Made by a program: the position numbers and the translations under genes. Positions 1-64,000 of a DNA stretch of 64,000 nt are shown here, piece after piece. This DNA comes from a virus. The notes beneath the pieces were generated by a model. It saw only the letters and a program-made list of their open reading frames with translations. It had not been told where the DNA came from and made no database searches. Numbering within the stretch: position 1 is the first letter of the stretch; the number at the start of each line of letters is the position of its first letter. The stretch is from positions 75,611-139,610 of the IMG/VR virus record IMGVR_UViG_3300033512_000218; one strand, 5' to 3'.

Positions 1-1
1 A

Positions 2-655
2 ATATGTATTATAAATGAAAAAGGAGAAGATGATTTTCAAGGTATTATGAAACAAATAAGAAAAAAGAATCATGATATTATAAATGCAAAATATTATATA
101 TTCGATTTTCTTAATAAAATAGATTTTGAAAATCAAACAAGTAAAGAAACATTTAGTGAACGTTTATTAAAATTAAATAATCTTAATTATAATAATGATA
201 AAATAATTGTACTACCTCAATATGATTTTGATATGTATATTGATTATGAAAAATGGAATAAATTAGTAAGTGATAATAATTGGGAAGGATTTATGCTTCG
301 TAAAAATACAATATACAAAGGTAAACGAAGTAATGATATTCTTAAAGTTAAAATTTTTTTTGATAATGAATATATTGTTAAAAAAATAGAAACAGGTAAT
401 TTTAGAGTAATAAATAAAGAAACTAAATTAGAAGAAGTTATTGAAACTCTAACAAATGTTATTATAGAACATAAAGGATATGAAGTATCTGTTGGTAGTG
501 GATTTTCATTGGAACAACGTAAATTATACTATAATAATCCTACTTTACTATTAAATAAAAATATTACTGTTTCATACTTTGAAGAAACATTAGACCAAAA
601 TAATAAAATATCATTGAGATTTCCAACTTTCAAAGGTATTAGAGAATTAATTTAA
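2..655 (+). CDS. ATP-dependent DNA ligase (C-terminal part; begins before window)
   Basis: Frame open from position 2; motifs YYIFD, WEGFMLR, KGKRSNDILKVK, VSVGSGFS, SLRFPTF. Confidence 0.93.
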   Translation: MCIINEKGEDDFQGIMKQIRKKNHDIINAKYYIFDFLNKIDFENQTSKETFSERLLKLNNLNYNNDKIIVLPQYDFDMYIDYEKWNKLVSDNNWEGFMLRKNTIYKGKRSNDILKVKIFFDNEYIVKKIETGNFRVINKETKLEEVIETLTNVIIEHKGYEVSVGSGFSLEQRKLYYNNPTLLLNKNITVSYFEETLDQNNKISLRFPTFKGIRELI

Positions 656-710
656 AAATTACTTTATTTAAAATAAAATATTAGTTATGATAAATTTAAA
701 TATGTAAAAA

Positions 711-1292
711 ATGGAAATTTGGACAAAAAAATATAGACCTAAAACAATAAACGATATAATATTAGAAGATAATATTTTATATAAATTAAAACAATTTATG
801 GAAAAAACAAATGATTTACCTAATTTATTATTATACGGTGAATCTGGTATTGGTAAAACATTAATTGCAGATATAATAACAACACAATTGTCTTCTTATT
901 ATACAGTTTTAAAATTAAATCATTCCTTTGATATAAACCATACATTTAAAGTTATTAATTTTGACTCTCATTATTATGGTAAACCAAAAATATTATTTAT
1001 TGACGAGTTTAACAAAGCATTAAATAATCAATATTATGATGAAAAAACATTAATATATACTTGTAATCACTTGGATGATTTAGGTGTACAAAATGTAAGA
1101 TTTAATGATGATTGGATATTGGAAATAAAAAATCCTAACAAATTAAAAATTAAAACATTGATATGTAAAATTCTTGATTGTGAAAAAATAATTTATAATG
1201 AATCGGATATAGATATTATTATTAATAAATTTTATCCATCAATTAGTGATATAATAAATAACACACAATTATATTATAATAATTTAAAATAA
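711..1292 (+). CDS. Clamp-loader/RFC-like AAA+ protein, truncated/divergent
   Basis: W.KKYRPKT N-terminus, Walker A GESGIGKT, Walker B LFIDE; only 193 aa. Confidence 0.8.
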   Translation: MEIWTKKYRPKTINDIILEDNILYKLKQFMEKTNDLPNLLLYGESGIGKTLIADIITTQLSSYYTVLKLNHSFDINHTFKVINFDSHYYGKPKILFIDEFNKALNNQYYDEKTLIYTCNHLDDLGVQNVRFNDDWILEIKNPNKLKIKTLICKILDCEKIIYNESDIDIIINKFYPSISDIINNTQLYYNNLK

Positions 1293-1298
1293 AAACAA

Positions 1299-1651
1299 AT
1301 GGAAAATTTAGTAGACTGGAAATTTAATCATATAAAAAAATAGAGGATTGTGATATTACTTTAGAATATGAAGAAGATAAAGACGACTATAAACTAAGCC
1401 AACGTAGAATATATGTCTGTAAAATTAAAAAATATCTACTTCAATATGGAACAGCAATAAAAGATGGATTTATTTTTGAAAACAATATGAATAATAAAAA
1501 ATTATACATTTCATTAATATACGATTATGAAAAAGTAAATGAAAAATATAAAATATCTTGTTTCATAAAAAGAAATAATTCAAGTGATGATATATATTCA
1601 TTATTAGAGATGGAAGAAATATACAATCATTTAATTCAAATTAAAATATAA
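1299..1651 (+). pseudogene. Frameshifted paralog of 1674..2246
   Basis: Frameshift in A-run ~1334-1340; downstream frame KIKKYLLQYG...KKLYISLIYDYE matches KIKYWLQQYG...KRLYISLEYNYD. Confidence 0.7.
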
Positions 1652-1673
1652 ATAAATTTAAAATAATAATTAT

Positions 1674-2246
1674 ATGGAAAATATAGTAGGATACACTGTT
1701 TATTATTTGAAAAAAATAAACGAAACAAATAATATAGAAATAGCATATCAAATAATACCAATAACTTTTAAAGATTCTTTTGAGGAATTTATTAAAAATA
1801 ATAATATTAGTATGCCAACGGAAGATGAATTTAATGATTGGTATATAAATCAAAAAAAGTATTATGTTATAAATAAAATCAAATATTGGTTACAACAATA
1901 CGGTAATAGAACCAATGAATCGTTTGTGTTTGATGGCAAAATGAATGATAAAAGATTATATATTTCATTAGAATATAATTATGATGATGAAGGAGATGAA
2001 CATGATACGAATTGTATATTAAAAAGAAATAATAAACTAAATGCTGAATATATGGATGATTATACATTAATTGAATTAGAGGAAATATATACTTTTTTAA
2101 CACAATTAAATATAAAAAATAAATCAAAAAAATATTCAAAAAAATATTCAAAAAAAGATTTGAAACAAGCATATGAAATTGGTTATATATCATCACAAAC
2201 AAATGATTTAACATTCAAAGAATGGTATTTAGAATATAATAAATAA
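1674..2246 (+). CDS. Hypothetical protein
   Basis: 190 aa ORF with adjacent paralog. Confidence 0.7.
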   Translation: MENIVGYTVYYLKKINETNNIEIAYQIIPITFKDSFEEFIKNNNISMPTEDEFNDWYINQKKYYVINKIKYWLQQYGNRTNESFVFDGKMNDKRLYISLEYNYDDEGDEHDTNCILKRNNKLNAEYMDDYTLIELEEIYTFLTQLNIKNKSKKYSKKYSKKDLKQAYEIGYISSQTNDLTFKEWYLEYNK

Positions 2247-2262
2247 TTTAAAAATAAAAAAC

Positions 2263-2481
2263 ATGAATTGGAAATTAAACACAGAATATGAAAATCCATT
2301 ATGGAGAAATTATATGGATAATGTAAATGATAATAGATGGTTAAAAAAAGTTGATTTGAAATTACCTTTTATTGTTGAAAGTTTTGCTACTTATGATGAA
2401 GATGAGTTTTTAGAAAAATTAAAAACAGATGAAGAATTTAACAAGATTTGGGGAACTCCATTTAAATCTGATAATGATTGA
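2263..2481 (+). CDS. Hypothetical protein
   Basis: 72 aa ORF in co-oriented run. Confidence 0.6.
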   Translation: MNWKLNTEYENPLWRNYMDNVNDNRWLKKVDLKLPFIVESFATYDEDEFLEKLKTDEEFNKIWGTPFKSDND

Positions 2482-2499
2482 TTAATTTAATCAAAAATA

Positions 2500-2558
2500 T
2501 TTAACATTTATTAACATAAATTAATTTTGATTTAGTTAATAAATGTTTTATCTTTGTA
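2500..2558 (+). promoter_or_regulatory. Repeated early promoter cassette (copy 1, with internal inverted operator copy)
   Basis: TTTAACATTTATTAAC...TTTG...GTTAATAAATGTT.TATCTTTG; Bacteroidota -33/-7 consensus. Confidence 0.85.
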
Positions 2559-2580
2559 GCATAATTTAAAATTAAATAAA

Positions 2581-3126
2581 ATGAGTGTAGAATATATAGA
2601 CAGAGAAAGTCTTTTTGATATTGAAAATTATAAAGTGATTTTTGAAAAGGAAAAACACTACCACAAAATAGTTAAAATAAATGATATTATAAGATGGGAA
2701 GAACATCCCGGAAAAACAGAATTTATAAAAGAAAAAGGATTAAATCATTGTGTAAACCAAATGATACTACTTGGACTTAATAAAAATTCAGAAGAATGGA
2801 GAGCATTATATCGGAATTTAGGTTATTCATTATCTGGTTATTGGGAAGTTTTTTATTGGGAATGGAATAATCCTATAGCAGAAGAGTATAATTATAATGA
2901 AAACAGTATTATAAAAAAAGTAGGATACATAAATAATAATATTTATAATTCATCAGTTGTTTATGAAGTTTATGAAGAAAAGGAAACCGCTAAATTTTAT
3001 TTTGGTGCTACAAAAGTAAATGAAACAACTGATTATGCTTGTTTTGTTGTTTATGATAGAAAAATATTTAGAGATAAAGAATTTTTATCATACGAACAAG
3101 CAAAACAATATTATGACTCTATTTAA
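2581..3126 (+). CDS. Hypothetical protein
   Basis: 181 aa ORF directly after promoter cassette. Confidence 0.7.
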   Translation: MSVEYIDRESLFDIENYKVIFEKEKHYHKIVKINDIIRWEEHPGKTEFIKEKGLNHCVNQMILLGLNKNSEEWRALYRNLGYSLSGYWEVFYWEWNNPIAEEYNYNENSIIKKVGYINNNIYNSSVVYEVYEEKETAKFYFGATKVNETTDYACFVVYDRKIFRDKEFLSYEQAKQYYDSI

Positions 3127-3178
3127 CATTTATTAAGATAATATATTTGTATTTTATTAAAAAATATATTATCTTTGT
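3122..3178 (+). promoter_or_regulatory. Repeated early promoter cassette (copy 2)
   Basis: TTTAACATTTATTAAG...TTTG...TATCTTTG. Confidence 0.85.
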
Positions 3179-3208
3179 AATATTATTAACAATCAAAAAT
3201 AAACCATT

Positions 3209-3733
3209 ATGCTTTTATTAATTTTAACCCTTTTATTTAATTATAATATACAAAGTAATAATACAATAAGTAATAAATTTTATATAAAGATTGATAGCAT
3301 TATTATAAATGTCAAAATAAATAAAACAATTGATGTTTTAAAACATTATGAAAAATACGAATCTACTCCTTATTATTCAAATAATTATTGGTATATTGGA
3401 TATGGACACATGATATTAAAAGGCGAACATTTTACAACATTAACAGAAAAACAAGCTGATTCATTATTTAAAGTAGATTTTGAAAAACATAAAAAACAAA
3501 TAACTAAGTATCTAAACAAAGATACAAAAATAGAATATGTTTATTTATGTACTATGTTAGCATTTAATATTGGAGTTTATAAAGTTAAAAATTATGATAT
3601 TGTTAAGTATATAAATGAAAATAAAGATGTTGAAATAATAAAAGATAAATATATCCAATATTGTATAAATGAAGGTAATCTTCACAAAGGACTATTAGAA
3701 CGAAGAAAACAAGAATTAAATATTTGGCTATAA
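3209..3733 (+). CDS. GH24 phage-lysozyme-like protein with N-terminal hydrophobic signal
   Basis: LKHYE, IGYGH, TEKQADSL, AFNIG, GLLERRKQE. Confidence 0.85.
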   Translation: MLLLILTLLFNYNIQSNNTISNKFYIKIDSIIINVKINKTIDVLKHYEKYESTPYYSNNYWYIGYGHMILKGEHFTTLTEKQADSLFKVDFEKHKKQITKYLNKDTKIEYVYLCTMLAFNIGVYKVKNYDIVKYINENKDVEIIKDKYIQYCINEGNLHKGLLERRKQELNIWL

Positions 3734-3833
3734 TTTAGAAAATATATCTAAATAAATATTCAATATAATTATACTCTATCTTTTGCATAATAATAAAAAA
3801 ATTATTTAATTTAAAATATAAATCAAATTAAAC

Positions 3834-4034
3834 ATGAAAACAAACTATTTTTTTATTCAATATATTCAAACAAATGAATATGATGACTTTAAAAGTCATC
3901 AATTAAGAGATATTAAAACAACAATATTAGGTATTAGTGAAGATATAAGTCCATTAAATTATATAATATATCTTGAAAAAGAATTAAAATCATATTATAA
4001 ATACATATCCATTATTAATATAAATAAATTATAA
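3834..4034 (+). CDS. Hypothetical protein
   Basis: 66 aa ORF. Confidence 0.5.
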   Translation: MKTNYFFIQYIQTNEYDDFKSHQLRDIKTTILGISEDISPLNYIIYLEKELKSYYKYISIININKL

Positions 4035-4038
4035 TAAA

Positions 4039-5423
4039 ATGAAAATACAAGAACCAAAAAATAAAAACTATTGCTTTACTGTTGTTACAGTAGGTAAAGA
4101 TATTCCGTTAGAATGAAGAGATAGAATTGTCCACAAAAACGTTTTTGGTAATTTAGTTATAACTGAAAAAGATAAATATCCTGAAGGAACATTAATGTTA
4201 TATATTCCAGTAGAAACACAATTATCAGAAGATTATTGTAAATATAATAATTTATATGATAAAAAAGAATATAATATTGATACAAATATAAAAGGATATA
4301 TATCATATAATAAAAGAAGAATTAAAGCATTACCTTTAGGAGGATATGAAAGTAATGGATTAATAATGCCAATTGAATCTATCACAAATATATTTACTGA
4401 TTCAGGAAAACTTCCGACAAATTGGAAAAACGAAGGAACTGAATTTGATGAATTAAATGGAGTTGAATTATGTAGAAAATATATTCCTAATCAAACTAAA
4501 AAACAACATACGACAGATAAAAAAAATACTAAAAAAAGAAAACAAATATTGAAATCAAAATTGTTTGTCAACCAATTTTGATTTCATATTGATACATCAC
4601 ATTTAGGAAGAAATACTCAAAAATTAAATCCAACTGATTTAATTCAAATTTCAGATAAATGGCATGGAACTTCAGGTATTTCAAATAAATGTTTAGTTAA
4701 AAGAAATTTAACTTTTATAGAACGTATTCTTATTAAATTAGGATTAAAAATTCAAACTGAACATTATGATAATGTAGGTATATATGCTTCAAGAAAAGTT
4801 ATTAAAAATAGCAAATTTACAACTGAAAATGATTATTATAATAATGATATTGATTGGAGAGAAGTAGTACATAAGAATTTATTACCTCTTATTTCAAATG
4901 GAATGTCTGCTTATTATGAAATTGTTGGATTTTTACCTAATGGAGCACAAATTCAAAAATCATATGATTATGGATATGTGCCTCCTACTGATAAAAATTG
5001 GATTGAAGGTACACATTACGGAGTTCATATATATCGTTTAACTTATACAAATACAGAAGGTATTGTATATGAATTTTCTGCAAAACAAGTTCAAGATTAT
5101 TGTAAAACACATGGATTAAAATCAGTAGTTGAATTATACTATGGATATGCAAATCAATTATTTGATGTTGTAGATGAAAAAGGAGAAAAATTATCAGAAA
5201 CTAATGTAGATGAATGGAAAACTCAATTTATTGAATTTTTAAAGAAAAAATATTGGTATAAACAATGTAAATATTGTAAAAATAAAGTACCTAATGAGTA
5301 ATAGTATTAAGAATTGAAGATAGTGGTTTAACTGTATTTAAACATAAAAACTTTGATTTCTTAAAATATGAAACAAAACAACTTGATACCGAAACATTAA
5401 ATATTGAAGATGAAGAAATATAG
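4039..5423 (+). pseudogene. RNA ligase (Rnl2/DRB0094-like), disrupted
   Basis: Motifs SDKWHGTS, YEIVG, (EG)IVLRIE, FKHK; in-frame TGA at 4114 and 4579, frameshift ~5298. Confidence 0.85.
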
Positions 5424-5952
5424 TATTATTTATGCTGACCCCCCTTGGAGGTATAAAGACCAAAAGAATAACGACCCAAATATGGGTGGAATAACATATC
5501 CTACAATGGATTTAGAGGAAATAAAATCATTACCTATTAATGATATATCTGATAAAGATTGTGCGTTATTTCTTTGGGCTACAATGCCATTATTACCCGA
5601 AGCATTAGAAGTTATCAAATCATGGGGATTTAAATATACAACTTGTGCTTTTACTTGGGTAAAACAAAATCCAAAAGGAGAAGGTATTTATTCTGGTTTA
5701 GGACATTGGACAAATGGTAATGCTGAATTATGTTTATTTGCTAAAAAAGGAACACCTAAAAGAAATGAAAAAAATGTTAAACAAATAGTGTTATCACCAC
5801 GTTCAAGACATTCTGAAAAACCAAATGAAGTTAGAAATAGAATAGTACGTTTAATAGGTGATTTACCTCGTATTGAATTATTTGCAAGACAAAAAATAGA
5901 AGGATGGGATATTTGGGGGAATGAATTAACAAATGATATAGAAATAAATTAA
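5410..5952 (+). CDS. MT-A70 family N6-adenine methyltransferase
   Basis: IIYADPPW, LFLWAT, WGFKY, HSEKP, RIELFAR. Confidence 0.93.
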   Translation: MKKYSIIYADPPWRYKDQKNNDPNMGGITYPTMDLEEIKSLPINDISDKDCALFLWATMPLLPEALEVIKSWGFKYTTCAFTWVKQNPKGEGIYSGLGHWTNGNAELCLFAKKGTPKRNEKNVKQIVLSPRSRHSEKPNEVRNRIVRLIGDLPRIELFARQKIEGWDIWGNELTNDIEIN

Positions 5953-5963
5953 AATTAAATAAA

Positions 5964-6374
5964 ATGGAAAATTTAAAATATTTATTATTGCAAGAAGATG
6001 ATATAATATTAAAACCATCGGAGTTAAAATCAATAATTAAAGACTGTTTAATGGAAGGATTTAATTTGTCAAATTGTGGAGAAAATGGTGAATGTTCAAG
6101 TGGTAGAAACTAATATCAAATTTATAATGAATGGTATAATGAAATGTTTGAACCAAATAGAATTAAATTAAATACTATTATAAATAATAAAATTAGAGAA
6201 ATAAATGATTTTCATAAATATAAAATCAAAATACAAATTCCAAATGACTTGGAATTAATTAATCTCAATTTAGGGAATTGTAACATATTTGAATTTGAGA
6301 ATGATTTATATTATTTTATTGAATCATTGGATTATAATACAGTAACAGAATATTTAAACAAAATAACAAATTAA
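5964..6374 (+). pseudogene. Hypothetical gene with single in-frame TAA
   Basis: ATG 5964 in frame with 6144 ORF; TAA at 6111. Confidence 0.6.
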
Positions 6375-6385
6375 AATTAATAAAA

Positions 6386-6856
6386 ATGAAAACAATTAAA
6401 TTAAAAATCCACAGTTCATTCGATTTAATCACCAATTCAAGTACAGTTATTTTTACTTATAGTGATGGTTCATTAACCGCAGTTGAAGAATTGGTAAATG
6501 AAATGTTAAAAGTATTTAATTCAGATAAAACATTCAATGATATTTTTTATGCTGATGTATTTTTAGAAGACGACTATAATTATTATGAATGGATGGATGA
6601 AGAAGAATTAGAACAATATGGTTTACCAACAGAAAATACATTGGATTATATAAACGATATTAGACTTAAAGTATTAAAAAAAGAAATTGAACAACCTGAA
6701 TGGATGAAAATATCTGAAAAAAGAGAAAATTATAGTGGATATCCATTGGATACTGTATTAGAATTATTACCTAAAGATGAAAAATATATTGATTTATCAA
6801 ATAAATTATTAAATTATCTTTATTCAACTTCACATGAAGCCACCAGAGATGGATAA
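6386..6856 (+). CDS. Phage hypothetical protein (DLITNSS motif)
   Basis: 156 aa; ITNSS motif recurrent in phage proteins. Confidence 0.7.
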   Translation: MKTIKLKIHSSFDLITNSSTVIFTYSDGSLTAVEELVNEMLKVFNSDKTFNDIFYADVFLEDDYNYYEWMDEEELEQYGLPTENTLDYINDIRLKVLKKEIEQPEWMKISEKRENYSGYPLDTVLELLPKDEKYIDLSNKLLNYLYSTSHEATRDG

Positions 6857-6891
6857 TATAAATTATTAATTATTTTAATAAATAAAAAATC

Positions 6892-7614
6892 ATGACTATT
6901 AGTTTAAAAAATATATTTTTGGTTATGTTATTTAGTATCATTATAATTGGAGTTGCAATTATAACACAAAATAATATTAAAAATAATGAAGAAAATTCAT
7001 CTCCTGAAAGTAATCCTATATTTATTATAAATCCTTCAACAGGAAATGGAGATAATGAAGTTATACAAAATATTGATTTATCAAATGAAGAACATGTAAA
7101 TGCGGTATTAAATGATAAAAACTTTGAATATGAGTATATAAATAATGAATTATTAAATACTGTATATGGTATTACACCAAACCCACAAGGATTTGATATT
7201 AAAAATGAAGAAGGAATTAATAAACTTTATTTTCGTTCATTACCACTTATAGTAAAGAAGAATGAACCTATTGTATGGAACAATGCATTAAATAGAGTAG
7301 TAAAATGTTCCTATTTTAAAAAAGATTATCCTAATGAAGTAGTATTTAATATTGACCCATTTGAAGAATTTGTTGCTGGAGTATGGCAATCTGTACTCAA
7401 TACAAATTTAACTGAAAATGATATTGTTTGTATTATACTTATTAAATGGGTTATATTAACAAAAAGTCAATGTACTAAATACACATACTATACTGAAAAT
7501 ACTATTGCTGTTTATTCTATTCCTATTTATAAGAAAGAATTAAAACAGGTAATAAATGATAAATATGTCAATAATTTATTAAATCAAAAATTAAAATATA
7601 ATAATTTAAATTAG
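6892..7614 (+). CDS. Membrane-anchored hypothetical protein
   Basis: N-terminal TM IFLVMLFSIIIIGVAII. Confidence 0.7.
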   Translation: MTISLKNIFLVMLFSIIIIGVAIITQNNIKNNEENSSPESNPIFIINPSTGNGDNEVIQNIDLSNEEHVNAVLNDKNFEYEYINNELLNTVYGITPNPQGFDIKNEEGINKLYFRSLPLIVKKNEPIVWNNALNRVVKCSYFKKDYPNEVVFNIDPFEEFVAGVWQSVLNTNLTENDIVCIILIKWVILTKSQCTKYTYYTENTIAVYSIPIYKKELKQVINDKYVNNLLNQKLKYNNLN

Positions 7615-7616
7615 TT

Positions 7617-8219
7617 ATGGAAGGAAGTGCAACATTAAAATTTGGAAAACCAGCAATTTTTATTTTATTAATTGTTTTAGTTGTTTTTTTTATAATTAAA
7701 TTTAGTACTACAACAGTAATACAAACAACAAAGGAAATAGATATTACAAGCAATTGGACAATACCATCAACTTGGGTAGGTGTTAATAGTACTACAGATT
7801 TTCTTTTATATAGAGGAGTACCACAAGGTCATTATAATTATTATCAAGCATTAGAAGGAACTGCAATGCCATTAAATCCAACATATGGGCATACAAATCC
7901 AACTCTTCATAGAGATGGAAATACAAATAGTAAGTTTACAAGTTGGACAATAAATCTTATGGTAGCATATCATTTTGCAACTAATTTTGATGGTGTTGAA
8001 CCTACAAATGGATTTATATTAGTTACTACATATAGTAATTTAATAAAACAAAAAGCAAAAGTATATTCAACAGAAACATCTACATTTGAAGGAGATATTT
8101 ATGGAGAAAATGAATATTTAGTTACAGATATAATTGATGGTTGTATAGTTATTCCTGTATCACATATAAGTAAAATTGATGTTAAATTAATCAAAAATAT
8201 ATTACTTAATTTAAAATGA
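7617..8219 (+). CDS. Membrane-anchored ADP-ribosyltransferase-fold protein (R-S-E type)
   Basis: N-terminal TM; LYRG, FTSWT...A..FA, ENEYLV motifs. Confidence 0.7.
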   Translation: MEGSATLKFGKPAIFILLIVLVVFFIIKFSTTTVIQTTKEIDITSNWTIPSTWVGVNSTTDFLLYRGVPQGHYNYYQALEGTAMPLNPTYGHTNPTLHRDGNTNSKFTSWTINLMVAYHFATNFDGVEPTNGFILVTTYSNLIKQKAKVYSTETSTFEGDIYGENEYLVTDIIDGCIVIPVSHISKIDVKLIKNILLNLK

Positions 8220-8434
8220 AAAAAATAACATTATTTGATTATAATCGTATATATAGAAATGTACGTAAAATATTTATTAGTGAATTAAACGAAAATGATA
8301 TTATTCATATTGATAATTATATATATAATAAAGATTGTATTTATATATTATTAGTTAATGATAATATTAAAGAAATATCAATATCAAATAATGTTGTTTT
8401 TAATAAGTTAAATAATAATACATATGATAATTAA
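8216..8434 (+). CDS. Hypothetical protein
   Basis: ATGA overlap with upstream gene. Confidence 0.55.
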   Translation: MKKITLFDYNRIYRNVRKIFISELNENDIIHIDNYIYNKDCIYILLVNDNIKEISISNNVVFNKLNNNTYDN

Positions 8435-8756
8435 TACATTAGAACAATTAAATGTAACTAATCAAGGAGTATTTTCAGATTTTAGATTTTCTTTTTATGC
8501 TATATATGAAAGTGATACCCAAATTATTTTGTTACAAGTTTTACGAAATAATGATGGAACATATCAATGGTTTGCAATAGGAAAACCAATAGTATTTAAA
8601 GAACAATTTAAGTATATTAAACATGCATTAGAATATATGTTAAAAGATGAAAATACTATATATTGTGTATTAGTTGATAATAGTTCTTATGCAACTCTTA
8701 TAGAATTGTTAAACTTTGTTAGTAATATACCTTATTTAAAAGGAATTAAATTATGA
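8424..8756 (+). CDS. Hypothetical protein
   Basis: 110 aa ORF, overlapping neighbours. Confidence 0.65.
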   Translation: MIINTLEQLNVTNQGVFSDFRFSFYAIYESDTQIILLQVLRNNDGTYQWFAIGKPIVFKEQFKYIKHALEYMLKDENTIYCVLVDNSSYATLIELLNFVSNIPYLKGIKL

Positions 8757-9079
8757 AATACGCAAAATTATTATTAAATGAATTAAATTGGGGAAATAAT
8801 ACCATAACTAATAATGACATATTATATTTAAAAGATAATAGTTCATTATATGGAAGTAATAATGTATATATTGATTATGAATTTGTTTAACAAAATCCAT
8901 TGATATTTAAAATAGGAACATTATTCAACATAGGTGATAAAATAAAATATAAAAATCAAGTTACTTCAATTTATCTTACAATTGAATCAATTGATTATAC
9001 TTCTAAGAAATATATGTTATCTAATTGGCAATCCGTTGAATTTGATGATATGAATGATTTTGAATTAATTTTAAATTAA
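8753..9079 (+). pseudogene. Hypothetical gene with single in-frame TAA
   Basis: ATGA-coupled start; TAA at 8888; frame stays open to 9079. Confidence 0.6.
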
Positions 9080-9082
9080 AAA

Positions 9083-9156
9083 TGCCCATGTGATGTAATG
9101 GTAGCACGAATGATTGTGGTTCATTTAGTCCGAGTTCGAATCTCGTCATGGGTACA
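9083..9156 (+). tRNA. tRNA-His(GUG)
   Basis: Acceptor GCCCATG/CATGGGT, D-loop AATGGTA, anticodon arm AATGA-TTGTGGT-TCATT, T-loop TTCGAAT; no encoded CCA. Confidence 0.9.
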
Positions 9157-9344
9157 AAAATGATACAATTAGAAATTTCATTTAAATTGGTATATAAGGA
9201 AAACATATGTTCCTTTTGCAAAAAACATGATATTGATATTGAGTGTCATAAAAAAATAAATAATCATTTAATAAAATATAATTTCAATGGACAAATAGAT
9301 GATATTGACAAGTTATATAAATTTTTCAACACATAATATAAAAT

Positions 9345-9827
9345 ATGGCAAAAAAAACAACTGAAGTAAAGGAAAAACATTTTACATTATTTGAACATAT
9401 TAGTAATTTAACTCAACAAAAAGTAAGTTGGGATAAATATAAACCAGAAGATATAGCTGATTTTAATCCGTTTATGATTAATCTTATGCTTAGTCATAAT
9501 ATTGAATTAATTGAATTAGTTAATATGTTTCAACAATATACTGTAGGAGTATTGGATAAACGTGAAGTTTATAAACTATATCTTGGACTACTTCCTAAAA
9601 AGAAAATATTTATAAAATATATTAAAGGTGATGAAACAGAAGAAAATAAATACTATAAGGAAGCAAGTCAATACATTAAACACTATTTTAAAAATGAAAT
9701 TAGTACTGATGAAGCATTTGAATATATTCAATTTATTTCAAGTGATGATATGACAAATATATTAAATAGTTTGGGAGTAGAAGATAAGGAAATAAAAAAA
9801 ATAATTAAACATATATATGAACAATAA
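9345..9827 (+). CDS. Clamp loader small subunit (T4 gp62-like)
   Basis: LFEHI..LT..K, FNPFMIN.MLS, LLPKKKIFIKYIK pattern. Confidence 0.75.
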   Translation: MAKKTTEVKEKHFTLFEHISNLTQQKVSWDKYKPEDIADFNPFMINLMLSHNIELIELVNMFQQYTVGVLDKREVYKLYLGLLPKKKIFIKYIKGDETEENKYYKEASQYIKHYFKNEISTDEAFEYIQFISSDDMTNILNSLGVEDKEIKKIIKHIYEQ

Positions 9828-10239
9828 TAACTATAAATCAGTTGAACCAAGACAAAATAATTTATTTTCAGTTGAATTTCCTGATGAATTTAATGGTCTT
9901 AATTTCAGTGTTTCAAAAATAAATAAACCTAAACTTATAAATAATAAATGGCAGGATATAGAAATTGAGTTTATGGATTTTATTGACCCAATTGTTTCAT
10001 ATGAATTATATAAAATTGCTGAATATTCATTAAATAATGTGATGTTTGATTTTAAAATCAATACATTTAATTCATCGATGGAATTAGTGGAACAATGGAA
10101 TATTTATATTGATAAAATAATATTTATAGATTTTGGAAAAATATGGGACTATACCAACTGTTTAATTAATGCTGAAATACAACGTCCCCGATTATGTATA
10201 TCTCCATCAAATTGTGTATTGAATAAAATATTATACTAA
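9817..10239 (+). CDS. Tail-tube-protein paralog with internal deletion
   Basis: Aligns by eye to 58455..58943 (EPRQ/EPKQ, WQDI/WGEI, VEQWNI/VENWTL, IDFG/VDFG). Confidence 0.75.
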   Translation: MNNNNYKSVEPRQNNLFSVEFPDEFNGLNFSVSKINKPKLINNKWQDIEIEFMDFIDPIVSYELYKIAEYSLNNVMFDFKINTFNSSMELVEQWNIYIDKIIFIDFGKIWDYTNCLINAEIQRPRLCISPSNCVLNKILY

Positions 10240-10359
10240 TTAATATATACCAGCAAAGTAGGTTTTTATTTTTGAGTGTACAATCAAAATAATTAATTCA
10301 TATGATGAAACACTGTTCAAAATATATTTTTTAGTCTATATTTTATTTTTAATATATTT

Positions 10360-10367
10360 GTATTTAT
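10360..10367 (+). promoter_or_regulatory. Putative late promoter GTATTTAT
   Basis: 21 nt before ATG 10381. Confidence 0.65.
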
Positions 10368-10380
10368 ATTAAAAATATAT

Positions 10381-11313
10381 ATGAATATTAACGAAATATC
10401 AACTGTAGAACGAAGTTTAGGACAAATAGATGCAGAAGTTTCTACCTTTCATAGTACATTAAAAAATTATACTGATAAATTCCAATCATTAACTGATACA
10501 AGTCAAATGACTGTATTAAATAATTTAATGGATAAAGTTACAAGAGATAATTTTGACCCAGAATTAAGAGTTGATTTTTATCCATATTCAACACCATTTC
10601 CAAAGGGTGTAGGAACAGAGGATACAGGAGCAAGAGCATTACAATTAAAGGGTAAACCTGCATATAATAAATGGATGCAAATTATTAAACCTATTGCAAC
10701 AATCGATGGATGGACAATTGTAGATGATTTAGGAGCAGAGGAAAGTGTAGATGATACTAAAAAGCAAAATATAGTTGATAAAGAAACAGAAATATCAGAG
10801 GCAATATTAAATAATATATTAAATTCAACATATCTAAAAAAACAATATTTAAAAGAAATATCAAATTTATCAGGTAATTATGTTGTACAAAAAAATAATA
10901 TAACAAATAAAAATACAATCATTGAAAACTTAAATGAAATTTTAAAAAATAAACAAATATTAGAAATGATATATACAACACAAATAACACAAAATACTGA
11001 TTTTGAAGGATTATATGAATTAATACGTGATAAATATAAAATTAAAATAAACTTTAGTGATGTTGATTTAGAAAAAGATTATAAAATATTACGTATAAAA
11101 AAAGAAGGAATTAATCAATTTGAACGTATGTTTGGAACATTACCTAATCCAAATAAACATAAAATATATTTAATAATACGTTTTAATGAAAATAATAATG
11201 AAGCATCTTTATTTGTTATAAATGAAGATAAAAAAATTGTTAATAATACAAGTATTATTAAATTCTATAAAAGAGGTAAATATAAATGGATGGAAGAAAA
11301 TAATAATGTATAA
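10381..11313 (+). CDS. Hypothetical late protein (possible internal head protein)
   Basis: Late motif upstream, terminator downstream; INE/ISE/LKE/LNE sites. Confidence 0.7.
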   Translation: MNINEISTVERSLGQIDAEVSTFHSTLKNYTDKFQSLTDTSQMTVLNNLMDKVTRDNFDPELRVDFYPYSTPFPKGVGTEDTGARALQLKGKPAYNKWMQIIKPIATIDGWTIVDDLGAEESVDDTKKQNIVDKETEISEAILNNILNSTYLKKQYLKEISNLSGNYVVQKNNITNKNTIIENLNEILKNKQILEMIYTTQITQNTDFEGLYELIRDKYKIKINFSDVDLEKDYKILRIKKEGINQFERMFGTLPNPNKHKIYLIIRFNENNNEASLFVINEDKKIVNNTSIIKFYKRGKYKWMEENNNV

Positions 11314-11322
11314 ATTATATTT

Positions 11323-11349
11323 AAAACCTACAATTATTTGTGGGTTTTT
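11323..11349 (+). terminator. Rho-independent terminator
   Basis: AAAACCTACA-loop-TGTGGGTTTT. Confidence 0.75.
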
Positions 11350-11351
11350 AT

Positions 11352-11409
11352 TTTAACATTTATTAACAATATTGTATTTGTATTTTGAAAATAAATAGTT
11401 TATCTTTGT
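11352..11409 (+). promoter_or_regulatory. Repeated early promoter cassette (copy 3)
   Basis: TTTAACATTTATTAAC...TTTG...TATCTTTG. Confidence 0.85.
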
Positions 11410-11433
11410 AATACAATTTAAAAATTAAATAAA

Positions 11434-12195
11434 ATGATTATACCTTATAAATATTATTATTACGGTTCTTCTGATTCAATTGATAAAGTTTTAATTGAAT
11501 TACCTTCAAATGTATTTCCTAATACACAAGAGCAACGGAAATTATTTTTAAAACAATTGGAATTAAAATATAATTTAAATTGGAATACTAATATTATTAT
11601 TATAAACAATGGTTATATATCCGATACGATTTATCCTAAAAGTTGGATTGATTCATTAAATAATGCGTTTTATACAACTTATAATAATCATAAACAAATA
11701 TATGAATTACCAATAAAAGGATTAGTTAAAAGAAATAAACTGTTGGCTATTTATAAAACAGTTAGAACAGTTTTATGTTTATTAAGTAGAACTAATTATA
11801 GAAATATTATTAAACCTATATTAAATGGTTGTCATGATTTTAATTTAAAATTAAATGCTTTAAATAAAATTAGGTTTAATAATATTATAAGTTTTAATCA
11901 AAAGAATACTTCTGATATTGATATTTGGAAAATTATATCTTTTTATTTAGGTCAAAATATATCATTAATTCAAGATAACATAGAAATATATTCAAAGCAA
12001 GATTTAATAATACATCATCCTAAACTATATAATTTTATTTATAGAAAAAATATAAATAATACAGATATTGATTATTTAAATGATTATTTAAAACAATATA
12101 TATCTATAATTAATAATTATGGTACATATATAAGCAAAAATAATTATTTATATTGCCATGATGAAATAATAGATATGAAAAAAGAAATATACTAA
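11434..12195 (+). CDS. Possible divergent nucleotidyltransferase
   Basis: N-terminal YYYYGSSDSID resembles GS..S.D.D with second Asp lost. Confidence 0.4.
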   Translation: MIIPYKYYYYGSSDSIDKVLIELPSNVFPNTQEQRKLFLKQLELKYNLNWNTNIIIINNGYISDTIYPKSWIDSLNNAFYTTYNNHKQIYELPIKGLVKRNKLLAIYKTVRTVLCLLSRTNYRNIIKPILNGCHDFNLKLNALNKIRFNNIISFNQKNTSDIDIWKIISFYLGQNISLIQDNIEIYSKQDLIIHHPKLYNFIYRKNINNTDIDYLNDYLKQYISIINNYGTYISKNNYLYCHDEIIDMKKEIY

Positions 12196-12199
12196 TAAT

Positions 12200-12994
12200 A
12201 TGAACATACATTTTACCGATAAACAGTTATTCGATAACCTAATAAATGCTACATTATACAAAATAAAAATAGGTTCATACATGTATGGAACAAACAATGA
12301 TAAATCTGATACTGATTATCTTTATATATATGCTACTTCAGAGAATGAATTATTAAGTCCTATTCAAACTCAACAACAACTTCAATATAAGGATAATAAT
12401 ATTGATTATAATTTCACTTCAATTCATAATTTTATTAAAAATTGTATTAGTGGAGACAGTACCATAAATTTTGAATGTATCCAATCAGATGAATTTAATA
12501 ATACTTCCTTAGAATGGATTAATAAATATAAAGATACATTTAAAACATATACTATTATAAGAAGTTATTTAGGTTTTGCTCGCAGAGATATTAAACACTA
12601 TTTTAAATATAATGATACATATAATAAAGAAAAAAGATTAAAACATATTATTAGAGGATACATTTATACGTATAATTTAATTAATCACACATTTAATTTT
12701 AAACAATGCAATAAAGAATTAATTAATACAATTAAATATATTGATGTGTCAAATAATAAACAACTAAAACATTATGAAAGTTTAATATCGAACCTTAGAG
12801 AAGAATTAACCGAAAAATTTAATAATCATACTTTAAATTTATCACAAAAAATAGATGTTGAACAAGGAATTAAATTAACAAATGATTTAATAACTTTTTG
12901 TAATTCAACTTATTATAAGGATAAACAATTATATTTAACAAATTTTGATTTAACTATGTTTATAAATAGTTTTGAAAATTGGGTTGAATATTAA
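12200..12994 (+). CDS. Pol-beta superfamily nucleotidyltransferase
   Basis: IGSYMYGT....SDTDY; SYLGFA; KRLKHIIRG. Confidence 0.85.
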   Translation: MNIHFTDKQLFDNLINATLYKIKIGSYMYGTNNDKSDTDYLYIYATSENELLSPIQTQQQLQYKDNNIDYNFTSIHNFIKNCISGDSTINFECIQSDEFNNTSLEWINKYKDTFKTYTIIRSYLGFARRDIKHYFKYNDTYNKEKRLKHIIRGYIYTYNLINHTFNFKQCNKELINTIKYIDVSNNKQLKHYESLISNLREELTEKFNNHTLNLSQKIDVEQGIKLTNDLITFCNSTYYKDKQLYLTNFDLTMFINSFENWVEY

Positions 12995-13059
12995 ACCCAT
13001 AAACTATATAATTGTTCAATATTGGTGCTAATGGTTATATAATAAAAAATAAATTTTAA

Positions 13060-13067
13060 GTATTTAT
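13060..13067 (+). promoter_or_regulatory. Putative late promoter GTATTTAT
   Basis: 19 nt before ATG 13079. Confidence 0.65.
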
Positions 13068-13078
13068 ATATAAAAAAT

Positions 13079-13444
13079 ATGAATCTACAAAAATTTATAA
13101 CCGATACCATTCATAAATATTTGAATGAACAACAAAACATTAAAGGTGATGAAATTATTGCATATCATGGAACAAGATATAAATTTGATAATTTTAAAAC
13201 GTCACATCCAAAAGGTGCAGTAGGTAATGAAAAAGGTGTTTATTTTACACGTGATTTGAGTACAGCAAAAGAATATGCAGAGGATGTTGATGGAGCTTTA
13301 GATGATAAATCAATAGTTATTAAAGTGAAATTAACTATTAACTCTGATACAGATGGTAAAATAATTAATCATTCGTATAGAGGAGAAGAGATTATAATGT
13401 TTAATTTGAATAATATAAAAATATTGGATAATAATATTTTATAA
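13079..13444 (+). CDS. H-Y-E type ADP-ribosyltransferase-like protein with ..LNE leader
   Basis: AYHGT, GVYFT....AKEYA, EEIIMF. Confidence 0.75.
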   Translation: MNLQKFITDTIHKYLNEQQNIKGDEIIAYHGTRYKFDNFKTSHPKGAVGNEKGVYFTRDLSTAKEYAEDVDGALDDKSIVIKVKLTINSDTDGKIINHSYRGEEIIMFNLNNIKILDNNIL

Positions 13445-13498
13445 AATATATAATGGTAATATTTGTTATTTTCCCAAGATTCAATTTAAAACTTTAAA

Positions 13499-13556
13499 TT
13501 TAACATTTATTAACATGAATTAATTTGTATTTTTACTTTATTTATATTATCTTTGT
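13499..13556 (+). promoter_or_regulatory. Repeated early promoter cassette (copy 4)
   Basis: TTTAACATTTATTAAC...TTTG...TATCTTTG. Confidence 0.85.
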
Positions 13557-13580
13557 TGTATAAATTTAAAAACTAATAAG

Positions 13581-14006
13581 ATGAAAACTAAAATCCAAAT
13601 AATTAGTGTTAAACAAGTTGAAGGGGTTATACATCCATCAGATTACCATAATTATGCTACAAAAACAGCAAGAACTGCAACACATTATGAACCGATTGCA
13701 TTATTTATTGATGCAATTGATTTGGAAACAAATAACATGATTAAATTTTATTCTCCGACTGTTCTTTTATCAGTTACAACAGGATGGTTATTTTTTAAAG
13801 ATATTCCGTTAAATGATTGGTTTGAATTAATTGAAACAAATATAATAAGTGCAAAAGGATTGAATGTGTTTGATGGAGGGGATACACCTAATGTAGCAAT
13901 TAAACAAAAATCTGAAATTGTACCCAAAATAAAAGTAGGAGATAATATTAATATATCATATTCAATTTCAAAAACAAATAAAATAAATAGAGTTAAAATA
14001 TTATAA
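13581..14006 (+). CDS. Hypothetical protein
   Basis: 141 aa ORF after promoter. Confidence 0.7.
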   Translation: MKTKIQIISVKQVEGVIHPSDYHNYATKTARTATHYEPIALFIDAIDLETNNMIKFYSPTVLLSVTTGWLFFKDIPLNDWFELIETNIISAKGLNVFDGGDTPNVAIKQKSEIVPKIKVGDNINISYSISKTNKINRVKIL

Positions 14007-14126
14007 ACAATAATAACGGTAATTCAATGGAGATAATATCATACTTAGCCGTATAAAGATAAAGAAGAGTTGATAAACTTTCTGAATTATTATTGTTTTA
14101 TATTAATAATCAATTAAAATTAAATT

Positions 14127-14360
14127 ATGTTACCAAACAAAGAAAAGTTAAATAGTAAAATAGAGGAACTTTCGAATTATTATAATGTATATAATCCATC
14201 TCTAATGGATTTAATTAATGATTATAATAAATGGTATGCAGAACAACTATTAAATCATACAGTGGAAATGGTAAAGGTTAAAATGGTTAAACATGCATAT
14301 ATCGGAGTATTAACTGAAGTAGATAAAGAAAGTATTTTAAACATATTAAATGAAATATAA
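14127..14360 (+). CDS. Hypothetical protein (VDKESIL family)
   Basis: 77 aa; resembles 18067 and 34415 ORFs. Confidence 0.6.
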   Translation: MLPNKEKLNSKIEELSNYYNVYNPSLMDLINDYNKWYAEQLLNHTVEMVKVKMVKHAYIGVLTEVDKESILNILNEI

Positions 14361-14698
14361 TGAAAAAATTAACAAAAAAAGAAAATACTGAGTTTTATAA
14401 ACAAATTTGTAACATTTTATTAAATGATTATAAATGTAAATTAGTTCACGATAATGAAACATATACTCAATTTATTTTAAATTTAAATAACAAAATAGAT
14501 TGCAATATAAGTATTCATAAAATAAATACTTATCTATTTTCTATATTTACAAATTTTACTGATGATAATTTTGAAACTATTTTGGGGGATAATATCCCTA
14601 AAACAGGCAAGTGGAATTTATTTTCTTCTGATTTAGAAAATATAAAAAATGAATTAAAAGAGTTATTAAATTTTTATTTAAAATTAACGAATGAATAA
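14360..14698 (+). CDS. Hypothetical protein
   Basis: 112 aa, coupled to neighbours. Confidence 0.65.
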   Translation: MKKLTKKENTEFYKQICNILLNDYKCKLVHDNETYTQFILNLNNKIDCNISIHKINTYLFSIFTNFTDDNFETILGDNIPKTGKWNLFSSDLENIKNELKELLNFYLKLTNE

Positions 14699-15149
14699 AT
14701 ATAAATTTTTCTGGGAGGGTCCATTTAGTAATTGGTTTTTAAGTGGATTTATAGTTGATGATATTGCATATAATTGTGGAGAACAATATATGATGTATCA
14801 AAAGGCAGTATTATTTAATGATACTGAAATAGCTGATAAAATATTAAATGAAACAGAACCTAAAAAACAAAAACAATTAGGTAGAAAAGTAAGAAATTTC
14901 AATGTAAACGTTTGGGACTCTGTTAGATATGATATAGTTAAAAAAGGATTGTATCATAAATTTACTCAAAGTGTTTTTTTAAAAAGTGAATTATTAAAAT
15001 ATAAAGAGTATCGGTTTGTTGAAGCATCTCCTTATGATACTATTTGGGGTATTGGTTTCATTGAAAAAGATGCAATGAGTAATATTTCGAAATGGGGTAA
15101 AAATTTATTAGGAAAAATACTAACAGAATTATCATACGAAATAATTTAA
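14691..15149 (+). CDS. NADAR (YbiA/DUF1768) family hydrolase
   Basis: FSNWF, EQYMMYQKA.LF.D, LGRKVRNF, KFTQ, VEASPYDTIWGIG. Confidence 0.93.
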   Translation: MNKYKFFWEGPFSNWFLSGFIVDDIAYNCGEQYMMYQKAVLFNDTEIADKILNETEPKKQKQLGRKVRNFNVNVWDSVRYDIVKKGLYHKFTQSVFLKSELLKYKEYRFVEASPYDTIWGIGFIEKDAMSNISKWGKNLLGKILTELSYEII

Positions 15150-15348
15150 TTATGTGGACAAATATAAATGCATTGCACGGTAATTCTTTAAAATATATAA
15201 CGTTAAGATTAAATAATAAAAGATGTATTTTTCATAAATGGAGTAAATATACTATTTTTTCCTTAAGAGATACATATCCTTATGATTTAGGTGACAAAAA
15301 GATAAAATCGTGTCTAAAATGTGGACTTATAAAAGAATATATATGGAT

Positions 15349-17127
15349 TTAGATTTTAGTAAATGTTAAAGTTGAATTTATATCCTCATTTTGATAAACT
15401 AAATAATCTTTTTCATTTAACCAATGTTTAGGTGTTGATGTTGTATTCATTTTGATTGTTTTACCTTCTTCTTTAACAATATGACACCAACACCAATCGT
15501 GTGTTTTAATGTTATCTATTTTTGAGGTATATAATGGACATTTATTTTTCCAAATCATAATATATCCTGTACCTGTATAACTTATATTAATAATATCATC
15601 GTATTTTTTTGATATTTTATGTTTAAGTGATTGTTCTTTTTTTATTCTTTCATGTTGTTTTCTATTTAAATATACAGAACTAACAGCAATAACATTATTT
15701 TCTTTTTTTATTATTTCGTTATATAATTTTTGAAATGATTTATTGTAAGAAGTTAAATCGTCTTCCCTAAAGTGTATTATATTTCCATTTGCTTTGTTTA
15801 ATATAGTGTTATACGAATCAGTTAATAATTCACTTACTTTATTTTTTTGTTCTATTTGATTTTTATATTTTATGGGTTTTTGTCCTTGTATTATTTCTAT
15901 ATTATTAAAACTATCATAATATTTTTCATTTACTATTATTCCATTTTCACTATTATCAATAATAATAAGTTCTGGTTTATTATTTAGTATAATAATATCT
16001 TCTATTAAAGAATTCATCCATATATCAAAAAAATTATTTATTCTACCACTATAAACAAGTCCAATAGTCATTAACTCCTCATTATTGATTTGTTTCGTTT
16101 GATTTAAAGGGGTATTTATGGTTTGTGTTATTGTAGTATTAAATATTTCATAACTTGTTGTAGGCTTTAAATAAAGCTGTGATTTTACATTTTTACCACA
16201 TGAATAATCTTCAATTATTTCTGAACACCATCCAAAGTCAATAATATATAGTTTATCATTTTTAATTGTAAAATTTTCTAATTTAAAATCAGTATAATAA
16301 CATTTGTTTTGATTTAATATTTTTAATATATCTAATAATTGAATATATAATTCATTTGTTAATTGTTCTTTTTTTACTGTTTCACCACAATAACTCATAA
16401 TAATTGTATTTCCATCTTGTTTAATAAAACGAGGACTTATATTGTAAGATTCTAATTTTTTAAGCCAATATATTTCTCGTTTAATTAGTTCATTAGTATA
16501 TGTTTTATAATTAACAGTTTTATATACCTTATCATTTATTATTTTTATTTTGGAAGTATTTCCTTTGTGTGTATATTCAATTTCACTTTCATTATTAACA
16601 ATATTCTTTTTGATTGGTTTATTATTTAAATTCCAATATAAAATAACATTATCAGAATATTTACATTTTGTAAATTGAGGATTATCTATATTTTTATATT
16701 TATTTGCATAATACAATGGTATAACAAGTATAATATGATTTGATATTCTACTTAATTCTTTAATTATATTTTCAGGAGATATATTTTTTATGTGTTGATA
16801 TGTTTGTACTGATACCAATGCTTCATATTGTTTATTTTTTATTGGATAAGGTAATACTTTTAAATCATGTCTAATTTTAGGAATATAATTTAAACGTTTA
16901 TCTTTATTAATAGTATAATACATACTATAACTATCTTCATATATATTAGTTGTGGAACCTATTTCTATTATATTTGATGTCCCTATGTTTTTAATTATAT
17001 TAATTATATTTTCATAATATTCCCACTCAATATTTATTATCGTTGTATATTTATTATTTTTATTTTCTGGAAAATAACTATAAAATTTTTCTTTTGTTAA
17101 TAATTTTGATATATTTAATGTATTCAT
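15349..17127 (-). CDS. Multidomain methyltransferase-like / protein-kinase-like / GT2 glycosyltransferase-like protein
   Basis: IIEIGS (SAM-like); REI..LKKL, DFKLEN, IIDFGW (kinase); ELIIIDNS, FREDD, HDWCW (GT-A). Confidence 0.7.
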   Translation of the reverse strand: MNTLNISKLLTKEKFYSYFPENKNNKYTTIINIEWEYYENIINIIKNIGTSNIIEIGSTTNIYEDSYSMYYTINKDKRLNYIPKIRHDLKVLPYPIKNKQYEALVSVQTYQHIKNISPENIIKELSRISNHIILVIPLYYANKYKNIDNPQFTKCKYSDNVILYWNLNNKPIKKNIVNNESEIEYTHKGNTSKIKIINDKVYKTVNYKTYTNELIKREIYWLKKLESYNISPRFIKQDGNTIIMSYCGETVKKEQLTNELYIQLLDILKILNQNKCYYTDFKLENFTIKNDKLYIIDFGWCSEIIEDYSCGKNVKSQLYLKPTTSYEIFNTTITQTINTPLNQTKQINNEELMTIGLVYSGRINNFFDIWMNSLIEDIIILNNKPELIIIDNSENGIIVNEKYYDSFNNIEIIQGQKPIKYKNQIEQKNKVSELLTDSYNTILNKANGNIIHFREDDLTSYNKSFQKLYNEIIKKENNVIAVSSVYLNRKQHERIKKEQSLKHKISKKYDDIINISYTGTGYIMIWKNKCPLYTSKIDNIKTHDWCWCHIVKEEGKTIKMNTTSTPKHWLNEKDYLVYQNEDINSTLTFTKI

Positions 17128-17140
17128 ACTAATTTTTAAA

Positions 17141-17148
17141 ATAAATAC
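17141..17148 (-). promoter_or_regulatory. Putative late promoter GTATTTAT, back-to-back with early cassette
   Basis: 21 nt before ATG 17127 on - strand. Confidence 0.65.
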
Positions 17149-17150
17149 AT

Positions 17151-17208
17151 TTTAACATTTATTAACACTAATTAATTTGTATTTTTACTTTATTTATATT
17201 ATCTTTGT
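17151..17208 (+). promoter_or_regulatory. Repeated early promoter cassette (copy 5)
   Basis: TTTAACATTTATTAAC...TTTG...TATCTTTG. Confidence 0.85.
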
Positions 17209-17234
17209 GGTATAACAATTAAAAATAAAATACA

Positions 17235-17594
17235 ATGACAAGATATAATTTATTTAATGAAATAAATAAACTGTGTGAATTAACTCAAACAGGAGAACAT
17301 CAGTATAATAAAATGGTACATACAGGATTATTAGAGTTTTGTGATTATAATACAGGACTGTTGGATATATGTATGTATTATTTATATCAGGATAATAATC
17401 ACATTGTTCGTATTTGGTTTGGTACAATTGATGATGGTGATTTTGGTAGTTGGACAATATGTGATTCAAAAGAAGAAGCATTGGAATTATTAAATAAAGT
17501 AGTTGATAAATTTAAAGATATAACTGTATTACCTACAATAAATCAATTAAATAAGGAATTTGAAAAATTAAAAATATATTTTTGCTATGAATAA
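17235..17594 (+). CDS. Hypothetical protein
   Basis: 119 aa ORF after promoter. Confidence 0.7.
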   Translation: MTRYNLFNEINKLCELTQTGEHQYNKMVHTGLLEFCDYNTGLLDICMYYLYQDNNHIVRIWFGTIDDGDFGSWTICDSKEEALELLNKVVDKFKDITVLPTINQLNKEFEKLKIYFCYE

Positions 17595-18045
17595 AGTTAT
17601 ATTTTTAGATATTGATGGCGTATTAAATTTAATATCACAAGGACACGATAAATTTGGAAGTATATTTCATTCTAATTTTACTGATAATTTAAAATATATA
17701 ATTGATAAGACCAATGCTAAAATAGTCATCAGTTCAAGTTGGAGATTAAGTGGATTAAATTGGATTAAAGATTTATGGTTATATAGAAATTTACCAGGTG
17801 AAATTATTGATAGAACAAAATCAATATATCCAAGTACTAAACGTGGTTATGAAATACAAGATTGGTTAGATAATAATAAATATATAAATTATTGTATTAT
17901 AGATGATGATACAGATATGTTAGAACATCAATTTAATAATTTTGTTCAAACATCAAATAATTATAATCATACTGATAATATTGAAGGATATGGCTTAACA
18001 AAACAATGTTCTGATAAAGTGATTAAAATATTAAATAGAATTTAA
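17587..18045 (+). CDS. HAD-superfamily phosphatase (RNA-repair SAK type)
   Basis: FLDIDGVLN, IVISSSWR, RGYEI..WL, IIDDD. Confidence 0.9.
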   Translation: MNKVIFLDIDGVLNLISQGHDKFGSIFHSNFTDNLKYIIDKTNAKIVISSSWRLSGLNWIKDLWLYRNLPGEIIDRTKSIYPSTKRGYEIQDWLDNNKYINYCIIDDDTDMLEHQFNNFVQTSNNYNHTDNIEGYGLTKQCSDKVIKILNRI

Positions 18046-18066
18046 AATAACAAATACAAATAAAAA

Positions 18067-18339
18067 ATGGAAAACAATTGGAAAGAAAAAATATAAGAAC
18101 TATTAGATAAACATATAGGAGAACACGGAGTTCCTTATTCGACTTATCCTAAATTATACAATGCATTTGAAGAATTTGGTAATTTAGTATTCGAATCAAC
18201 AAAACAAGAATGTTCAGATAAAGTCGAATTAATTGATAATGGATATTCTGATGAGTTACCTAATGGAAATATGCATTATTTTGAAAAAATATGTGTCGAT
18301 ACATTTTCAATTTTAAATATTAATAAACCAAATTTATGA
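18067..18339 (+). pseudogene. Hypothetical gene with single in-frame TAA
   Basis: TAA at 18094; frame open to TGA overlapping next ATG. Confidence 0.65.
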
Positions 18340-18857
18340 GTGAAACAGTAACATATAAAGGAAAATTGCAAGAGGTAGTTTTAATTAATGATAATTTAGA
18401 AGAAACTTGCAAAGATATATTATTGAAAAATAATATTGAAATACATAATGATTTTTCATATCAGGAACAATTATCTGATAATTTTTATAAAGAATATGTA
18501 TCGACAAATAATAAACTTTATAGAGTATTATATAAAGAAAATTTTGAGTTCGATAATATATTTAATGCTGAATTAAATTTAGATGGAACCATAAGTTTTT
18601 TAGTTAAATATTATGATGGAGGATGTAGTTTTAATGAGGCAATAGAAAAAGCAATGGATAATATTCCAAATGAAATCAATGTTAAATGGTATAATACAGA
18701 AAAAAATGAATTTCCTGAAATTAACAAACGTATAATAACATCGGAACATGAAATAGGATATTTTAATGCAAATTATAAATTTATGAATGAAATAACCAAA
18801 GAAAGTTCTATTGATGAAATTATTTGGACTTATTTACCTGTTTATAATAATAACTAA
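18336..18857 (+). CDS. Hypothetical protein
   Basis: 173 aa; MSETVTYKGKL...YYDGGCSF.EAIE. Confidence 0.7.
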   Translation: MSETVTYKGKLQEVVLINDNLEETCKDILLKNNIEIHNDFSYQEQLSDNFYKEYVSTNNKLYRVLYKENFEFDNIFNAELNLDGTISFLVKYYDGGCSFNEAIEKAMDNIPNEINVKWYNTEKNEFPEINKRIITSEHEIGYFNANYKFMNEITKESSIDEIIWTYLPVYNNN

Positions 18858-18872
18858 AAAGAAAAAAATAAT

Positions 18873-19298
18873 ATGATAACACATTTAATTAGCACGACAG
18901 AGTTTATAAACTTTATACATCAAAATTATAATCAATTAGGAATTGAATTTCCATTTGATATTATAGTTAATTATGTAAACTTTATATCTCAAAAACCAAC
19001 ATTAAGTATGTTTGTACCTTGTGATGAAAATGGGAATGTATTAGACGAACCAGAAATATACGATACTTGGATAATGTATTCTATAAGTAACCTTGATACT
19101 AAATTTGAAACTAATACTCAATGTGAACAATATAAGGAAGCCAAATCCAATATATTATTTAAAGACAAAATGTGGGATATAAAATCATTAAAAGAAAAAA
19201 TAGAATATTATGATACAATTGAAAATTTTGCAATTAAAGAACATTTTTTTAATAAATTAGTATTGACAAAAACATCATTAAAACAAATAGGATTATAA
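18873..19298 (+). CDS. Hypothetical protein
   Basis: 141 aa; MFVPCDENGNVLDEP. Confidence 0.7.
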   Translation: MITHLISTTEFINFIHQNYNQLGIEFPFDIIVNYVNFISQKPTLSMFVPCDENGNVLDEPEIYDTWIMYSISNLDTKFETNTQCEQYKEAKSNILFKDKMWDIKSLKEKIEYYDTIENFAIKEHFFNKLVLTKTSLKQIGL

Positions 19299-19316
19299 TT
19301 TAAAAAACAAACAATT

Positions 19317-19626
19317 ATGATAACAAAAAAAATTCGAAATTGGGTATGGATTAGCATTAACATTAGATATATATGAAATAACAAGTGATGGTGATAATAT
19401 TGATTATAAAACAATATATACCAAAACACACTCCGATGGATGGACAATTACAGGAATAGTTCAGGAGGATTATTATCAATAGGTAAATTATTTTGAAGCG
19501 GTTCATCCTATTTATGGAAAAGTATAGGGAGATTTTGAAGATGAAGTTTATGCTGACACTGAAGAAGGATATAATCATTTTTATGAAAATCATACTCCAG
19601 AAGGATGGGATTATGGTGATATATAA
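19317..19626 (+). pseudogene. Hypothetical gene, disrupted
   Basis: Frameshift in A-run ~19325-19332; in-frame TAG at 19480 and 19525 in Trp-like contexts (YYQ*VN, GKV*GDF). Confidence 0.65.
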
Positions 19627-19665
19627 AAGAAATAAATTAATTTTAATAATATAAAACAATTAAAT

Positions 19666-19899
19666 ATGAAAACTGAAGAGAAAATTCAAAAAAATAAACA
19701 ATTAAAAAAATTAAAATTGAAAAAATTAAAATTGAAAAAAGAAGATTTAATAGATTCAATTGCGGATTGTAGATATAAAGGATGGATGAGTGATGAATGT
19801 ATGCATATAAATGAATTAGATATTGTCTTGGATAAAATAGCAAAACTAACCAATAAACCAAAAATTAAACCACGTATTCCTATATATACAAAAGTATAA
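19666..19899 (+). CDS. Hypothetical protein
   Basis: 77 aa; short tandem KKLKL duplication. Confidence 0.55.
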   Translation: MKTEEKIQKNKQLKKLKLKKLKLKKEDLIDSIADCRYKGWMSDECMHINELDIVLDKIAKLTNKPKIKPRIPIYTKV

Positions 19900-19918
19900 T
19901 GATAATAAACAATTAAAT

Positions 19919-20152
19919 ATGAAATGGATTAATATAAAAGATGAATTACCTAAAGATAATACTAATTGTATTATTTGGTACGATGAAAAAGAAGGAAATG
20001 ATATTTTCGGTTACTTTATAAGGGTTATATTCTACAAGAATTATAATGGTAAAAATAATAGATTTATTTTGTCTGAAAATGCAGATGAATATCACACAGA
20101 TTATACAGACAGTGTTACACATTGGATGATTCCAACAAATCCGAATGTATAA
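19919..20152 (+). CDS. DUF551-like protein
   Basis: MKWINIKDELP...VTHWM.P. Confidence 0.8.
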   Translation: MKWINIKDELPKDNTNCIIWYDEKEGNDIFGYFIRVIFYKNYNGKNNRFILSENADEYHTDYTDSVTHWMIPTNPNV

Positions 20153-20163
20153 ATATTAAAATT

Positions 20164-20188
20164 AAGAGTTCCAATTAGGAACTCTTTT
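20164..20188 (+). terminator. Rho-independent terminator
   Basis: AAGAGTTCC-aatta-GGAACTCTT TT. Confidence 0.8.
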
Positions 20189-20211
20189 GTTTTATAAACA
20201 TTTTAATAAAT

Positions 20212-20219
20212 GTATTTAT
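20212..20219 (+). promoter_or_regulatory. Putative late promoter GTATTTAT
   Basis: 30 nt before structural operon. Confidence 0.65.
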
Positions 20220-20241
20220 TTAAAAGTACATAATATTAATA

Positions 20242-23200
20242 ATGAAATTAAATATACAAATAAAAACAAAAGAAGAGATAATAAAATCTATTTACGAATA
20301 TACCAATTTTGATTTTATTAATAACAATCTTTTTATAAATATTAAAGATTTATATAATAATATTAAATATGGAGATTTTGATACAAATATTGAATTTATA
20401 AATAATTTAGTAGGTTCGTATAATGGATTAAAATTGTTTGTATACACTATTTCTACAAGTAGAACAGAGATTGAATTAAAATTACCTTCTATAAATTTTC
20501 GTTCAGTATCATATAATACTATATTATTACAATATAATACATTATTTTCAAGTTATCCTTTATCATATTTAAAAACAGATGATAATAAATTAAAATATGT
20601 ATATATTCAATTTAAAAATTTAGAAAAATATCAAATTTTAAATTGGTATAAAACTCCTGATAATAGTGTTATTTTAAAATTAAGAGAGGAATTAAGTGAT
20701 AATATAAAAGAAAATGATGAAGTTATTGTATATGAAAAATTATACAGTGATACAATATATCCAGTTAAACTCATTCCATTAAATAATGAATTAACGATAA
20801 ATTGTTTAAATAAACCTAATTTTGATATAGATGTAAATGAAAAGACTGTTCAAAGTGAGTATAAAAATTATGATGATATTATAAATAATAATGATATACT
20901 AAAAACAGATTTTTTCAATGAATCTTTAAAAGGAATACAATTAAATATAGATTTTACTGATTTTAGTAATTTTGTATTTTTTAGTTCCATATTAGAACGT
21001 TTAAATAATTTTAAATATAAATTACAATTAATAGAAAATTATCAATATAAAATTAGTTTATTACCTATTACAAGCCCGGATATATTAAAATATACAAATA
21101 TAATAGAAGGAATAAAACAATCATTTGATATATACGAACATTTTTTATATTATGAAAATAATGGAATATATACATATCCAAAAGATGGAAATAATAATGT
21201 TTTACCATTATCAGATTTAGATGTTATTGCTTGGTTTACAGAACGTAATGAACAAGCTAAATATTATGATAAAATAAATTATAATTTACTAATAAAACTA
21301 ATTCCTAATTATATTTATACTGATGTATACAATGTTCAATATTTGAAATTTATAAATTTAACAGCACAACATTTTGATATATTATGGTTATATATAAATC
21401 ACTTAGAGGATATTAAAATTACTGATAGTGATATTAATAAAGGATTAAGTAAAGATTTAATTTATTATGTTTTAGGTGATATGAGTTGGAAACCTATAAG
21501 TAATTTTGAAAATACAAATTTAGAAGATTATTTATATAAAGAAGAACACAATGATCCAAATCAAGTTTATGCTTCTACAGAAACTGTATCAAAAAAACAA
21601 ATAGATTTGGAAGTATGGAAGAGATTGATGGATAATGTTATTTATCTATATAAAACAAAAGGAACAAAAGAAAGTATACGTTCACTATTAAATATTTATG
21701 GAATACCAAGTACTTCATTGTTAATTCAAGAATATGGAGGAAAACATCCTTACTATACAAATAACTATTTTGATTATGATAAATTTACAGCTTGTTTAGA
21801 TAAATCAACTGAACCAACTGCTACAATAATAATTGAGGATATTGATACATTTAGAGGATTTGAAATTAGATTTAAAATAAGTAATTCAGATGATAATATA
21901 ATTTTAAATGATACATTAAACGACATCATAATATCAACTCGTTATTCCGATAAAAGTTTATTATTAACAATAGGAACAATTGTACATGAAATAAATAATA
22001 CAGATATATATAATAATGAATGGTGGACTGTTTGTATAGGTTATAATAGTGTATTATCAAATAATACACAAGGAATACATTCATTTAATTATATAGAAAA
22101 AATTGTATATTCTTTAGCATTAGTTAATAATAAATATGGAAAACCATATAATCGTCATTCTAAAACATTAATTTTTACAGGGCAAAATTCAATAATAGAT
22201 ATATTAAATAGTTCTTTTACGTTTGAAATAGGAAGTGATTTTACTGGATATTTACAAGAGATAAGATTTTGGAATTATTTTGTTGGGTATGATAATGTAA
22301 TATATCATAATTTAGCACCTACAACAATTAGCACATGTGATTTTAATAATTTATATGATAATTTAATAGTTAGAGTTCCTCTTGGAACTGATTTAAATAC
22401 ATACAATCATTCAATTATAACAACATTGGATAATCAAAATTTAACTCGTGATAATACATATACTATTACTTTTGATAATTTTAGTGATAATAATAATTAT
22501 TTACAATATGTTGAAAAGTATTATCATATAGTGCCTAATATAAGTAATAATCATGTTATGAATCGAAAAATATATTTTGATAATAATGATGATTTTTCTT
22601 GTATGTATATAAATAAACAAGATAATGGTATATTTTCTGGGTCGTTTAATAATTCATATAATAATTCATTTTTAATAGATTATGAATTGGATAATACGGA
22701 TATAAATAATATAACTGAATTACAAACTGATTATTCAAATAGAATACAATATAAAACATCCCAAAATAATAAACTTGGAATTTATTTTTCACCTATAAAT
22801 GAAGTAAATGAAGATATTTATGATTTTTTTGGAAATAATAATATAGATGAATATTTAGGTAATTATATAGATGAGTATAGTGATAATTATAAATATATTG
22901 ATAAATTAGTAACTTTTTATGAACAGCAATATAGTAAGAAATATGAAATATGGAAATATTTCAAAATGATAAAACAATATAATAAAAGTATTTTTTATCA
23001 TTTAAAACAACTTATACCATTAAGAAGTACTGATATATTAGGAGTTACCATAGAAAATAGTTTAATTCATAGAAATAAAATAACATATTTGAATAGTAAA
23101 CCAACACTAAAAAATAATTATTATTATTTTAATTTAGAGAATATAATATCAAATAATATTATTATGGATTATACACTATATAACATACAATTATATGTTT

Positions 23201-23427
23201 CTTTAGTTTATCCAAATGATTATCAATATTATAAATTAAATAATACAATTGTATATAGACCAAGAAATTATAATTATACACAAAATATAATGCCTGTAAT
23301 TTATAATACAATATTTAGTATTGTAGATATAAATAATTACAATACAATAAATATAACAAGAAGAGGTAATAGATTAGTAGAAATAACAATGATAATTCCT
23401 ACAAATGAAAATACAAATATTAGATAA
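20242..23427 (+). CDS. Large virion structural protein, probable baseplate wedge
   Basis: YLYKTKGT..SIRSLLNIYG..IQEYGG (tail/baseplate-type motif); 1061 aa at head of late operon. Confidence 0.7.
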   Translation: MKLNIQIKTKEEIIKSIYEYTNFDFINNNLFINIKDLYNNIKYGDFDTNIEFINNLVGSYNGLKLFVYTISTSRTEIELKLPSINFRSVSYNTILLQYNTLFSSYPLSYLKTDDNKLKYVYIQFKNLEKYQILNWYKTPDNSVILKLREELSDNIKENDEVIVYEKLYSDTIYPVKLIPLNNELTINCLNKPNFDIDVNEKTVQSEYKNYDDIINNNDILKTDFFNESLKGIQLNIDFTDFSNFVFFSSILERLNNFKYKLQLIENYQYKISLLPITSPDILKYTNIIEGIKQSFDIYEHFLYYENNGIYTYPKDGNNNVLPLSDLDVIAWFTERNEQAKYYDKINYNLLIKLIPNYIYTDVYNVQYLKFINLTAQHFDILWLYINHLEDIKITDSDINKGLSKDLIYYVLGDMSWKPISNFENTNLEDYLYKEEHNDPNQVYASTETVSKKQIDLEVWKRLMDNVIYLYKTKGTKESIRSLLNIYGIPSTSLLIQEYGGKHPYYTNNYFDYDKFTACLDKSTEPTATIIIEDIDTFRGFEIRFKISNSDDNIILNDTLNDIIISTRYSDKSLLLTIGTIVHEINNTDIYNNEWWTVCIGYNSVLSNNTQGIHSFNYIEKIVYSLALVNNKYGKPYNRHSKTLIFTGQNSIIDILNSSFTFEIGSDFTGYLQEIRFWNYFVGYDNVIYHNLAPTTISTCDFNNLYDNLIVRVPLGTDLNTYNHSIITTLDNQNLTRDNTYTITFDNFSDNNNYLQYVEKYYHIVPNISNNHVMNRKIYFDNNDDFSCMYINKQDNGIFSGSFNNSYNNSFLIDYELDNTDINNITELQTDYSNRIQYKTSQNNKLGIYFSPINEVNEDIYDFFGNNNIDEYLGNYIDEYSDNYKYIDKLVTFYEQQYSKKYEIWKYFKMIKQYNKSIFYHLKQLIPLRSTDILGVTIENSLIHRNKITYLNSKPTLKNNYYYFNLENIISNNIIMDYTLYNIQLYVSLVYPNDYQYYKLNNTIVYRPRNYNYTQNIMPVIYNTIFSIVDINNYNTINITRRGNRLVEITMIIPTNENTNIR

Positions 23428-23450
23428 AAATAATAATAAATAAAAAAAAT

Positions 23451-24062
23451 ATGGCATATTTAAACAATGAAATAATAGAAATAGAAGCTATTTTAACTCA
23501 AAAAGGAAGAGAATTATTGGCAAAAAACAACGGTAAATTTAATATTACAAAATTTGCATTAGCTGATGATGGAATAGATTATAATTTATGGAATCCAGAT
23601 ACAACAGATGATTTAAAAGGATTTTTAATAGAAAATAGTCCTGTATTAGAACCAAATTCAAATGAAAATAATGTAATGAGAAATAAACTTATAACATTGC
23701 CAATTGGTACTACAAGAATACCTATTTTATCAGTAGGACAAACATCATTAACATTAAATGCAGGACAACGTTATATAATAACTCCTACAGTTGTAAATTA
23801 TAGTAATGCAAATGAAACATACGGATATACTGCAACAATAATAGATTCAAGTATAGCTGAATTAAAACCATACGTATCAGGACAAACTACAACATATTAT
23901 AGTACATCAAATGTTTCTGGTGAAAGTGTAACAGTAACAGGACAACAATTTGAACTCGTTGGTAGAAGTTTAACGGATGCAGGTACAACAAGTATTCTAA
24001 TTCAAGGAAATGAAACAGGTGGACAAATAGAAATAGTATTAACAGTAAATAAAAACATATAA
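23451..24062 (+). CDS. Virion structural protein (baseplate-associated)
   Basis: MAYLNN...AILTQKGRELLA...ITKFALADDGIDY. Confidence 0.65.
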   Translation: MAYLNNEIIEIEAILTQKGRELLAKNNGKFNITKFALADDGIDYNLWNPDTTDDLKGFLIENSPVLEPNSNENNVMRNKLITLPIGTTRIPILSVGQTSLTLNAGQRYIITPTVVNYSNANETYGYTATIIDSSIAELKPYVSGQTTTYYSTSNVSGESVTVTGQQFELVGRSLTDAGTTSILIQGNETGGQIEIVLTVNKNI

Positions 24063-24064
24063 TT

Positions 24065-25096
24065 ATGGCAGTAACAAGCAATTTATATACATCATTTAAT
24101 TTTACAAATGATGAAGATGCAATATTTAATAGTAAAGAAAGTGTTTCTATTGCAACCTGGTCAAATAACGAAACAGAATTAACTAACTTTTATTATTATT
24201 CAACAAAAACAAATAGAGATTATTTTGTAAATGTTTATAATACCGACCCATTAACAGATGATGAGGCAGAAATACAATTTAGTGTATCATTTGGAAATTA
24301 TTATGGTTGTGCAACTCCTCTTATAGATGCTTCATTTGATGACGATATGACTCCTTCAAAAGCTATTTATCATAATATAAAAAACACAATAGACCAAAAT
24401 GAAAATGATAAAATTATTTTTGATAGTACTGAATATGATAGAATATATGCATTGAGTGTTCGAAAAGAACGATTACATGATAGAGTAAAATCAGGTTCTG
24501 TTTTTTTACATTTAAACGATTATGGTACTGATTTATATATGATTGACGATATTAGTATTGTTAATAGAAAAACAACAATATACAATATAATTAGAGCAAA
24601 TTCTGATGGAACTGAACATGCAACTCCAACTGTTATCGGTAAAATGTATATTGACAAAGGACTAATTATACTTAATGCTGATACAATTGAAACATTATTT
24701 GGAAGTTCTATATTTAGTAATTGTGGATTAAATGTAAATTGTAGTGGTTTTACATGTGATGGAGATAGTGATGGTTATGCAGATGTAAATCCTAATACAT
24801 TATTTATTGATATGATGCAAAGTTTTATTATGATTAGTGAACAATATACTTCAAGTATTATATATTTTATAAGAGTAAATCATACTAACTTTAATCACTC
24901 AAATAACCCAACATTTGTTCAAAATGAACAAGGAGATTTATTATATACTGAAATGGTGGATAATCCATTTACATATATTACAACAATAGGTTTATATAAC
25001 GAAGGTAATGAATTATTGGCTGTTGCAAGAGTTAGCCAACCTATTCTTAAAACATACGAAAGAGAAGCACTTATAAGAGTTAAATTAACATTTTAA
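24065..25096 (+). CDS. Virion structural protein (baseplate/collar-like)
   Basis: C-terminal YITTIGLYN...LLAVAR.S.PI.K. Confidence 0.65.
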   Translation: MAVTSNLYTSFNFTNDEDAIFNSKESVSIATWSNNETELTNFYYYSTKTNRDYFVNVYNTDPLTDDEAEIQFSVSFGNYYGCATPLIDASFDDDMTPSKAIYHNIKNTIDQNENDKIIFDSTEYDRIYALSVRKERLHDRVKSGSVFLHLNDYGTDLYMIDDISIVNRKTTIYNIIRANSDGTEHATPTVIGKMYIDKGLIILNADTIETLFGSSIFSNCGLNVNCSGFTCDGDSDGYADVNPNTLFIDMMQSFIMISEQYTSSIIYFIRVNHTNFNHSNNPTFVQNEQGDLLYTEMVDNPFTYITTIGLYNEGNELLAVARVSQPILKTYEREALIRVKLTF

Positions 25097-25100
25097 TACA

Positions 25101-26618
25101 ATGGTATTTAAAAATATAAATAACGAACATATTAATATATATGAGTTTGAAGTAAATAAACAATATAATTTAATTGATTTGGATATGAATTTATGTGAAT
25201 ATACTAATTCATATCCAAAATCTAATTCTCATAATCAAAAATATACAAATTATCACTGGTTATATAGTAATTTTTATAAAAATTATAATACAAATAAAAT
25301 TAATAAGTTAGAATATATTAGTAAATACCAAAAAAGAAACATAGATTTATATGCTTACTTTATTAAAATTAATAATGATTATTTTATTAATAAAATAAAA
25401 GAACACTCTGTTACATTAACAATATTAAATAATATATTATTAACTGATGACGGTTATGGTAATATTGTTAATAAGAATATATTTAATTCTATTAATTTTG
25501 ATGATTTTGAAGTATTCCTTCAAGAATTACGTAAATATACAAAAGTACATTATAATTTTTCAGATTTAAAAAAATTTATATCTAATCGTACAAACGGTAT
25601 AGAAAAAACAATTGTATATGATTTAGGAATTAAAATAGAAGAAAATTATATTACTGATGTAAGTGGTTTTAATAATAATTCAATATTCAATAATATAACA
25701 ATTAATACTGATAATTATAAAACTCTTTTATCTCTTTATGAGAATAATATAATCACATTAAATGATAATAATATACTAAAAGATACATTTAAAAGTGATT
25801 TTACTATTATTCTTAATTTTAAAGAAATAAATAATACCAATGGAACAATATCTCTATTTAAACGTTACAATGGAAATAATAAATTTTTTGAACTTTTATT
25901 TTTATCAGATTTAAGTACTATTAGATTATTATATCAAAATAATGAAACAATAAATTATATCGATTTATCTATATCATATAATAATACAACAAATTCTACA
26001 ATTGTTATAGAACGCAAAAATGATACATTTTATTTACATTATTTATCATTAGCACAAAGTTTATCAAACTCAATGGTATTAAACATAGGAGATAATATGT
26101 TTTATAATGATATGATTGTTGAATTATCAACCCCATCAAATGGAACTGATTATTTTGATTGTATAATAGATGAAATATTATTGTTATCAACTACAATAGA
26201 TTTAACATATTATAGAAAAGTTAAATATATTTGGGAATGGTTAGATGATTATTATTATGGAAATGTATTTTATGAAAATGGAATTATAAGTATAACAAAA
26301 TCAGATACAGCTTATAATATAATTTCTAATACAAATAATAATCTGATTTTTAAAAATACAAAAGTTATATCGGAAAATGAATATATTTGTAAAATAGATA
26401 CAAATGATTATAATTATACATTAAATAAATCAGCTTTACAAAAAAATAGTCAATACTTTTATCAAGTAAATAAAGCAAATTATACTATTCCTAATTACAT
26501 AACTTCAATTGGACTATATGATAATGAAGATAATTTAATATTAGTTGGTAAAATTAATAATCCTATTGAACGTATTCAAAATATTCCAATGAATTTTATT
26601 GTTAAATACGATATATAA
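25101..26618 (+). CDS. Virion structural protein, paralogous C-terminus to 24065
   Basis: TDDGYGNI, GNVFYENG, YITSIGLYD...LILVGK..PI. Confidence 0.65.
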   Translation: MVFKNINNEHINIYEFEVNKQYNLIDLDMNLCEYTNSYPKSNSHNQKYTNYHWLYSNFYKNYNTNKINKLEYISKYQKRNIDLYAYFIKINNDYFINKIKEHSVTLTILNNILLTDDGYGNIVNKNIFNSINFDDFEVFLQELRKYTKVHYNFSDLKKFISNRTNGIEKTIVYDLGIKIEENYITDVSGFNNNSIFNNITINTDNYKTLLSLYENNIITLNDNNILKDTFKSDFTIILNFKEINNTNGTISLFKRYNGNNKFFELLFLSDLSTIRLLYQNNETINYIDLSISYNNTTNSTIVIERKNDTFYLHYLSLAQSLSNSMVLNIGDNMFYNDMIVELSTPSNGTDYFDCIIDEILLLSTTIDLTYYRKVKYIWEWLDDYYYGNVFYENGIISITKSDTAYNIISNTNNNLIFKNTKVISENEYICKIDTNDYNYTLNKSALQKNSQYFYQVNKANYTIPNYITSIGLYDNEDNLILVGKINNPIERIQNIPMNFIVKYDI

Positions 26619-26620
26619 AT

Positions 26621-26651
26621 AAAAACCTACTTAATTTAAAGTAGGTTTTTT
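26621..26651. terminator. Bidirectional terminator
   Basis: AAAAACCTACTT-loop-AAGTAGGTTTTT between convergent genes. Confidence 0.85.
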
Positions 26652-26759
26652 AAACTATATAATAGCATAAAATATTATTATAACTATCATGATAATAACG
26701 AAGTATTTAAACCAGTTTTTCATATTTTTTTTAATTGTTAATAAATATTAAAATTTATA

Positions 26760-27122
26760 TTATAAATACAGTTTTTCTTTTATACTTTTTAAGTACTTTT
26801 TTGCATTTTTATAATTTAATTTATCGTCACGCATACTTGATTCAATAATATTTTTTTTGATGTCAATATCAACTTTATATGTATTAAATCCAGCATTTCC
26901 TGGAATAGTAATACTTGCATAAGTATTATCATATTTAAATATACAGTTTGATTCACTATATTTAAAATTTATAATACCATTATCAATTAATATTGCTATA
27001 ATAGGATATAACAATTTTAATTTTTCTAATAAATATACCTCATGCTCTGTTAAATCACTTTCTTTTTTTTGATTGTAGAAATCAAAAATAACACTTTCAT
27101 TTAGTTTTAATAATCGTCCCAT
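26760..27122 (-). CDS. Hypothetical protein
   Basis: 120 aa after promoter copy 6. Confidence 0.7.
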   Translation of the reverse strand: MGRLLKLNESVIFDFYNQKKESDLTEHEVYLLEKLKLLYPIIAILIDNGIINFKYSESNCIFKYDNTYASITIPGNAGFNTYKVDIDIKKNIIESSMRDDKLNYKNAKKYLKSIKEKLYL

Positions 27123-27148
27123 TATTTTAAGTTTTAAATATTTATATC

Positions 27149-27206
27149 ACAAAGATAAAACATTTATTAACAAAATACAAATAAAATATTGTTAATAAAT
27201 GTTAAA
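27149..27206 (-). promoter_or_regulatory. Repeated early promoter cassette (copy 6, with internal inverted operator copy)
   Basis: Reverse complement of cassette; 15-bp IR AACATTTATTAACAA/TTGTTAATAAATGTT. Confidence 0.85.
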
Positions 27207-27207
27207 T

Positions 27208-27603
27208 TTAGTTTATTGGTTCTGGTATTATAAAGTTAGGAGCATATTTTTTAACTTCATATACATAACACTCCACATTTTTATCATTTTTAGTTGCACA
27301 CAAATTAAAATTATTATAATTTTTAACTATTCCATCTTTAGCATAAGATAAAAACTTTAAAACTTTTTTAAATTGGTATTTGGTCATTTCAAAGTTTTCT
27401 GATTGTACAATCGAAGTTAATGTTTCAGCACAATCTAATCCAACAAACATAATTTCTTTTTTTTCATTTTGAATAGTTGCAATGTTTGTTATTGGTTTAT
27501 TGCAATTTGAACAACACATACAATCTTCATTATGAGTTACTGATAGTAATATATATTTTTCATTTATAGGCAAATTTCGTTGAATTATTTTTTTTGTTTT
27601 CAT
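27208..27603 (-). CDS. Hypothetical Cys-rich (putative Zn-binding) protein
   Basis: CSNCNKPI...VGLDCA. Confidence 0.65.
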   Translation of the reverse strand: MKTKKIIQRNLPINEKYILLSVTHNEDCMCCSNCNKPITNIATIQNEKKEIMFVGLDCAETLTSIVQSENFEMTKYQFKKVLKFLSYAKDGIVKNYNNFNLCATKNDKNVECYVYEVKKYAPNFIIPEPIN

Positions 27604-27604
27604 T

Positions 27605-27808
27605 TTATTTGTTATTTAATTTTTTTTCTTTTATTATATTGAATATTTGAGACCAAATAATTGAAATTTTATTATTTAATTCCTTTTCTTCTTTACACAT
27701 TGGTTCAGATATATCAATATCTGAATATAATTTTTTCTTTAAAGCTATGAGATTTTCAACTTCTATTGATAATTTTTGTTTTATATTTTCTAATTCTTGA
27801 TTATTCAT
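27605..27808 (-). CDS. Hypothetical protein
   Basis: 67 aa after promoter copy 7. Confidence 0.6.
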   Translation of the reverse strand: MNNQELENIKQKLSIEVENLIALKKKLYSDIDISEPMCKEEKELNNKISIIWSQIFNIIKEKKLNNK

Positions 27809-27832
27809 ATTTTAACTACTAATAATTATAGT

Positions 27833-27890
27833 ACAAAGATAAACTAAATATTTTCAAAATCAAAATTAATTTGTGTTAATAAATGTTAAA
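27833..27890 (-). promoter_or_regulatory. Repeated early promoter cassette (copy 7)
   Basis: Reverse complement of cassette. Confidence 0.85.
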
Positions 27891-27892
27891 AT

Positions 27893-27900
27893 GTATTTAT
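27893..27900 (+). promoter_or_regulatory. Putative late promoter GTATTTAT, back-to-back with early cassette
   Basis: 19 nt before ATG 27912. Confidence 0.65.
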
Positions 27901-28030
27901 ATTAAAAAACAATGGATTATATTAAAATATTCTGTAATATAAAATAAATTAAAAACAAATAAAAATAATTAAAAAAAATTTAATAATTTTAATACTTCAA
28001 CTTTTTCATATTAGTATTTATATAAAAAGA

Positions 28031-28630
28031 ATGAAATCAAGGGAAGTTAAAAAAATTTTAAATATTACACAACAAACATTACACAATTATATTATTGAAG
28101 GTAAAATTAAATATATTAAAATTAATAAATATCATTACAATTATAATGATTAAGATGTTTATAAACTAATTGGTATTAAAAAAGAAAAAAAGAATAAATT
28201 AAATGTATCTTATTCCAGAATTAGTAATAAAAGAAATGATGATTTAAAAGAACAATCTCAAAGAATATATAATTATTGTATATCAAAAGGAATTAATTTA
28301 AATTATCAATTCGAAGATATTAAAAGTGGAATGAATTTTGATAGACAAGATTTTAATAAACTAATCGAACTTATTATTAAAGGTGAAATTGAATTACTTA
28401 TCATTGAAAATAAAGATAGATTAGTTAGATTTGGATTTGAACTATTAGAAAATATTTTTAAATATTTCGGTACTAAAATAATTGTTATTAATGATTCATT
28501 ATCAAATAAAACATATGAACAAGAATTAACTGATGATTTAATATATATCATACATTATTTTAGTATGAAATCTTATTCAAATAGAAGAAAATTAAATAAA
28601 ATTAAAAAAGATTTACAAGAAACAAATTGA
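28031..28630 (+). pseudogene. tnpA: IS607 TnpA serine recombinase with premature stop
   Basis: N-terminal HTH, YSRIS catalytic motif, DIKSGMNFDR, KDRLVRFGF, EQELTDDL; TAA at 28151. Confidence 0.9.
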
Positions 28631-30216
28631 TTACGATTAAATTAAATATTATTTCTAATTCAAATCCCGATTATATAATTGAAAAACAAAAGAATTACTC
28701 TTTTGCTTTTAGAAAATTATATAAACATTTTATTTTGGACGATAAAATGTTTAATAAATTATTAATGGAAAAATATAATTTATCTGTTTATGAATTTAAT
28801 TGTTTAATAATTGATGTTCAAACTAAAATTAATCAAGTTAAAACTCAAAAGGATAAATTAGAATCAAAAATAATCTCAATAGAAAAAGATATAAAATTAT
28901 TACAAGATAATATAAAATCTATTAAAAATACAAGAAAAATATTTAAATTAAATAAAAAGTTAAGTTATTTTAACAAATTATTATCCAAAGATATTGTATT
29001 TGGAAATAAAACTATATTACAACAAATAAGTTATTTATCAAATAATAAATTATCGAATAACAATGATATATTAAAACATAAAGAAACATATAAAAATAAT
29101 AGATTATTATCTATTAATTATATTGGAAGTAAAGATGATAAAAATAGTAATAGATATTTTAATTTTGATTTTGATAATAATTTAATTATTTATAAACAAA
29201 CCAATAAAATAAAAATAGAGTTAAAATATAAAGTATCAAATAATTACAAAAAATATTTAAATAGATTACAAGAAATAAAAGACAATAAAATATTACCAAT
29301 ATCAGTTCGATTAACAAATAAATTTATATATTTAACAATAGATAATCAAAAATTAAATGGTTATGATTTTAAACAATTAGAATATAATAAAAAAGTAAAA
29401 GGAATAAAAGATAAACAAATAAGAAAAGATATACTTATTAGTTTTTATAATGAACAAAGAGAAAGAATGTTACAAAATAAATTACCTAATCGATACATAT
29501 CAATTGATTTAAATCCAAATTATATAGGATGTTGTATATTAGATAAAATATATGAAGATAATTTTAAAATAATTGATAAATTTTGTTTTGATTTAAGTAA
29601 ATTAAATATAAAATCTAATAAGAATAGTGATGATAAATTATCAAAATATTTAAACAATAAGAGAAAATATGAGATAAGCATAATTTATAAAATATTATTT
29701 AATAAAGCAAAACATTATAAAGTATCCCATTTTGTAATAGAAGAATTAAATTTCAAACAACAAAATATAAATGATAAATCAAAAGAAGTTAATAGATTAA
29801 CCAAAAACGTTTGGAACAGAACTTATCAATATAATTTAATAAATAAATATTGTTTAGAAAGAGGGATTGAATTAATAGAAGTTAATCCAGTTTATTCAAG
29901 TTTTATAGGAAATATTTTATATAATTATTTTGACCCTGTTAATTCTTCAATAGAAATATGTCGAAGAGGAATAATTAAATATATAAAAAACAGTAAATTT
30001 TACCCAGTATTAACGAGTACAATAATTGACACTATGATAAATAGATTTAAATCTATTGGAGATGTTCAATTTATTAAAGATTGTGAAAGTTGGATAGAAT
30101 TATATAAAAATACAAAATCTCTAAATTTTATATATCGAGTACAATTAGATGATGTGAATCATCAATTGTTCAGCTTAAACAATACAAAAAGTAAAGTAAA
30201 TTATATTACTTTTTAA
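28627..30216 (+). CDS. tnpB: TnpB-like RNA-guided nuclease lacking Zn finger
   Basis: RuvC-I SIDLN, RuvC-II VIEEL, VNPVYSS, RuvC-III FDPVNSSIEI; TTG start overlapping tnpA stop. Confidence 0.85.
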   Translation: MITIKLNIISNSNPDYIIEKQKNYSFAFRKLYKHFILDDKMFNKLLMEKYNLSVYEFNCLIIDVQTKINQVKTQKDKLESKIISIEKDIKLLQDNIKSIKNTRKIFKLNKKLSYFNKLLSKDIVFGNKTILQQISYLSNNKLSNNNDILKHKETYKNNRLLSINYIGSKDDKNSNRYFNFDFDNNLIIYKQTNKIKIELKYKVSNNYKKYLNRLQEIKDNKILPISVRLTNKFIYLTIDNQKLNGYDFKQLEYNKKVKGIKDKQIRKDILISFYNEQRERMLQNKLPNRYISIDLNPNYIGCCILDKIYEDNFKIIDKFCFDLSKLNIKSNKNSDDKLSKYLNNKRKYEISIIYKILFNKAKHYKVSHFVIEELNFKQQNINDKSKEVNRLTKNVWNRTYQYNLINKYCLERGIELIEVNPVYSSFIGNILYNYFDPVNSSIEICRRGIIKYIKNSKFYPVLTSTIIDTMINRFKSIGDVQFIKDCESWIELYKNTKSLNFIYRVQLDDVNHQLFSLNNTKSKVNYITF

Positions 30217-30260
30217 CCATTTTGTATTGTTTAAGTATATAATTATGATATACGAGATTT
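30050..30260 (+). ncRNA. Putative omegaRNA plus guide (5' boundary approximate)
   Basis: Stem ACAATT-A-GATGAT-GTGA-ATCATC-AATTGT (30141-30169); 16-bp stem 30174-30189/30220-30235 just inside right end. Confidence 0.65.
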
Positions 30261-30548
30261 AAGACGAAGTTTATATGATAACGATATGATAAATATAAAT
30301 AATACAAATCAATTTTTTATACCTAAACAAATAACACAAGAGATATTTAATAATGATAATAGTATTCTATTATTTAAAAATAAAATTGATGTATTATTAA
30401 AAAATCAAATTATTAATTTATATGATATTAGTTATAATGAAGTCAGTTTTAAATTGGAATATATAGTTAAAAGTAAAATTGAATGTATTGATATTTTATA
30501 TAGTTGGATAAATATAGAACAAATACCTAAACATATAATAAAAACGAT

Positions 30549-31289
30549 ATGAACTTAAAACAAATAATTAGTGAAATAATTAGTATAGAACTAATTAAAA
30601 ATAAATTTAAAACAGTAAATAAAAATAATATATTACAATTTATAATGTATATTATTAAGGAGTATAAATTAAAAAATATTAAATACAATTATGTATTTAT
30701 GCCAGTAGAAAGTCCATATCTACCGTATAGAACAGTTAAAAAAACTATTGATATTAATGATTATTATATTTCAACAAAAGCAACATTTAAAAGTATTTTA
30801 CATACTCAAGAAGATTATGATAATGTTTTTAGAATATGGGATAAAATAAAAGAAAAAGGAGAATATAAGCAAAGTCCATTATCAAAAAGTGAATATATTA
30901 TAACAAAAAATAATGATATATATCGTTTATCAGACCATTGGGGTAATGTTGCATCATGTATTTGGGATTTAGATATGAATATATATACAGAACATGGAAA
31001 ATATGATATAGGAGTATGCAATATAAAAGATTTTAAACTTCATGATAATGATGATGTTATTGATTATAATACATATATGGATTTTGCACCCTCTAAATTT
31101 AATCTTCCTAATAAAAAATACATAAAATCATATACAAATTATATAAAGGATGTTGATTTTATAAAAAATATAATGACACAATTAAAAACAACTGAATCAT
31201 CATATAAAGAATTTAATGGGATATTTGGACTTAAACGTTGGAATGAAATATATACTGAACTTAAAGAACAATTAAAAAAACATGGATAA
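30549..31289 (+). CDS. Hypothetical protein with MNLKQIISE leader
   Basis: SEY...YRLSDHWGNVASCIW motif. Confidence 0.7.
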   Translation: MNLKQIISEIISIELIKNKFKTVNKNNILQFIMYIIKEYKLKNIKYNYVFMPVESPYLPYRTVKKTIDINDYYISTKATFKSILHTQEDYDNVFRIWDKIKEKGEYKQSPLSKSEYIITKNNDIYRLSDHWGNVASCIWDLDMNIYTEHGKYDIGVCNIKDFKLHDNDDVIDYNTYMDFAPSKFNLPNKKYIKSYTNYIKDVDFIKNIMTQLKTTESSYKEFNGIFGLKRWNEIYTELKEQLKKHG

Positions 31290-31797
31290 ACATAAATTAG
31301 CAAAAATAATATTAAGTGAATATAAAAAGATATTGAAGAAATATAATATACCTTTTAACAATACAATAGAAAAAATAAATGTTAGCGAAAAAATAAATTT
31401 TCAATCGGTTATAGATTTTGTATTTAAAAAAGAGTTTTATTATTCAAACGATTTTCAAATTATAACAAATGATTTAATACAATTAAAAAATAAATATATG
31501 AAACAAAATACAGATACAATAATACGTACAGTTGAATTTTCTAATACAGGAGTTCCAATGAAAGAAAATATAATATACGAAGGATTTTTCACTAATTTTT
31601 TTAAAAATATATTCAAATCAATAGAAAAAGATTCAATTAAAAAAGTAAAAACAGAACACCCTGAATATTTTGATAATGTTGAAAAAAACAAAGCTAAAAT
31701 AAAAAAGGATATGGAAATAGAAAAAGAAAAAATGATTAAAAAATATGGAATAACACCTGAACAATATGAAAAGAGTATTTTAAAATTTTCAAAATAA
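31282..31797 (+). CDS. Hypothetical late protein preceding tape measure
   Basis: 171 aa, operon context. Confidence 0.65.
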   Translation: MDKHKLAKIILSEYKKILKKYNIPFNNTIEKINVSEKINFQSVIDFVFKKEFYYSNDFQIITNDLIQLKNKYMKQNTDTIIRTVEFSNTGVPMKENIIYEGFFTNFFKNIFKSIEKDSIKKVKTEHPEYFDNVEKNKAKIKKDMEIEKEKMIKKYGITPEQYEKSILKFSK

Positions 31798-31803
31798 AAT
31801 ATT

Positions 31804-34380
31804 ATGGAATTTGATGATAAATTTGATGCAGATGCCTTACGAGATTATACATTAGAATTAAATGATTTAATTAAAAATGTTTCTTCACTACATAAACAAT
31901 CTTATGGAGATATTATAGATTTAGCTTCAAAATTAACAAAGGAAGCGGCTGTTAAATATGATGTTGATAAAAAGGATTCTAAATTAAGTATGGATGTTTC
32001 TAAAATTGTGGTTGAACAATTGAAAAACTTACAAGATGGAAATAAATTAGAATTACAGAAATTTAATTTACAAAAAGTTATGAAAAAATTAAATTATGAA
32101 AGTTTATCATTTGAAGAAAAAGCCAATGCTAAAATTTATCTATTACAAATGAGTGGTCTTAAAAAAATGATAGATGAAAAACTAAAAATTAATGAGAATG
32201 GAGAATCATATATTGATATATTAAAAGAACAAAATGATATACTTGATAAACAAAAAGAACAACTATTAGGAATAGGACATAACGTTGATACTTTCTTCAA
32301 AACAATGAAAGTAATGGCTCAAAATCCTAAAATAGCAGGAGGAGTATTATTAGCCGCATTAGTAGGTAAAAGTAAAGAATTATTTGAAACAATATCAGAA
32401 ACAAGAACTCAATTAGGATTAAGTGGTAAAGATAGTTTAATAATGGCTAAAAATATTACATCAGCTTCAATGCAAGGAATGTTTTTAGGTATTGGTATGA
32501 AAGAATCATCAGAAGCCGCAAGTGCTATTTACAAAGAATTTAAATCAATTAATAATGTAAATAAAGATGCAATATTACAAGTAGCAAAATTAAATAAATA
32601 TTACGGTGTATCAGCTGAAGAAGGAGCAAAACTATATAAAGTATTTTCAGAAATGCAACCTTTAACAGGTCGTTCTGCAAAAGATAGTTTTAAGTTTTAT
32701 AAAAATATAGCTGAAACAAATGGATTAAGTGTAGGTAATATGATGTCCGAAGTTGCTCAAAACACCGAATACTTTGCAAAATATAGTAAAAACGGTGGTG
32801 ATAATATAGCTAAAACAGTTGCAGTTGCAAATAAATTAGGTTTAAGTTTAGCAAATGTGGAATCAATTGCAACTAATTTATTAAATGTTGATAGTAGTAT
32901 AGAAGCAGAAATGAGTGCAAGTGTATTAACAGGTAAACAACTTAATTTTAATAAAGCAAGAGAATTAGCTTTAGCTGGTAAACATGACGAAATGATGAAA
33001 GAAATATTAAAAAATCAATTTAATATTTCTGAGTGGAATAGTTGGGATGTTATACAACGACAAAAAGTAGCTGAATCTTTAGGTTTAAGTGTTGAACAAA
33101 TGCAAAACATGATTTCCCAACAAGATAATATTAACAAACTTACAGATAAATATGGAAGTAAATTAGGAAATACAATGATTTGGGCTAATGCTTTTGGTAA
33201 GAAAATGTGGGAAAATAAAGAAACTATTTTTGCAAGTATGAATTTCTTAGCAAGTATGAAAACTGTTATGCCTGGATTAATAGGAGGAATTGGAAAATTA
33301 GTTACAGGAGCAGGTCAATGGATTATGTCATTAGTAAAAGGAATTGGAATACAAAAAGCTGTTGATGGAGCTTCAAATGTAAAATCAGGTGGTGGATTAT
33401 TAAAAAATGTTAAAAAAGGTGGTGGAGGCGGAATTTTTAAAAAAGCAACAGAAGTTCAAAAAATGTCCCCACCAACAAATAATTTAAAAGGAACAATGCA
33501 AGGTAATCCCATTGTAAATTGGATTAATAGTTGGAAAACAATGGATGTTAAAGCTCTATTAAAATTTTCTTTGGCAGTAGGAATATTACTTGTATCTATA
33601 CCTCTTTTAGCATTAGCATTAAAACAATTTTCAGATGTTCCATTTGATGCTGTATTAAAAGGAATGGGTAGTATGTTAGTTATGGCTGGTATAATGAAAA
33701 TAATAGGTAATATGAATAAAGATGTTTTAAAAGGAGCATTAGCATTAGGAATTATGAGTTTAGCTTTAATTCCTTTAGGATTTGCTTTAAAACAATTTAC
33801 AGATATAGAATGGAAAACATTAGGTATTGCAGGAGTTGCTCTATTAGGATTAACTGGTGCTTTATTTGGATTAGGTGCATTAATTAGTGGTCCAGGAGCA
33901 ATTATATTTGGTGCAGGTGTTCTTGGTTTTATAGCAATGGGAATTGCATTAACATCATTAGGAATAGGATTACAAATGGTAACAAGTCCACTATCACAAT
34001 TTGTTCCAATGATTACTCAATTAGCTACAATAAGCGGAAGTTTAGTTCAAATAGGATTTGGATTTAGTGCTATGTCAATTGGACTTATTGCTTTTACTGC
34101 ATCATTATTAGGGTTAGCTCCGTTATTGCCTGTATTGGCAAGTGTGGTAGGTTTAACTCAAAAATTAACTCCTATTCAAACATCTGAAAGTAGCAAACAA
34201 GGTTCAACTGATTTAGGTGAAAGTAAAAGTAGTAAAGAAGAAAAAATAGATTCATTATTAAATAGTATAAATCAATTAGTATCCGAATTATCAAAAGAAA
34301 AAGCTATAATTATTAATGATAGAGAAGTTGGTAGATATTTAGGTTTGAAAATGGATAGAATGAAAGTAAATGGAATATAA
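31804..34380 (+). CDS. Tape measure protein
   Basis: 858 aa helical, Ala/Gly/Leu-rich hydrophobic C-half; IEAEMSASVLTGKQLNFNKARELAL. Confidence 0.85.
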   Translation: MEFDDKFDADALRDYTLELNDLIKNVSSLHKQSYGDIIDLASKLTKEAAVKYDVDKKDSKLSMDVSKIVVEQLKNLQDGNKLELQKFNLQKVMKKLNYESLSFEEKANAKIYLLQMSGLKKMIDEKLKINENGESYIDILKEQNDILDKQKEQLLGIGHNVDTFFKTMKVMAQNPKIAGGVLLAALVGKSKELFETISETRTQLGLSGKDSLIMAKNITSASMQGMFLGIGMKESSEAASAIYKEFKSINNVNKDAILQVAKLNKYYGVSAEEGAKLYKVFSEMQPLTGRSAKDSFKFYKNIAETNGLSVGNMMSEVAQNTEYFAKYSKNGGDNIAKTVAVANKLGLSLANVESIATNLLNVDSSIEAEMSASVLTGKQLNFNKARELALAGKHDEMMKEILKNQFNISEWNSWDVIQRQKVAESLGLSVEQMQNMISQQDNINKLTDKYGSKLGNTMIWANAFGKKMWENKETIFASMNFLASMKTVMPGLIGGIGKLVTGAGQWIMSLVKGIGIQKAVDGASNVKSGGGLLKNVKKGGGGGIFKKATEVQKMSPPTNNLKGTMQGNPIVNWINSWKTMDVKALLKFSLAVGILLVSIPLLALALKQFSDVPFDAVLKGMGSMLVMAGIMKIIGNMNKDVLKGALALGIMSLALIPLGFALKQFTDIEWKTLGIAGVALLGLTGALFGLGALISGPGAIIFGAGVLGFIAMGIALTSLGIGLQMVTSPLSQFVPMITQLATISGSLVQIGFGFSAMSIGLIAFTASLLGLAPLLPVLASVVGLTQKLTPIQTSESSKQGSTDLGESKSSKEEKIDSLLNSINQLVSELSKEKAIIINDREVGRYLGLKMDRMKVNGI

Positions 34381-34384
34381 AAAT

Positions 34385-34411
34385 AAAACCTACAATTAAT
34401 TGTAGGTTTTT
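34385..34411. terminator. Bidirectional terminator
   Basis: AAAACCTACAAT-TA-ATTGTAGGTTTT between convergent genes. Confidence 0.85.
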
Positions 34412-34414
34412 AAA

Positions 34415-34810
34415 TTATAAATGATTATTTAATGTAGGTTTAGTTTTTGAAGTTTTACTAAAATAATATTCTAAATGTTTATAAATCATATGTTGAGGGA
34501 TATAATTTAAATTATATCTATTAAAAATTATTTCTTTAACTTGTTTAATAGAATTTAAATCAATTGTATTTTCACAATCTAATCTTTCAGATGTGATATA
34601 ATTTTCGTCCTCTAATATGGATGCTTTTTCACAACATAAATCAACTGTTTCTGATATTATTTTTGATAATAATAATGTACTATCATTGAACCAATCTTCC
34701 ACTATTTTGTATGATGCATATTCCTCCATAGCATTAATTAAAGATTCAAATTGTCCTCTTTCATTAAATGAATATGGTAATGCTCTTAATATTTTTTCTG
34801 CTTTGTTCAT
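34415..34810 (-). CDS. Hypothetical protein
   Basis: 131 aa; AMEEYA...IDLNSI. Confidence 0.65.
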   Translation of the reverse strand: MNKAEKILRALPYSFNERGQFESLINAMEEYASYKIVEDWFNDSTLLLSKIISETVDLCCEKASILEDENYITSERLDCENTIDLNSIKQVKEIIFNRYNLNYIPQHMIYKHLEYYFSKTSKTKPTLNNHL

Positions 34811-34820
34811 GTTTTAAATA

Positions 34821-35231
34821 TTATTGATAATAAATATATGATATTATTTTAGGTGTTATTTTTAAATTATAATTATTATATAAATATATTTGTAATTCTT
34901 CAACTTCATTATTTAATAATTTAGTATTTATATCTTGAATTTTATTTGTTGTATAAATAACCCTACCAAAATATAATTCATTTAAATTTTCAGGGAAAAC
35001 TGATGTTCGACTTAATATTTTATAATCAGTTGAAAATACATTATCATCCAAATAATTACTAAGTATAATATCAGTATTTTTAATTTTGATAGTTCGTTCT
35101 GTTACTTGTTTTGTTCCTATTATTTCATGATAATCGTTTCTTATAGGAATATTTAACAGATTTAACCCAACATCAACAAAATCCAATAAATCTATAACAC
35201 ATGATATTTTATTATAAACTGTTGTACTCAT
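34821..35231 (-). CDS. Hypothetical protein
   Basis: 136 aa. Confidence 0.65.
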   Translation of the reverse strand: MSTTVYNKISCVIDLLDFVDVGLNLLNIPIRNDYHEIIGTKQVTERTIKIKNTDIILSNYLDDNVFSTDYKILSRTSVFPENLNELYFGRVIYTTNKIQDINTKLLNNEVEELQIYLYNNYNLKITPKIISYIYYQ

Positions 35232-35243
35232 TATTTTATGTTT

Positions 35244-35876
35244 TTATTTTTTAATAAATTTAGTTTTATATAAATTATTTATATTTAAAATATAAACTCC
35301 TTCATTTAAAAATTCAACATTTATTAAATTTTCATTTGTTGAAATAATAATATTTCCGTATAAATCATAAATATCAATTGAATTTATATTATCATACTCA
35401 ATATGTATAATATCAGTTGTAGGATTAGGAAATATATAAATATTATCATTGATATTATTTAAACTTAATAAATTTGATACTGATAAATCATATACAATAT
35501 AATTATTATTAGGATTATTATCAAATATATAATCATTATTAACAGTTAATACTAAATAATTATACGTTAAATCAGTATTAATATATTCAGTAACACCACG
35601 TTCAACAAATGATTTACATACAATTTCTGTTATCGTATCTGTATAAATTAAATTAGTTAATACTGTAGTGTCATTTGTTAGATAATAATTTACTAAAGTG
35701 AAATTAAATAATAATGAATCATCCACTTCTGGTTGGTGATTATAATTTCCTAACATAACAAAGGTTTTATAGTTATTTTCAAACTGGTTATACTTTTGAA
35801 AATAAAAATCTACTTGAGATTTACAAATCGAAAAGGTGAATAATATCACAATAACTAAAATACTAATTTTTTTCAT
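35244..35876 (-). CDS. Secreted protein with T9SS type A C-terminal sorting domain
   Basis: Sec signal MKKISILVIVILFTFSICKS/Q; C-terminal IFPNPTTDII.I...IYDLYG...LNEGVYIL.I...KFIKK. Confidence 0.9.
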   Translation of the reverse strand: MKKISILVIVILFTFSICKSQVDFYFQKYNQFENNYKTFVMLGNYNHQPEVDDSLLFNFTLVNYYLTNDTTVLTNLIYTDTITEIVCKSFVERGVTEYINTDLTYNYLVLTVNNDYIFDNNPNNNYIVYDLSVSNLLSLNNINDNIYIFPNPTTDIIHIEYDNINSIDIYDLYGNIIISTNENLINVEFLNEGVYILNINNLYKTKFIKK

Positions 35877-35914
35877 TTTTTTATTTTTATGGGTTTATAA
35901 CTTTTAAATAAATA

Positions 35915-36301
35915 CTATAATTCAATGAAGTAATTTTTATTATACTCATCCAATAAATTATTTAATAACTCATAAGATGTTTTATTTATTTTTATTTCAT
36001 GATATGTATAATCGTATAAGTATATAACAAAATCATTTTGTATTATTTCATTTATATTTATAGATGAATAATAATCAAATGAATCACAATCAACAGAACC
36101 ATATCCAACAGATACTATTTGATATTTATTATTTATTATATCTATAATATAAACATATTCATCATCGAAATTATATAAAACTATCCCTTTTGCGTCATAA
36201 TAGCACGCTTTATCATTAATATGATAATTATCACTATTTTTTTCTAAAAATATTTCAATACTTTCAAAGTATAAATCTTCCTTTATTTTATTTTCTTTCA
36301 T
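35915..36301 (-). CDS. Hypothetical acidic protein
   Basis: 128 aa. Confidence 0.65.
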   Translation of the reverse strand: MKENKIKEDLYFESIEIFLEKNSDNYHINDKACYYDAKGIVLYNFDDEYVYIIDIINNKYQIVSVGYGSVDCDSFDYYSSININEIIQNDFVIYLYDYTYHEIKINKTSYELLNNLLDEYNKNYFIEL

Positions 36302-36313
36302 TTTATAAGATTA

Positions 36314-36685
36314 TTAGAATGCAAAACAATTAAAATTTTTGTATAAAAAGGAATTTACACCTTTTTTATTTTTACTATAACAACCATTATTTCTATTATA
36401 TAAGTGAGTAAAACTCAAATTAAAATCAATAGTATTGTCTATTTCAAACCAAGCCCAAACATTTTTCTTATATTCAAAACCAAATACATGGTTTGCAAAA
36501 GTATATGAATAAGTTTTAGGAGTGTATGTTGTTTTTGTCATGATATCAATACCAAATCTTTTAAAGGTATCATCTGCTTCAACTGTAATATAATCAACCT
36601 TACACGCAACATTATTACTAAATTCATACGGTATATTTTTATCTTTTAAATAACCTATCAATTTTTTCGCTTCAATTTTATTCAT
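36314..36685 (-). CDS. Hypothetical protein
   Basis: 123 aa after promoter copy 8. Confidence 0.7.
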   Translation of the reverse strand: MNKIEAKKLIGYLKDKNIPYEFSNNVACKVDYITVEADDTFKRFGIDIMTKTTYTPKTYSYTFANHVFGFEYKKNVWAWFEIDNTIDFNLSFTHLYNRNNGCYSKNKKGVNSFLYKNFNCFAF

Positions 36686-36708
36686 TGTTTTATTTTTTAA
36701 ATTATATC

Positions 36709-36766
36709 ACAAAGATAATATAAATAAAGACAAAATACAAATTAATTCATGTTAATAAATGTTAAA
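36709..36766 (-). promoter_or_regulatory. Repeated early promoter cassette (copy 8)
   Basis: Reverse complement of cassette. Confidence 0.85.
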
Positions 36767-36813
36767 AATAAATCAATTTTTAAATGTACTTATTTATACA
36801 TAATAGTCATACA

Positions 36814-37254
36814 CTATAAAATACAATTTTCACTCTCACTTTCCAATGAGAAAATTTCATGTTCTACAATATACCACTGTACGATATTATTGAAATCTTT
36901 AGCTAAAAAATTCGTAAACCATTCATTTAATTTAATTTGTTTTAAAAAATTCACAAAACGTATTGGTAAAAAATCATAGGTTATTCTATCTTCAATAGTT
37001 ATATCGTCTTTTGATTTATTTGAAAAATAAACATTCCCATCATAGGTGAAATACATATACTTGAATTTATCTTTTATATAAATTATATTTCTAAACCAAT
37101 TCCACTTCGCAAATTTTAAAAAATATTCTATATCATAATCATAATAATCATCTTTATAATATCTATGTACTACTTTTATTTTATTTTATGTAATTTCCAA
37201 TATTTGACATTCCATTGAAAATATTTTTACATAATGTCCAACTTGTATTTTCAT
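36814..37254 (-). pseudogene. Hypothetical gene with single in-frame TAA
   Basis: ATG 37254 in frame with 37056 ORF; TAA at 37188-37186. Confidence 0.65.
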
Positions 37255-37259
37255 GACAT

Positions 37260-37460
37260 TTAATTTGAAAATATGTTTAATAATCCTATTATTGTTATTA
37301 TTGTGGTTATAAATGGACATATATAAAAAGAAAAAAATGTATGATGTTCTAAATTAGATGCATATATACCTATTATAGTTAATCCAACTAATGATAATAC
37401 ACTAATTATTATTTTTTCACTTTTCCTACTAATTTTTGTAAATAAAATTCCTGTTTTCAT
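37260..37460 (-). CDS. Small two-TM membrane protein
   Basis: Two hydrophobic segments. Confidence 0.6.
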   Translation of the reverse strand: MKTGILFTKISRKSEKIIISVLSLVGLTIIGIYASNLEHHTFFSFYICPFITTIITIIGLLNIFSN

Positions 37461-37570
37461 AAATAAATGTTTTATAATAATGATTATAGATAATTCATAA
37501 TCATTTGTTGATTAATTGAGTTGTATTTATAAAGCAAATACTATTAGTTTTAATAGCATGGAATAATAAA

Positions 37571-37966
37571 TTAAAAACGATTATCAAAATATTCTTCCAT
37601 TTCCTTATATTTTTTATATCTTATTAATTTATCAATTTTAAATATATTACTTAAAAACACCCTTCTTATTTTGTAAATTGGAAATATCAATGATGTTTTA
37701 ATTTTATATAATAATTGTTCTTGTTTATTTGCTAATATAAAACATTCTTTTGGAAAACATGGTTTATTATACCAATATTTTTGCATACCATTTATAATAG
37801 TTATTCCTTCTAAAGAACTATATTTTGGAATATAATAATTTTCACTTGTTAATATTAGTTCTTCAATACATTTATATAAATGTCCTATTTTAATTTTTTC
37901 AGCTTTGAAACTGTTATTATAAATTTCGTGTGTATTATTTATACACTTAACTATTTTGTTTTTCAT
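37571..37966 (-). CDS. Hypothetical protein
   Basis: 131 aa; VKCIN...FPKECF. Confidence 0.65.
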   Translation of the reverse strand: MKNKIVKCINNTHEIYNNSFKAEKIKIGHLYKCIEELILTSENYYIPKYSSLEGITIINGMQKYWYNKPCFPKECFILANKQEQLLYKIKTSLIFPIYKIRRVFLSNIFKIDKLIRYKKYKEMEEYFDNRF

Positions 37967-38421
37967 ATATTACTATTTATTTTGAATTTTATTTCTATTA
38001 TCTCTCCAATATCCCAATTTTCATCATATAAGAAAAATTCAGTTTCTATATAGAATGGAACAGTATGAAATGAGTGTATTTTTGTTAATTGAATATCTAT
38101 CTTATCGGAATCGATTTTATATTTATTTGAAATATATTTTAATAAAAAATCTTCAAAATCATATAAATCAGTTGAAAAATCTTCATATTCTTCAATTTCT
38201 TTTTTAGTAAATAAATTTAATATTTTATCATTATATTCACTATATTCGGACAAATATAGTTTAAAAAAACATGAAGATGTTTCAATATTAAAATCATCAT
38301 CATCAGTATTCCATGTATGTGGATAATCTTTTATAAATAATCCTTCTTTAAAATTTATTTCATTTTTTATTTCTTTAATATTTTTTAAAGTTTCTTCAAT
38401 GATAAAAATTTTCTTTTTCAT
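37963..38421 (-). CDS. Hypothetical acidic protein
   Basis: 152 aa after promoter copy 9. Confidence 0.7.
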   Translation of the reverse strand: MKKKIFIIEETLKNIKEIKNEINFKEGLFIKDYPHTWNTDDDDFNIETSSCFFKLYLSEYSEYNDKILNLFTKKEIEEYEDFSTDLYDFEDFLLKYISNKYKIDSDKIDIQLTKIHSFHTVPFYIETEFFLYDENWDIGEIIEIKFKINSNI

Positions 38422-38441
38422 ATTTTTTAATTTGTTATATC

Positions 38442-38499
38442 ACAAAGATAATATAAATAAAGTAAAAATACAAATAAAATAATGTTAATAAATGTTAAA
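38442..38499 (-). promoter_or_regulatory. Repeated early promoter cassette (copy 9)
   Basis: Reverse complement of cassette. Confidence 0.85.
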
Positions 38500-38501
38500 T
38501 A

Positions 38502-38509
38502 GTATTTAT
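38502..38509 (+). promoter_or_regulatory. Putative late promoter GTATTTAT, back-to-back with early cassette
   Basis: 27 nt before ATG 38529. Confidence 0.7.
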
Positions 38510-38528
38510 ATAAAACAAAAATAAGTAA

Positions 38529-39002
38529 ATGGCATTATATGGTAAAATACGAGATATACGATTATTTCAAGGAATCAATAAAGAATTATTAAATAATATT
38601 ATTGATACAAAAGTAGATGTATTTAGATTGGATGTTACTAAAACAAACGATAATATATACGGAGAAAGTGATAAAAAAATTTATTTATCTCCTATACGTA
38701 TAAATTGCTTAATATCATCAGATGAACAAAGTAGTAATTATGATGAATTAGGATATGATAGTAAACAAACAGTAAAATTTTCATTTTTAAGAGATGAATT
38801 AGTTGAAAAAAATACATATATAGATGTAGGTGATATTATTCATTGGAATAATAATTTCTGGGAACTTGACCATAGAATAGAAAATCAAACATTTATGAAA
38901 CGAAACCCAAATACAAATAAAGATATTAGTCAATTATACGGTTGGAATATTAGTGTAATATTTACTGGACACATGACTCAAAGAAATAAATTAAATATTT
39001 AA
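38529..39002 (+). CDS. Neck/head-completion-like protein
   Basis: NIYGES..K.Y..P, VGDIIHWNNNFWE; late context. Confidence 0.65.
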   Translation: MALYGKIRDIRLFQGINKELLNNIIDTKVDVFRLDVTKTNDNIYGESDKKIYLSPIRINCLISSDEQSSNYDELGYDSKQTVKFSFLRDELVEKNTYIDVGDIIHWNNNFWELDHRIENQTFMKRNPNTNKDISQLYGWNISVIFTGHMTQRNKLNI

Positions 39003-39004
39003 TT

Positions 39005-40612
39005 ATGCAAAAAACAAAAGAAGAATTACTTTTATTAAATATTAATAGAATATACGAAAATACAACTAATGATATAACAGGTGAAATATTACAACAACAT
39101 CTGGAAGATATTATTGATTCAATGGCTATTACAGGATTACCATCATCCCTTACAAATAATTTAGGAGAATGGGATGCTGATACTAATACTCCAACAATTG
39201 TAAGCTCAATTGGTAGTAACGGAGATTTTTATATTGTATCAGTTGAAGGTAATACTTTGATAAATGATATAGATGATTGGAATGTAGATGACTATATATG
39301 GTATGATGGTAGTACAGAAACTTGGCAAAAAATATCAAATAGTTCAGGATTATCAATTCCAGGAGGAATAACAGGTACTGTACAATTTAATAATTATGGA
39401 GAATTTTCTGGAGATGATAATTTCTTTTGGAATAATACAACTAAAAAACTTGGATTAGGATTATATCCATCAGAGTCTATATACCCTACACCAAGAGAAA
39501 GACTACATTTATTAAGTGGTAAAATTAGAATAGAAGATTTAAAAAGTAAAACTTTATTAGGTACTGATGTATATGGTAATATAATTGAAAGTACATATAA
39601 TCCTACATTAATAACTTCTATTACACATTCACAATTATTAACATTAAAAACAAATAATCTATTAACAAAAGGACAAAAATACGTTATAACTGATTTTAAA
39701 ACTAAATATAATCAAGTTGTAACAAATACTATAAAAGAAGCATCTTCATTTGAAACAATAGTTTTAACTGCTACAAGTATAAATACATTTGATATAGTTG
39801 TACAAAGTGTTGAATATCCAAACGATATTATTAAATACGATATTACAAATATATTATGTGAAGATGGAATCACAAATAGAAAAGGCAAAATAACTTATAG
39901 AAAGGATACAGAAAATAATTTAGAAGTAGATGGATATGATTTTTTACAAATTTATCATGCTCGTTGGGAAACTTCTACTGGAAGTGGATTATTTACAGTT
40001 TTATTTGATAATGGAGAAGCAATGCAAGAGTTTTTAACTTTTGGTTCAGGTTGTTATGATATTTCTATTGGTAAACATACTAATTACAATAATATTGTAT
40101 TTGGAAATATTAATCATTCAATAACTATAGGAACTGATAACTATTCAATGACTTTTGGAAGTGTTAATTATTCAATGATTTTTGGAAATACAAATTATTC
40201 AATGACTTTTGGAAGTGCAAATAATTCTATAACATTCAGAGATAAAAACAATTCTATAAGTGTAGGAAATGCAAATTATTCACTAACTTTTGGTGATGCT
40301 AATTATTCCATAACTTTTGGAAGTGTTAATTATTCAATGACTTTTGGTGATGGTAATGACTCACTTAATTTCAATGATAATAATCATTCGATTAATTTTA
40401 AAAATTTAAATAGTTCAATAACTTTTGGAGATAGTAATTTAAAAATAGAAATTGGAAATAGTAATAATTTTTCAACTTTGACATTAGGAGTAAATTCAAT
40501 TGCGTTATTACAAAATTCATTATATGAAAAAACATTATATACAGATAATACAGATTTTGTAATTAGGTATATTGATAATTCAGATATAAACTTTATAGAT
40601 GCTACAACTTAA
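39005..40612 (+). CDS. Tail fibre/spike protein with beta-helical repeats
   Basis: GEWDADTNTPT, VQFNN.G.FSGD, L.KGQKYVITDF, 10-aa NYSMTFGSV repeats. Confidence 0.75.
   Translation: MQKTKEELLLLNINRIYENTTNDITGEILQQHLEDIIDSMAITGLPSSLTNNLGEWDADTNTPTIVSSIGSNGDFYIVSVEGNTLINDIDDWNVDDYIWYDGSTETWQKISNSSGLSIPGGITGTVQFNNYGEFSGDDNFFWNNTTKKLGLGLYPSESIYPTPRERLHLLSGKIRIEDLKSKTLLGTDVYGNIIESTYNPTLITSITHSQLLTLKTNNLLTKGQKYVITDFKTKYNQVVTNTIKEASSFETIVLTATSINTFDIVVQSVEYPNDIIKYDITNILCEDGITNRKGKITYRKDTENNLEVDGYDFLQIYHARWETSTGSGLFTVLFDNGEAMQEFLTFGSGCYDISIGKHTNYNNIVFGNINHSITIGTDNYSMTFGSVNYSMIFGNTNYSMTFGSANNSITFRDKNNSISVGNANYSLTFGDANYSITFGSVNYSMTFGDGNDSLNFNDNNHSINFKNLNSSITFGDSNLKIEIGNSNNFSTLTLGVNSIALLQNSLYEKTLYTDNTDFVIRYIDNSDINFIDATT
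40080..40470 (+). repeat. 30-nt (10-aa) degenerate tandem repeats within tail fibre
   Basis: Units like AATTATTCAATGACTTTTGGAAGTGTT. Confidence 0.8.
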
Positions 40613-40624
40613 AAAATATTTTAA

Positions 40625-42016
40625 ATGAATAAAAAACTACAATCAATACCATATCCAGAATATACAACTATTAATAGAGATTTATTAACAAATGTAATAA
40701 ATGGATATAAAATAAAAAATACAACTACTTCTACGTATCAAATGTGGACAGGTAGTTCTTGGATTAACATTCTAATCGACCAATCTTTAACTAATGGTAA
40801 AACTTGGGTAGGTGATAGTAGTAATCTACCAAGTGAAAAAGATTATTATCAAATTCAATATTTCGATGCTACTGTTGGAACAGGTGGAGATTATCCGATT
40901 TTAGGTGATTTAATTACAGGTATAACAGCAGGTAAACGTAAATTCAAAGCTATAGGAAATATAGCAAGTACAGGAGGAAGTGATATTACTCTAACAACTG
41001 GACAAAGTATATTTATTGATTTAAGTATTTATACTTTAGATATGGGTAGTTTTAATTTTGATGTTCAACAAGGAGCTTCGTTAGAAGTAACTGGTAATTA
41101 TAATAATGCTTCTCCTTATGTTAATAGAGGGAAGATTGCATTTGCTTATAATAGTTCAAAAGGATTGTTTGGAAGTACGGGAGGAAATGACAATGTAAAA
41201 GTCGATAATATTATCATAGATAATAATTCAACAGCAAATAGTTGTTATATATCCCAAAAAGGGTATTTTTCAAATATTGTAATTGAACTACCTAATTATA
41301 CTAATGGAGCTTTTTATATGTTTAAAGGAAAAGTAAGAGATGCCGAAATAATCGGGGGTGGTTCTAATTGTTCGATGATTTTTTACGATAACTCCACCAT
41401 ATCCAATTTTGAAAAAAATACAATTGAAAATATAAAATTTTCAGGAATATTTGCGACAAATAGCATATTAGTATATATTTATGCAATGTCAAATGTCATA
41501 TATGTATCGAATAGTTACGCCCAATTTATTGGTACTTCTATTGATGGATTAATAGATTCTACATCAAAAGTAACTATTAGAGGCTTATTTTCATTTATTT
41601 CAGATTCTACAATTGGAAATATCAGTATGAACGGTGCGGATTATGGAAAAATAAATGATTGTATTATAAATAATACAACTATAGTTCCCGAAAGTGGTAG
41701 CACTGCATATAAATTAGCACTTACGGGTTGTCGTTTTCCTTTATTAACCACAATAACAAATCCTGCAAAATTTTATAATTGTATTTTTGAAAAGGCAATA
41801 AGTTGTACAGGTAATTTATTTGTTTTTGAAAATTGTATTTTTTTAAATTCTTTAATTATTAATGGAGATAATGGAAAATTAACTGGAAATAAAGTAACAG
41901 GTACAACAACCATATCAGCAGGTTCAGAAAATAATATCATAACAGGAAATCATTTTGACGGTGGATTTACTGATAGTTCAGGATTAACAAACAATGAAAT
42001 AAATAATAACATATAA
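40625..42016 (+). CDS. Tail spike/fibre protein, right-handed beta-helix-like
   Basis: ATVGTGGDY, FYNCIF, FENCIF, NNIITGNHF. Confidence 0.7.
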   Translation: MNKKLQSIPYPEYTTINRDLLTNVINGYKIKNTTTSTYQMWTGSSWINILIDQSLTNGKTWVGDSSNLPSEKDYYQIQYFDATVGTGGDYPILGDLITGITAGKRKFKAIGNIASTGGSDITLTTGQSIFIDLSIYTLDMGSFNFDVQQGASLEVTGNYNNASPYVNRGKIAFAYNSSKGLFGSTGGNDNVKVDNIIIDNNSTANSCYISQKGYFSNIVIELPNYTNGAFYMFKGKVRDAEIIGGGSNCSMIFYDNSTISNFEKNTIENIKFSGIFATNSILVYIYAMSNVIYVSNSYAQFIGTSIDGLIDSTSKVTIRGLFSFISDSTIGNISMNGADYGKINDCIINNTTIVPESGSTAYKLALTGCRFPLLTTITNPAKFYNCIFEKAISCTGNLFVFENCIFLNSLIINGDNGKLTGNKVTGTTTISAGSENNIITGNHFDGGFTDSSGLTNNEINNNI

Positions 42017-42030
42017 AAAAATAAAAAATT

Positions 42031-42606
42031 ATGCAATTAAATAATAAACAAACAGGTGAAATAATTAAAATTTCTAAAATTAAAGACAGTGCAACTTATT
42101 ACAAAGTTTATGAAAATAAACATTGTCTTGATAATGATTTATATGCAATTGATAAAAGTACCGATAAACGTGATACAAGTTATATTCCAAGTATTCCAAT
42201 GTGTGAAGATAATTTAAATCTATATACATCATTATTAAAAGTATTAGAAGTAGAAACAGAGTTTGAATTATCAGAAGATAATCAAAACTGGTTAGTTGAA
42301 GATAAAAATAAAACAATTTTTGTATTGAATGATTTCCTTACTACAAAAATGCTTACTGATATTGATTTTAAAGGAGTTATAGATAGAATAATTGATAAAA
42401 ATAATGACCCATTATTATCGAAAATTATTTTTAAAGGATTAAATACAACAATAGTATATGTTAATAGTGTTGAGGAAGAAGACTTACCAATAGTATATCC
42501 ATATATAATTAGTGGTGATTTAATAATAGAAGATAAAATAATAAATATGGAATTATCATCAAATGATTCTATCATAAGTGAAAACTTAAAATTAGAAATA
42601 AAATAA
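42031..42606 (+). CDS. Hypothetical late protein
   Basis: 191 aa in fibre operon. Confidence 0.65.
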   Translation: MQLNNKQTGEIIKISKIKDSATYYKVYENKHCLDNDLYAIDKSTDKRDTSYIPSIPMCEDNLNLYTSLLKVLEVETEFELSEDNQNWLVEDKNKTIFVLNDFLTTKMLTDIDFKGVIDRIIDKNNDPLLSKIIFKGLNTTIVYVNSVEEEDLPIVYPYIISGDLIIEDKIINMELSSNDSIISENLKLEIK

Positions 42607-42607
42607 T

Positions 42608-43306
42608 ATGGGACTAAATACAACTAATAATAGCAATCAACAAACAATTGGATTATATACTTACCAAAGTAGTACCGTTGGAGATGCTGTAAATGATACA
42701 AGATTTTATACTAATACTGGAATTATTTATTTTGAAAAATGTACAGTATTAAATGCTACAAAAGGAGCAGGAACTTGGGTTCAAACTATATCGCTGGATT
42801 CAACTAATATTAATATTGCTGGAACAGTAAATAATATTAAATGTTATGAAGCAATAATTAATCAAACATTAAGTAATGAAGTTAATTCGGGTAGTTTGAC
42901 AATAAGTAAAAACTACTTAATTAAAACAAATACAACTGGAGATTTTACAAATACAGGAGCTTTAGATAATAATCCAGGAACTCAATTTATTGCAACTGGA
43001 ATAACACCTACATCATGGGGAGATGGAGTTTTAGTGGATACACCTGAACCTACTGCTATTATTTGGAATAATAGTTTAGGAGAAAATTTAACTTATACAT
43101 TTGATAGTAGTACCCAATATTCAATTATCGGGAGTATAAATTTGTTTTTAAATGCTAAAACTTTTATTTTAGCTAATTCACCTTCTTATGATATTAATGT
43201 TATAAATGCTGGAGAGGTAAATAATAATATATTATATATACAAAATCCAAACGAATCAAGTTTAGCAACAAGTCCTTTATATCTTTCAATTAAAATAAAA
43301 CCTTAA
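42608..43306 (+). CDS. Virion structural/fibre-associated protein
   Basis: GDFTNTGA.DN.PGTQFIATG motif. Confidence 0.6.
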   Translation: MGLNTTNNSNQQTIGLYTYQSSTVGDAVNDTRFYTNTGIIYFEKCTVLNATKGAGTWVQTISLDSTNINIAGTVNNIKCYEAIINQTLSNEVNSGSLTISKNYLIKTNTTGDFTNTGALDNNPGTQFIATGITPTSWGDGVLVDTPEPTAIIWNNSLGENLTYTFDSSTQYSIIGSINLFLNAKTFILANSPSYDINVINAGEVNNNILYIQNPNESSLATSPLYLSIKIKP

Positions 43307-43320
43307 AATAAATAAAAAAT

Positions 43321-43764
43321 ATGATTATGAAATTTTATTCGATTTTAGAAATTATATCTGCTATAATACTACTTATTATATTATTTCCAATAGGAGTAAT
43401 ATATTCATTATTAATTCAACCTTTTATTCATTTTAAAAAATATAATGTATTTAAATACTTATACAATTTCATTTATCAAATTATATATGTAATATTTGAT
43501 ACTTTTCATCAAGTAGCAATTTATATAGATATAATTGGAAATATTGTAATTGGTGATTTAATGGAAATTTGTGTATTAAAAGATAAAAATATAATTGATA
43601 CATGGTTTGGAAAGAAAGAACATACAATATCTCAATCTTTAGGTGAATTAGAAATAAATGGAAAATTAAATAAATTCGGAATATTTATAACTAAATTGGC
43701 ATCCAAAGTATTTGAAGATAACCATTGTATAAATGCATATAATCATTATATAAATAAAAAATAA
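43321..43764 (+). CDS. Membrane protein (lysis-associated?)
   Basis: N-terminal TMs; D..GN, FG...TISQSLG, DNHC. Confidence 0.6.
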   Translation: MIMKFYSILEIISAIILLIILFPIGVIYSLLIQPFIHFKKYNVFKYLYNFIYQIIYVIFDTFHQVAIYIDIIGNIVIGDLMEICVLKDKNIIDTWFGKKEHTISQSLGELEINGKLNKFGIFITKLASKVFEDNHCINAYNHYINKK

Positions 43765-43765
43765 T

Positions 43766-44320
43766 ATGAACTCATTATTAGATAAGGCAGTTGAAATAGC
43801 GACATTTATCCATAGAAATCAAAAAAGAAGAAGTGGAGAACAATATATAATTCATCCTATTACAGTAATGAATTTAGTTAAAAAATTAGGAGGGAATGAG
43901 GTCCAACAAATAATAGCTATTTTACATGATACATTAGAAGATGTTGAAAAAAATAATAGTGGAGTAACATATCAAAAATTAAAACATATATTAAATAGAA
44001 CATTTGGGAATACTATAACAAAAGCAATAGAAAAATTAAATCTTGAAACATCAACAAATAAACAAAAATATTCAATTGAAGATATTAAAAAAATAGCACA
44101 AAGAAATAATTATGATTATACTGATGAACAGTTTATAATAAAAGTAACAAAATATATAAATTCAATTTATTCTATAATAAATGATAAATTATTAAGTAAA
44201 ATTAAAATAGCTGATATAATAAGTAATTTAATTGACAATCCTACTAAACAACAAAAACAAAAATACTGTACTTCATTACAAGTTTTAGGTAAAAATAGTA
44301 TAAGTGATAAATATTGTTAA
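43766..44320 (+). CDS. HD-domain (p)ppGpp hydrolase-like (RelA/SpoT/Mesh1 type)
   Basis: A...H..Q.RRSGEQYIIHP..V, AILHDTLED, KIADIISNL. Confidence 0.88.
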   Translation: MNSLLDKAVEIATFIHRNQKRRSGEQYIIHPITVMNLVKKLGGNEVQQIIAILHDTLEDVEKNNSGVTYQKLKHILNRTFGNTITKAIEKLNLETSTNKQKYSIEDIKKIAQRNNYDYTDEQFIIKVTKYINSIYSIINDKLLSKIKIADIISNLIDNPTKQQKQKYCTSLQVLGKNSISDKYC

Positions 44321-44323
44321 AAT

Positions 44324-44357
44324 AAAAAAGCTATAAATTTTCATTATAGCTTTTTTT
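44324..44357. terminator. Terminator hairpin
   Basis: AAAAAGCTATAA-loop-TTATAGCTTTTT. Confidence 0.75.
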
Positions 44358-44507
44358 ATGTTTTCTTTTTTTGTTTAACAAGTAATCCTTTTGTTTATTC
44401 TTATGACTACCTGTTTTAAATCGCCCTAATTCTTTAAGTCCGTTATGAAAGCCATTTAATTCAGCTTTTATTTGGTCTTCCTTTGTTATTTTATTTTTAG
44501 GTTTCAT
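44331..44507 (-). CDS. Small basic protein (58 aa, not in ORF track)
   Basis: Only ORF downstream of promoter copy 10; MKPKNKITKEDQ...GSHKNKQKDYLLNKKRKHKK. Confidence 0.6.
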   Translation of the reverse strand: MKPKNKITKEDQIKAELNGFHNGLKELGRFKTGSHKNKQKDYLLNKKRKHKKSYNENL

Positions 44508-44535
44508 TAGTTTTTTAATTGTTAATAATTATAGT

Positions 44536-44593
44536 ACAAATATAAACTATTTTTTAAATAAATACAAGTACTATTATGTTAATAAATGTTAAA
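44536..44593 (-). promoter_or_regulatory. Repeated early promoter cassette (copy 10)
   Basis: Reverse complement; -7 box TATATTTG. Confidence 0.8.
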
Positions 44594-44595
44594 TA

Positions 44596-44603
44596 GTATT
44601 TAT
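44596..44603 (+). promoter_or_regulatory. Putative late promoter GTATTTAT, back-to-back with early cassette
   Basis: 32 nt before ATG 44628. Confidence 0.7.
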
Positions 44604-44627
44604 ATAAAATAATATAAAAATTAAAAT

Positions 44628-45868
44628 ATGCCTTCAAGAAGTAAAAAACAATATAGATTTATGCAAACTGTTAAAGCATATAAATCAGGTAAAACAAAAG
44701 ATGTATCAAAAGAAATAAAAAAAGCATCGGATAGTATGTCGACAAAACAAATCGATGATTATTTAAAAAGTGATTATTCTAAATTAGAAGAGAATATTAT
44801 AAATGAATTCCAAGAAGATTTAGGTAAAAGATGTATAGTATTATCAGGACTTCCAGCATCTGGTAAATCCACATTTATAAAAACGGAAATAAATAAATAT
44901 ATTCAAGGATTTTCAAATTATAAAGTATCAAATAGTGATGCACAAGTAAAAGCATTACAATATACAACAGCAAGAAATCATTTTGATAATCTTATTAAAC
45001 AAACAAATAAAACCAATGATATTAATAAAGTAATATTTAATTTTAAATCTAAATCTATTTATAAAAATAATAGAGGAAATATGATTGAACATCCTATTAC
45101 AGTTGAATGGTGGGAAGAAAATAAAGATAAAGGATTAGATATATTTTGGAAAACATTTTATAAACATTATTATGCTACTTATTTTGATATTAGAGATTTA
45201 GCAAAAGAAATAGATAAACAATTATTTAATACTAAAATAGTAAAAGCAGGAGATATATTAGTTATTGATACAGTTGGTGCAAAACCAGATGCTTTAATGC
45301 CACGTTTAGAAAAATTAAAAAATAATAATTATACAAATATAATTATTTATTTAGAAATATCACCGAACTTTGTATAGTACGAGATAAATATAGAGAAGAA
45401 ACTGAAGGAAGAGGAGTAGGAGAAAATGTAATTTTCGATTATGCCTCAAAATTAGAAAGTGCTATTGAGTTTTATAAAAAAGATGGAATAAGTGAAACTG
45501 GAATAATTGATAGATTAATACATTTTAAATGGGTTCCTTCAGGAGATAGTCCTGTAAAAGGAACATACGTATTAGTTAAAGATTATAGATTTAGTATTAT
45601 AAAAAAGAAGAAAAAAATAAAAGAAGATTTAATTCCTGGAGGAAAAGGAGATAAAACAGATATTAATAAATTAGATAGAAAACAATTATTGATTGGTATA
45701 AAAGTTGAAATGGAACATACTGATGATATTAAGAAAGCAGTAGAAATAGCGAAAGACCATTTAACCGAAGTTCCAAATTATTATACTATTTTAATTAATT
45801 CAGGATTAGTAGATGAAAAGGAAGCAATAAATTTATATAATAAATATTATAAAAATGTTAGAGTATAA
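44628..45868 (+). pseudogene. Modular protein: basic N-module + P-loop kinase + DUF5661-like module; frameshift ~45366
   Basis: GLPASGKST, ILVIDT; after the shift LCIVRD..R and GIKVEMEHTDD...EIAKDHL.E.PNYY. Confidence 0.7.
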
Positions 45869-46715
45869 ACTAAATTACAAGATTGTATTTATATCATTTG
45901 TAATGATGTTAATAGTATTAACAGTAATGTTTATATTATGTAAATTAACCAATATAATGATACCGTATATTCATATAAATAAATATGTTATATATTTTAT
46001 TGTATTCATATTATTGATAGGATTACATTTTTACTTTGTTAATCTACTAATAAAACATTTTAAAATAATACATCAAAATGAAATAAATAAAAGTTTACTA
46101 CATAATATAAAAACAGTAACTCATGATTTTAAATCTCCAATAAAAACATTAAATGGATTAGTATATTTATTAGATAATAAAATAAAAAATGTATCGGATA
46201 TAAAAATAAATGAATATACATTAAAAATAAATGAAGTGTTACAATATATGAATGATATATTAGAAACAAATAAACAATTATATTTAAATCATACAAGAAA
46301 ACAAACAACCCAAATAAGTATAAAAATATTATTGGAAAATATAATTGATATAATTAGTTTTGATATGAAAAATGTAAATATTATCATAAAAGATGATATA
46401 ACAATTAATACAAATACTTATTTACTATCAAGAATTATTCAAAATATATTGGTCAATATTGTACAACATAATAAACAACTTAATACAATTATAATAAATA
46501 CATATAATAAAGAAAATACAGGTTATATTAATTTTGAATATAAATCATTATCAAATATAAAAGATTTAAAGTATAAATATGATAAAAATAAAAATGGATT
46601 AGGATTACGTATAATAAAAGAACTATTAAATCATATAAACGGTAAATTAGTATTTAAACAAATAAATGATGTGTTTAATTTAACAGTTAGTTTTGAGAAC
46701 AATTTAAATTTATAA
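45855..46715 (+). CDS. Sensor histidine kinase-like protein (degenerate ATP lid)
   Basis: Two TMs; H-box VTHDFKSPI; N-box IIQNILVNIVQH; G2 NGLGLRII; no DxGxG. Confidence 0.8.
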   Translation: MLEYKLNYKIVFISFVMMLIVLTVMFILCKLTNIMIPYIHINKYVIYFIVFILLIGLHFYFVNLLIKHFKIIHQNEINKSLLHNIKTVTHDFKSPIKTLNGLVYLLDNKIKNVSDIKINEYTLKINEVLQYMNDILETNKQLYLNHTRKQTTQISIKILLENIIDIISFDMKNVNIIIKDDITINTNTYLLSRIIQNILVNIVQHNKQLNTIIINTYNKENTGYINFEYKSLSNIKDLKYKYDKNKNGLGLRIIKELLNHINGKLVFKQINDVFNLTVSFENNLNL

Positions 46716-46727
46716 AAAATATTTATA

Positions 46728-46735
46728 GTATTTAT
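46728..46735 (+). promoter_or_regulatory. Putative late promoter GTATTTAT
   Basis: Upstream of tail sheath. Confidence 0.7.
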
Positions 46736-46769
46736 ATAAAAAATATAAACAATAAAAAATAAAATAACT

Positions 46770-49142
46770 ATGATAACAGAAATGCTAAGTGCAGGTGTAT
46801 ATCAACCAGAACAAGATTTATCATACTTGCCACGAATTTCGGAACAAGATGGAGCTGTTGTAATTGGACCTACTGAATGGGGTGAAGCATATATACCAAC
46901 AAATATCAAAAGTATAACTGAATTTAATACAAAATTTGGTTATAGTAATACTAAAACTTATGTACCTCAAACAGTATATAATTATATGAAATATGGTAAT
47001 ATAATGACCATTGTTAGAACAATGAGTGAAACAGGATATAAACATGATGAAGCAACATGTTTATCATTTACAACTCAAGACGGAGAACAAAGTATTATAG
47101 CAACTTTACATCATGCTCAAGGTTCAACAAAAACATTAGGAGATATTGCTAAAATTACATTAACTATTACTCCTGATTTATATTCAACTCATGTATATAC
47201 TGCAACAGTAACAGTTACAGATGATATTACTACATTAACTGAATCTTATGAATTTTCATTAGTAAGTACTGATTCAAACTATATTTCAAAAGTATTTAGT
47301 ACAAGTTCAGAAACAACAAAATTAGTATACTTATATAATATTTATAATGAAAAAATAAGTGAATTAATTGATTATGTTACTACAGAAGGATACACTTATA
47401 CATTGGATATATTTTCATTTGATTTGAATTTTACAAATAGACCATATGAAAATGCTTCCACTCCTTGGATTATATCACAATACACAAATAATTTAAAAGA
47501 GTACGAACAATTATTTAAAGTAAAAACATTTTCACAAGGAAATAATGTAAATAAAAAAGTAAAAATATCAATTGAAAATGTTAAATATTCTACTGAAGTA
47601 CCAAATAGTGATTATGGAACATTTAATTTATTAGTACGTGATTTTAATGATACAGATACTCGACCTATTATATTAGAAAAATATAATGCTTTAACTTTAA
47701 ATCCCAACGATGCTAATTATATATCAAGAGTAATAGGAGATGAATATAGAACTATTGTAAGCAATAAAGTAAAAGTAAATGGTAATTATAAAAATACAAG
47801 TGATTATATATACATTGAAGTAAATGAAACTATTGAAACAGGTTCAATGCCTAAACATCTTGTACCATTTGGATTTGAACGTATTTCTGTTCCATATATT
47901 GATAGTACAATTAATAAATCATTTCCAATAACAACATTTATATTAGAACAAGATAATGCTGGATTATATGATAGTAGAATATATCATGGATTAGATTTTA
48001 ATTCTACTGATAATGTTGCACAATTAATGCAAATAGCAACTTCTAATGGAACTAATACATTAAATAATATTAATACTACATTTAATTTAGGTGATTGTAC
48101 AATCCATATAAATGCTCCAGAAGACGAAGGAGATAGTGTTGCAGAAAGTGATTTATTAAGTGCAAGAAAATTTTCTATTCCTTTACAAGGTGGGTTTGAT
48201 GGTGAAGATACTGCTTTATATAAAGCCGTTGGTTCTGATATTACAAGTTCTAATTTATATGGATATGATTTTAGTACCGCTATTTCAAACGGAACTGAAA
48301 TGTATAAAAAAGCATTTATAATTTTATCAAATAAAAATTCATACGATTTTAATCTAATATTAACTCCTGGAACAATATATCGTTTACATACTCCAGTTAT
48401 AACAAGTGGTATTAATTTGTGTGAAGGTAGAGGAGATGTATTATATGTATTTGATATTGGTACATTGGATGATAGTGTATCAACTGCTGTAAATACAACT
48501 GATTCTTTAGATACAAATTATGGAGCAACTTATTTTCCATGGGGTAAAATTTTAGATACTGATATAAATCGTTTTACTTGGGTTCCTACATCTGTATTTG
48601 TACCACAAGCTATAGCATTTAATGATAAAATAGGATATGAATGGAATGCACCAGCAGGATTAAATAGAGCTATTTTAGATAATGTACTTGATGTTAGAAT
48701 TCCACTTGACGAAACTGATACTGACGATTTATATGTAGCAAGAGTTAATCCAATTGCATCATTTAAAGAAGGTATTACAGTATGGGGACAAAAAACATTA
48801 CAACAAAAAGCAAGTGCATTGGATAGAATAAATGTTAGACGCCTATTAATAAGATTGAAAAAATATACAAATTCACAAGTTAAATATTCTGTATTTGAAC
48901 AAAATACAAGTATTACAAGAAATGGTATTATAAATATTCTAAGTCCTTACTTGGATAGAATTCAACAAAAAGGCGGATTATATGGATATAAAATTGTTAT
49001 TAATGAACAAACAAATACAAATGAAGTTATTGATAGAAATCAATTAAAAGGTATAATTGCAATTAAACCTACAAAAACTGCTGAATTTATTGAACTTACA
49101 TGGAGTATTGTTGGAACTGATTTCGATTTTAATAACATTTAA
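46770..49142 (+). CDS. Contractile tail sheath protein (gp18-like)
   Basis: SAGVY..E.D, WNAPAGLNR, VNPI, VWGQKTL, LDRINVRRLL, IKPTKTAEFI. Confidence 0.96.
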   Translation: MITEMLSAGVYQPEQDLSYLPRISEQDGAVVIGPTEWGEAYIPTNIKSITEFNTKFGYSNTKTYVPQTVYNYMKYGNIMTIVRTMSETGYKHDEATCLSFTTQDGEQSIIATLHHAQGSTKTLGDIAKITLTITPDLYSTHVYTATVTVTDDITTLTESYEFSLVSTDSNYISKVFSTSSETTKLVYLYNIYNEKISELIDYVTTEGYTYTLDIFSFDLNFTNRPYENASTPWIISQYTNNLKEYEQLFKVKTFSQGNNVNKKVKISIENVKYSTEVPNSDYGTFNLLVRDFNDTDTRPIILEKYNALTLNPNDANYISRVIGDEYRTIVSNKVKVNGNYKNTSDYIYIEVNETIETGSMPKHLVPFGFERISVPYIDSTINKSFPITTFILEQDNAGLYDSRIYHGLDFNSTDNVAQLMQIATSNGTNTLNNINTTFNLGDCTIHINAPEDEGDSVAESDLLSARKFSIPLQGGFDGEDTALYKAVGSDITSSNLYGYDFSTAISNGTEMYKKAFIILSNKNSYDFNLILTPGTIYRLHTPVITSGINLCEGRGDVLYVFDIGTLDDSVSTAVNTTDSLDTNYGATYFPWGKILDTDINRFTWVPTSVFVPQAIAFNDKIGYEWNAPAGLNRAILDNVLDVRIPLDETDTDDLYVARVNPIASFKEGITVWGQKTLQQKASALDRINVRRLLIRLKKYTNSQVKYSVFEQNTSITRNGIINILSPYLDRIQQKGGLYGYKIVINEQTNTNEVIDRNQLKGIIAIKPTKTAEFIELTWSIVGTDFDFNNI

Positions 49143-49151
49143 TAATAAAAT

Positions 49152-49180
49152 AAAAAAGAGATTATAAAATCTCTTTTTTT
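49152..49180 (+). terminator. Rho-independent terminator
   Basis: AAAAAAGAGATT-loop-AATCTCTTTTTT. Confidence 0.8.
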
Positions 49181-49199
49181 ATATAAAAATAATTAAAAC

Positions 49200-49556
49200 A
49201 TGACAAAATCAAATTTAAATTCATTAATACATAAAATATTAAATGAAGAACAAAAAAAGATACACAATACTTTTAAATTAACTCTTAATTTAAATCGTTC
49301 TTGGCTACATATAACATTTTTAAAAAAAGAATATATAAATGAAAATTTATATAATGTTACTGTTGAAATAGCCAATGGAAAAGATATTATGATTGAAGAA
49401 GGACAGTTGGTATATAATAAATTTAAATGGACTATTATATTTAAGAATATAGTATCAATTAAATCAATGTTCGATGAAAAAATTAAAAAAATAAGAAAAA
49501 TAGATTTTGATACAGCAAATAGTAAAGAAATAAATTATTTAATAATACGAGATTAA
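49200..49556 (+). CDS. Hypothetical protein with ..LNE leader
   Basis: MTKSNLNSLIHKILNEE. Confidence 0.65.
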   Translation: MTKSNLNSLIHKILNEEQKKIHNTFKLTLNLNRSWLHITFLKKEYINENLYNVTVEIANGKDIMIEEGQLVYNKFKWTIIFKNIVSIKSMFDEKIKKIRKIDFDTANSKEINYLIIRD

Positions 49557-50104
49557 TGATGAAAACACATATTTTAGAAAATATAATTATTAAAATTATA
49601 AAAAGAGTATTAACAGAAAACACAGAATTAAATACTAAATATGTATTTAATAATAAAGATAAGTTTGCAGAAATATTATTAAAAATTCCTGGAGTTAGAG
49701 ATTTTTATGCAGTTGAATTTAAGGATGGTAAAATAACAGATAATATTTTTATTCAATATTGGAATGCTAATGAAAAACAAAGAATGTATAAACCAATTAA
49801 TAAAAATGATATAAATCCTTCCCATTATAAAAAAATTATAAAACTTGCACAAGAAGAATATGATTCATATAATTATGAATACGAAAATATAACAAATTAT
49901 AAAGAAATAAATGATTTAACTGATATTAAACTTAATGATTATATACTGTTTGAAAAAAATGATAGTAACATGAAAAATGTGGGTAAAATAATAAGTATTA
50001 AAGGCAAAAATATTATTATTCAAACTGAATACATGGGACAACAAATGATGAAAATTAAATATAACTTAGACAATATAAATATTTTAAAAATTAAACGAAA
50101 ATAA
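49556..50104 (+). CDS. Hypothetical protein with ..LTE leader
   Basis: LENIIIKIIKRVLTE. Confidence 0.65.
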   Translation: MMKTHILENIIIKIIKRVLTENTELNTKYVFNNKDKFAEILLKIPGVRDFYAVEFKDGKITDNIFIQYWNANEKQRMYKPINKNDINPSHYKKIIKLAQEEYDSYNYEYENITNYKEINDLTDIKLNDYILFEKNDSNMKNVGKIISIKGKNIIIQTEYMGQQMMKIKYNLDNINILKIKRK

Positions 50105-50127
50105 GTACAGTAATGTACTTATTTTTT
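50101..50127. terminator. Terminator hairpin between convergent genes
   Basis: ATAAGTACA-gtaa-TGTACTTAT. Confidence 0.7.
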
Positions 50128-50128
50128 A

Positions 50129-50482
50129 TTAATATCTCTTTATTTGAGACGTATTGTAACTTGTTAAAATATTTAAAATATTGAGTTTATTTTTATCATT
50201 TTTAATTGAATATAATAATTCATATAAGTAAAAATAGTTATATTCACTATATTTAATAATATTCAATTCATATTTGGTTAAAATATCCTTTATTTTATTA
50301 GCAAACATACTATCCACATAATCCAATATTTTTTTAAATATATTATTATTTTTAATATCGTTTCTATGATGTTCAAATGAATACCATTTCCAATCATTTA
50401 ATTGTTCAATATCATTTAATTCTGTAGGTAATAATTCCTTTAATTTATTTAAACTTTCTTCTGTTTTTGCGTATATTTTCAT
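50129..50482 (-). CDS. Hypothetical protein
   Basis: 117 aa. Confidence 0.65.
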   Translation of the reverse strand: MKIYAKTEESLNKLKELLPTELNDIEQLNDWKWYSFEHHRNDIKNNNIFKKILDYVDSMFANKIKDILTKYELNIIKYSEYNYFYLYELLYSIKNDKNKLNILNILTSYNTSQIKRY

Positions 50483-51189
50483 ACTTTATTATTTATTATT
50501 AAATTATATAACGTTTCATTATCATAAAAATATGGTATATGATTACCTTGTATTGTTCCTGGAATAGGAATTAAATTATCTCCTCTTTTATCAACTCCAT
50601 ATATTTTGGACATGTCATTATAAAGAGTTTTCTTATATTTTAAATCTAATTTATCATTATCAATTAATACATGAAATCCATTATTTGTTATTAATATATT
50701 AATACACTCATGATTAACTATTTTATACACTTGTTTCATTGTATCAACTAAATTAACTTTATCAAAATCATAATCGAAATATTTCATTCTACTTATTGAT
50801 TTATGAATTTCATTTAAAACTTCAGAATGTGGATTATATCCATTATAAGGTTTAGTTATTAATTCAACAAATAATTTTAAACTGTTTTTTGTTGCTTTTT
50901 CTAAATCTCTTGGATTTGGAGTTATATATAATACCAATGATTCATTAGGAATATCATTGTCTCCATCTTTATACGAACCAATTTCACATTCAATTTGTTT
51001 TATTTTATTAAATAAAAATTGTTTGTTTGAAGTGAATCTTTTTAGTTGTATTTTATCTTTACTTAATATAGCACTATATTTATTTCTTGCTAATAATGAT
51101 ACATAATATTGTTCATTATCAGTTAAATCAGGCAACCAATCTATAAATTGTTTTAGAATGGTTTCATTTTGGATTATTTTATAATTCAT
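50479..51189 (-). CDS. Hypothetical protein, possible AEP primase-like fold
   Basis: FDYDFD, TNNGFHVL, IPIPGT. Confidence 0.5.
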   Translation of the reverse strand: MNYKIIQNETILKQFIDWLPDLTDNEQYYVSLLARNKYSAILSKDKIQLKRFTSNKQFLFNKIKQIECEIGSYKDGDNDIPNESLVLYITPNPRDLEKATKNSLKLFVELITKPYNGYNPHSEVLNEIHKSISRMKYFDYDFDKVNLVDTMKQVYKIVNHECINILITNNGFHVLIDNDKLDLKYKKTLYNDMSKIYGVDKRGDNLIPIPGTIQGNHIPYFYDNETLYNLIINNKV

Positions 51190-51197
51190 AATTCTGT

Positions 51198-51413
51198 TTA
51201 TTTTCTGTTATATCCTTTTTTATTTCCAAATGAAATAAAAATCCCAATTATTATTAAAATTACTATTCCTAATACTAATCCACCCCATAATGGAGATGTT
51301 ACCCACCACCAAGACCAGTTAATTACACCAACTAATTTTAAAACAATAAAGGCAATAGTAAGTAATCCTATAAATCCTATTCCTGTATTTGTACTTGTAT
51401 TTTGTTTTTCCAT
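51198..51413 (-). CDS. Small membrane protein
   Basis: FIVLKLVGVINWSWWWV.SPLW. Confidence 0.75.
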   Translation of the reverse strand: MEKQNTSTNTGIGFIGLLTIAFIVLKLVGVINWSWWWVTSPLWGGLVLGIVILIIIGIFISFGNKKGYNRK

Positions 51414-51641
51414 TTTAATTTTTTTGTTTATTTTATAAATTAAATAATAAATTCCGTATTATTTGTTTGATGTTGTTTTAGTTCTGCTATAATGTCCAAA
51501 ATATCAATTTTATCAATACAATGAATACTTTCCTGACTATTCATTATCATTAAATTTTGAAGTAGTTTTATTTGTTCTTGATAAAATAATTGTTGGATTA
51601 AATTATATAATTCCTTTTTATTTTTGGTATTTTGTATTATA

Positions 51642-51835
51642 TCATTCAACATAACACCAACCTTCTTCATCAACAGTTATTTTACATTTGCAATTTATAC
51701 CTCGAACTCCCCATCTAATTTAATTTTATGTGATTTATTACCGTTATGAAAAATTATTTCTACATAATATGCATATCATAATCCATCATATTCGTTTGGT
51801 ATAATCATTGGATGTTTTTCTATACTTTTTGCCAT
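51642..51835 (-). pseudogene. Small disrupted gene
   Basis: In-frame TGA at 51778-51776 (YDGL*YAY) and frameshift before GVRGINC. Confidence 0.5.
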
Positions 51836-52022
51836 AATTTAATTAATTTTATATTTATAAACATATTTGATTAAATAGAGATTTAGTCAATATTTCAATT
51901 TCCATATTTAATTAGTGTTTGCTTTATTATCAATACAGTTAATATCGTAATCCTCGTGTGGTCCTATTAAAATTAGATACACAAGTAAATCTATATAACC
52001 ATTACCATTTTGGTTATTATCA

Positions 52023-52478
52023 TTATTTTTTTTCATTTACTAAAATTTTTATATATGTGTTATAATCAATTTTTTCTTTATAATAACGTATATCATTTTT
52101 TTGAGTTAATGAATTAGATTTAATTCTGCTATATAGAATATCAAGTATTCTACATTTTTCTTTTATATCAACAGTATAATCTTTATAATGATATGTTTTC
52201 CACATATCTTTATTAAATTCAGCTACAATATTAAATCCTCGTTTTATTGCTTCTTGTTTTAATAAATCAAAACGATTATGCAAATATAAACCTTTATTCA
52301 TAAAAAAAGTAACATGTCCTTTTCCTAAAGTAAATTGTTTAGGGATTTCAGGGATACCTGTTTTACTATTTAATGATACATTATAAGAACCACATAGTTG
52401 ATTTATTTCCTTTATTTCAGCTATTAAATGGTTATCCGATAGATTTACTGGTTCTATCCAACTGTTTATTCTGGTCAT
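52023..52478 (-). CDS. denV: Pyrimidine dimer DNA glycosylase / endonuclease V
   Basis: MTRIN, L.D.HLIAE..E, FTLGKGHVTFF, RGF. Confidence 0.92.
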   Translation of the reverse strand: MTRINSWIEPVNLSDNHLIAEIKEINQLCGSYNVSLNSKTGIPEIPKQFTLGKGHVTFFMNKGLYLHNRFDLLKQEAIKRGFNIVAEFNKDMWKTYHYKDYTVDIKEKCRILDILYSRIKSNSLTQKNDIRYYKEKIDYNTYIKILVNEKK

Positions 52479-52480
52479 AA

Positions 52481-52990
52481 TTAATATAATTTATTTGTTT
52501 TTAAAAAATAATTTATTTTTTCAGTATTTTCAATTATTATCTTTTTTAATATTTCTAAATCATTATTATATTTATCAATATAAATATTTGTTTCATTTAT
52601 TTTATTGATAAAATAATCATTATTTATATTAAATTTAGATTTTAGAAAATCAGATAAATTAATATAATGAACTTCTTTAGTATGATATTTAAAATCTCCT
52701 TTAAGTATATCATTATATATAGTATATCTATTATTATCAATCATAAAATAATAAGTAATATATTGTATAGAATGAGTTGAACTAAATGTTTTTTCAACAT
52801 ATATAACTTTATTTATTGGATTATTTTTATTATAATTGTTATTAAATCGTGTTAATCCTTTAAATGCTAATTTTCTTAATCTTTTTTTTGTTTTATTATT
52901 AAGATTACTGAAATAGACATTTATAATTCCTATTTCATTATATAAATAATATTTTTTTGCAAATTTCTTTGCTAATGATAATGTATCCAT
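52481..52990 (-). CDS. Hypothetical protein
   Basis: 169 aa after promoter copy 11. Confidence 0.7.
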   Translation of the reverse strand: MDTLSLAKKFAKKYYLYNEIGIINVYFSNLNNKTKKRLRKLAFKGLTRFNNNYNKNNPINKVIYVEKTFSSTHSIQYITYYFMIDNNRYTIYNDILKGDFKYHTKEVHYINLSDFLKSKFNINNDYFINKINETNIYIDKYNNDLEILKKIIIENTEKINYFLKTNKLY

Positions 52991-53014
52991 TACTTTTAAT
53001 TTTTATATTATGAT

Positions 53015-53072
53015 ACAAAGATAAAACATTTATTAACAAATTACAAATTTAATTATGTTAATAAATGTTAAA
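53015..53072 (-). promoter_or_regulatory. Repeated early promoter cassette (copy 11, with internal inverted operator copy)
   Basis: Reverse complement; IR AACATTTATTAACA/TGTTAATAAATGTT. Confidence 0.85.
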
Positions 53073-53075
53073 AAA

Positions 53076-53393
53076 TTAATATAAGTCCTCACTATAAAGT
53101 TTATTTCCAAAATTAAGTTTATTGTATGGACTTTCATTTAAGAATATTTTAGCTCCTTCAAATCTATCAACGAATCTATTTTTATTAGTTAAAAATCCTT
53201 GTATATCTTCACCTACTTCACATTGTCTTAATCCAGTCATTGCAACCATTTGATATATACATTGATGATGTCTATGACCACAAAAAACAATGCCTTTATC
53301 ACAATTTATAGGTCTCATTAAACCAATGTCCCAATCTTCTTTTTTAAGTGATAAATCTTTAAACCATACAGCACTACATATTATTTTTTCCAT
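53076..53393 (-). CDS. Phage hypothetical protein
   Basis: IICSAVW, CGHRH, QGFLT..NRFVDR, LYSEDLY. Confidence 0.75.
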   Translation of the reverse strand: MEKIICSAVWFKDLSLKKEDWDIGLMRPINCDKGIVFCGHRHHQCIYQMVAMTGLRQCEVGEDIQGFLTNKNRFVDRFEGAKIFLNESPYNKLNFGNKLYSEDLY

Positions 53394-53447
53394 AAATTCT
53401 ATTTTTTTTTAAAATTATATATCACTTTCATATAATCTATTTTCTAA

Positions 53448-53840
53448 TTACACAATTCTATTTTTTAAATCAATGATTTCGTCAATCAAGTTATCATTTT
53501 CAAATGAAATAGTATCATTATCATTTTCTAACTTAGTTATTTTATCGTTTAAGTTATCTATATCATTTTTCAAATCATTATTTTCATCTTCTAAATTTTC
53601 AATTTGTCTATACGCTTCTTTTCTAATTTCTTCATTTGTTTTACGAACATTTTCAAAATAATACTCAAATTCATTATAGATATAATCAACATAATTTTCA
53701 ATAAAATCTTCTTTTTGTTTATCTATCAAAAGAGGACAACATTCATCAATCATAGATGATAAATTATCTGTTATTATAGATTTAAACTCGGATATGTTTT
53801 TATTAATATTAGGACAAGTATATGAATAATCAAATCCCAT
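53448..53840 (-). CDS. Hypothetical coiled-coil protein
   Basis: YTCP.I...ENVRKTNEEIR. Confidence 0.7.
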   Translation of the reverse strand: MGFDYSYTCPNINKNISEFKSIITDNLSSMIDECCPLLIDKQKEDFIENYVDYIYNEFEYYFENVRKTNEEIRKEAYRQIENLEDENNDLKNDIDNLNDKITKLENDNDTISFENDNLIDEIIDLKNRIV

Positions 53841-53842
53841 AA

Positions 53843-54187
53843 TTATATTTTAATGAATTTGCTGGATATAATATCTCGACATTGTTTAAAAGCTATTTTT
53901 ATATCAGTTGAAATTTCTGATATATTTAATTTTAATGCAATTTTCATTAACCAGTTCCAATCATTTTCAAAATCAATAAACTGGTTAAAATGAGTATTAT
54001 CTAATCTAATAAACTCATAACTATCAATTTTTACAAAATAATCACCTACCTTATCCATTCCAACTCTATCCATCCATTTTTCATTTTCAAATTGAAATAT
54101 TGTTTCATCGATTGTATCGAATATACCAACTGTAACAAATTGGTACCCTAATAATTTCATAAATCTTTTAATTTCTGAATTTTTCAT
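53843..54187 (-). CDS. Hypothetical protein
   Basis: DWNWLM motif. Confidence 0.65.
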   Translation of the reverse strand: MKNSEIKRFMKLLGYQFVTVGIFDTIDETIFQFENEKWMDRVGMDKVGDYFVKIDSYEFIRLDNTHFNQFIDFENDWNWLMKIALKLNISEISTDIKIAFKQCRDIISSKFIKI

Positions 54188-54188
54188 C

Positions 54189-54386
54189 CTATTTAGTTTT
54201 TAATAGTTCATTTAATATTAATTGAGTTTCTTCTATTTCAATAATTTGTTGTTTATAATCATTAATTAATGATTTATATTCTTTAACTTCCCATACTTCC
54301 AATTCATTGTTTTTTAATACATTTTCACAATAAATAATTTTTGATTGAATTTCTTCTTTTGTTGTACCTTGATAAGTTGTATTCAT
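54189..54386 (-). CDS. Hypothetical protein
   Basis: 65 aa after promoter copy 12. Confidence 0.6.
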   Translation of the reverse strand: MNTTYQGTTKEEIQSKIIYCENVLKNNELEVWEVKEYKSLINDYKQQIIEIEETQLILNELLKTK

Positions 54387-54410
54387 TGTTTTTGATTTTT
54401 AAATTATACC

Positions 54411-54467
54411 ACAAAGATAATATAAATAAAGTAAAAATACAAATTTAATTATGTTAATAAATGTTAA
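54411..54467 (-). promoter_or_regulatory. Repeated early promoter cassette (copy 12)
   Basis: Reverse complement of cassette. Confidence 0.85.
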
Positions 54468-54469
54468 TT

Positions 54470-54510
54470 GTATTTATATAAAAGATTAAAAAATATTTTT
54501 TAGTATTTAT
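54470..54510 (+). promoter_or_regulatory. Two tandem putative late promoters GTATTTAT
   Basis: At 54470 and 54503, before ATG 54529. Confidence 0.7.
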
Positions 54511-54528
54511 ATAAAAATAAAATATAAT

Positions 54529-56484
54529 ATGACAAAAGAATTTAAACAAATAAAAAGTATTATTGATAAAGGAAGAATAACAGAAAATAATTTTTTATCA
54601 AGTAATCCAAATTTATCATTATTAAATGAAATAATGTATTCATCTGATACTAATATTCAAGATGAAGATGAATTATCTGAAATGGTTAATTTTATTTCTA
54701 CAATACAAAATGAATTAGAAAAAACATCAAATGATTCAATAATTAAACCATATCAGTATCTTACATTAAAAAGTGCAATTAATGCTCATATTCCAAGTAG
54801 TTCATTATTTTCATTAGATGTATTAAGTAGAGGACAAATAGTTAATTTATATAATAGTTTAGTTGAAAAAATTAAATCTATGGGATTATATCAATTATTT
54901 GCTAAACAAACACCTGTTCCAGTTGAAATACAAAATAATACTCAACTAACAGAAAGTAAATTACAAGACGATTATAATGACTATTTTAATACTATAATGA
55001 AATTAAAAGGTATTAAAAAAATTGAAAATTTAAAAGATAAAGAAAAATCTGATTTTTTTACATTGGTTGGTAAATATTGGAAAGAAGGTGAAGGTGCTAA
55101 AGCTGGTTGGGAAGATAAAATAAAAAAAGAGTTGAATATTAATGAAAATGTAAACAATGATTATTTAATTGGAACAGATGAAGATATTAAAAAATTAGTT
55201 GAAACATCATTTAAAAAAATAAATATACAGGATTTAACAGAAGTTGTAACTATACCCATAAGAGTAGGTAAAAATGGAGCTACATATAACTATTATATTG
55301 GATATATTAGAGACGAAAAACTATTTGTGATAGGTTCAGGATTTTTATCACACGAAACTTTATACAATAAACATTATAAAACAGATGATAGATTTACAGA
55401 AACAAAAAATATTAATAAGGCAAAGGAAACATTATTTAATAAAATAAAAAAACAACTTGATTTTATAAAAAATAAAACAAAAAAAGAAAATAATGTAAAT
55501 GAAAATAGCAACGAATGGGTTCCATTTGAATCAATTTATCCAGTTCACAAATTTAAAAAAGGACAAAAAGTTTTAACTAAAGATAATAATATTGAAACTG
55601 TTTTAAGAATTAATAGTAATGGAAATATCGAAACAGAAGAAAATGATTATAGTTGTAATCCTAATACATTAAAAATTAATAAAAAAGATGTTAAAGTTCA
55701 AATAAAAGAAAATATAATAATAAAACCATATATTAATAAAAAGGGTATCGAGGACGGACTATCAATATCATATAATAGTGATATATATAAAATTGTTTAT
55801 GATGCAGATTATAATAGAATATACGGAATAGTATTTCCAAATGATAATATAATAAAAAATATTACAAAGGATAAAGATGCTAAAAAAATGTATAAAATAT
55901 TTGAACCTACAATAAATGATTATATACAAAAGAATAAACTTAAATTAGAAAATATAACAATAAAACAAAAACAATTATTGGAATCTTACATTGAGAAACA
56001 AGTAAGAAAATATTTAAATGAATCCAAAAATATAAATGTATTTGATAATATACATTCTCTTTCCATGACATACCCAAAAATCTATAACGAAATGACTCGT
56101 GATATGATAAATGGATTAACAAAATGGTTTAATGAAAATGGACAACTAAAAATATCAGGTAATGATATAATATTCATCGCTTCAAATAAAATAGTTGATA
56201 AAAAACTATATAATAAATGGCAAAAAGCAATTGATGATATGATAAAAAATACAAATGATATATTCAATAATTCAATGAATGAATCAGTAACATATCAAAT
56301 TTCAATAACAATAGATAAAAAAAATAAATCTACAGTAGAAAAAATATTAAATGATAATATTGGTTGGGATGAATATGATGAACAAGAACGTTTTGATAAT
56401 ATAATATATAGTTTAACAAAAAAAGATTTTAAAAAAGTAGAAAAATTAATTACTAATTATATTGAAGATAAAGAAACAATATAA
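54529..56484 (+). CDS. Modular protein, probable protease-processed internal head protein
   Basis: Many [LIVM]xE sites between short modules; internal KQKQLLESYIEKQVRKYLNE. Confidence 0.6.
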   Translation: MTKEFKQIKSIIDKGRITENNFLSSNPNLSLLNEIMYSSDTNIQDEDELSEMVNFISTIQNELEKTSNDSIIKPYQYLTLKSAINAHIPSSSLFSLDVLSRGQIVNLYNSLVEKIKSMGLYQLFAKQTPVPVEIQNNTQLTESKLQDDYNDYFNTIMKLKGIKKIENLKDKEKSDFFTLVGKYWKEGEGAKAGWEDKIKKELNINENVNNDYLIGTDEDIKKLVETSFKKINIQDLTEVVTIPIRVGKNGATYNYYIGYIRDEKLFVIGSGFLSHETLYNKHYKTDDRFTETKNINKAKETLFNKIKKQLDFIKNKTKKENNVNENSNEWVPFESIYPVHKFKKGQKVLTKDNNIETVLRINSNGNIETEENDYSCNPNTLKINKKDVKVQIKENIIIKPYINKKGIEDGLSISYNSDIYKIVYDADYNRIYGIVFPNDNIIKNITKDKDAKKMYKIFEPTINDYIQKNKLKLENITIKQKQLLESYIEKQVRKYLNESKNINVFDNIHSLSMTYPKIYNEMTRDMINGLTKWFNENGQLKISGNDIIFIASNKIVDKKLYNKWQKAIDDMIKNTNDIFNNSMNESVTYQISITIDKKNKSTVEKILNDNIGWDEYDEQERFDNIIYSLTKKDFKKVEKLITNYIEDKETI

Positions 56485-56521
56485 TTTAAACTTATAAAAA
56501 TAACATAAAAAATATATAACA

Positions 56522-57007
56522 ATGACAAATTTCACAATTGATAAAAATGAAAGAATAGTTCATCCGGGAGATGAAATTATTATCGAAAACAAAGGAAAAA
56601 GATATTTAGCAACCTTTGTAGATATAGATGTAAATGAAGATATTATTGTAAAATTAAATGAAAGTAATAAGAAATATACATTAGATAAACATACTTCAAA
56701 AGAATATATTGTTTTAAACGAAACAAAAGAAAGTTTATATGATGATAGAAATTCGTCTAAAAACTTTTTTACTTCTATTGCAAATGATATAATGGGAGAA
56801 ACAATGCAACCTTTACAAAAAGATATTAACATAAATACATTAAATGATTATGGTTTATTATCTGAAAATAGTATAACTCGTGATGGTAAAAAAGAAGTTG
56901 AATTAAGACGATTAAATACATTATTACGTTCAGCAAAAATATTAGCTGATAAACATAATTTAAATAAAGTTTCAGTTAGTATAACAGAAAGTTTGAAATA
57001 TATTTAA
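56522..57007 (+). CDS. Hypothetical late protein
   Basis: 161 aa; LNE/LSE/ITE sites. Confidence 0.65.
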   Translation: MTNFTIDKNERIVHPGDEIIIENKGKRYLATFVDIDVNEDIIVKLNESNKKYTLDKHTSKEYIVLNETKESLYDDRNSSKNFFTSIANDIMGETMQPLQKDININTLNDYGLLSENSITRDGKKEVELRRLNTLLRSAKILADKHNLNKVSVSITESLKYI

Positions 57008-57063
57008 TCATAAATTTAGTGTATAAGTATAACAACTTATACACTTTAAAAAACAAATATAAT

Positions 57064-57582
57064 ATGAATATAAAACAAAAACAATTATTAGAATCATATA
57101 TAGAAAAACAGGTAAAAAAAATATTAACTGAAGAAACAGTTGATTCTAAAATAACTATATCAGATATAGAAGATAAATATAAAACTCAAAAATCTTTACA
57201 TAAAGAATTACAAAAAGAATATGATAAATTTATGGAATATTATAATTCCAAATATTATGATATATTTTATGAAACAAGTAGACTATCGAAGGATTATGAA
57301 TCTAATTTAATTAGTAATATATCAAAACATCTAATTAATATAGATAATCTTCCTAAACCAAATTCAAATGAGATTTATATGTATAAAAAGAAATATAAAT
57401 TATCATTTCTTAATAATATAAAAAATGAAGGACTTAACTATATGATTAGAAATGAACAAACTTTAGAATCTATTGAAGGATATATACCTAATAATTTAAC
57501 CGTTGATAAAGCAACAAAATTTTTAATTGATAAAATTAAAGAATTTGAGAAAAAATATAAAAGTAGTAAATTAGTTAAATAA
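57064..57582 (+). CDS. Hypothetical protein with repeated leader
   Basis: Start moved to ATG 57064 by leader homology. Confidence 0.7.
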   Translation: MNIKQKQLLESYIEKQVKKILTEETVDSKITISDIEDKYKTQKSLHKELQKEYDKFMEYYNSKYYDIFYETSRLSKDYESNLISNISKHLINIDNLPKPNSNEIYMYKKKYKLSFLNNIKNEGLNYMIRNEQTLESIEGYIPNNLTVDKATKFLIDKIKEFEKKYKSSKLVK

Positions 57583-57594
57583 AAATTATTTCAA

Positions 57595-58020
57595 ATGAAA
57601 AATCCACTATATTTTAAATATAATAAAAAGGAACTTGAACAATTATTAGAAGAAATAGATGATAATAATTCAAAACCTAAATTACTTAAAGATAATATTC
57701 AACAAGTTAAATCCATTACAACGTATGGTAAAAAACTAAATAATATTGAAATAGATGAATCTTTACAAGAAATTGTTAAAATTGTAAATTTAGCCCAAAA
57801 AATAATAATCGAACAACAAAAAGATGAATGGGATAAAATTACAGTTAAAAAAGATATAAAACAATTAGAAGAAAGTAAAAAAATGTTTCAAAATTCAGTT
57901 GTAGAATTTAAAACATTACAACAAAGACTAATTGGTACATATGAAGATATTATTTTTAAACTTAATAGATATTTTAAATTTAATACTGAACCAACTAATA
58001 ACGATATAGAAAATGAATAA
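57595..58020 (+). CDS. Hypothetical late protein
   Basis: WDKITV...QQRL...YEDI...LNRYF. Confidence 0.7.
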   Translation: MKNPLYFKYNKKELEQLLEEIDDNNSKPKLLKDNIQQVKSITTYGKKLNNIEIDESLQEIVKIVNLAQKIIIEQQKDEWDKITVKKDIKQLEESKKMFQNSVVEFKTLQQRLIGTYEDIIFKLNRYFKFNTEPTNNDIENE

Positions 58021-58432
58021 AATACAATTAGAATCAATCATAACAACTATAATTAAAAATGTTATATCTGAATCTATTGACAAAAATGAATTAAATTATG
58101 ATGTTATAAAAAAATCATTTAGACGAATTAATATATCTGATATTAAAAAAGATGATTTATTTTATAATAGTGAATCAGAATCAAGAGCAAGTAGAAAAGG
58201 TTCAACATCTCAATTTACATTACCTGGTAGAGATATTTATATAGTTATAAAAGTAAATGATAAATCAATTTTATGCAAAAGTTTATCTAAAAATGAAATA
58301 TTTAATGTATCAAAATTAAAATGGGATAGTTATAAATATGATAATGAAAATCAATATTTTTTTGTCAGCAAAATAAATGATTCATTTATAAAACAACAAA
58401 TATTAGATTGGTTCGAGAAAAATAACAAATAA
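58013..58432 (+). CDS. Hypothetical protein with ..ISE leader
   Basis: MNKIQLESIITTIIKNVISE. Confidence 0.65.
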   Translation: MNKIQLESIITTIIKNVISESIDKNELNYDVIKKSFRRINISDIKKDDLFYNSESESRASRKGSTSQFTLPGRDIYIVIKVNDKSILCKSLSKNEIFNVSKLKWDSYKYDNENQYFFVSKINDSFIKQQILDWFEKNNK

Positions 58433-58454
58433 ATTAACTTAAAAATAATATAAA

Positions 58455-58943
58455 ATGGCAACAATATTAGAAACAAACGAAATGATGTTTACAGCATTTG
58501 AACCTAAACAAAAATTTCGTTATATAATGGAAATAGAAGGTATTCCAACATATTTAATAAAATCATCTAAACGTCCTTCTTATGAAAGTAACGAAGTAAC
58601 AATACCTCATATCAATACCGAATTTTTTGTAAAAGGAAAATCTCATTGGGGAGAAATAAATGCTTCTCTTTTAGACCCTATTACTCCGTCAGGTTCTCAA
58701 ATAGTAATTAACTGGGTACGTGCCCATCATGAATCAGTTACAGGTAGAGATGGTTATGCAGACTTCTACAAAAAAGATATTACTCTTAGTATGTTAGGTC
58801 CTATCGGAGATGTTGTAGAAAATTGGACTTTAAAAGGAACTTGGTTAAAATCTGTTGATTTTGGTGATTTAGCGTGGGATTCAGAAGAAATAACAGGTAT
58901 TGAATTAACTATGCGACCAGATTATTGTATATTAAATTATTAA
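58455..58943 (+). CDS. Tail tube protein (gp19-like)
   Basis: FEPKQKFR, DPITPSGSQ.V..W, TGRDGYADFYKKD, LGPIGDVVENWTLKG. Confidence 0.9.
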   Translation: MATILETNEMMFTAFEPKQKFRYIMEIEGIPTYLIKSSKRPSYESNEVTIPHINTEFFVKGKSHWGEINASLLDPITPSGSQIVINWVRAHHESVTGRDGYADFYKKDITLSMLGPIGDVVENWTLKGTWLKSVDFGDLAWDSEEITGIELTMRPDYCILNY

Positions 58944-58955
58944 AATATAAATACT

Positions 58956-59408
58956 ATGAATATAAAACAAAAACAATTATTAGAATCTTACATTGAAAAA
59001 CAAGTAAGAAAATATTTGAATGAAGAAAATTCAAATGAAAGACCTATTGATAAAGCAAATTGGACTTTAATTAAAAAATGGTGGAATACAGTTAATGATA
59101 ATGGATATGATGAATTTACAAAATTTGCACCTAAAGAATGGGATACAAATGAAGAAGTAATTAAAAATTATGGAGAAAATTCAGGAGTGGACCGTTTTAA
59201 ATCATTAATAGTTGGTAATACAAATGGTAACCATATGTTAGTAAATAAAAAATATTCAATGTTTGGATTACCATTAAATATTAATATTTTTGAATATTTA
59301 AATGCAAATGGGAGTGGATTTAATAAAGACAAAAACTTTAACAAGTATAAAAGATGGCAAGGTGCTATATATGATATTTATGAAGGAATAAAAAATAAAT
59401 TGAAATAA
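58956..59408 (+). CDS. Hypothetical protein with repeated leader
   Basis: MNIKQKQLLESYIEKQVRKYLNE. Confidence 0.7.
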   Translation: MNIKQKQLLESYIEKQVRKYLNEENSNERPIDKANWTLIKKWWNTVNDNGYDEFTKFAPKEWDTNEEVIKNYGENSGVDRFKSLIVGNTNGNHMLVNKKYSMFGLPLNINIFEYLNANGSGFNKDKNFNKYKRWQGAIYDIYEGIKNKLK

Positions 59409-59410
59409 TC

Positions 59411-59659
59411 ATGACATCAAAACAAAAACAACTATTGGAATCATATATTGAAAAACAAGTAAGAAAACATTTAAATGAAGGAAAAATATTTGATGATGAT
59501 GATATAAATTATATACGTAAAAAATTATTTGATATTTCAAAAGAAATAGCATCAATACGAAGTGGTTATTATGATACAGATTTTAAATATATTAAAGAAT
59601 TAGAAAAAGCAGAACAAATATTGGATGATATTAGAAGAAAATTAACTAAAGGTGTATAA
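59411..59659 (+). CDS. Hypothetical protein with repeated leader
   Basis: MTSKQKQLLESYIEKQVRKHLNE. Confidence 0.7.
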   Translation: MTSKQKQLLESYIEKQVRKHLNEGKIFDDDDINYIRKKLFDISKEIASIRSGYYDTDFKYIKELEKAEQILDDIRRKLTKGV

Positions 59660-59670
59660 AGCACATAATC

Positions 59671-59714
59671 AATCCTTTTAAATAAATTATTTAATTTATA
59701 TAAAAGGATTTTTT
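59671..59714 (+). terminator. Long hairpin (terminator or translational control) immediately before endonuclease start
   Basis: AATCCTTTTA...TAAAAGGATT followed by T-run. Confidence 0.6.
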
Positions 59715-60026
59715 AATGATACAATGCAAAATATGTAGTGAATCTTTTGATAATTATAATTATTTATCATCCCATTTAAGATTTAAACATCAAATAAATT
59801 CATTTAATTATAGTTTAAAGTATAACCATAATAATATAATACCTAAATGTTCATGTGGATGCAATAACGAAACAAAATGGGTAGGTTTAAAAGAAGGATT
59901 TAATAAATTTATAAAAGGACATGCTTCCAAATTTCAGTTAAAAAAATTACCTATATATAATAATATATGTACTATATGTGGTAATGAATTTAAAACAAAT
60001 GATAAAAAAAAGAATTATTGTAGTAA

Positions 60027-61711
60027 ACAAAAAAGTATTAAATACAATTAAAATTAAGTAAAATTTCTTTATTTTATTTAATTATATTTATGATTACGAT
60101 TAAATTAAATATTATCTCCAACTCAAATCCCAATTATATAATTGAAAAACAAAAGAATTACTCTTTTGCTTTTAGAAAATTATATAAAAATTTTATTTTA
60201 GACGATAAAATATTTAATAAATATCTAATAGATAAATATAAATTATCTGTTTATGAATTTAATTGTTTAATAATTGATGTTAAAACTAAAATTAATCAAG
60301 TTAAAACTCAAAAGGATAAATTAGAATCAAAAATAATCTCAATAGAAAAAGATATAAAAGTATTACAAAATAATAAAAAATCTATTAAAAATACAAGAAA
60401 AATATTTAAACTTAATAAAAGTTTAAATTATTTTAATAAATTATTATCTAAAGATATTGTATTCGGAAATAAAAAAATATTACAACAAATAAGTTATTTA
60501 TCAAATAATAAATTATTGAATAACAATGATATAATAAGTCATAAAAAAATATATAAAAATAACAGATTATTATCTATTAATTATGTTGGAAGTAAAAACG
60601 ACCCAAATAGTAATAGATATTTTAATTTTGATTTTGATAATAATGTAATTATTTATAAACAACCTAATAAAACAAAAATAGAGTTAAAATATAAAGTATC
60701 AAATAATTACAAAAAGTATTTAAATAGATTACAAGAAATAAAAGATAATAAAATATTACCAATATCAGTTCGATTAACACATAAATTTATATATTTAACA
60801 ATAGATAATCAAAAATTAAATGGTTATGATTTTAAACAATTAGAATATAATAAAAAAGTAGAGGAAATAAAGGATAAACGGATAAGAAAAGATATATACA
60901 TTGATTTTTGTAATGAACAAAAAGAAAGAATGTTACAAAATAAATTACCTAATCGATACATGTCAATTGATTTAAATCCAAATTATATTGGATGTTGTAT
61001 ATTAGATAAAATAGATGAGGATAATTTTAACATTGTTGATAAATTCTGTTTCGATTTAAGTAAATTAAATATAAAATCTAATAAGAATAGTAATGATAAA
61101 TTATCAAAATATTTAAATAATAAAAGAAAATACGAAATAAGTATAATTTATAAAGTATTGTTTAATAAAGCAAAACACTATAAATTATCTCATTTTGTAA
61201 TGGAAGAATTAAATTTTAAACAACAAAATATAAATGATAAACCAAAAGAGTTTAACAGATTAATCAAAAACGTTTGGAATTTAAATTATCAATTTGAATT
61301 AATTAATAAATATTGTTTAGAAAGAGGGATTGAGTTAATAGAAGTCAATCCAGTTTATTCAAGTTTTATAGGAAATATTTTATATAATTATTTCGACCCA
61401 GTCAATTCAAGTATTGAGATATGTAGAAGAGGAATAATTAAATATATAAAAAACAACAAATTTTACCCAATAATAACAAGTACAATAATTGACACTATGA
61501 TAAATAGATTTCATTTAGAATCTATTGGAGATGTTCAATTTATTAAAGATTGTGAAAGTTGGATAGAATTATATAAAAATACAAAATCTCGAAATTTTAT
61601 ATATCGAGTACAATTAGATGATGTAAGTCATCAATTGTTCAGCTTAAACAATACAAAAAGTAAAGTAAATTATATTACTTTTTAACCATTTTGTATTGTT
61701 TTAGTATATAA
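60027..61711 (+). mobile_element. Non-autonomous tnpB-only derivative of the IS607 element
   Basis: Ends homologous to copy 1; excision restores NYCSK-HCWF frame. Confidence 0.85.
60090..61685 (+). CDS. tnpB: TnpB-like RNA-guided nuclease lacking Zn finger (copy 2)
   Basis: Close paralog of 28627..30216; D-E-D residues retained. Confidence 0.85.
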   Translation: MITIKLNIISNSNPNYIIEKQKNYSFAFRKLYKNFILDDKIFNKYLIDKYKLSVYEFNCLIIDVKTKINQVKTQKDKLESKIISIEKDIKVLQNNKKSIKNTRKIFKLNKSLNYFNKLLSKDIVFGNKKILQQISYLSNNKLLNNNDIISHKKIYKNNRLLSINYVGSKNDPNSNRYFNFDFDNNVIIYKQPNKTKIELKYKVSNNYKKYLNRLQEIKDNKILPISVRLTHKFIYLTIDNQKLNGYDFKQLEYNKKVEEIKDKRIRKDIYIDFCNEQKERMLQNKLPNRYMSIDLNPNYIGCCILDKIDEDNFNIVDKFCFDLSKLNIKSNKNSNDKLSKYLNNKRKYEISIIYKVLFNKAKHYKLSHFVMEELNFKQQNINDKPKEFNRLIKNVWNLNYQFELINKYCLERGIELIEVNPVYSSFIGNILYNYFDPVNSSIEICRRGIIKYIKNNKFYPIITSTIIDTMINRFHLESIGDVQFIKDCESWIELYKNTKSRNFIYRVQLDDVSHQLFSLNNTKSKVNYITF

Positions 61712-61730
61712 ACATTGTTGGTTTAAAATT
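61520..61730 (+). ncRNA. Putative omegaRNA plus guide (copy 2; 5' boundary approximate)
   Basis: Same stems as copy 1 with GTAA tetraloop and G-U variant. Confidence 0.65.
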
Positions 61731-63032
61731 CAACATAATAAAACGCATGAAATAAGAAATTGTAGGATATGTGATACAGAATTTGAGTGTAGCAAAATAA
61801 GTACAAAACAATATTGTTGCTTTAAATGTAGTAGAACTGATAAATCACTGTATGATAAAATGAAAAATACAATGATTGAACGTTATAGTACCGATAACTA
61901 TTCAAAAACAAATGAGTTTAAAAAATACATACAAAAAAATAGTTATTTTAAAACAAAAGAATTTCAAGAAAAAGCAAAACTTACCAAACAAACACGTTAT
62001 AATAATAAAAATTATAATAATCGAAAAAAATCAATAAACAGTATATTTAAATTTTATTATAATAATTTAATTGAATCAAACAGATTGAATAAATTAGTTA
62101 TTCCTTTGTTTTCATTGGATGATTATAAGGGAGTAAAAATAAAATATGATTTTAAATGTATTAAATGTGAAAATGAATTTCAATCAACTTTAAATTATGG
62201 AATTATTCCACGTTGTACTGTTTGTTTTCCTATTATAAGAAATGATTCAATAGGAGAAAATGAATTATATGAATATATTAAACACTTTTACCAAATGAAA
62301 TTATACTAAAGAATTATAATAAAATATTACCTAAAAATTCTGAATTAGATATTTATATTCCTTCATATAATATAGCGGTTGAATATAATGGATTATATTG
62401 GCATAGTATTAAGTATAAAAACAAATACTATCACTATTGGAAATATAATGAGTGTAAAAATAGAAATATTGATTTAATTCAAATATTTGAACATGAATGG
62501 TTATTTAAAAAGGATATTATAAAATCATTGATAAAATATAAACTTAATCTTATTGAAAATAGAATTTATGCAAAACATTGTTTGATTCGTACTATAAATA
62601 ATGATATATCAAAATCATTTTTAGATTTGAATAATATAAAAGGAATATTATCTGGTAAAATAAAATTAGGTTTATTTTATAATGAGGAATTGGTAGGAGT
62701 AATTTTATTTAATAGATTAAAAAATAATAATTATAAAATAATTTCATATTGTACCAAAATCAATTATTCAATTATCGGAGGGTTTAATAAATTGATAAAA
62801 TATTTTATTATTAAATATAAACCTACTTCAATTATTAGTTATATTGATAAAAGATTTTTTAATGAAAAAATACATAGTTATACTCATTTTAAATTAGTGG
62901 GGAATTATAATAAACTTAACTGCTATTATTTTAAAGGTTATGATGTTTATAATAATATACCTAAAAATACTAAAATAAACGATTTTAAACGATTTTATGA
63001 TTGTGGTGAGTATAAGTATATATTAAACATAA

Positions 63033-63066
63033 AAAAGCCCTAAGAATTAAAATTATTAGGGCTTTT
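63033..63066. terminator. Bidirectional terminator
   Basis: AAAAGCCCTAA-loop-TTAGGGCTTTT. Confidence 0.8.
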
Positions 63067-63080
63067 AAGTATATTTTTAT

Positions 63081-63959
63081 TTATTCTATTTCTGTCAAAA
63101 TGTATTTATATTCATTTTTTAATTTATTTAAAAATTCAGTAACTTTATTAGAATCGAAATCTGTTCCAAATACTTCTTCTAATGCAACTGTTACTGTATA
63201 AGTTTCAGTTTCAGTATACACTTTTTCCGAAGGTATAATTCTTTGTTTAACTACAACAGTTTCAACTGCTGGTTTAGTTTTTTTAGTTTTTTTAATAATT
63301 TCTTCTACTTTAATTTTTTCACCTTCTTTTTTATTGGATTTTAATTCTTCTAATAATTCATTTTGAGTTGTTGAATTATTACCACTTACTAAGTGATGTG
63401 CGGCAGTAATAGTTAATTCTTTATTTTCAACTGCTTTTTTTACTTTAAAGCTGGCTTCATTTTGGAAATTGATTAGGTTGTAAACTTTTTGATAGGACAT
63501 TCCTGTTTTTTTTGCAATTTGGTCATTTGTCCAACCAAAGTTTTTTAATTTAATAACAATATTACTAATTTCAATATCGGATAATTTTCTTGTTAAATTT
63601 GATTGATTGAAATGTCCTAATAATATTAGTTTTTCATCTATTTTTTCAATTTTACAAAATAATTTAGTTATTTCGGGATGTGTTTTAGATAATTCAAATA
63701 CAGCTCTTGTTCTTCTATATCCAGCTTTAACTTTATATCGTCCATTACCAATATTTTCAACTGAAACAGGTTCTATTTGTTCGTTTTCAAGAATGTTGTT
63801 TTTAAACTCTTCCCATTGTTCAGGTGTATCATAATAATTATCCCAGGTTCTTGGATTGTCATTCCAAATAACTTCAATGTTTTCTAAATCAATATAATAA
63901 GTACTTCTTTCTCTTTCTGGTTTATTACCATTTCCAACTGCAATAATATTTTCTAACAT
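63081..63959 (-). CDS. ParB/Srx-like N-terminal domain protein with HTH
   Basis: NPR, I.E..QIEPV.V, AGYRRTRA, GWTNDQIAKKTG.S...V. Confidence 0.85.
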   Translation of the reverse strand: MLENIIAVGNGNKPERERSTYYIDLENIEVIWNDNPRTWDNYYDTPEQWEEFKNNILENEQIEPVSVENIGNGRYKVKAGYRRTRAVFELSKTHPEITKLFCKIEKIDEKLILLGHFNQSNLTRKLSDIEISNIVIKLKNFGWTNDQIAKKTGMSYQKVYNLINFQNEASFKVKKAVENKELTITAAHHLVSGNNSTTQNELLEELKSNKKEGEKIKVEEIIKKTKKTKPAVETVVVKQRIIPSEKVYTETETYTVTVALEEVFGTDFDSNKVTEFLNKLKNEYKYILTEIE

Positions 63960-64000
63960 AACATATATTTTTTTAAGGTTAATTTTAAATTTTAAATTCG

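Follow-up and report, generated by a model that had tools for sequence, protein, structure and literature searches.

Zinc-finger-less TnpB genes and a predicted omegaRNA-like scaffold in insertion sequences of a large phage

We analysed a stretch of viral DNA of 64,000 nucleotides (the window; IMG/VR record IMGVR_UViG_3300033512_000218, positions 75,611 to 139,610) from a large, AT-rich phage that carries two copies of an insertion sequence. Each copy has a tnpB gene whose product lacks the usual zinc finger, and a first-pass annotation of the sequence had proposed that the 3' ends of these genes provide a guide RNA. We consider it likely that the locus represents the tnpB plus right-end module of an IS607-type insertion sequence living in phage genomes. 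We report the evidence for the boundaries of the elements, for the protein and for the RNA scaffold, and then the comparison with related and known systems.

Two copies of the element and their junctions

Copy 1 extends over positions 27939-30242 (+ strand) and comprises a left end, a tnpA with a nonsense codon, a tnpB and a right end. The tnpA (28031-28630, + strand) is of the IS607 type and combines a MerR-like HTH with a serine recombinase (NF033518 IS607 transposase, E 5.8e-38; Pfam Resolvase, 2.6e-14; HTH_17, 6.9e-6). An in-frame TAA at 28151-28153 replaces codon 41, which is Glu in relatives, while the Y-S/A-R-V/I-S catalytic motif is kept, as an alignment with four intact relatives showed; intact tnpA-tnpB pairs occur in L002, L004, L016 and the element of phage WX1. 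Since tnpA is broken in copy 1 and absent in copy 2, present transposition would need TnpA in trans.

The left end of copy 1 (27939-28030, + strand) contains a promoter-like motif, TAGTATTTATATAAAA, at 28012-28027; the window holds exactly five occurrences of this motif, all of them 3-29 nt upstream of an ORF start. A promoter and terminator scan of 27800-30400 gave counts not above those of shuffled sequences, and no terminator-like site. Homology to the L004-group element begins at 28015, and the left boundary is tentatively placed at 27939 solely by similarity to relatives: the junction CTGTAA|TATAAAATAAAT resembles ATGTAA|TACAAAAATAAT of L004 and TTGTAA|TCATTATT of L002. A left end near 27905, considered for its resemblance to AAAAACAAT of L001, was dropped, as 27939 fits the tnpA-bearing L004 and L002 better. 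The GTAA of the 5' flank (CTGTAA|; 27935-27938, + strand) is a candidate TAM or TnpA target. On the other side, the 3' flank TTATGATATACGAGAT (30243-30258, + strand) starts where the homology between the copies ends and, by analogy with the TnpB paradigm, may act as the guide of copy 1.

Copy 2 (60027-61711, + strand) is a solo element without tnpA and lies inside a zinc-ribbon gene. The 5' part of that gene (59716-60026, + strand) ends in AGTAA (60022-60026), and its 3' part (61712-62309, + strand) begins with the predicted guide ACATTGTTGGTTTAAA (61712-61727). The left end of copy 2 (60027-60089, + strand; 63 nt, solo type, no tnpA) starts with ACAAAAAAG, resembles ACAAAAAGC of L003 and shows no homology with that of copy 1. 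When 60026 is joined to 61712 (AGTAA|ACATTG), a single zinc-ribbon ORF of 302 aa is restored, including a CxxC...YCxxxC repeat (YCSK|HC) that resembles the following repeat YCCFKC, and the join needs zero duplicated bases. The annotation had both insertions following GTAA; the motif is indeed present before both, but copy 2 is preceded by two candidates (60023-26 and 60058-61), and we favour 60023-26 as the one adjoining the element.

The DNA homology between the two copies (28628-30242 to 60091-61711, 92.5% identity) begins at the tnpB start codon and stops 26 nt past the stop codon, at ...GTATATAA in both, in agreement with the right end and the common terminus described before. A conserved tail of 23-30 nt past the tnpB stop, ending in GTAT(A/T)T(A/T)A, was found family-wide, and inspection by eye detected no homology between left and right element ends. 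The proposed left flank (T/A)GTAA was seen in 10 independent insertions, 9 of them with TGTAA and copy 2 with AGTAA.

Searches of viral and metagenome contigs, following the suggested search for empty alleles, recovered no empty site for either window copy. In particular, a codon-degenerate pattern for the empty junction of copy 2 had 0 matches in viral contigs and in metagenome contigs, the right-end pattern TTTTGTATTGTTTWAGTATATA had 0 matches in metagenome contigs, and three further records of L004-group phages carried the element at 100% identity with no empty allele. Flanking-gene searches found no relatives of this phage, and a search for homologues of the interrupted zinc-ribbon gene found none.

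A TnpB fold without the zinc finger

The tnpB of copy 1 (28627-30216, + strand) encodes 529 aa from a TTG start that overlaps the tnpA stop, and that of copy 2 (60090-61685, + strand) encodes a protein of 531 aa, 90% identical to the first. In the family alignment, the RuvC triad D294/E372/D436 was invariant in 41 out of 41 members, and all 41 had NPxYSSFIGN followed by about 10 aa and the third Asp, with no insertion and no Cys pair. The window TnpBs and all 41 members thus lack the C4 zinc finger (TNB) that typically separates RuvC-II from RuvC-III, and the D-E-D residues and the short Cys-free spacing noted for the two copies hold for the whole family. The C-terminal extension, previously given as ~80 aa, is a conserved tail of about 90 aa (~93) after the RuvC-III Asp D436. 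The two genes differ with a dS of 0.205 and a dN/dS of 0.25, the final 122 nt being the least diverged part; both copies are under purifying selection.

Standard sequence models largely missed these proteins: the Pfam TnpB models (OrfB_IS605 and OrfB_Zn_ribbon) gave no match, TIGR01766 reached 28.8 bits (cut-off 32; E 1.3e-6) over residues 343-425, and no solved TnpB or Cas12 structure was reached by sequence, either from the single TnpB or from the family profile. The AlphaFold model (pLDDT 87.5) nevertheless had only Cas12 or TnpB proteins as its top Foldseek matches (Cas12f, Cas12k, Cas12g and TnpB). With VIA-align, model residues 1-455 gave Z 14.5 with Cas12k, 14.4 with Cas12f and 12.3 with ISDra2 TnpB (8exa), and the RuvC core (residues 288-456) gave Z 12-13 with bacterial RuvC. 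The fold common to the window TnpB and to ISDra2 TnpB, Cas12f and Cas12k (8exa, 8h1j, 7n3o, 9nzs) thus covers residues 1-455 (Z 12-14.5; 290-330 aligned residues; 10-12% sequence identity) and includes the RuvC D-E-D triad and the WED-REC-RuvC build of solved TnpB and Cas12f structures. Unlike those proteins, the window TnpB lacks the zinc-finger/TNB insert and has the additional conserved tail of ~90 aa after RuvC-III. The in silico evidence supports a TnpB by fold, a RuvC nuclease that shares its WED/REC/RuvC build with TnpB and Cas12f. In the structure prediction called for by the annotation, to see what replaces the zinc domain, the C-terminal 85 aa folded alone reached pLDDT 67 (below 50 for the final 25 residues), too poor for a fold search.

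E372 lies within a canonical (V/I)xE(D/E)L strand, ~50 residues ahead of NPxYSS. A Fanzor or RIIr-type identity was rejected, as the catalytic Glu is canonical and not relocated before a zinc finger, and there is no zinc finger. The zinc-finger/TNB module helps substrate placement in characterised TnpB and Cas12f, and for that reason the activity of a TnpB without it is only predicted.

A predicted, conserved RNA scaffold at the 3' end

We found an omegaRNA-like scaffold core at the 3' end of each tnpB, at 30127-30242 in copy 1 (+ strand; covariance-model match 116-132 bits, fold z -5.05) and, together with the right end, at 61596-61711 in copy 2 (+ strand; 111-130 bits, fold z -4.25). In copy 1 it spans the last 90 nt of the tnpB ORF and the 26-nt right-end tail (30217-30242). 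These last 116 nt consist of a hairpin A, a short xxAG linker, the long stem B, which encloses a nested hairpin, and a tail of 6-7 nt. The terminal stem, given as 16 bp by the annotation, has 16-17 bp (CTTAAACAATACAAAA / TTTTGTATTGTTTAAG). The GNRA-capped stems reported for the two copies (GATGAT-GTGA-ATCATC in copy 1, GATGAT-GTAA-GTCATC in copy 2) are real but sit within a longer hairpin of 11-12 bp, and their GNRA loop is lineage-specific and not conserved in relatives.

The same architecture was common to 10 relatives of differing sequence. In an alignment of 11 sequences, 92% of the cells pair, and compensatory changes were seen at 21 of 35 pairs; with 22 sequences, 87.8% pair, such changes occur at 28 of the 35, and a single G.U pair never varies. 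These counts are biased towards the model structure, since the alignments were fitted to it; the covariation score of the 22 sequences was 0.619, compared with 0.193 in shuffles and no more than 0.137 in slid controls. From a plain MAFFT alignment, RNAalifold recovered stem B alone, because the other stems shift register between sequences, and covariance-model alignments were used instead. Scanning both strands of 477 kb with the covariance model gave 33 matches, 30 of which were on the + strand at tnpB 3' ends, and the model end falls within ~3 nt of where the empty sites of WX1 and F379 place the right-end junction region (a junction ambiguous by 2-5 shared bases). A cmscan of 27800-30400 against Rfam, including RAGATH-18, found no family match at E up to 10, apart from one chance snoRNA hit. 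Altogether, sequence comparison in silico supports an RNA scaffold on the sense strand that is conserved, covaries and stops a few nt short of the right end.

The structure could instead be a right-end transposition signal, bound by the recombinase at the DNA level, or an element for stability or termination of the tnpB mRNA, and we regard both as improbable. Stem B forms a nearly perfect inverted repeat right at the end of the element, where insertion sequences commonly hold recombinase sites, and its reverse strand also gives a weak score with the covariance model. On the other hand, G.U pairs, which pair only in the + strand RNA, are frequent, the invariant one of the 22 sequences among them; hairpin A, located 60-100 nt inside the ORF, shows strong covariation; stem B is not followed by a U-tract; and the distance between the scaffold end and the flank is fixed, as in omegaRNAs. 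Serine-recombinase IS607 elements are not known to require hairpin ends.

Phage relatives, known systems and candidate function

The window TnpB belongs to a little-studied, mostly phage-borne family of ISCaje4 relatives. These zinc-finger-less TnpBs occur almost exclusively in large phages, cultured Campylobacter phages among them. ISCaje4, from Campylobacter phage CP220, has been named since 2010 (Timms et al. 2010, PMC2853527) and was entered in ISfinder in the IS200/IS605 family (PMC2853527). Its TnpB and that of the window are homologous (33% identity, E 4e-37), and both lack the zinc finger; like copy 1, ISCaje4 has a resolvase-type tnpA upstream, seen in the full copy of phage WX1. The two also share the 3' RNA architecture (ISCaje4 fold z -4.36), a right end close to the stop (~23 nt past it in ISCaje4, 26 nt in the window) and a large lytic phage as host. 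They differ in that the N-terminal region of the window protein has ~150 residues at its start that are missing from the ISCaje4 TnpB (~465 aa), and in that ISCaje4 has the target ..TATT| and the terminus ..TCTT, while the window elements have TGTAA| and TATAA; under the 95% rule of ISfinder they are different insertion sequences. Filled and empty sites were available at three loci among Campylobacter phages that are 93-99% identical; WX1, CP220 and F379 carry ISCaje4, and CPt10 and CJLB-12 have empty sites. These real ISCaje4 pairs share just 2-5 ambiguous bases at their junctions, and they confirm both the right end ~23 nt past the stop and a target that mimics the right end.

The known TnpB/omegaRNA systems of IS607 elements (reviewed in PMC13565253) likewise place a MerR-HTH serine recombinase ahead of tnpB and lack inverted repeats and a clear target duplication; they have an omegaRNA from the tnpB 3' end and right end, and a terminus that mimics the target, so that the empty site carries TAM plus guide match. 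Those elements end in GG, insert beside GG and use the G-rich TAMs AGGAG or GAGGG (PMC13565253), whereas the window elements keep the terminus-mimics-target logic but end in AA (...TATAA) and insert after TGTAA; they also differ by the missing zinc finger and by a scaffold without Rfam match. Zinc-finger loss has been published for some accepted TnpB branches, the clade RIIIr-4 and other large ones among them (PMC10691335), and the C4 zinc finger is therefore typical but not strictly defining of TnpB. The TnpB clade RIIIr-4 (Altae-Tran et al. 2023, PMC10691335) is likewise virus-enriched and without C4 zinc finger, but its RuvC-III Asp is replaced by His and it is linked to RHH/MazE genes, in contrast to the invariant Asp and serine-recombinase partner of the window family; membership in RIIIr-4 was rejected on the basis of D436, invariant in 41 members. 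The window system is thus not a new kind of system, and its novelty had been overrated, given the published zinc-finger loss and the family member ISCaje4. The anatomy described by the annotation proved largely correct, and its interpretation was supported in part.

If the preferred reading of a tnpB plus right-end module holds, the 3' end of the tnpB transcript would form the scaffold, and the transcript would run on into the flank, which would serve as guide. TnpA would insert the element directly 3' of TGTAA, which resembles the element's own terminus TATAA. An empty site, with TGTAA and the guide match, would be cleavable, an occupied site, with TATAA and the guide, would be spared, and repair from the element-carrying copy would restore or spread the element. 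RNA production and binding, DNA cutting, the exact TAM and the homing step are predictions of this model. Near-matches to TAM plus guide in this genome's record were limited to the two occupied junctions, which differ from the predicted targets at TAM position -4 (A instead of G).

Two further readings bear on whether the nuclease works. One is that TnpB binds DNA under RNA guidance without cutting it, like TldR or Cas12k, and regulates or blocks a locus, cleavage having been disabled by the loss of the zinc finger/TNB. The best structural match of TnpB is Cas12k, a naturally non-cutting relative, the insert is absent, and solo tnpB copies without tnpA are common in the family. We still hold this to be quite unlikely, as none of the 41 diverse members departs from D294/E372/D436, whereas altered catalytic sites are reported for TnpB lineages that have been inactivated (PMC10691335); moreover, closely related phages still differ in these elements, which remain mobile among them, and the guides are mere insertion flanks and not promoter regions chosen for regulation. 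The chance that both copies are decaying relics without present function, with a dead tnpA and tnpB ORFs intact only through recent insertion, seems very slight to us. The in-frame TAA in tnpA would fit such decay, as would truncated or decayed relatives (the L028 remnant, CJLB-14 and the split tnpB of F379); yet the copies have diverged to the dS given above with both ORFs full and a low dN/dS, and the RNA stems have been maintained through compensatory change.

A wider reading, which we put forward as possible but doubtful, is that the zinc-finger-less lineage is a phage-specialised TnpB branch whose main route of spread is RNA-guided homing between co-infecting phages and not TnpA transposition. 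It would explain the many solo tnpB plus right-end modules, such as copy 2 and F379, which are homologous to full elements from the tnpB start codon onward, and the copies that are truncated at the 5' end but keep their right ends (L028, CP220). It would also explain the phage promoter motif within the left end, and an AT-rich TAM matched to phage DNA of 20-30% GC.

The analysis gives a concrete, testable prediction of omegaRNA, guide and TAM for a TnpB family missed by standard models. If the system is active, TnpB can function without the zinc-finger/TNB module, an A/T core can stand in for GG in an IS607-type element, and Campylobacter phages would be a tractable test system for homing of OMEGA nucleases between co-infecting phages. 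The AT-rich TAM could interest builders of genome-editing tools. Finally, cultured Campylobacter phages offer natural filled and empty alleles for this family.

Two tnpB copies and their host phage

The IMG/VR record that ends with the window is 139,610 bp long, with an estimated completeness of ~60% (CheckV). The window, its final 64 kb, has a GC content of ~20%, and a tape-measure-like 858-aa ORF at 31804-34380 points to a tailed phage. We identified two tnpB genes, which encode the proteins P0001 (copy 1, 28627-30216, 529 aa) and P0002 (copy 2, 60090-61685, 531 aa; 90% protein identity). The copies match at DNA level over 28628-30242 and 60091-61711 (92.5% identity), so the match runs from the tnpB start codon to 26 nt past the stop. 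Both share the terminus ...GTATATAA, and the 3' flanks beyond it are unrelated (TTATGATATACGAGAT and ACATTGTTGGTTTAAA). Upstream of tnpB in copy 1 lies an IS607-type tnpA (28031-28630; E 5.8e-38 to NF033518) with a MerR-like HTH and a resolvase domain. Apart from a TAA at codon 41 (Glu in four relatives), this gene has no visible defect; copy 2 has no tnpA. The divergence of the tnpB genes (dS 0.205, dN 0.052, dN/dS 0.25) indicates that the copies are old and both held intact by purifying selection. Their final 122 nt form the least diverged stretch.

A TnpB family without a zinc finger

The sequence-level evidence for TnpB identity was weak: a Pfam search of the window TnpB gave no match, TIGR01766 was hit with a score under its cut-off (E 1.3e-6), and solved TnpB or Cas12 proteins were reached neither by single-sequence search nor by a 41-member profile. 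Structure comparison of the predicted model settles the identity as TnpB. The AlphaFold2 model, built from the family alignment (pLDDT 87.5), had Cas12f, Cas12k, Cas12g and TnpB as best Foldseek matches. VIA-align comparisons over residues 1-455 (290-330 residues aligned) gave Z scores of 14.5 for Cas12k (7n3o), 14.4 for Cas12f (9nzs) and 12.3 for ISDra2 TnpB (8exa).

D294 (IDLNP), E372 (xxEELNF) and D436 (FDPxNASIEIGRRG) were invariant in the 41-member alignment. The gap between NPxYSSFIGN and D436 was ~10 residues long, without a Cys pair, in all 41 members; thus the zinc finger, previously noted as absent from both window copies, is missing family-wide and not in this phage alone. Conservation at the protein level extends over the ~90 residues past D436 (FYP, SW.ELF, YR..L, FS.N..KS.V..Y.F); they reached a pLDDT of 67 when modelled alone, and this C-terminal tail is probably part of the main body. 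The C4 zinc finger has been lost in some large TnpB branches, and RIIIr-4 is a virus-enriched clade without it (Altae-Tran et al. 2023, PMC10691335). In RIIIr-4 the RuvC-III Asp is replaced by His, whereas the window family keeps Asp and is therefore probably another zinc-finger-less branch. Our literature search found no paper characterising the RNA, TAM or activity of this family.

A word-indexed search recovered at least 498 homologues, and an exhaustive profile search 1,633 representatives at 50% identity (594 at E <= 1e-30); by our estimate, a profile reaching mainstream TnpB would return far more than 1,633. Scanning viral contigs, we confirmed 115 relatives and kept the top 80 as loci; relatives often occur several per genome and on contigs of 100-470 kb. 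Among 185,579 species genomes we detected only 21 relatives, all in MAGs and mostly of Bacteroidota. Annotated phages with the family comprise Prevotella Lak megaphages, two huge uncultured phages and Campylobacter Firehammervirus phages, whose members are annotated as TnpB of ISCaje4. This protein (33% identity to P0001, E 4e-37) likewise lacks the zinc finger; Timms et al. (2010, PMC2853527) called ISCaje4 a unique insertion of CP220.

A predicted RNA scaffold conserved at the tnpB 3' terminus

Folding of the terminal 183 nt was much stronger than in shuffled sequences for both copies (z-score -5.05 for copy 1, -4.25 for copy 2). One layout was common to ten relatives despite quite different sequences: hairpin A (10-13 bp), a linker of 3-4 nt ending in AG, a long stem B enclosing a small hairpin, and a single-stranded tail of 6-7 nt ending at the element boundary. 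The ISCaje4 3' end has the same layout (z -4.36). The GNRA loop described from the sequence is present in the window lineage but, judging from the ten folded relatives, confined to it. An Rfam search matched the scaffold to no family.

A covariance model, first built from three near-identical copies and then rebuilt from 11 matches, gave 33 matches at E <= 1 in 477 kb (both strands): 30 lay on the + strand at a tnpB 3' end, two were reverse readings of the near-palindromic stem B, and one lay elsewhere. In alignments fitted to the model's structure, a caveat on the counts, 11 sequences had 92% of cells paired, compensatory changes in 21 of 35 pairs and a covariation of 0.510 (shuffles 0.211, slid controls <=0.157), and 22 sequences had 87.8%, 28 of 35 and 0.619 (shuffles 0.193 +/- 0.015, slid <=0.137). 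None of 500 shuffles matched any observed measure. From a plain MAFFT alignment, RNAalifold retrieved stem B alone. The pair closing stem B was G.U in 22 of 22 sequences, and G.U pairs were common elsewhere in the structure, which fits a + strand RNA and not a DNA cruciform. The invariant G.U, which may be a feature of the RNA that the protein recognises, lies in columns 77/194 of alignment A9 (window 30173/30236), next to pairs that vary freely. A weak model match (E 0.16) at 2290-2405 of locus L038 lies off any tnpB 3' end, ~400 nt 5' of the locus's tnpB ORF; it may mark an orphan scaffold or have arisen by chance.

The window elements belong to an already known kind of system, and by analogy the module would work like IS607 TnpB/omegaRNA (PMC13565253). 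In contrast to IS607, with GG and AGGAG or GAGGG, they have an A/T core and an AT-rich target, no zinc finger and a scaffold outside Rfam. Production of the RNA, DNA cutting and homing between co-infecting phages are the predicted functions; the predictions are clear and testable, and cultured relatives exist for testing.

Element ends, targets and mobility

Family-wide, the right end is a tail of 23-30 nt past the stop, ending GTAT(A/T)T(A/T)A, beyond which sequences diverge. Left homology of the solo relatives (loci L001, L032, L003, L007 and L009) begins only at TTGTAA followed by A(T/C)(G/A)AAAA. At the left junctions of tnpA-bearing elements, ATGTAA precedes TACAAAAATAAT (L004), TTGTAA precedes TCATTATT (L002) and CTGTAA precedes TATAAAATAAAT (copy 1, GTAA at 27935-27938). 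Copy 2 has two candidate GTAAs in its left flank. Joining 60026 to 61712 (TGTAGTAA to ACATTGTTGG) yields one ORF of 302 aa in which a CxxC...YCxxxC unit is restored (YCSK joined to HC; compare YCCFKC in the next unit); the joined string is the empty site already proposed for copy 2, AGTAA followed by ACATTG. The other GTAA (60058-61) lies past the stop codon of the upstream ORF, and the element start ACAAAAAAG resembles that of L003, ACAAAAAGC. On these grounds the boundary is most likely 60027, which would place GTAA outside the element, as host sequence (target/TAM). The only near-matches to the predicted targets in this genome's record are the two occupied junctions, with ATAA instead of GTAA; should position -4 be important, this would protect the occupied site. 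The product of the host gene of copy 2 (59716-60026 and 61712-62309) contains repeated zinc-ribbon units (CxxC...YCxxxC) besides a C2H2 finger, and had no homologues in a 5.8-billion-protein set; a separate ORF (62528-63043) starts 220 nt downstream.

We found natural filled and empty alleles among Campylobacter phages. The 5'-truncated ISCaje4 of CP220 is absent from CPt10 (junction GTTTATT followed by ATATAACTAG), as is the full 2,150-bp element of WX1 with tnpA and tnpB (GATTTTATT(TAT) followed by TAGG, the bracketed TAT being present at both junctions). A solo 1,645-bp element fills F379 and CJLB-13 and is absent from CJLB-12 (AAATATT followed by TTTAAGTC), with flanks 99% identical to those of the filled site. 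These pairs validate the end definitions and show mobility of the family within phage populations, whether by transposition or homing; the anatomy outlined in the first-pass annotation, right for the most part, now has support from comparisons. The 3' end of the covariance model fell within ~3 nt of the mapped right-end junctions, themselves ambiguous by 2-5 shared bases. The Campylobacter elements end ...TATATCTT, 23 nt past the stop, and their target ends ...TATT; the terminus mimics the target save for one base, the same logic as TATAA versus TGTAA in the window.

The CP220 copy (L089, 888-2603; compared with WX1, L091, 767-2916) begins mid-tnpA, between SGMSF and DRKDF of WX1. Its phage flank is intact to the junction relative to the empty CPt10, with an ATT microhomology there, and its right end is perfect; this 5' truncation could reflect a TnpA-mediated adjacent deletion or repair-based acquisition. 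At the same site in CJLB-14 (L093, 889-1696), ISCaje4 survives as six short blocks only, has several internal deletions and lacks most of the last ~150 nt, the scaffold region; it is either a decayed element or an assembly artefact.

For solo elements of two distant lineages (F379, L092, 1277-2921; window, 60027-61711), homology to the tnpA-bearing form begins only near the tnpB start codon and the left ends are unrelated, which suggests that a tnpB-plus-right-end module was swapped between element backbones. The F379 tnpB is annotated as two ORFs. In a related phage (IMGVR_UViG_3300033512_000165; L028, 3001-3377), all that is left of the element is its final 376 bp (93% identity to copy 1), which span TnpB residues 414-529 and the entire scaffold. 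This remnant keeps the scaffold without a tnpB gene, stops at the same right end and has another flank. Finally, the + strand of the window holds exactly five copies of the 16-mer TAGTATTTATATAAAA (28012-28027, 38500, 44594, 46726 and 54501), 3-29 nt before the ORF starts at 28031 (tnpA), 38529, 44628, 46770 and 54529; allowing <=2 mismatches gave 11 matches, where 4.5 were expected. The insertion sequence thus seems to have the phage's own promoter motif within its left end.

What the first reader, a model, noticed from the sequence alone, without database searches (positions are those of the whole stretch)
35244..35876. Phage-encoded substrate for the host Type IX secretion system
Seen: a Sec signal peptide ending ...ICKS/Q, a short unique passenger (with DNNPNNNY), and a complete C-terminal IFPNPT...IYDLYG...L.EGVYIL...KFIKK domain. 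The gene sits in a transcription unit downstream of the early cassette at 36709-36766. Established: this is the pattern of the Bacteroidota T9SS type A sorting domain, and Gln after the signal-peptidase site is typical of Bacteroidota secreted proteins. Inference: the phage routes its own protein through the host T9SS early in infection, for example to mask receptors, exclude superinfecting phages, or jam the translocon or gliding machinery. I know of no characterised phage T9SS cargo.
Basis: partly seen in the sequence, partly recalled or inferred. Interest (0 to 1): 0.82.

Follow-up and report, generated by a model that had tools for sequence, protein, structure and literature searches.

The report
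Phage gene tagged for T9SS export
A large uncultured phage of a Bacteroidota host carries a small gene whose product has both the export signal and the tag read by the host's type IX secretion system, so infected cells probably export it; such phage genes have been reported before and are fairly common, and none has been tested.

Summary
ORF 35244-35876 (- strand, 210 aa) has a Sec-type signal peptide (cleavage ...CKS/Q), a 127-aa passenger and a complete T9SS type A C-terminal domain. The domain passes both curated cut-offs (PF18962 38.2 bits against 27; TIGR04183 31.4 against 23). It models confidently as a beta-sandwich whose best solved matches are F. johnsoniae CTDs trapped in the SprA-PorV translocon.

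The gene belongs to the phage. The window is part of a 139.6-kb IMG/VR myovirus record of 22% GC, and the ORF has phage-like composition and codon use. It is the third gene of a tight five-gene operon behind one of 27 copies of a promoter cassette with the Bacteroidota sigma-A consensus (TTTG-N20-TAnnTTTG), so early, host-polymerase-driven expression is plausible.

The passenger is a strict orphan, with no relative among 1.84 billion proteins, so its function is only inferred.

The novelty claim is overstated:
- Phage-encoded T9SS cargo was reported by Bellas 2020 and de Jonge 2019.
- I found the same architecture in cultured Flavobacterium phage immuto, in a 634-kb huge phage and in several large IMG/VR contigs.
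- This scan has noted many such cases on other DNA.

I found no experimental test. Verdict: a new member of a known but uncharacterised kind, of moderate interest.

The parts
35244..35876 (-). Whole ORF, 210 aa plus stop: predicted phage-encoded T9SS type A cargo
   Evidence: It is the only PF18962 match in the 139.6-kb record.
35817..35876 (-). Signal peptide, residues 1-20 (MKK, 14 hydrophobic residues, C-K-S); predicted signal peptidase I cleavage before Q21
   Evidence: Sequence and heuristic (the only classical cleavable signal peptide among 192 ORFs). Q at +1 fits the Bacteroidota Q-rule (PMC5837995). The same small-residue/Q junction is seen by eye in the analogous phage and viral-contig CTD proteins that have an N-terminus.
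35436..35816 (-). Passenger, residues 21-147: orphan, N/Y/T/I-rich, probably beta-rich
   Evidence: No hit other than itself in 1.84 billion representatives, in the word-indexed 5.8 billion, in IMG/VR or in PHROGs. The Atlas structure look-alikes are CARDB/Ig-like beta-sandwiches (TM about 0.6), but the Atlas model is low-confidence.
35247..35435 (-). T9SS type A C-terminal sorting domain, residues 148-210, ending KFIKK
   Evidence: PF18962 38.2 bits and TIGR04183 31.4 bits. Invariant P-N-P-T, D, G, G-x-Y columns and a Lys near the C-terminus conserved in the four-sequence alignment. AF2 mean pLDDT 80.9. Top PDB matches are 8GLK_D, 8GLJ_D, 8GL6_D, 8QB1 and 7PQ4.
36710..36765 (-). Promoter cassette of the operon: TTAACATTTATTAACA (36750-36765), -33 TTTG (36738-36741), 20-nt spacer, -7 TATCTTTG (36710-36717)
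   Evidence: The consensus is that of Bacteroidota sigma-A promoters (PMC9723704). The cassette starts about 80 nt before the first ATG in nearly all copies.
36314..36685 (-). Operon gene 1, 123-aa ORFan
35915..36301 (-). Operon gene 2, 128-aa ORFan
34821..35231 (-). Operon gene 4, 136-aa ORFan, 12 nt downstream of the CTD gene
34415..34810 (-). Operon gene 5, 131-aa ORFan
34385..34410 (-). Terminator-like hairpin (11-bp stem then T-run) closing the operon. It lies between the convergent tape-measure-like gene and the operon.
   Evidence: 2 terminator-like sites found against 0.3 expected.
35906..35917 (-). Late-motif look-alike TAGTATTTATTT, one mismatch inside the core GTATTTATAT, 29 nt before the CTD gene's ATG; significance uncertain
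   Evidence: 21 matches with up to 1 mismatch against 9.2 expected by chance. Perfect copies precede the sheath and other structural genes.

Best explanation
The ORF is a phage-encoded substrate of the host's Sec and type IX secretion pathways. Proposed course: (1) Host RNA polymerase with sigma-A transcribes a five-gene operon (36685 to 34415, - strand) from a Bacteroidota-type promoter cassette, probably early in infection. This is inferred. (2) The 20-residue signal peptide takes the protein through Sec. Signal peptidase I cuts after Ser20, and Gln21 is cyclised by the host glutaminyl cyclase, as for most Bacteroidota exported proteins. This is inferred from sequence. (3) The 63-residue type A CTD, a beta-sandwich with a conserved Lys near the C-terminus, docks on the SprA-PorV translocon. 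The protein crosses the outer membrane, the CTD is removed, and the roughly 14-kDa passenger is either released or linked to the cell surface. The tag is shown; the transport is inferred. (4) The passenger is an orphan, probably a single Ig-like beta-sandwich, too small and featureless to be an obvious enzyme. My committed guess is a binding module that alters the surface of the infected cell, most likely by masking a T9SS-dependent surface receptor. That would stop further phages, or the phage's own progeny, from adsorbing unproductively. My odds: T9SS cargo about 0.75; early expression about 0.6; receptor masking or exclusion as the purpose about 0.25.
For: - CTD sequence: above curated cut-offs in two independent libraries and placed at the extreme C-terminus.
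- Direct sequence match to CTDs solved inside the F. johnsoniae translocon: 8GLJ_D E 6e-4, 8GLK_D E 6e-3 (paper PMC10994853).
- CTD model: mean pLDDT 80.9. Its top Foldseek matches are T9SS CTDs (NucA, mirolase, FspA, RemA, RgpB, PorZ) at TM 0.56-0.67.
- Signal peptide with Q at +1, the Bacteroidota Q-rule, which phages of Porphyromonas also obey.
- Phage origin: tail sheath phrog_23 at E 1.7e-62; an IMG/VR virus record; uniform GC near 21%; ORF composition and codon use typical of the phage.
- Bacteroidota host: 26 in-register TTTG-N~20-TAnnTTTG promoters; no Shine-Dalgarno use (3.6% of ORFs against 6.0% background); A-rich -3 and -10 to -13 positions; sheath similarity to Flavobacterium phage immuto.
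- Operon: gaps of 10-38 nt, no terminator-like site before 34410.
- Recurrence of the same signal peptide / small passenger / CTD layout: cultured Flavobacterium phage immuto (cohesin plus CTD), huge phage LR745206, and large IMG/VR contigs carrying one or two CTD ORFs each.
Against: - Nothing about secretion, timing or function has been measured.
- The host is unknown, so its T9SS cannot be checked; my one attempt at a host clue failed.
- The passenger has no homologue at all, so there is no conservation evidence that it is under selection beyond an intact, codon-adapted frame. The full-length model is useless (pLDDT 38.9).
- Foldseek E-values for the 75-residue CTD are modest (2e-3 to 0.1). 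DUF3244 Ig-like proteins from Bacteroides thetaiotaomicron (which, from my own knowledge, lacks a T9SS) also appear among the fold matches, so the fold alone is not specific.
- A late-motif look-alike directly upstream of the gene leaves the timing open.
- The record is only about 60% complete.
Confidence: 0.72

Rival explanations
1. The protein is made to obstruct the T9SS rather than to deliver a useful passenger. As an abundant early cargo it would occupy the SprA-PorV translocon, or the PorU/PorV attachment step, and so shut down export of host adhesins, gliding proteins and surface receptors. The passenger would serve mainly as a plug or be irrelevant.
For: The passenger is an orphan with no detectable family, whereas the CTD is well kept. 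The CTD has the lowest GC of the gene yet retains every motif. The gene sits behind a strong-looking, highly repeated promoter cassette. T9SS and gliding mutations are cited as a route to phage resistance in Flavobacterium (Kunttu 2021, in the reference list read), so the T9SS-dependent surface matters to phages.
Against: Nothing in the sequence suggests stalling, such as a tightly folded or oversized passenger. Normal type A cargo of similar size is exported without jamming. The analogous phage proteins carry recognisable binding or enzyme domains (cohesin in immuto; glycoside hydrolases in Cryophage), which points to delivery of a passenger.
Confidence: 0.1
2. The C-terminal domain is just an Ig-like beta-sandwich reused by the phage, as with the Ig-like decorations common on phage particles or a periplasmic binding protein, and it is not read by the T9SS. 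The protein would stay in the periplasm or inner membrane after Sec export.
For: The fold is generic. DUF3244 proteins from Bacteroides thetaiotaomicron (which, from my own knowledge, lacks a T9SS), CD4-like Ig domains and FN3 domains also appear among the Foldseek matches, and all Foldseek E-values are above 1e-3. HMM scores are only 8-11 bits above the cut-offs.
Against: At sequence level the match is to the sorting-domain families, with no DUF3244 hit for this protein. The match spans the whole model and ends at the last residue. The motifs and the Lys near the C-terminus that contacts PorV are present. A virion decoration would not carry a cleavable signal peptide.
Confidence: 0.1
3. The protein is a lipoprotein anchored through Cys18 (signal peptidase II substrate), for example an outer-membrane lysis or exclusion lipoprotein, and the CTD is incidental.
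For: A Cys lies at the end of the hydrophobic region (F-S-I-C18).
Against: Ile at -1 does not fit the lipobox, which needs a small residue (Gly, Ala or Ser) there; this is from my own knowledge of the consensus. C-K-S/Q gives a good signal peptidase I site with the Bacteroidota-typical Gln. The analogous CTD proteins have no Cys at that place but all have small-residue/Q.
Confidence: 0.04
4. The gene is a decaying or neutral passenger (a moron captured from a host long ago) with no role in infection, or is host DNA misassembled into the contig.
For: It is an orphan with no relatives, and the distant relatives of the phage by sheath similarity show no CTD gene in the fragments available.
Against: The frame is intact, every CTD motif is present, and composition and codon use are indistinguishable from the phage (GC3 9.5% against a mean of 11.5%). 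It lies inside a tight operon flanked on both sides by phage structural genes. Misassembly is effectively excluded.
Confidence: 0.04

Closest known systems
Type A CTD cargo of Flavobacterium johnsoniae (NucA, FspA, RemA, RemZ), solved bound to the SprA-PorV translocon (PDB 8GLK, 8GLJ, 8GL6, 8GL8; Lauber et al. 2024, PMC10994853)
   Same: The C-terminal domain has the same length (about 65-75 aa), the same motifs and a Lys near the C-terminus, and the same beta-sandwich fold. These are the best sequence and fold matches in the PDB. Both have a Sec signal peptide at the N-terminus.
   Different: This protein is encoded by a phage, not the bacterium. The passenger is an orphan of about 127 aa, not a nuclease, adhesin or other known module. 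Export has not been tested.
Phage-encoded T9SS type A cargo of 'Cryophage' (Bellas et al. 2020, Nat Commun, PMC7468147), and T9SS sorting-domain ORFs in crAss-like cluster 2 phages (de Jonge et al. 2019, Viruses, PMC6949934)
   Same: These are uncultured phages of Bacteroidota carrying genes with the type A sorting domain. The authors proposed hijacking of the host T9SS and a possible role in competition or superinfection.
   Different: The Cryophage cargo are recognisable enzymes or PA14 proteins lying in hypervariable islands. Here the passenger is a tiny orphan, the phage is a roughly 22% GC myovirus estimated at about 230 kb, and the gene lies in an operon with a host-type promoter between tail genes.
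immuto35A_15 (QQO91933) of cultured Flavobacterium phage vB_FspM_immuto_3-5A, annotated only as 'cohesin domain-containing protein'
   Same: Same layout and size class: signal peptide ending small-residue/Q, one small beta-sandwich passenger, and a type A CTD (36.7 bits) ending FKLIKK, 243 aa in all. The phage is a myovirus whose sheath C-terminal part is 43.7% identical to this phage's.
   Different: Its passenger is a cohesin domain (PF00963, 36.6 bits) with no similarity to this passenger. The genomic position differs: it lies near nuclease and lectin-like genes.
199-aa ORF of huge phage LR745206 (634.8 kb), record positions 298054-298653
   Same: Signal peptide ending S-Y-S/Q, a passenger of about 110 aa with no family, and a type A CTD (47.7 bits) that is 37% identical to this CTD and ends KFIKN.
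   Different: The passengers are unrelated, the neighbouring genes differ, and that record also has a second, weaker CTD-like ORF.

Membership tests
T9SS type A CTD cargo (TIGR04183 / PF18962) | Match to the sorting-domain profile above the curated cut-off, at the extreme C-terminus | tested here: met
   PF18962 38.2 bits against 27, residues 148-207. TIGR04183 31.4 bits against 23, residues 148-210, covering model positions 1-72 of 72.
T9SS type A CTD cargo (TIGR04183 / PF18962) | N-terminal Sec signal peptide cleaved by signal peptidase I | tested here: met
   MKK, 14 hydrophobic residues, then C-K-S/Q. It passes a simple signal-peptide heuristic, the only ORF of 192 to look like a cleavable signal. 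No SignalP was available, so the exact cleavage site is inferred.
T9SS type A CTD cargo (TIGR04183 / PF18962) | Conserved fold-determining motifs (PxP/YPNPT, D..G, GxY) and the nearly invariant Lys near the C-terminus that contacts PorV | tested here: met
   Invariant columns P, N, P, T, D, G, G, Y in the nine-sequence alignment. Lys conserved near the C-terminus in the four-sequence alignment. The role of the Lys is taken from PMC10994853.
T9SS type A CTD cargo (TIGR04183 / PF18962) | Seven-stranded beta-sandwich fold of the CTD | tested here: met
   AF2 with a 9-sequence alignment gives mean pLDDT 80.9, above 90 over the core, with six or seven strands. The top Foldseek PDB matches are T9SS CTDs at TM 0.56-0.67, but E-values are only 2e-3 to 0.1 because the domain is small.
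T9SS type A CTD cargo (TIGR04183 / PF18962) | The producing cell has a T9SS (SprA, PorV, PorU, GldKLMN) | not testable with these tools
   The host is unknown. Indirect evidence points to a Bacteroidota host: promoter consensus, no Shine-Dalgarno use, Q-rule, and relatives infecting Flavobacterium. The host search through TnpB found nothing.
T9SS type A CTD cargo (TIGR04183 / PF18962) | Export depends on the T9SS and on the CTD, and the CTD is removed | not testable with these tools
   This needs expression in wild-type and T9SS-mutant Flavobacterium.
T9SS type B CTD cargo (TIGR04131) | Match to the type B sorting-domain profile | tested here: not met
   No TIGR04131 match in the whole record at E 0.01 or better, although the tool's control genomes did not respond either. 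The NCBIfam scan of this protein lists only type A and a sub-threshold type C match (16.1 bits against 40).
Bacterial lipoprotein (signal peptidase II substrate) | Lipobox with a small residue at -1 before the Cys | tested here: not met
   The sequence is F-S-I-C18, with Ile at -1. The consensus is from my own knowledge.
Phage early gene driven by the host sigma-A polymerase | Host-type promoter upstream and no terminator before the gene | tested here: met
   TTTG (36738-36741), 20 nt, TATCTTTG (36710-36717), within a cassette repeated 27 times in the record. The consensus is from PMC9723704. The only terminator-like site on this strand is after the last gene. Actual timing is not testable here.

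The most novel reading that the evidence does not exclude
A lytic, jumbo-sized Bacteroidota myovirus uses the host's own T9SS within minutes of infection to place an orphan Ig-like protein on the cell surface. There it masks or disables T9SS-dependent receptors or gliding adhesins. This would be a secretion-system-delivered superinfection-exclusion or progeny-protection device, a mechanism not yet demonstrated for any phage.
Probability: 0.2. Interest if true: 0.65.

Novelty: new member of a known kind. Interest (0 to 1): 0.36.

Why it matters
Phages of Bacteroidota, including abundant marine, freshwater and gut lineages, repeatedly carry one or two genes tagged for the host's type IX secretion system, yet none has been tested. 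If such proteins are exported early in infection, phages would be rewriting the surface or secretome of infected cells through a host machine that also drives gliding and virulence and supplies surface proteins linked to phage sensitivity.

This example adds a compact case of 210 aa with a single small passenger, which would be easy to express and track. It also has an unusually clear host-type promoter context. Because its passenger is an orphan, any lesson about function would not transfer directly to other phages. The cultured Flavobacterium phage immuto, which has the same architecture and a known host, is the better experimental entry point.

Tried and rejected
- **Full-length and passenger-only homology searches.** These covered 5.8 billion word-indexed proteins, 1.84 billion HMMER representatives, IMG/VR and PHROGs. 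Only the protein itself was found, so no family or conservation analysis of the passenger is possible.
- **Single-sequence AlphaFold2 of the whole protein.** Mean pLDDT was 38.9, which is unusable. I did not run a fold search on it.
- **ESM Atlas look-alikes for the passenger.** Feature scores were at most 0.82, in the range shuffled sequences reach. The structure matches to CARDB/Ig-like domains rest on a low-confidence model. I keep this only as a lead.
- **Host identification through the phage's TnpB in 185,579 species genomes.** No relative was found.
- **Synteny comparison with relatives.** The tape-measure-like protein has no relative in IMG/VR. The sheath has only fragments at 39% identity or less, and those carry no CTD gene. 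No syntenic comparison was possible.
- **Generic sigma-70 promoter scan.** It found fewer sites than in shuffles, so it is uninformative in this AT-rich DNA.
- **Rejected readings.** Host misassembly is rejected on composition and codon use. A type B or type C CTD is rejected. A lipoprotein is rejected because of Ile at -1. A virion Ig-like decoration is rejected because of the cleavable signal peptide. An o-spanin is rejected because the lipobox does not fit, the protein is much larger than typical outer-membrane spanins, and it ends in a T9SS sorting domain.
- **Relation of this passenger to those of LR745206 and immuto.** No similarity was found.

Full report
**1. The observation**

The window has an ATG-initiated ORF of 210 codons at 35244-35876 on the - strand. 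Its product has four parts:
- It starts MKK, followed by 14 uncharged hydrophobic residues and C-K-S, then Gln21.
- The protein ends with IFPNPT...IYDLYG...EGVYIL...KFIKK.
- That C-terminal stretch matches Pfam PF18962 (Por_Secre_tail) at 38.2 bits (cut-off 27, residues 148-207). It matches NCBIfam TIGR04183 (T9SS type A sorting domain) at 31.4 bits (cut-off 23, residues 148-210, model 1-72 of 72).

A type C sorting-domain model scores far below its cut-off. No type B domain is found in the record.

**2. Fold-level check of the tag**

A sequence search of the PDB returns two best hits, both 75-residue sorting-domain chains: 8GLJ_D (E 6e-4) and 8GLK_D (E 6e-3). These are F. johnsoniae type A CTDs trapped in the SprA-PorV translocon (Lauber et al. 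2024, PMC10994853).

I built a nine-sequence alignment of CTDs from the window, one metagenome protein and IMG/VR loci. The P-N-P-T, D, G and G-x-Y columns are invariant. AlphaFold2 on this alignment gives mean pLDDT 80.9, above 90 across the core, with six to seven strands.

Foldseek against the PDB ranks T9SS CTDs at the top: NucA, mirolase, FspA, RemA, RgpB and PorZ, at TM 0.56-0.67. The E-values are modest (2e-3 to 0.1), as expected for a 75-residue domain, and generic Ig-like folds follow.

The paper states that the conserved motifs specify the fold, and that a nearly invariant Lys close to the C-terminus contacts PorV. A Lys near the C-terminus is conserved in the four-sequence alignment.

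**3. Is it phage, and is it the phage's own gene?**

The window is bases 75611-139610 of a 139,610-bp IMG/VR virus record. The record is linear and about 60% complete by CheckV, which implies a genome of about 230 kb.
- It encodes a T4-type tail sheath (phrog_23, E 1.7e-62) and a tail protein.
- The nearest sheaths are from Microcystis phage Mel-JY01, a 484-kb uncultured phage, and (C-terminal part, 43.7% identity) Flavobacterium phage immuto.
- GC is about 20% along the whole window.
- The ORF has GC 18.1% and GC3 9.5%, against a phage mean GC3 of 11.5% (sd 5.1%). Its codon-usage score is at the 36th percentile of 192 ORFs.
- It is separated from its neighbours by 38 and 12 nt.

This is the only PF18962 match in the record. 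By a simple heuristic it is also the only ORF with a classical cleavable signal peptide.

**4. Host phylum**

Three independent sequence features point to Bacteroidota.
- **Promoters.** In 26 of the copies it reads, in register, TTAACATTTATTAACA, 9-10 nt, TTTG, about 20 nt, TAnnTTTG (mostly TATCTTTG), about 25 nt, ATG. TAnnTTTG is the -7 box of Bacteroidota sigma-A (PMC9723704). TTTG at -33 is its partner; that part is from my own knowledge of Bacteroides and Flavobacterium promoters.
- **Translation starts.** Only 3.6% of 192 ORFs have a Shine-Dalgarno-like word at -20 to -4, against 6.0% background. A is enriched at -3 (72%) and at -10 to -13 (66-74%). This is the initiation context I recall for F. 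johnsoniae; PMC6847099 (listed) reports that Bacteroidetes mRNAs lack Shine-Dalgarno sequences, but I did not read its position-specific data.
- **Signal-peptide junction.** It obeys the Bacteroidota Q-rule (PMC5837995), as do proteins of Porphyromonas phages (PMC10367356).

The host species is unknown. A search for relatives of the phage's TnpB in species genomes found nothing.

**5. Transcription context**

The cassette copy at 36750-36765 has its -33 at 36738-36741 and its -7 at 36710-36717. It precedes a five-gene - strand operon:
- 36314-36685
- 35915-36301
- the CTD gene, 35244-35876
- 34821-35231
- 34415-34810

The intergenic gaps are 10-38 nt. The only terminator-like hairpin on that strand is at 34410-34385, just after the last gene. 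The four neighbours have no Pfam or PHROG family.

A second motif, GTATTTATAT, lies 17-59 nt before the sheath gene and other structural genes. The cassettes precede small ORFan operons instead.

A one-mismatch copy of the late motif (TAGTATTTATTT, 35906-35917) lies 29 nt before the CTD gene's ATG. Roughly half of such one-mismatch matches are expected by chance (21 found against 9.2 expected), so late transcription cannot be excluded.

**6. The passenger**

Residues 21-147 have no relative other than the protein itself:
- in an exhaustive HMMER search of 1.84 billion representatives
- in the 5.8-billion word-indexed search of the full-length protein
- in IMG/VR
- in PHROGs

The single-sequence structure model is unusable (pLDDT 38.9). 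The ESM Atlas holds a low-confidence model whose nearest structures are CARDB/Ig-like beta-sandwiches at TM about 0.6. This is only a lead. The best available description is a small, probably beta-sandwich, non-enzymatic module.

**7. How unusual is it?**

Two papers had already reported phage-encoded T9SS sorting domains.
- Bellas et al. 2020 (PMC7468147) found three type A cargo genes in 'Cryophage'. They proposed hijacking of the host system, with possible roles in competition or superinfection.
- De Jonge et al. 2019 (PMC6949934) noted sorting-domain ORFs in crAss-like phages.

My own sampling shows that the pattern recurs.
- The 634.8-kb phage LR745206 encodes a 199-aa protein with signal peptide .../Q, an unassigned passenger and a CTD of 47.7 bits, plus a weaker second one.
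- The cultured Flavobacterium phage vB_FspM_immuto_3-5A encodes a 243-aa protein with signal peptide .../Q, a cohesin domain and a CTD of 36.7 bits. It is annotated only as 'cohesin domain-containing protein'.
- A very narrow pattern scan of IMG/VR returned nine loci (seven distinct) with signal peptide, cargo and CTD ORFs of 244-1029 aa.
- Five of those contigs (108-425 kb, CheckV 37-97% complete) carry one or two CTD ORFs each.
- A cyanophage and a 484-kb phage related by sheath carry none.

This scan's own notes list many further cases on other DNA. I treat those only as agreeing leads.

I found no paper that tests secretion or function of any phage T9SS cargo.

**8. Mechanism and rivals**

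The best-supported reading has three steps:
1. Sec export, with signal peptidase I cleavage before Gln21.
2. Docking of the CTD on SprA-PorV, transport across the outer membrane and removal of the CTD.
3. Release or surface attachment of the small passenger by the infected cell.

I put this route at about 0.72-0.75. For purpose I commit, at about 0.25, to surface masking: exclusion of further phages or protection of progeny. T9SS and gliding mutations are cited as a route to phage resistance in Flavobacterium (Kunttu 2021, in the reference list read), and the phage analogues carry binding-type modules such as cohesin.

The rivals are:
- deliberate jamming of the translocon (0.10)
- an Ig-like domain that the T9SS does not read (0.10)
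- a lipoprotein (0.04; Ile at -1 does not fit a lipobox)
- a neutral relic (0.04)

**9. Verdict**

It is a new member of a known, repeatedly reported but experimentally untouched kind. Interest is moderate. The case is clean and compact with a clear promoter context, but the passenger is an orphan in a phage without close relatives or a known host. The cultured immuto phage is the better route to an experiment.

Noticed in passing
window, 11 exact copies, e.g. 2501-2516(+), 11353-11368(+), 27190-27205(-), 36750-36765(-), 38483-38498(-), 54452-54467(-); 27 copies in the whole record: A highly conserved promoter cassette of about 80 nt. It has an upstream direct repeat TTAACA-TTTA-TTAACA, then Bacteroidota -33 TTTG and -7 TATCTTTG, and starts about 80 nt before the first ATG in nearly all copies. 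The invariant upstream 16-mer looks like a binding site for a regulator or an UP-like element rather than part of the core promoter.
   Followed up: partly
window 28012-28023, 38500-38511, 44594-44605, 46726-46737, 54501-54512 (+ strand): A second motif, TAGTATTTATAT, lies 17-59 nt before the sheath gene and other structural genes. It is a candidate late promoter. At 38422-38528 it lies back to back with an early cassette in a divergent intergenic region.
   Followed up: partly
window 28627-30216 and 60090-61685 (+ strand): Two copies of a roughly 530-aa ORF, noted elsewhere in the scan as TnpB of an IS607-like element. Their DNA is 94-98% identical over the repeated stretches (families D4, D7, D16). 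No relative was found in 185,579 species genomes by the pattern scan.
   Followed up: partly
window 40046-40487, inside ORF 39005-40612 (+): Twelve tandem copies of a 27-nt unit (nine-residue repeats) inside a tail protein. The protein matches the minor tail protein family phrog_13892 at its N-terminal part.
   Followed up: no
window 55940-56026, 57050-57136, 58942-59028, 59397-59483 (+ strand): A stretch of about 87 nt, near-identical at DNA level, that includes the start and the first 20 or so codons of three otherwise different ORFs and also occurs inside the 651-aa ORF (family D5). It may be a shared N-terminal targeting or processing leader.
   Followed up: no
L007 1006-1737 (MW353176.1 12691-13422), cultured Flavobacterium phage vB_FspM_immuto_3-5A: immuto35A_15 is annotated only as 'cohesin domain-containing protein'. 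It has a Q-rule signal peptide and a type A T9SS sorting domain above cut-off (36.7 bits). It is therefore a testable phage T9SS cargo in a cultured phage-host pair.
   Followed up: partly
L008 1270-1680 (LR745206.1, near 397.3-397.7 kb): A 136-aa ORF with an internal signal-peptide-like stretch and a sub-threshold CTD-like end (25.1 bits against 27), with almost no passenger. It may be a minimal or degenerate sorting-domain protein in a huge phage.
   Followed up: no
whole record (192 ORFs): The phage uses no Shine-Dalgarno sequences (3.6% of ORFs against 6.0% background). It has A at -3 in 72% of starts and an A-rich block at -10 to -13, the initiation context I recall for Bacteroidota.
   Followed up: yes
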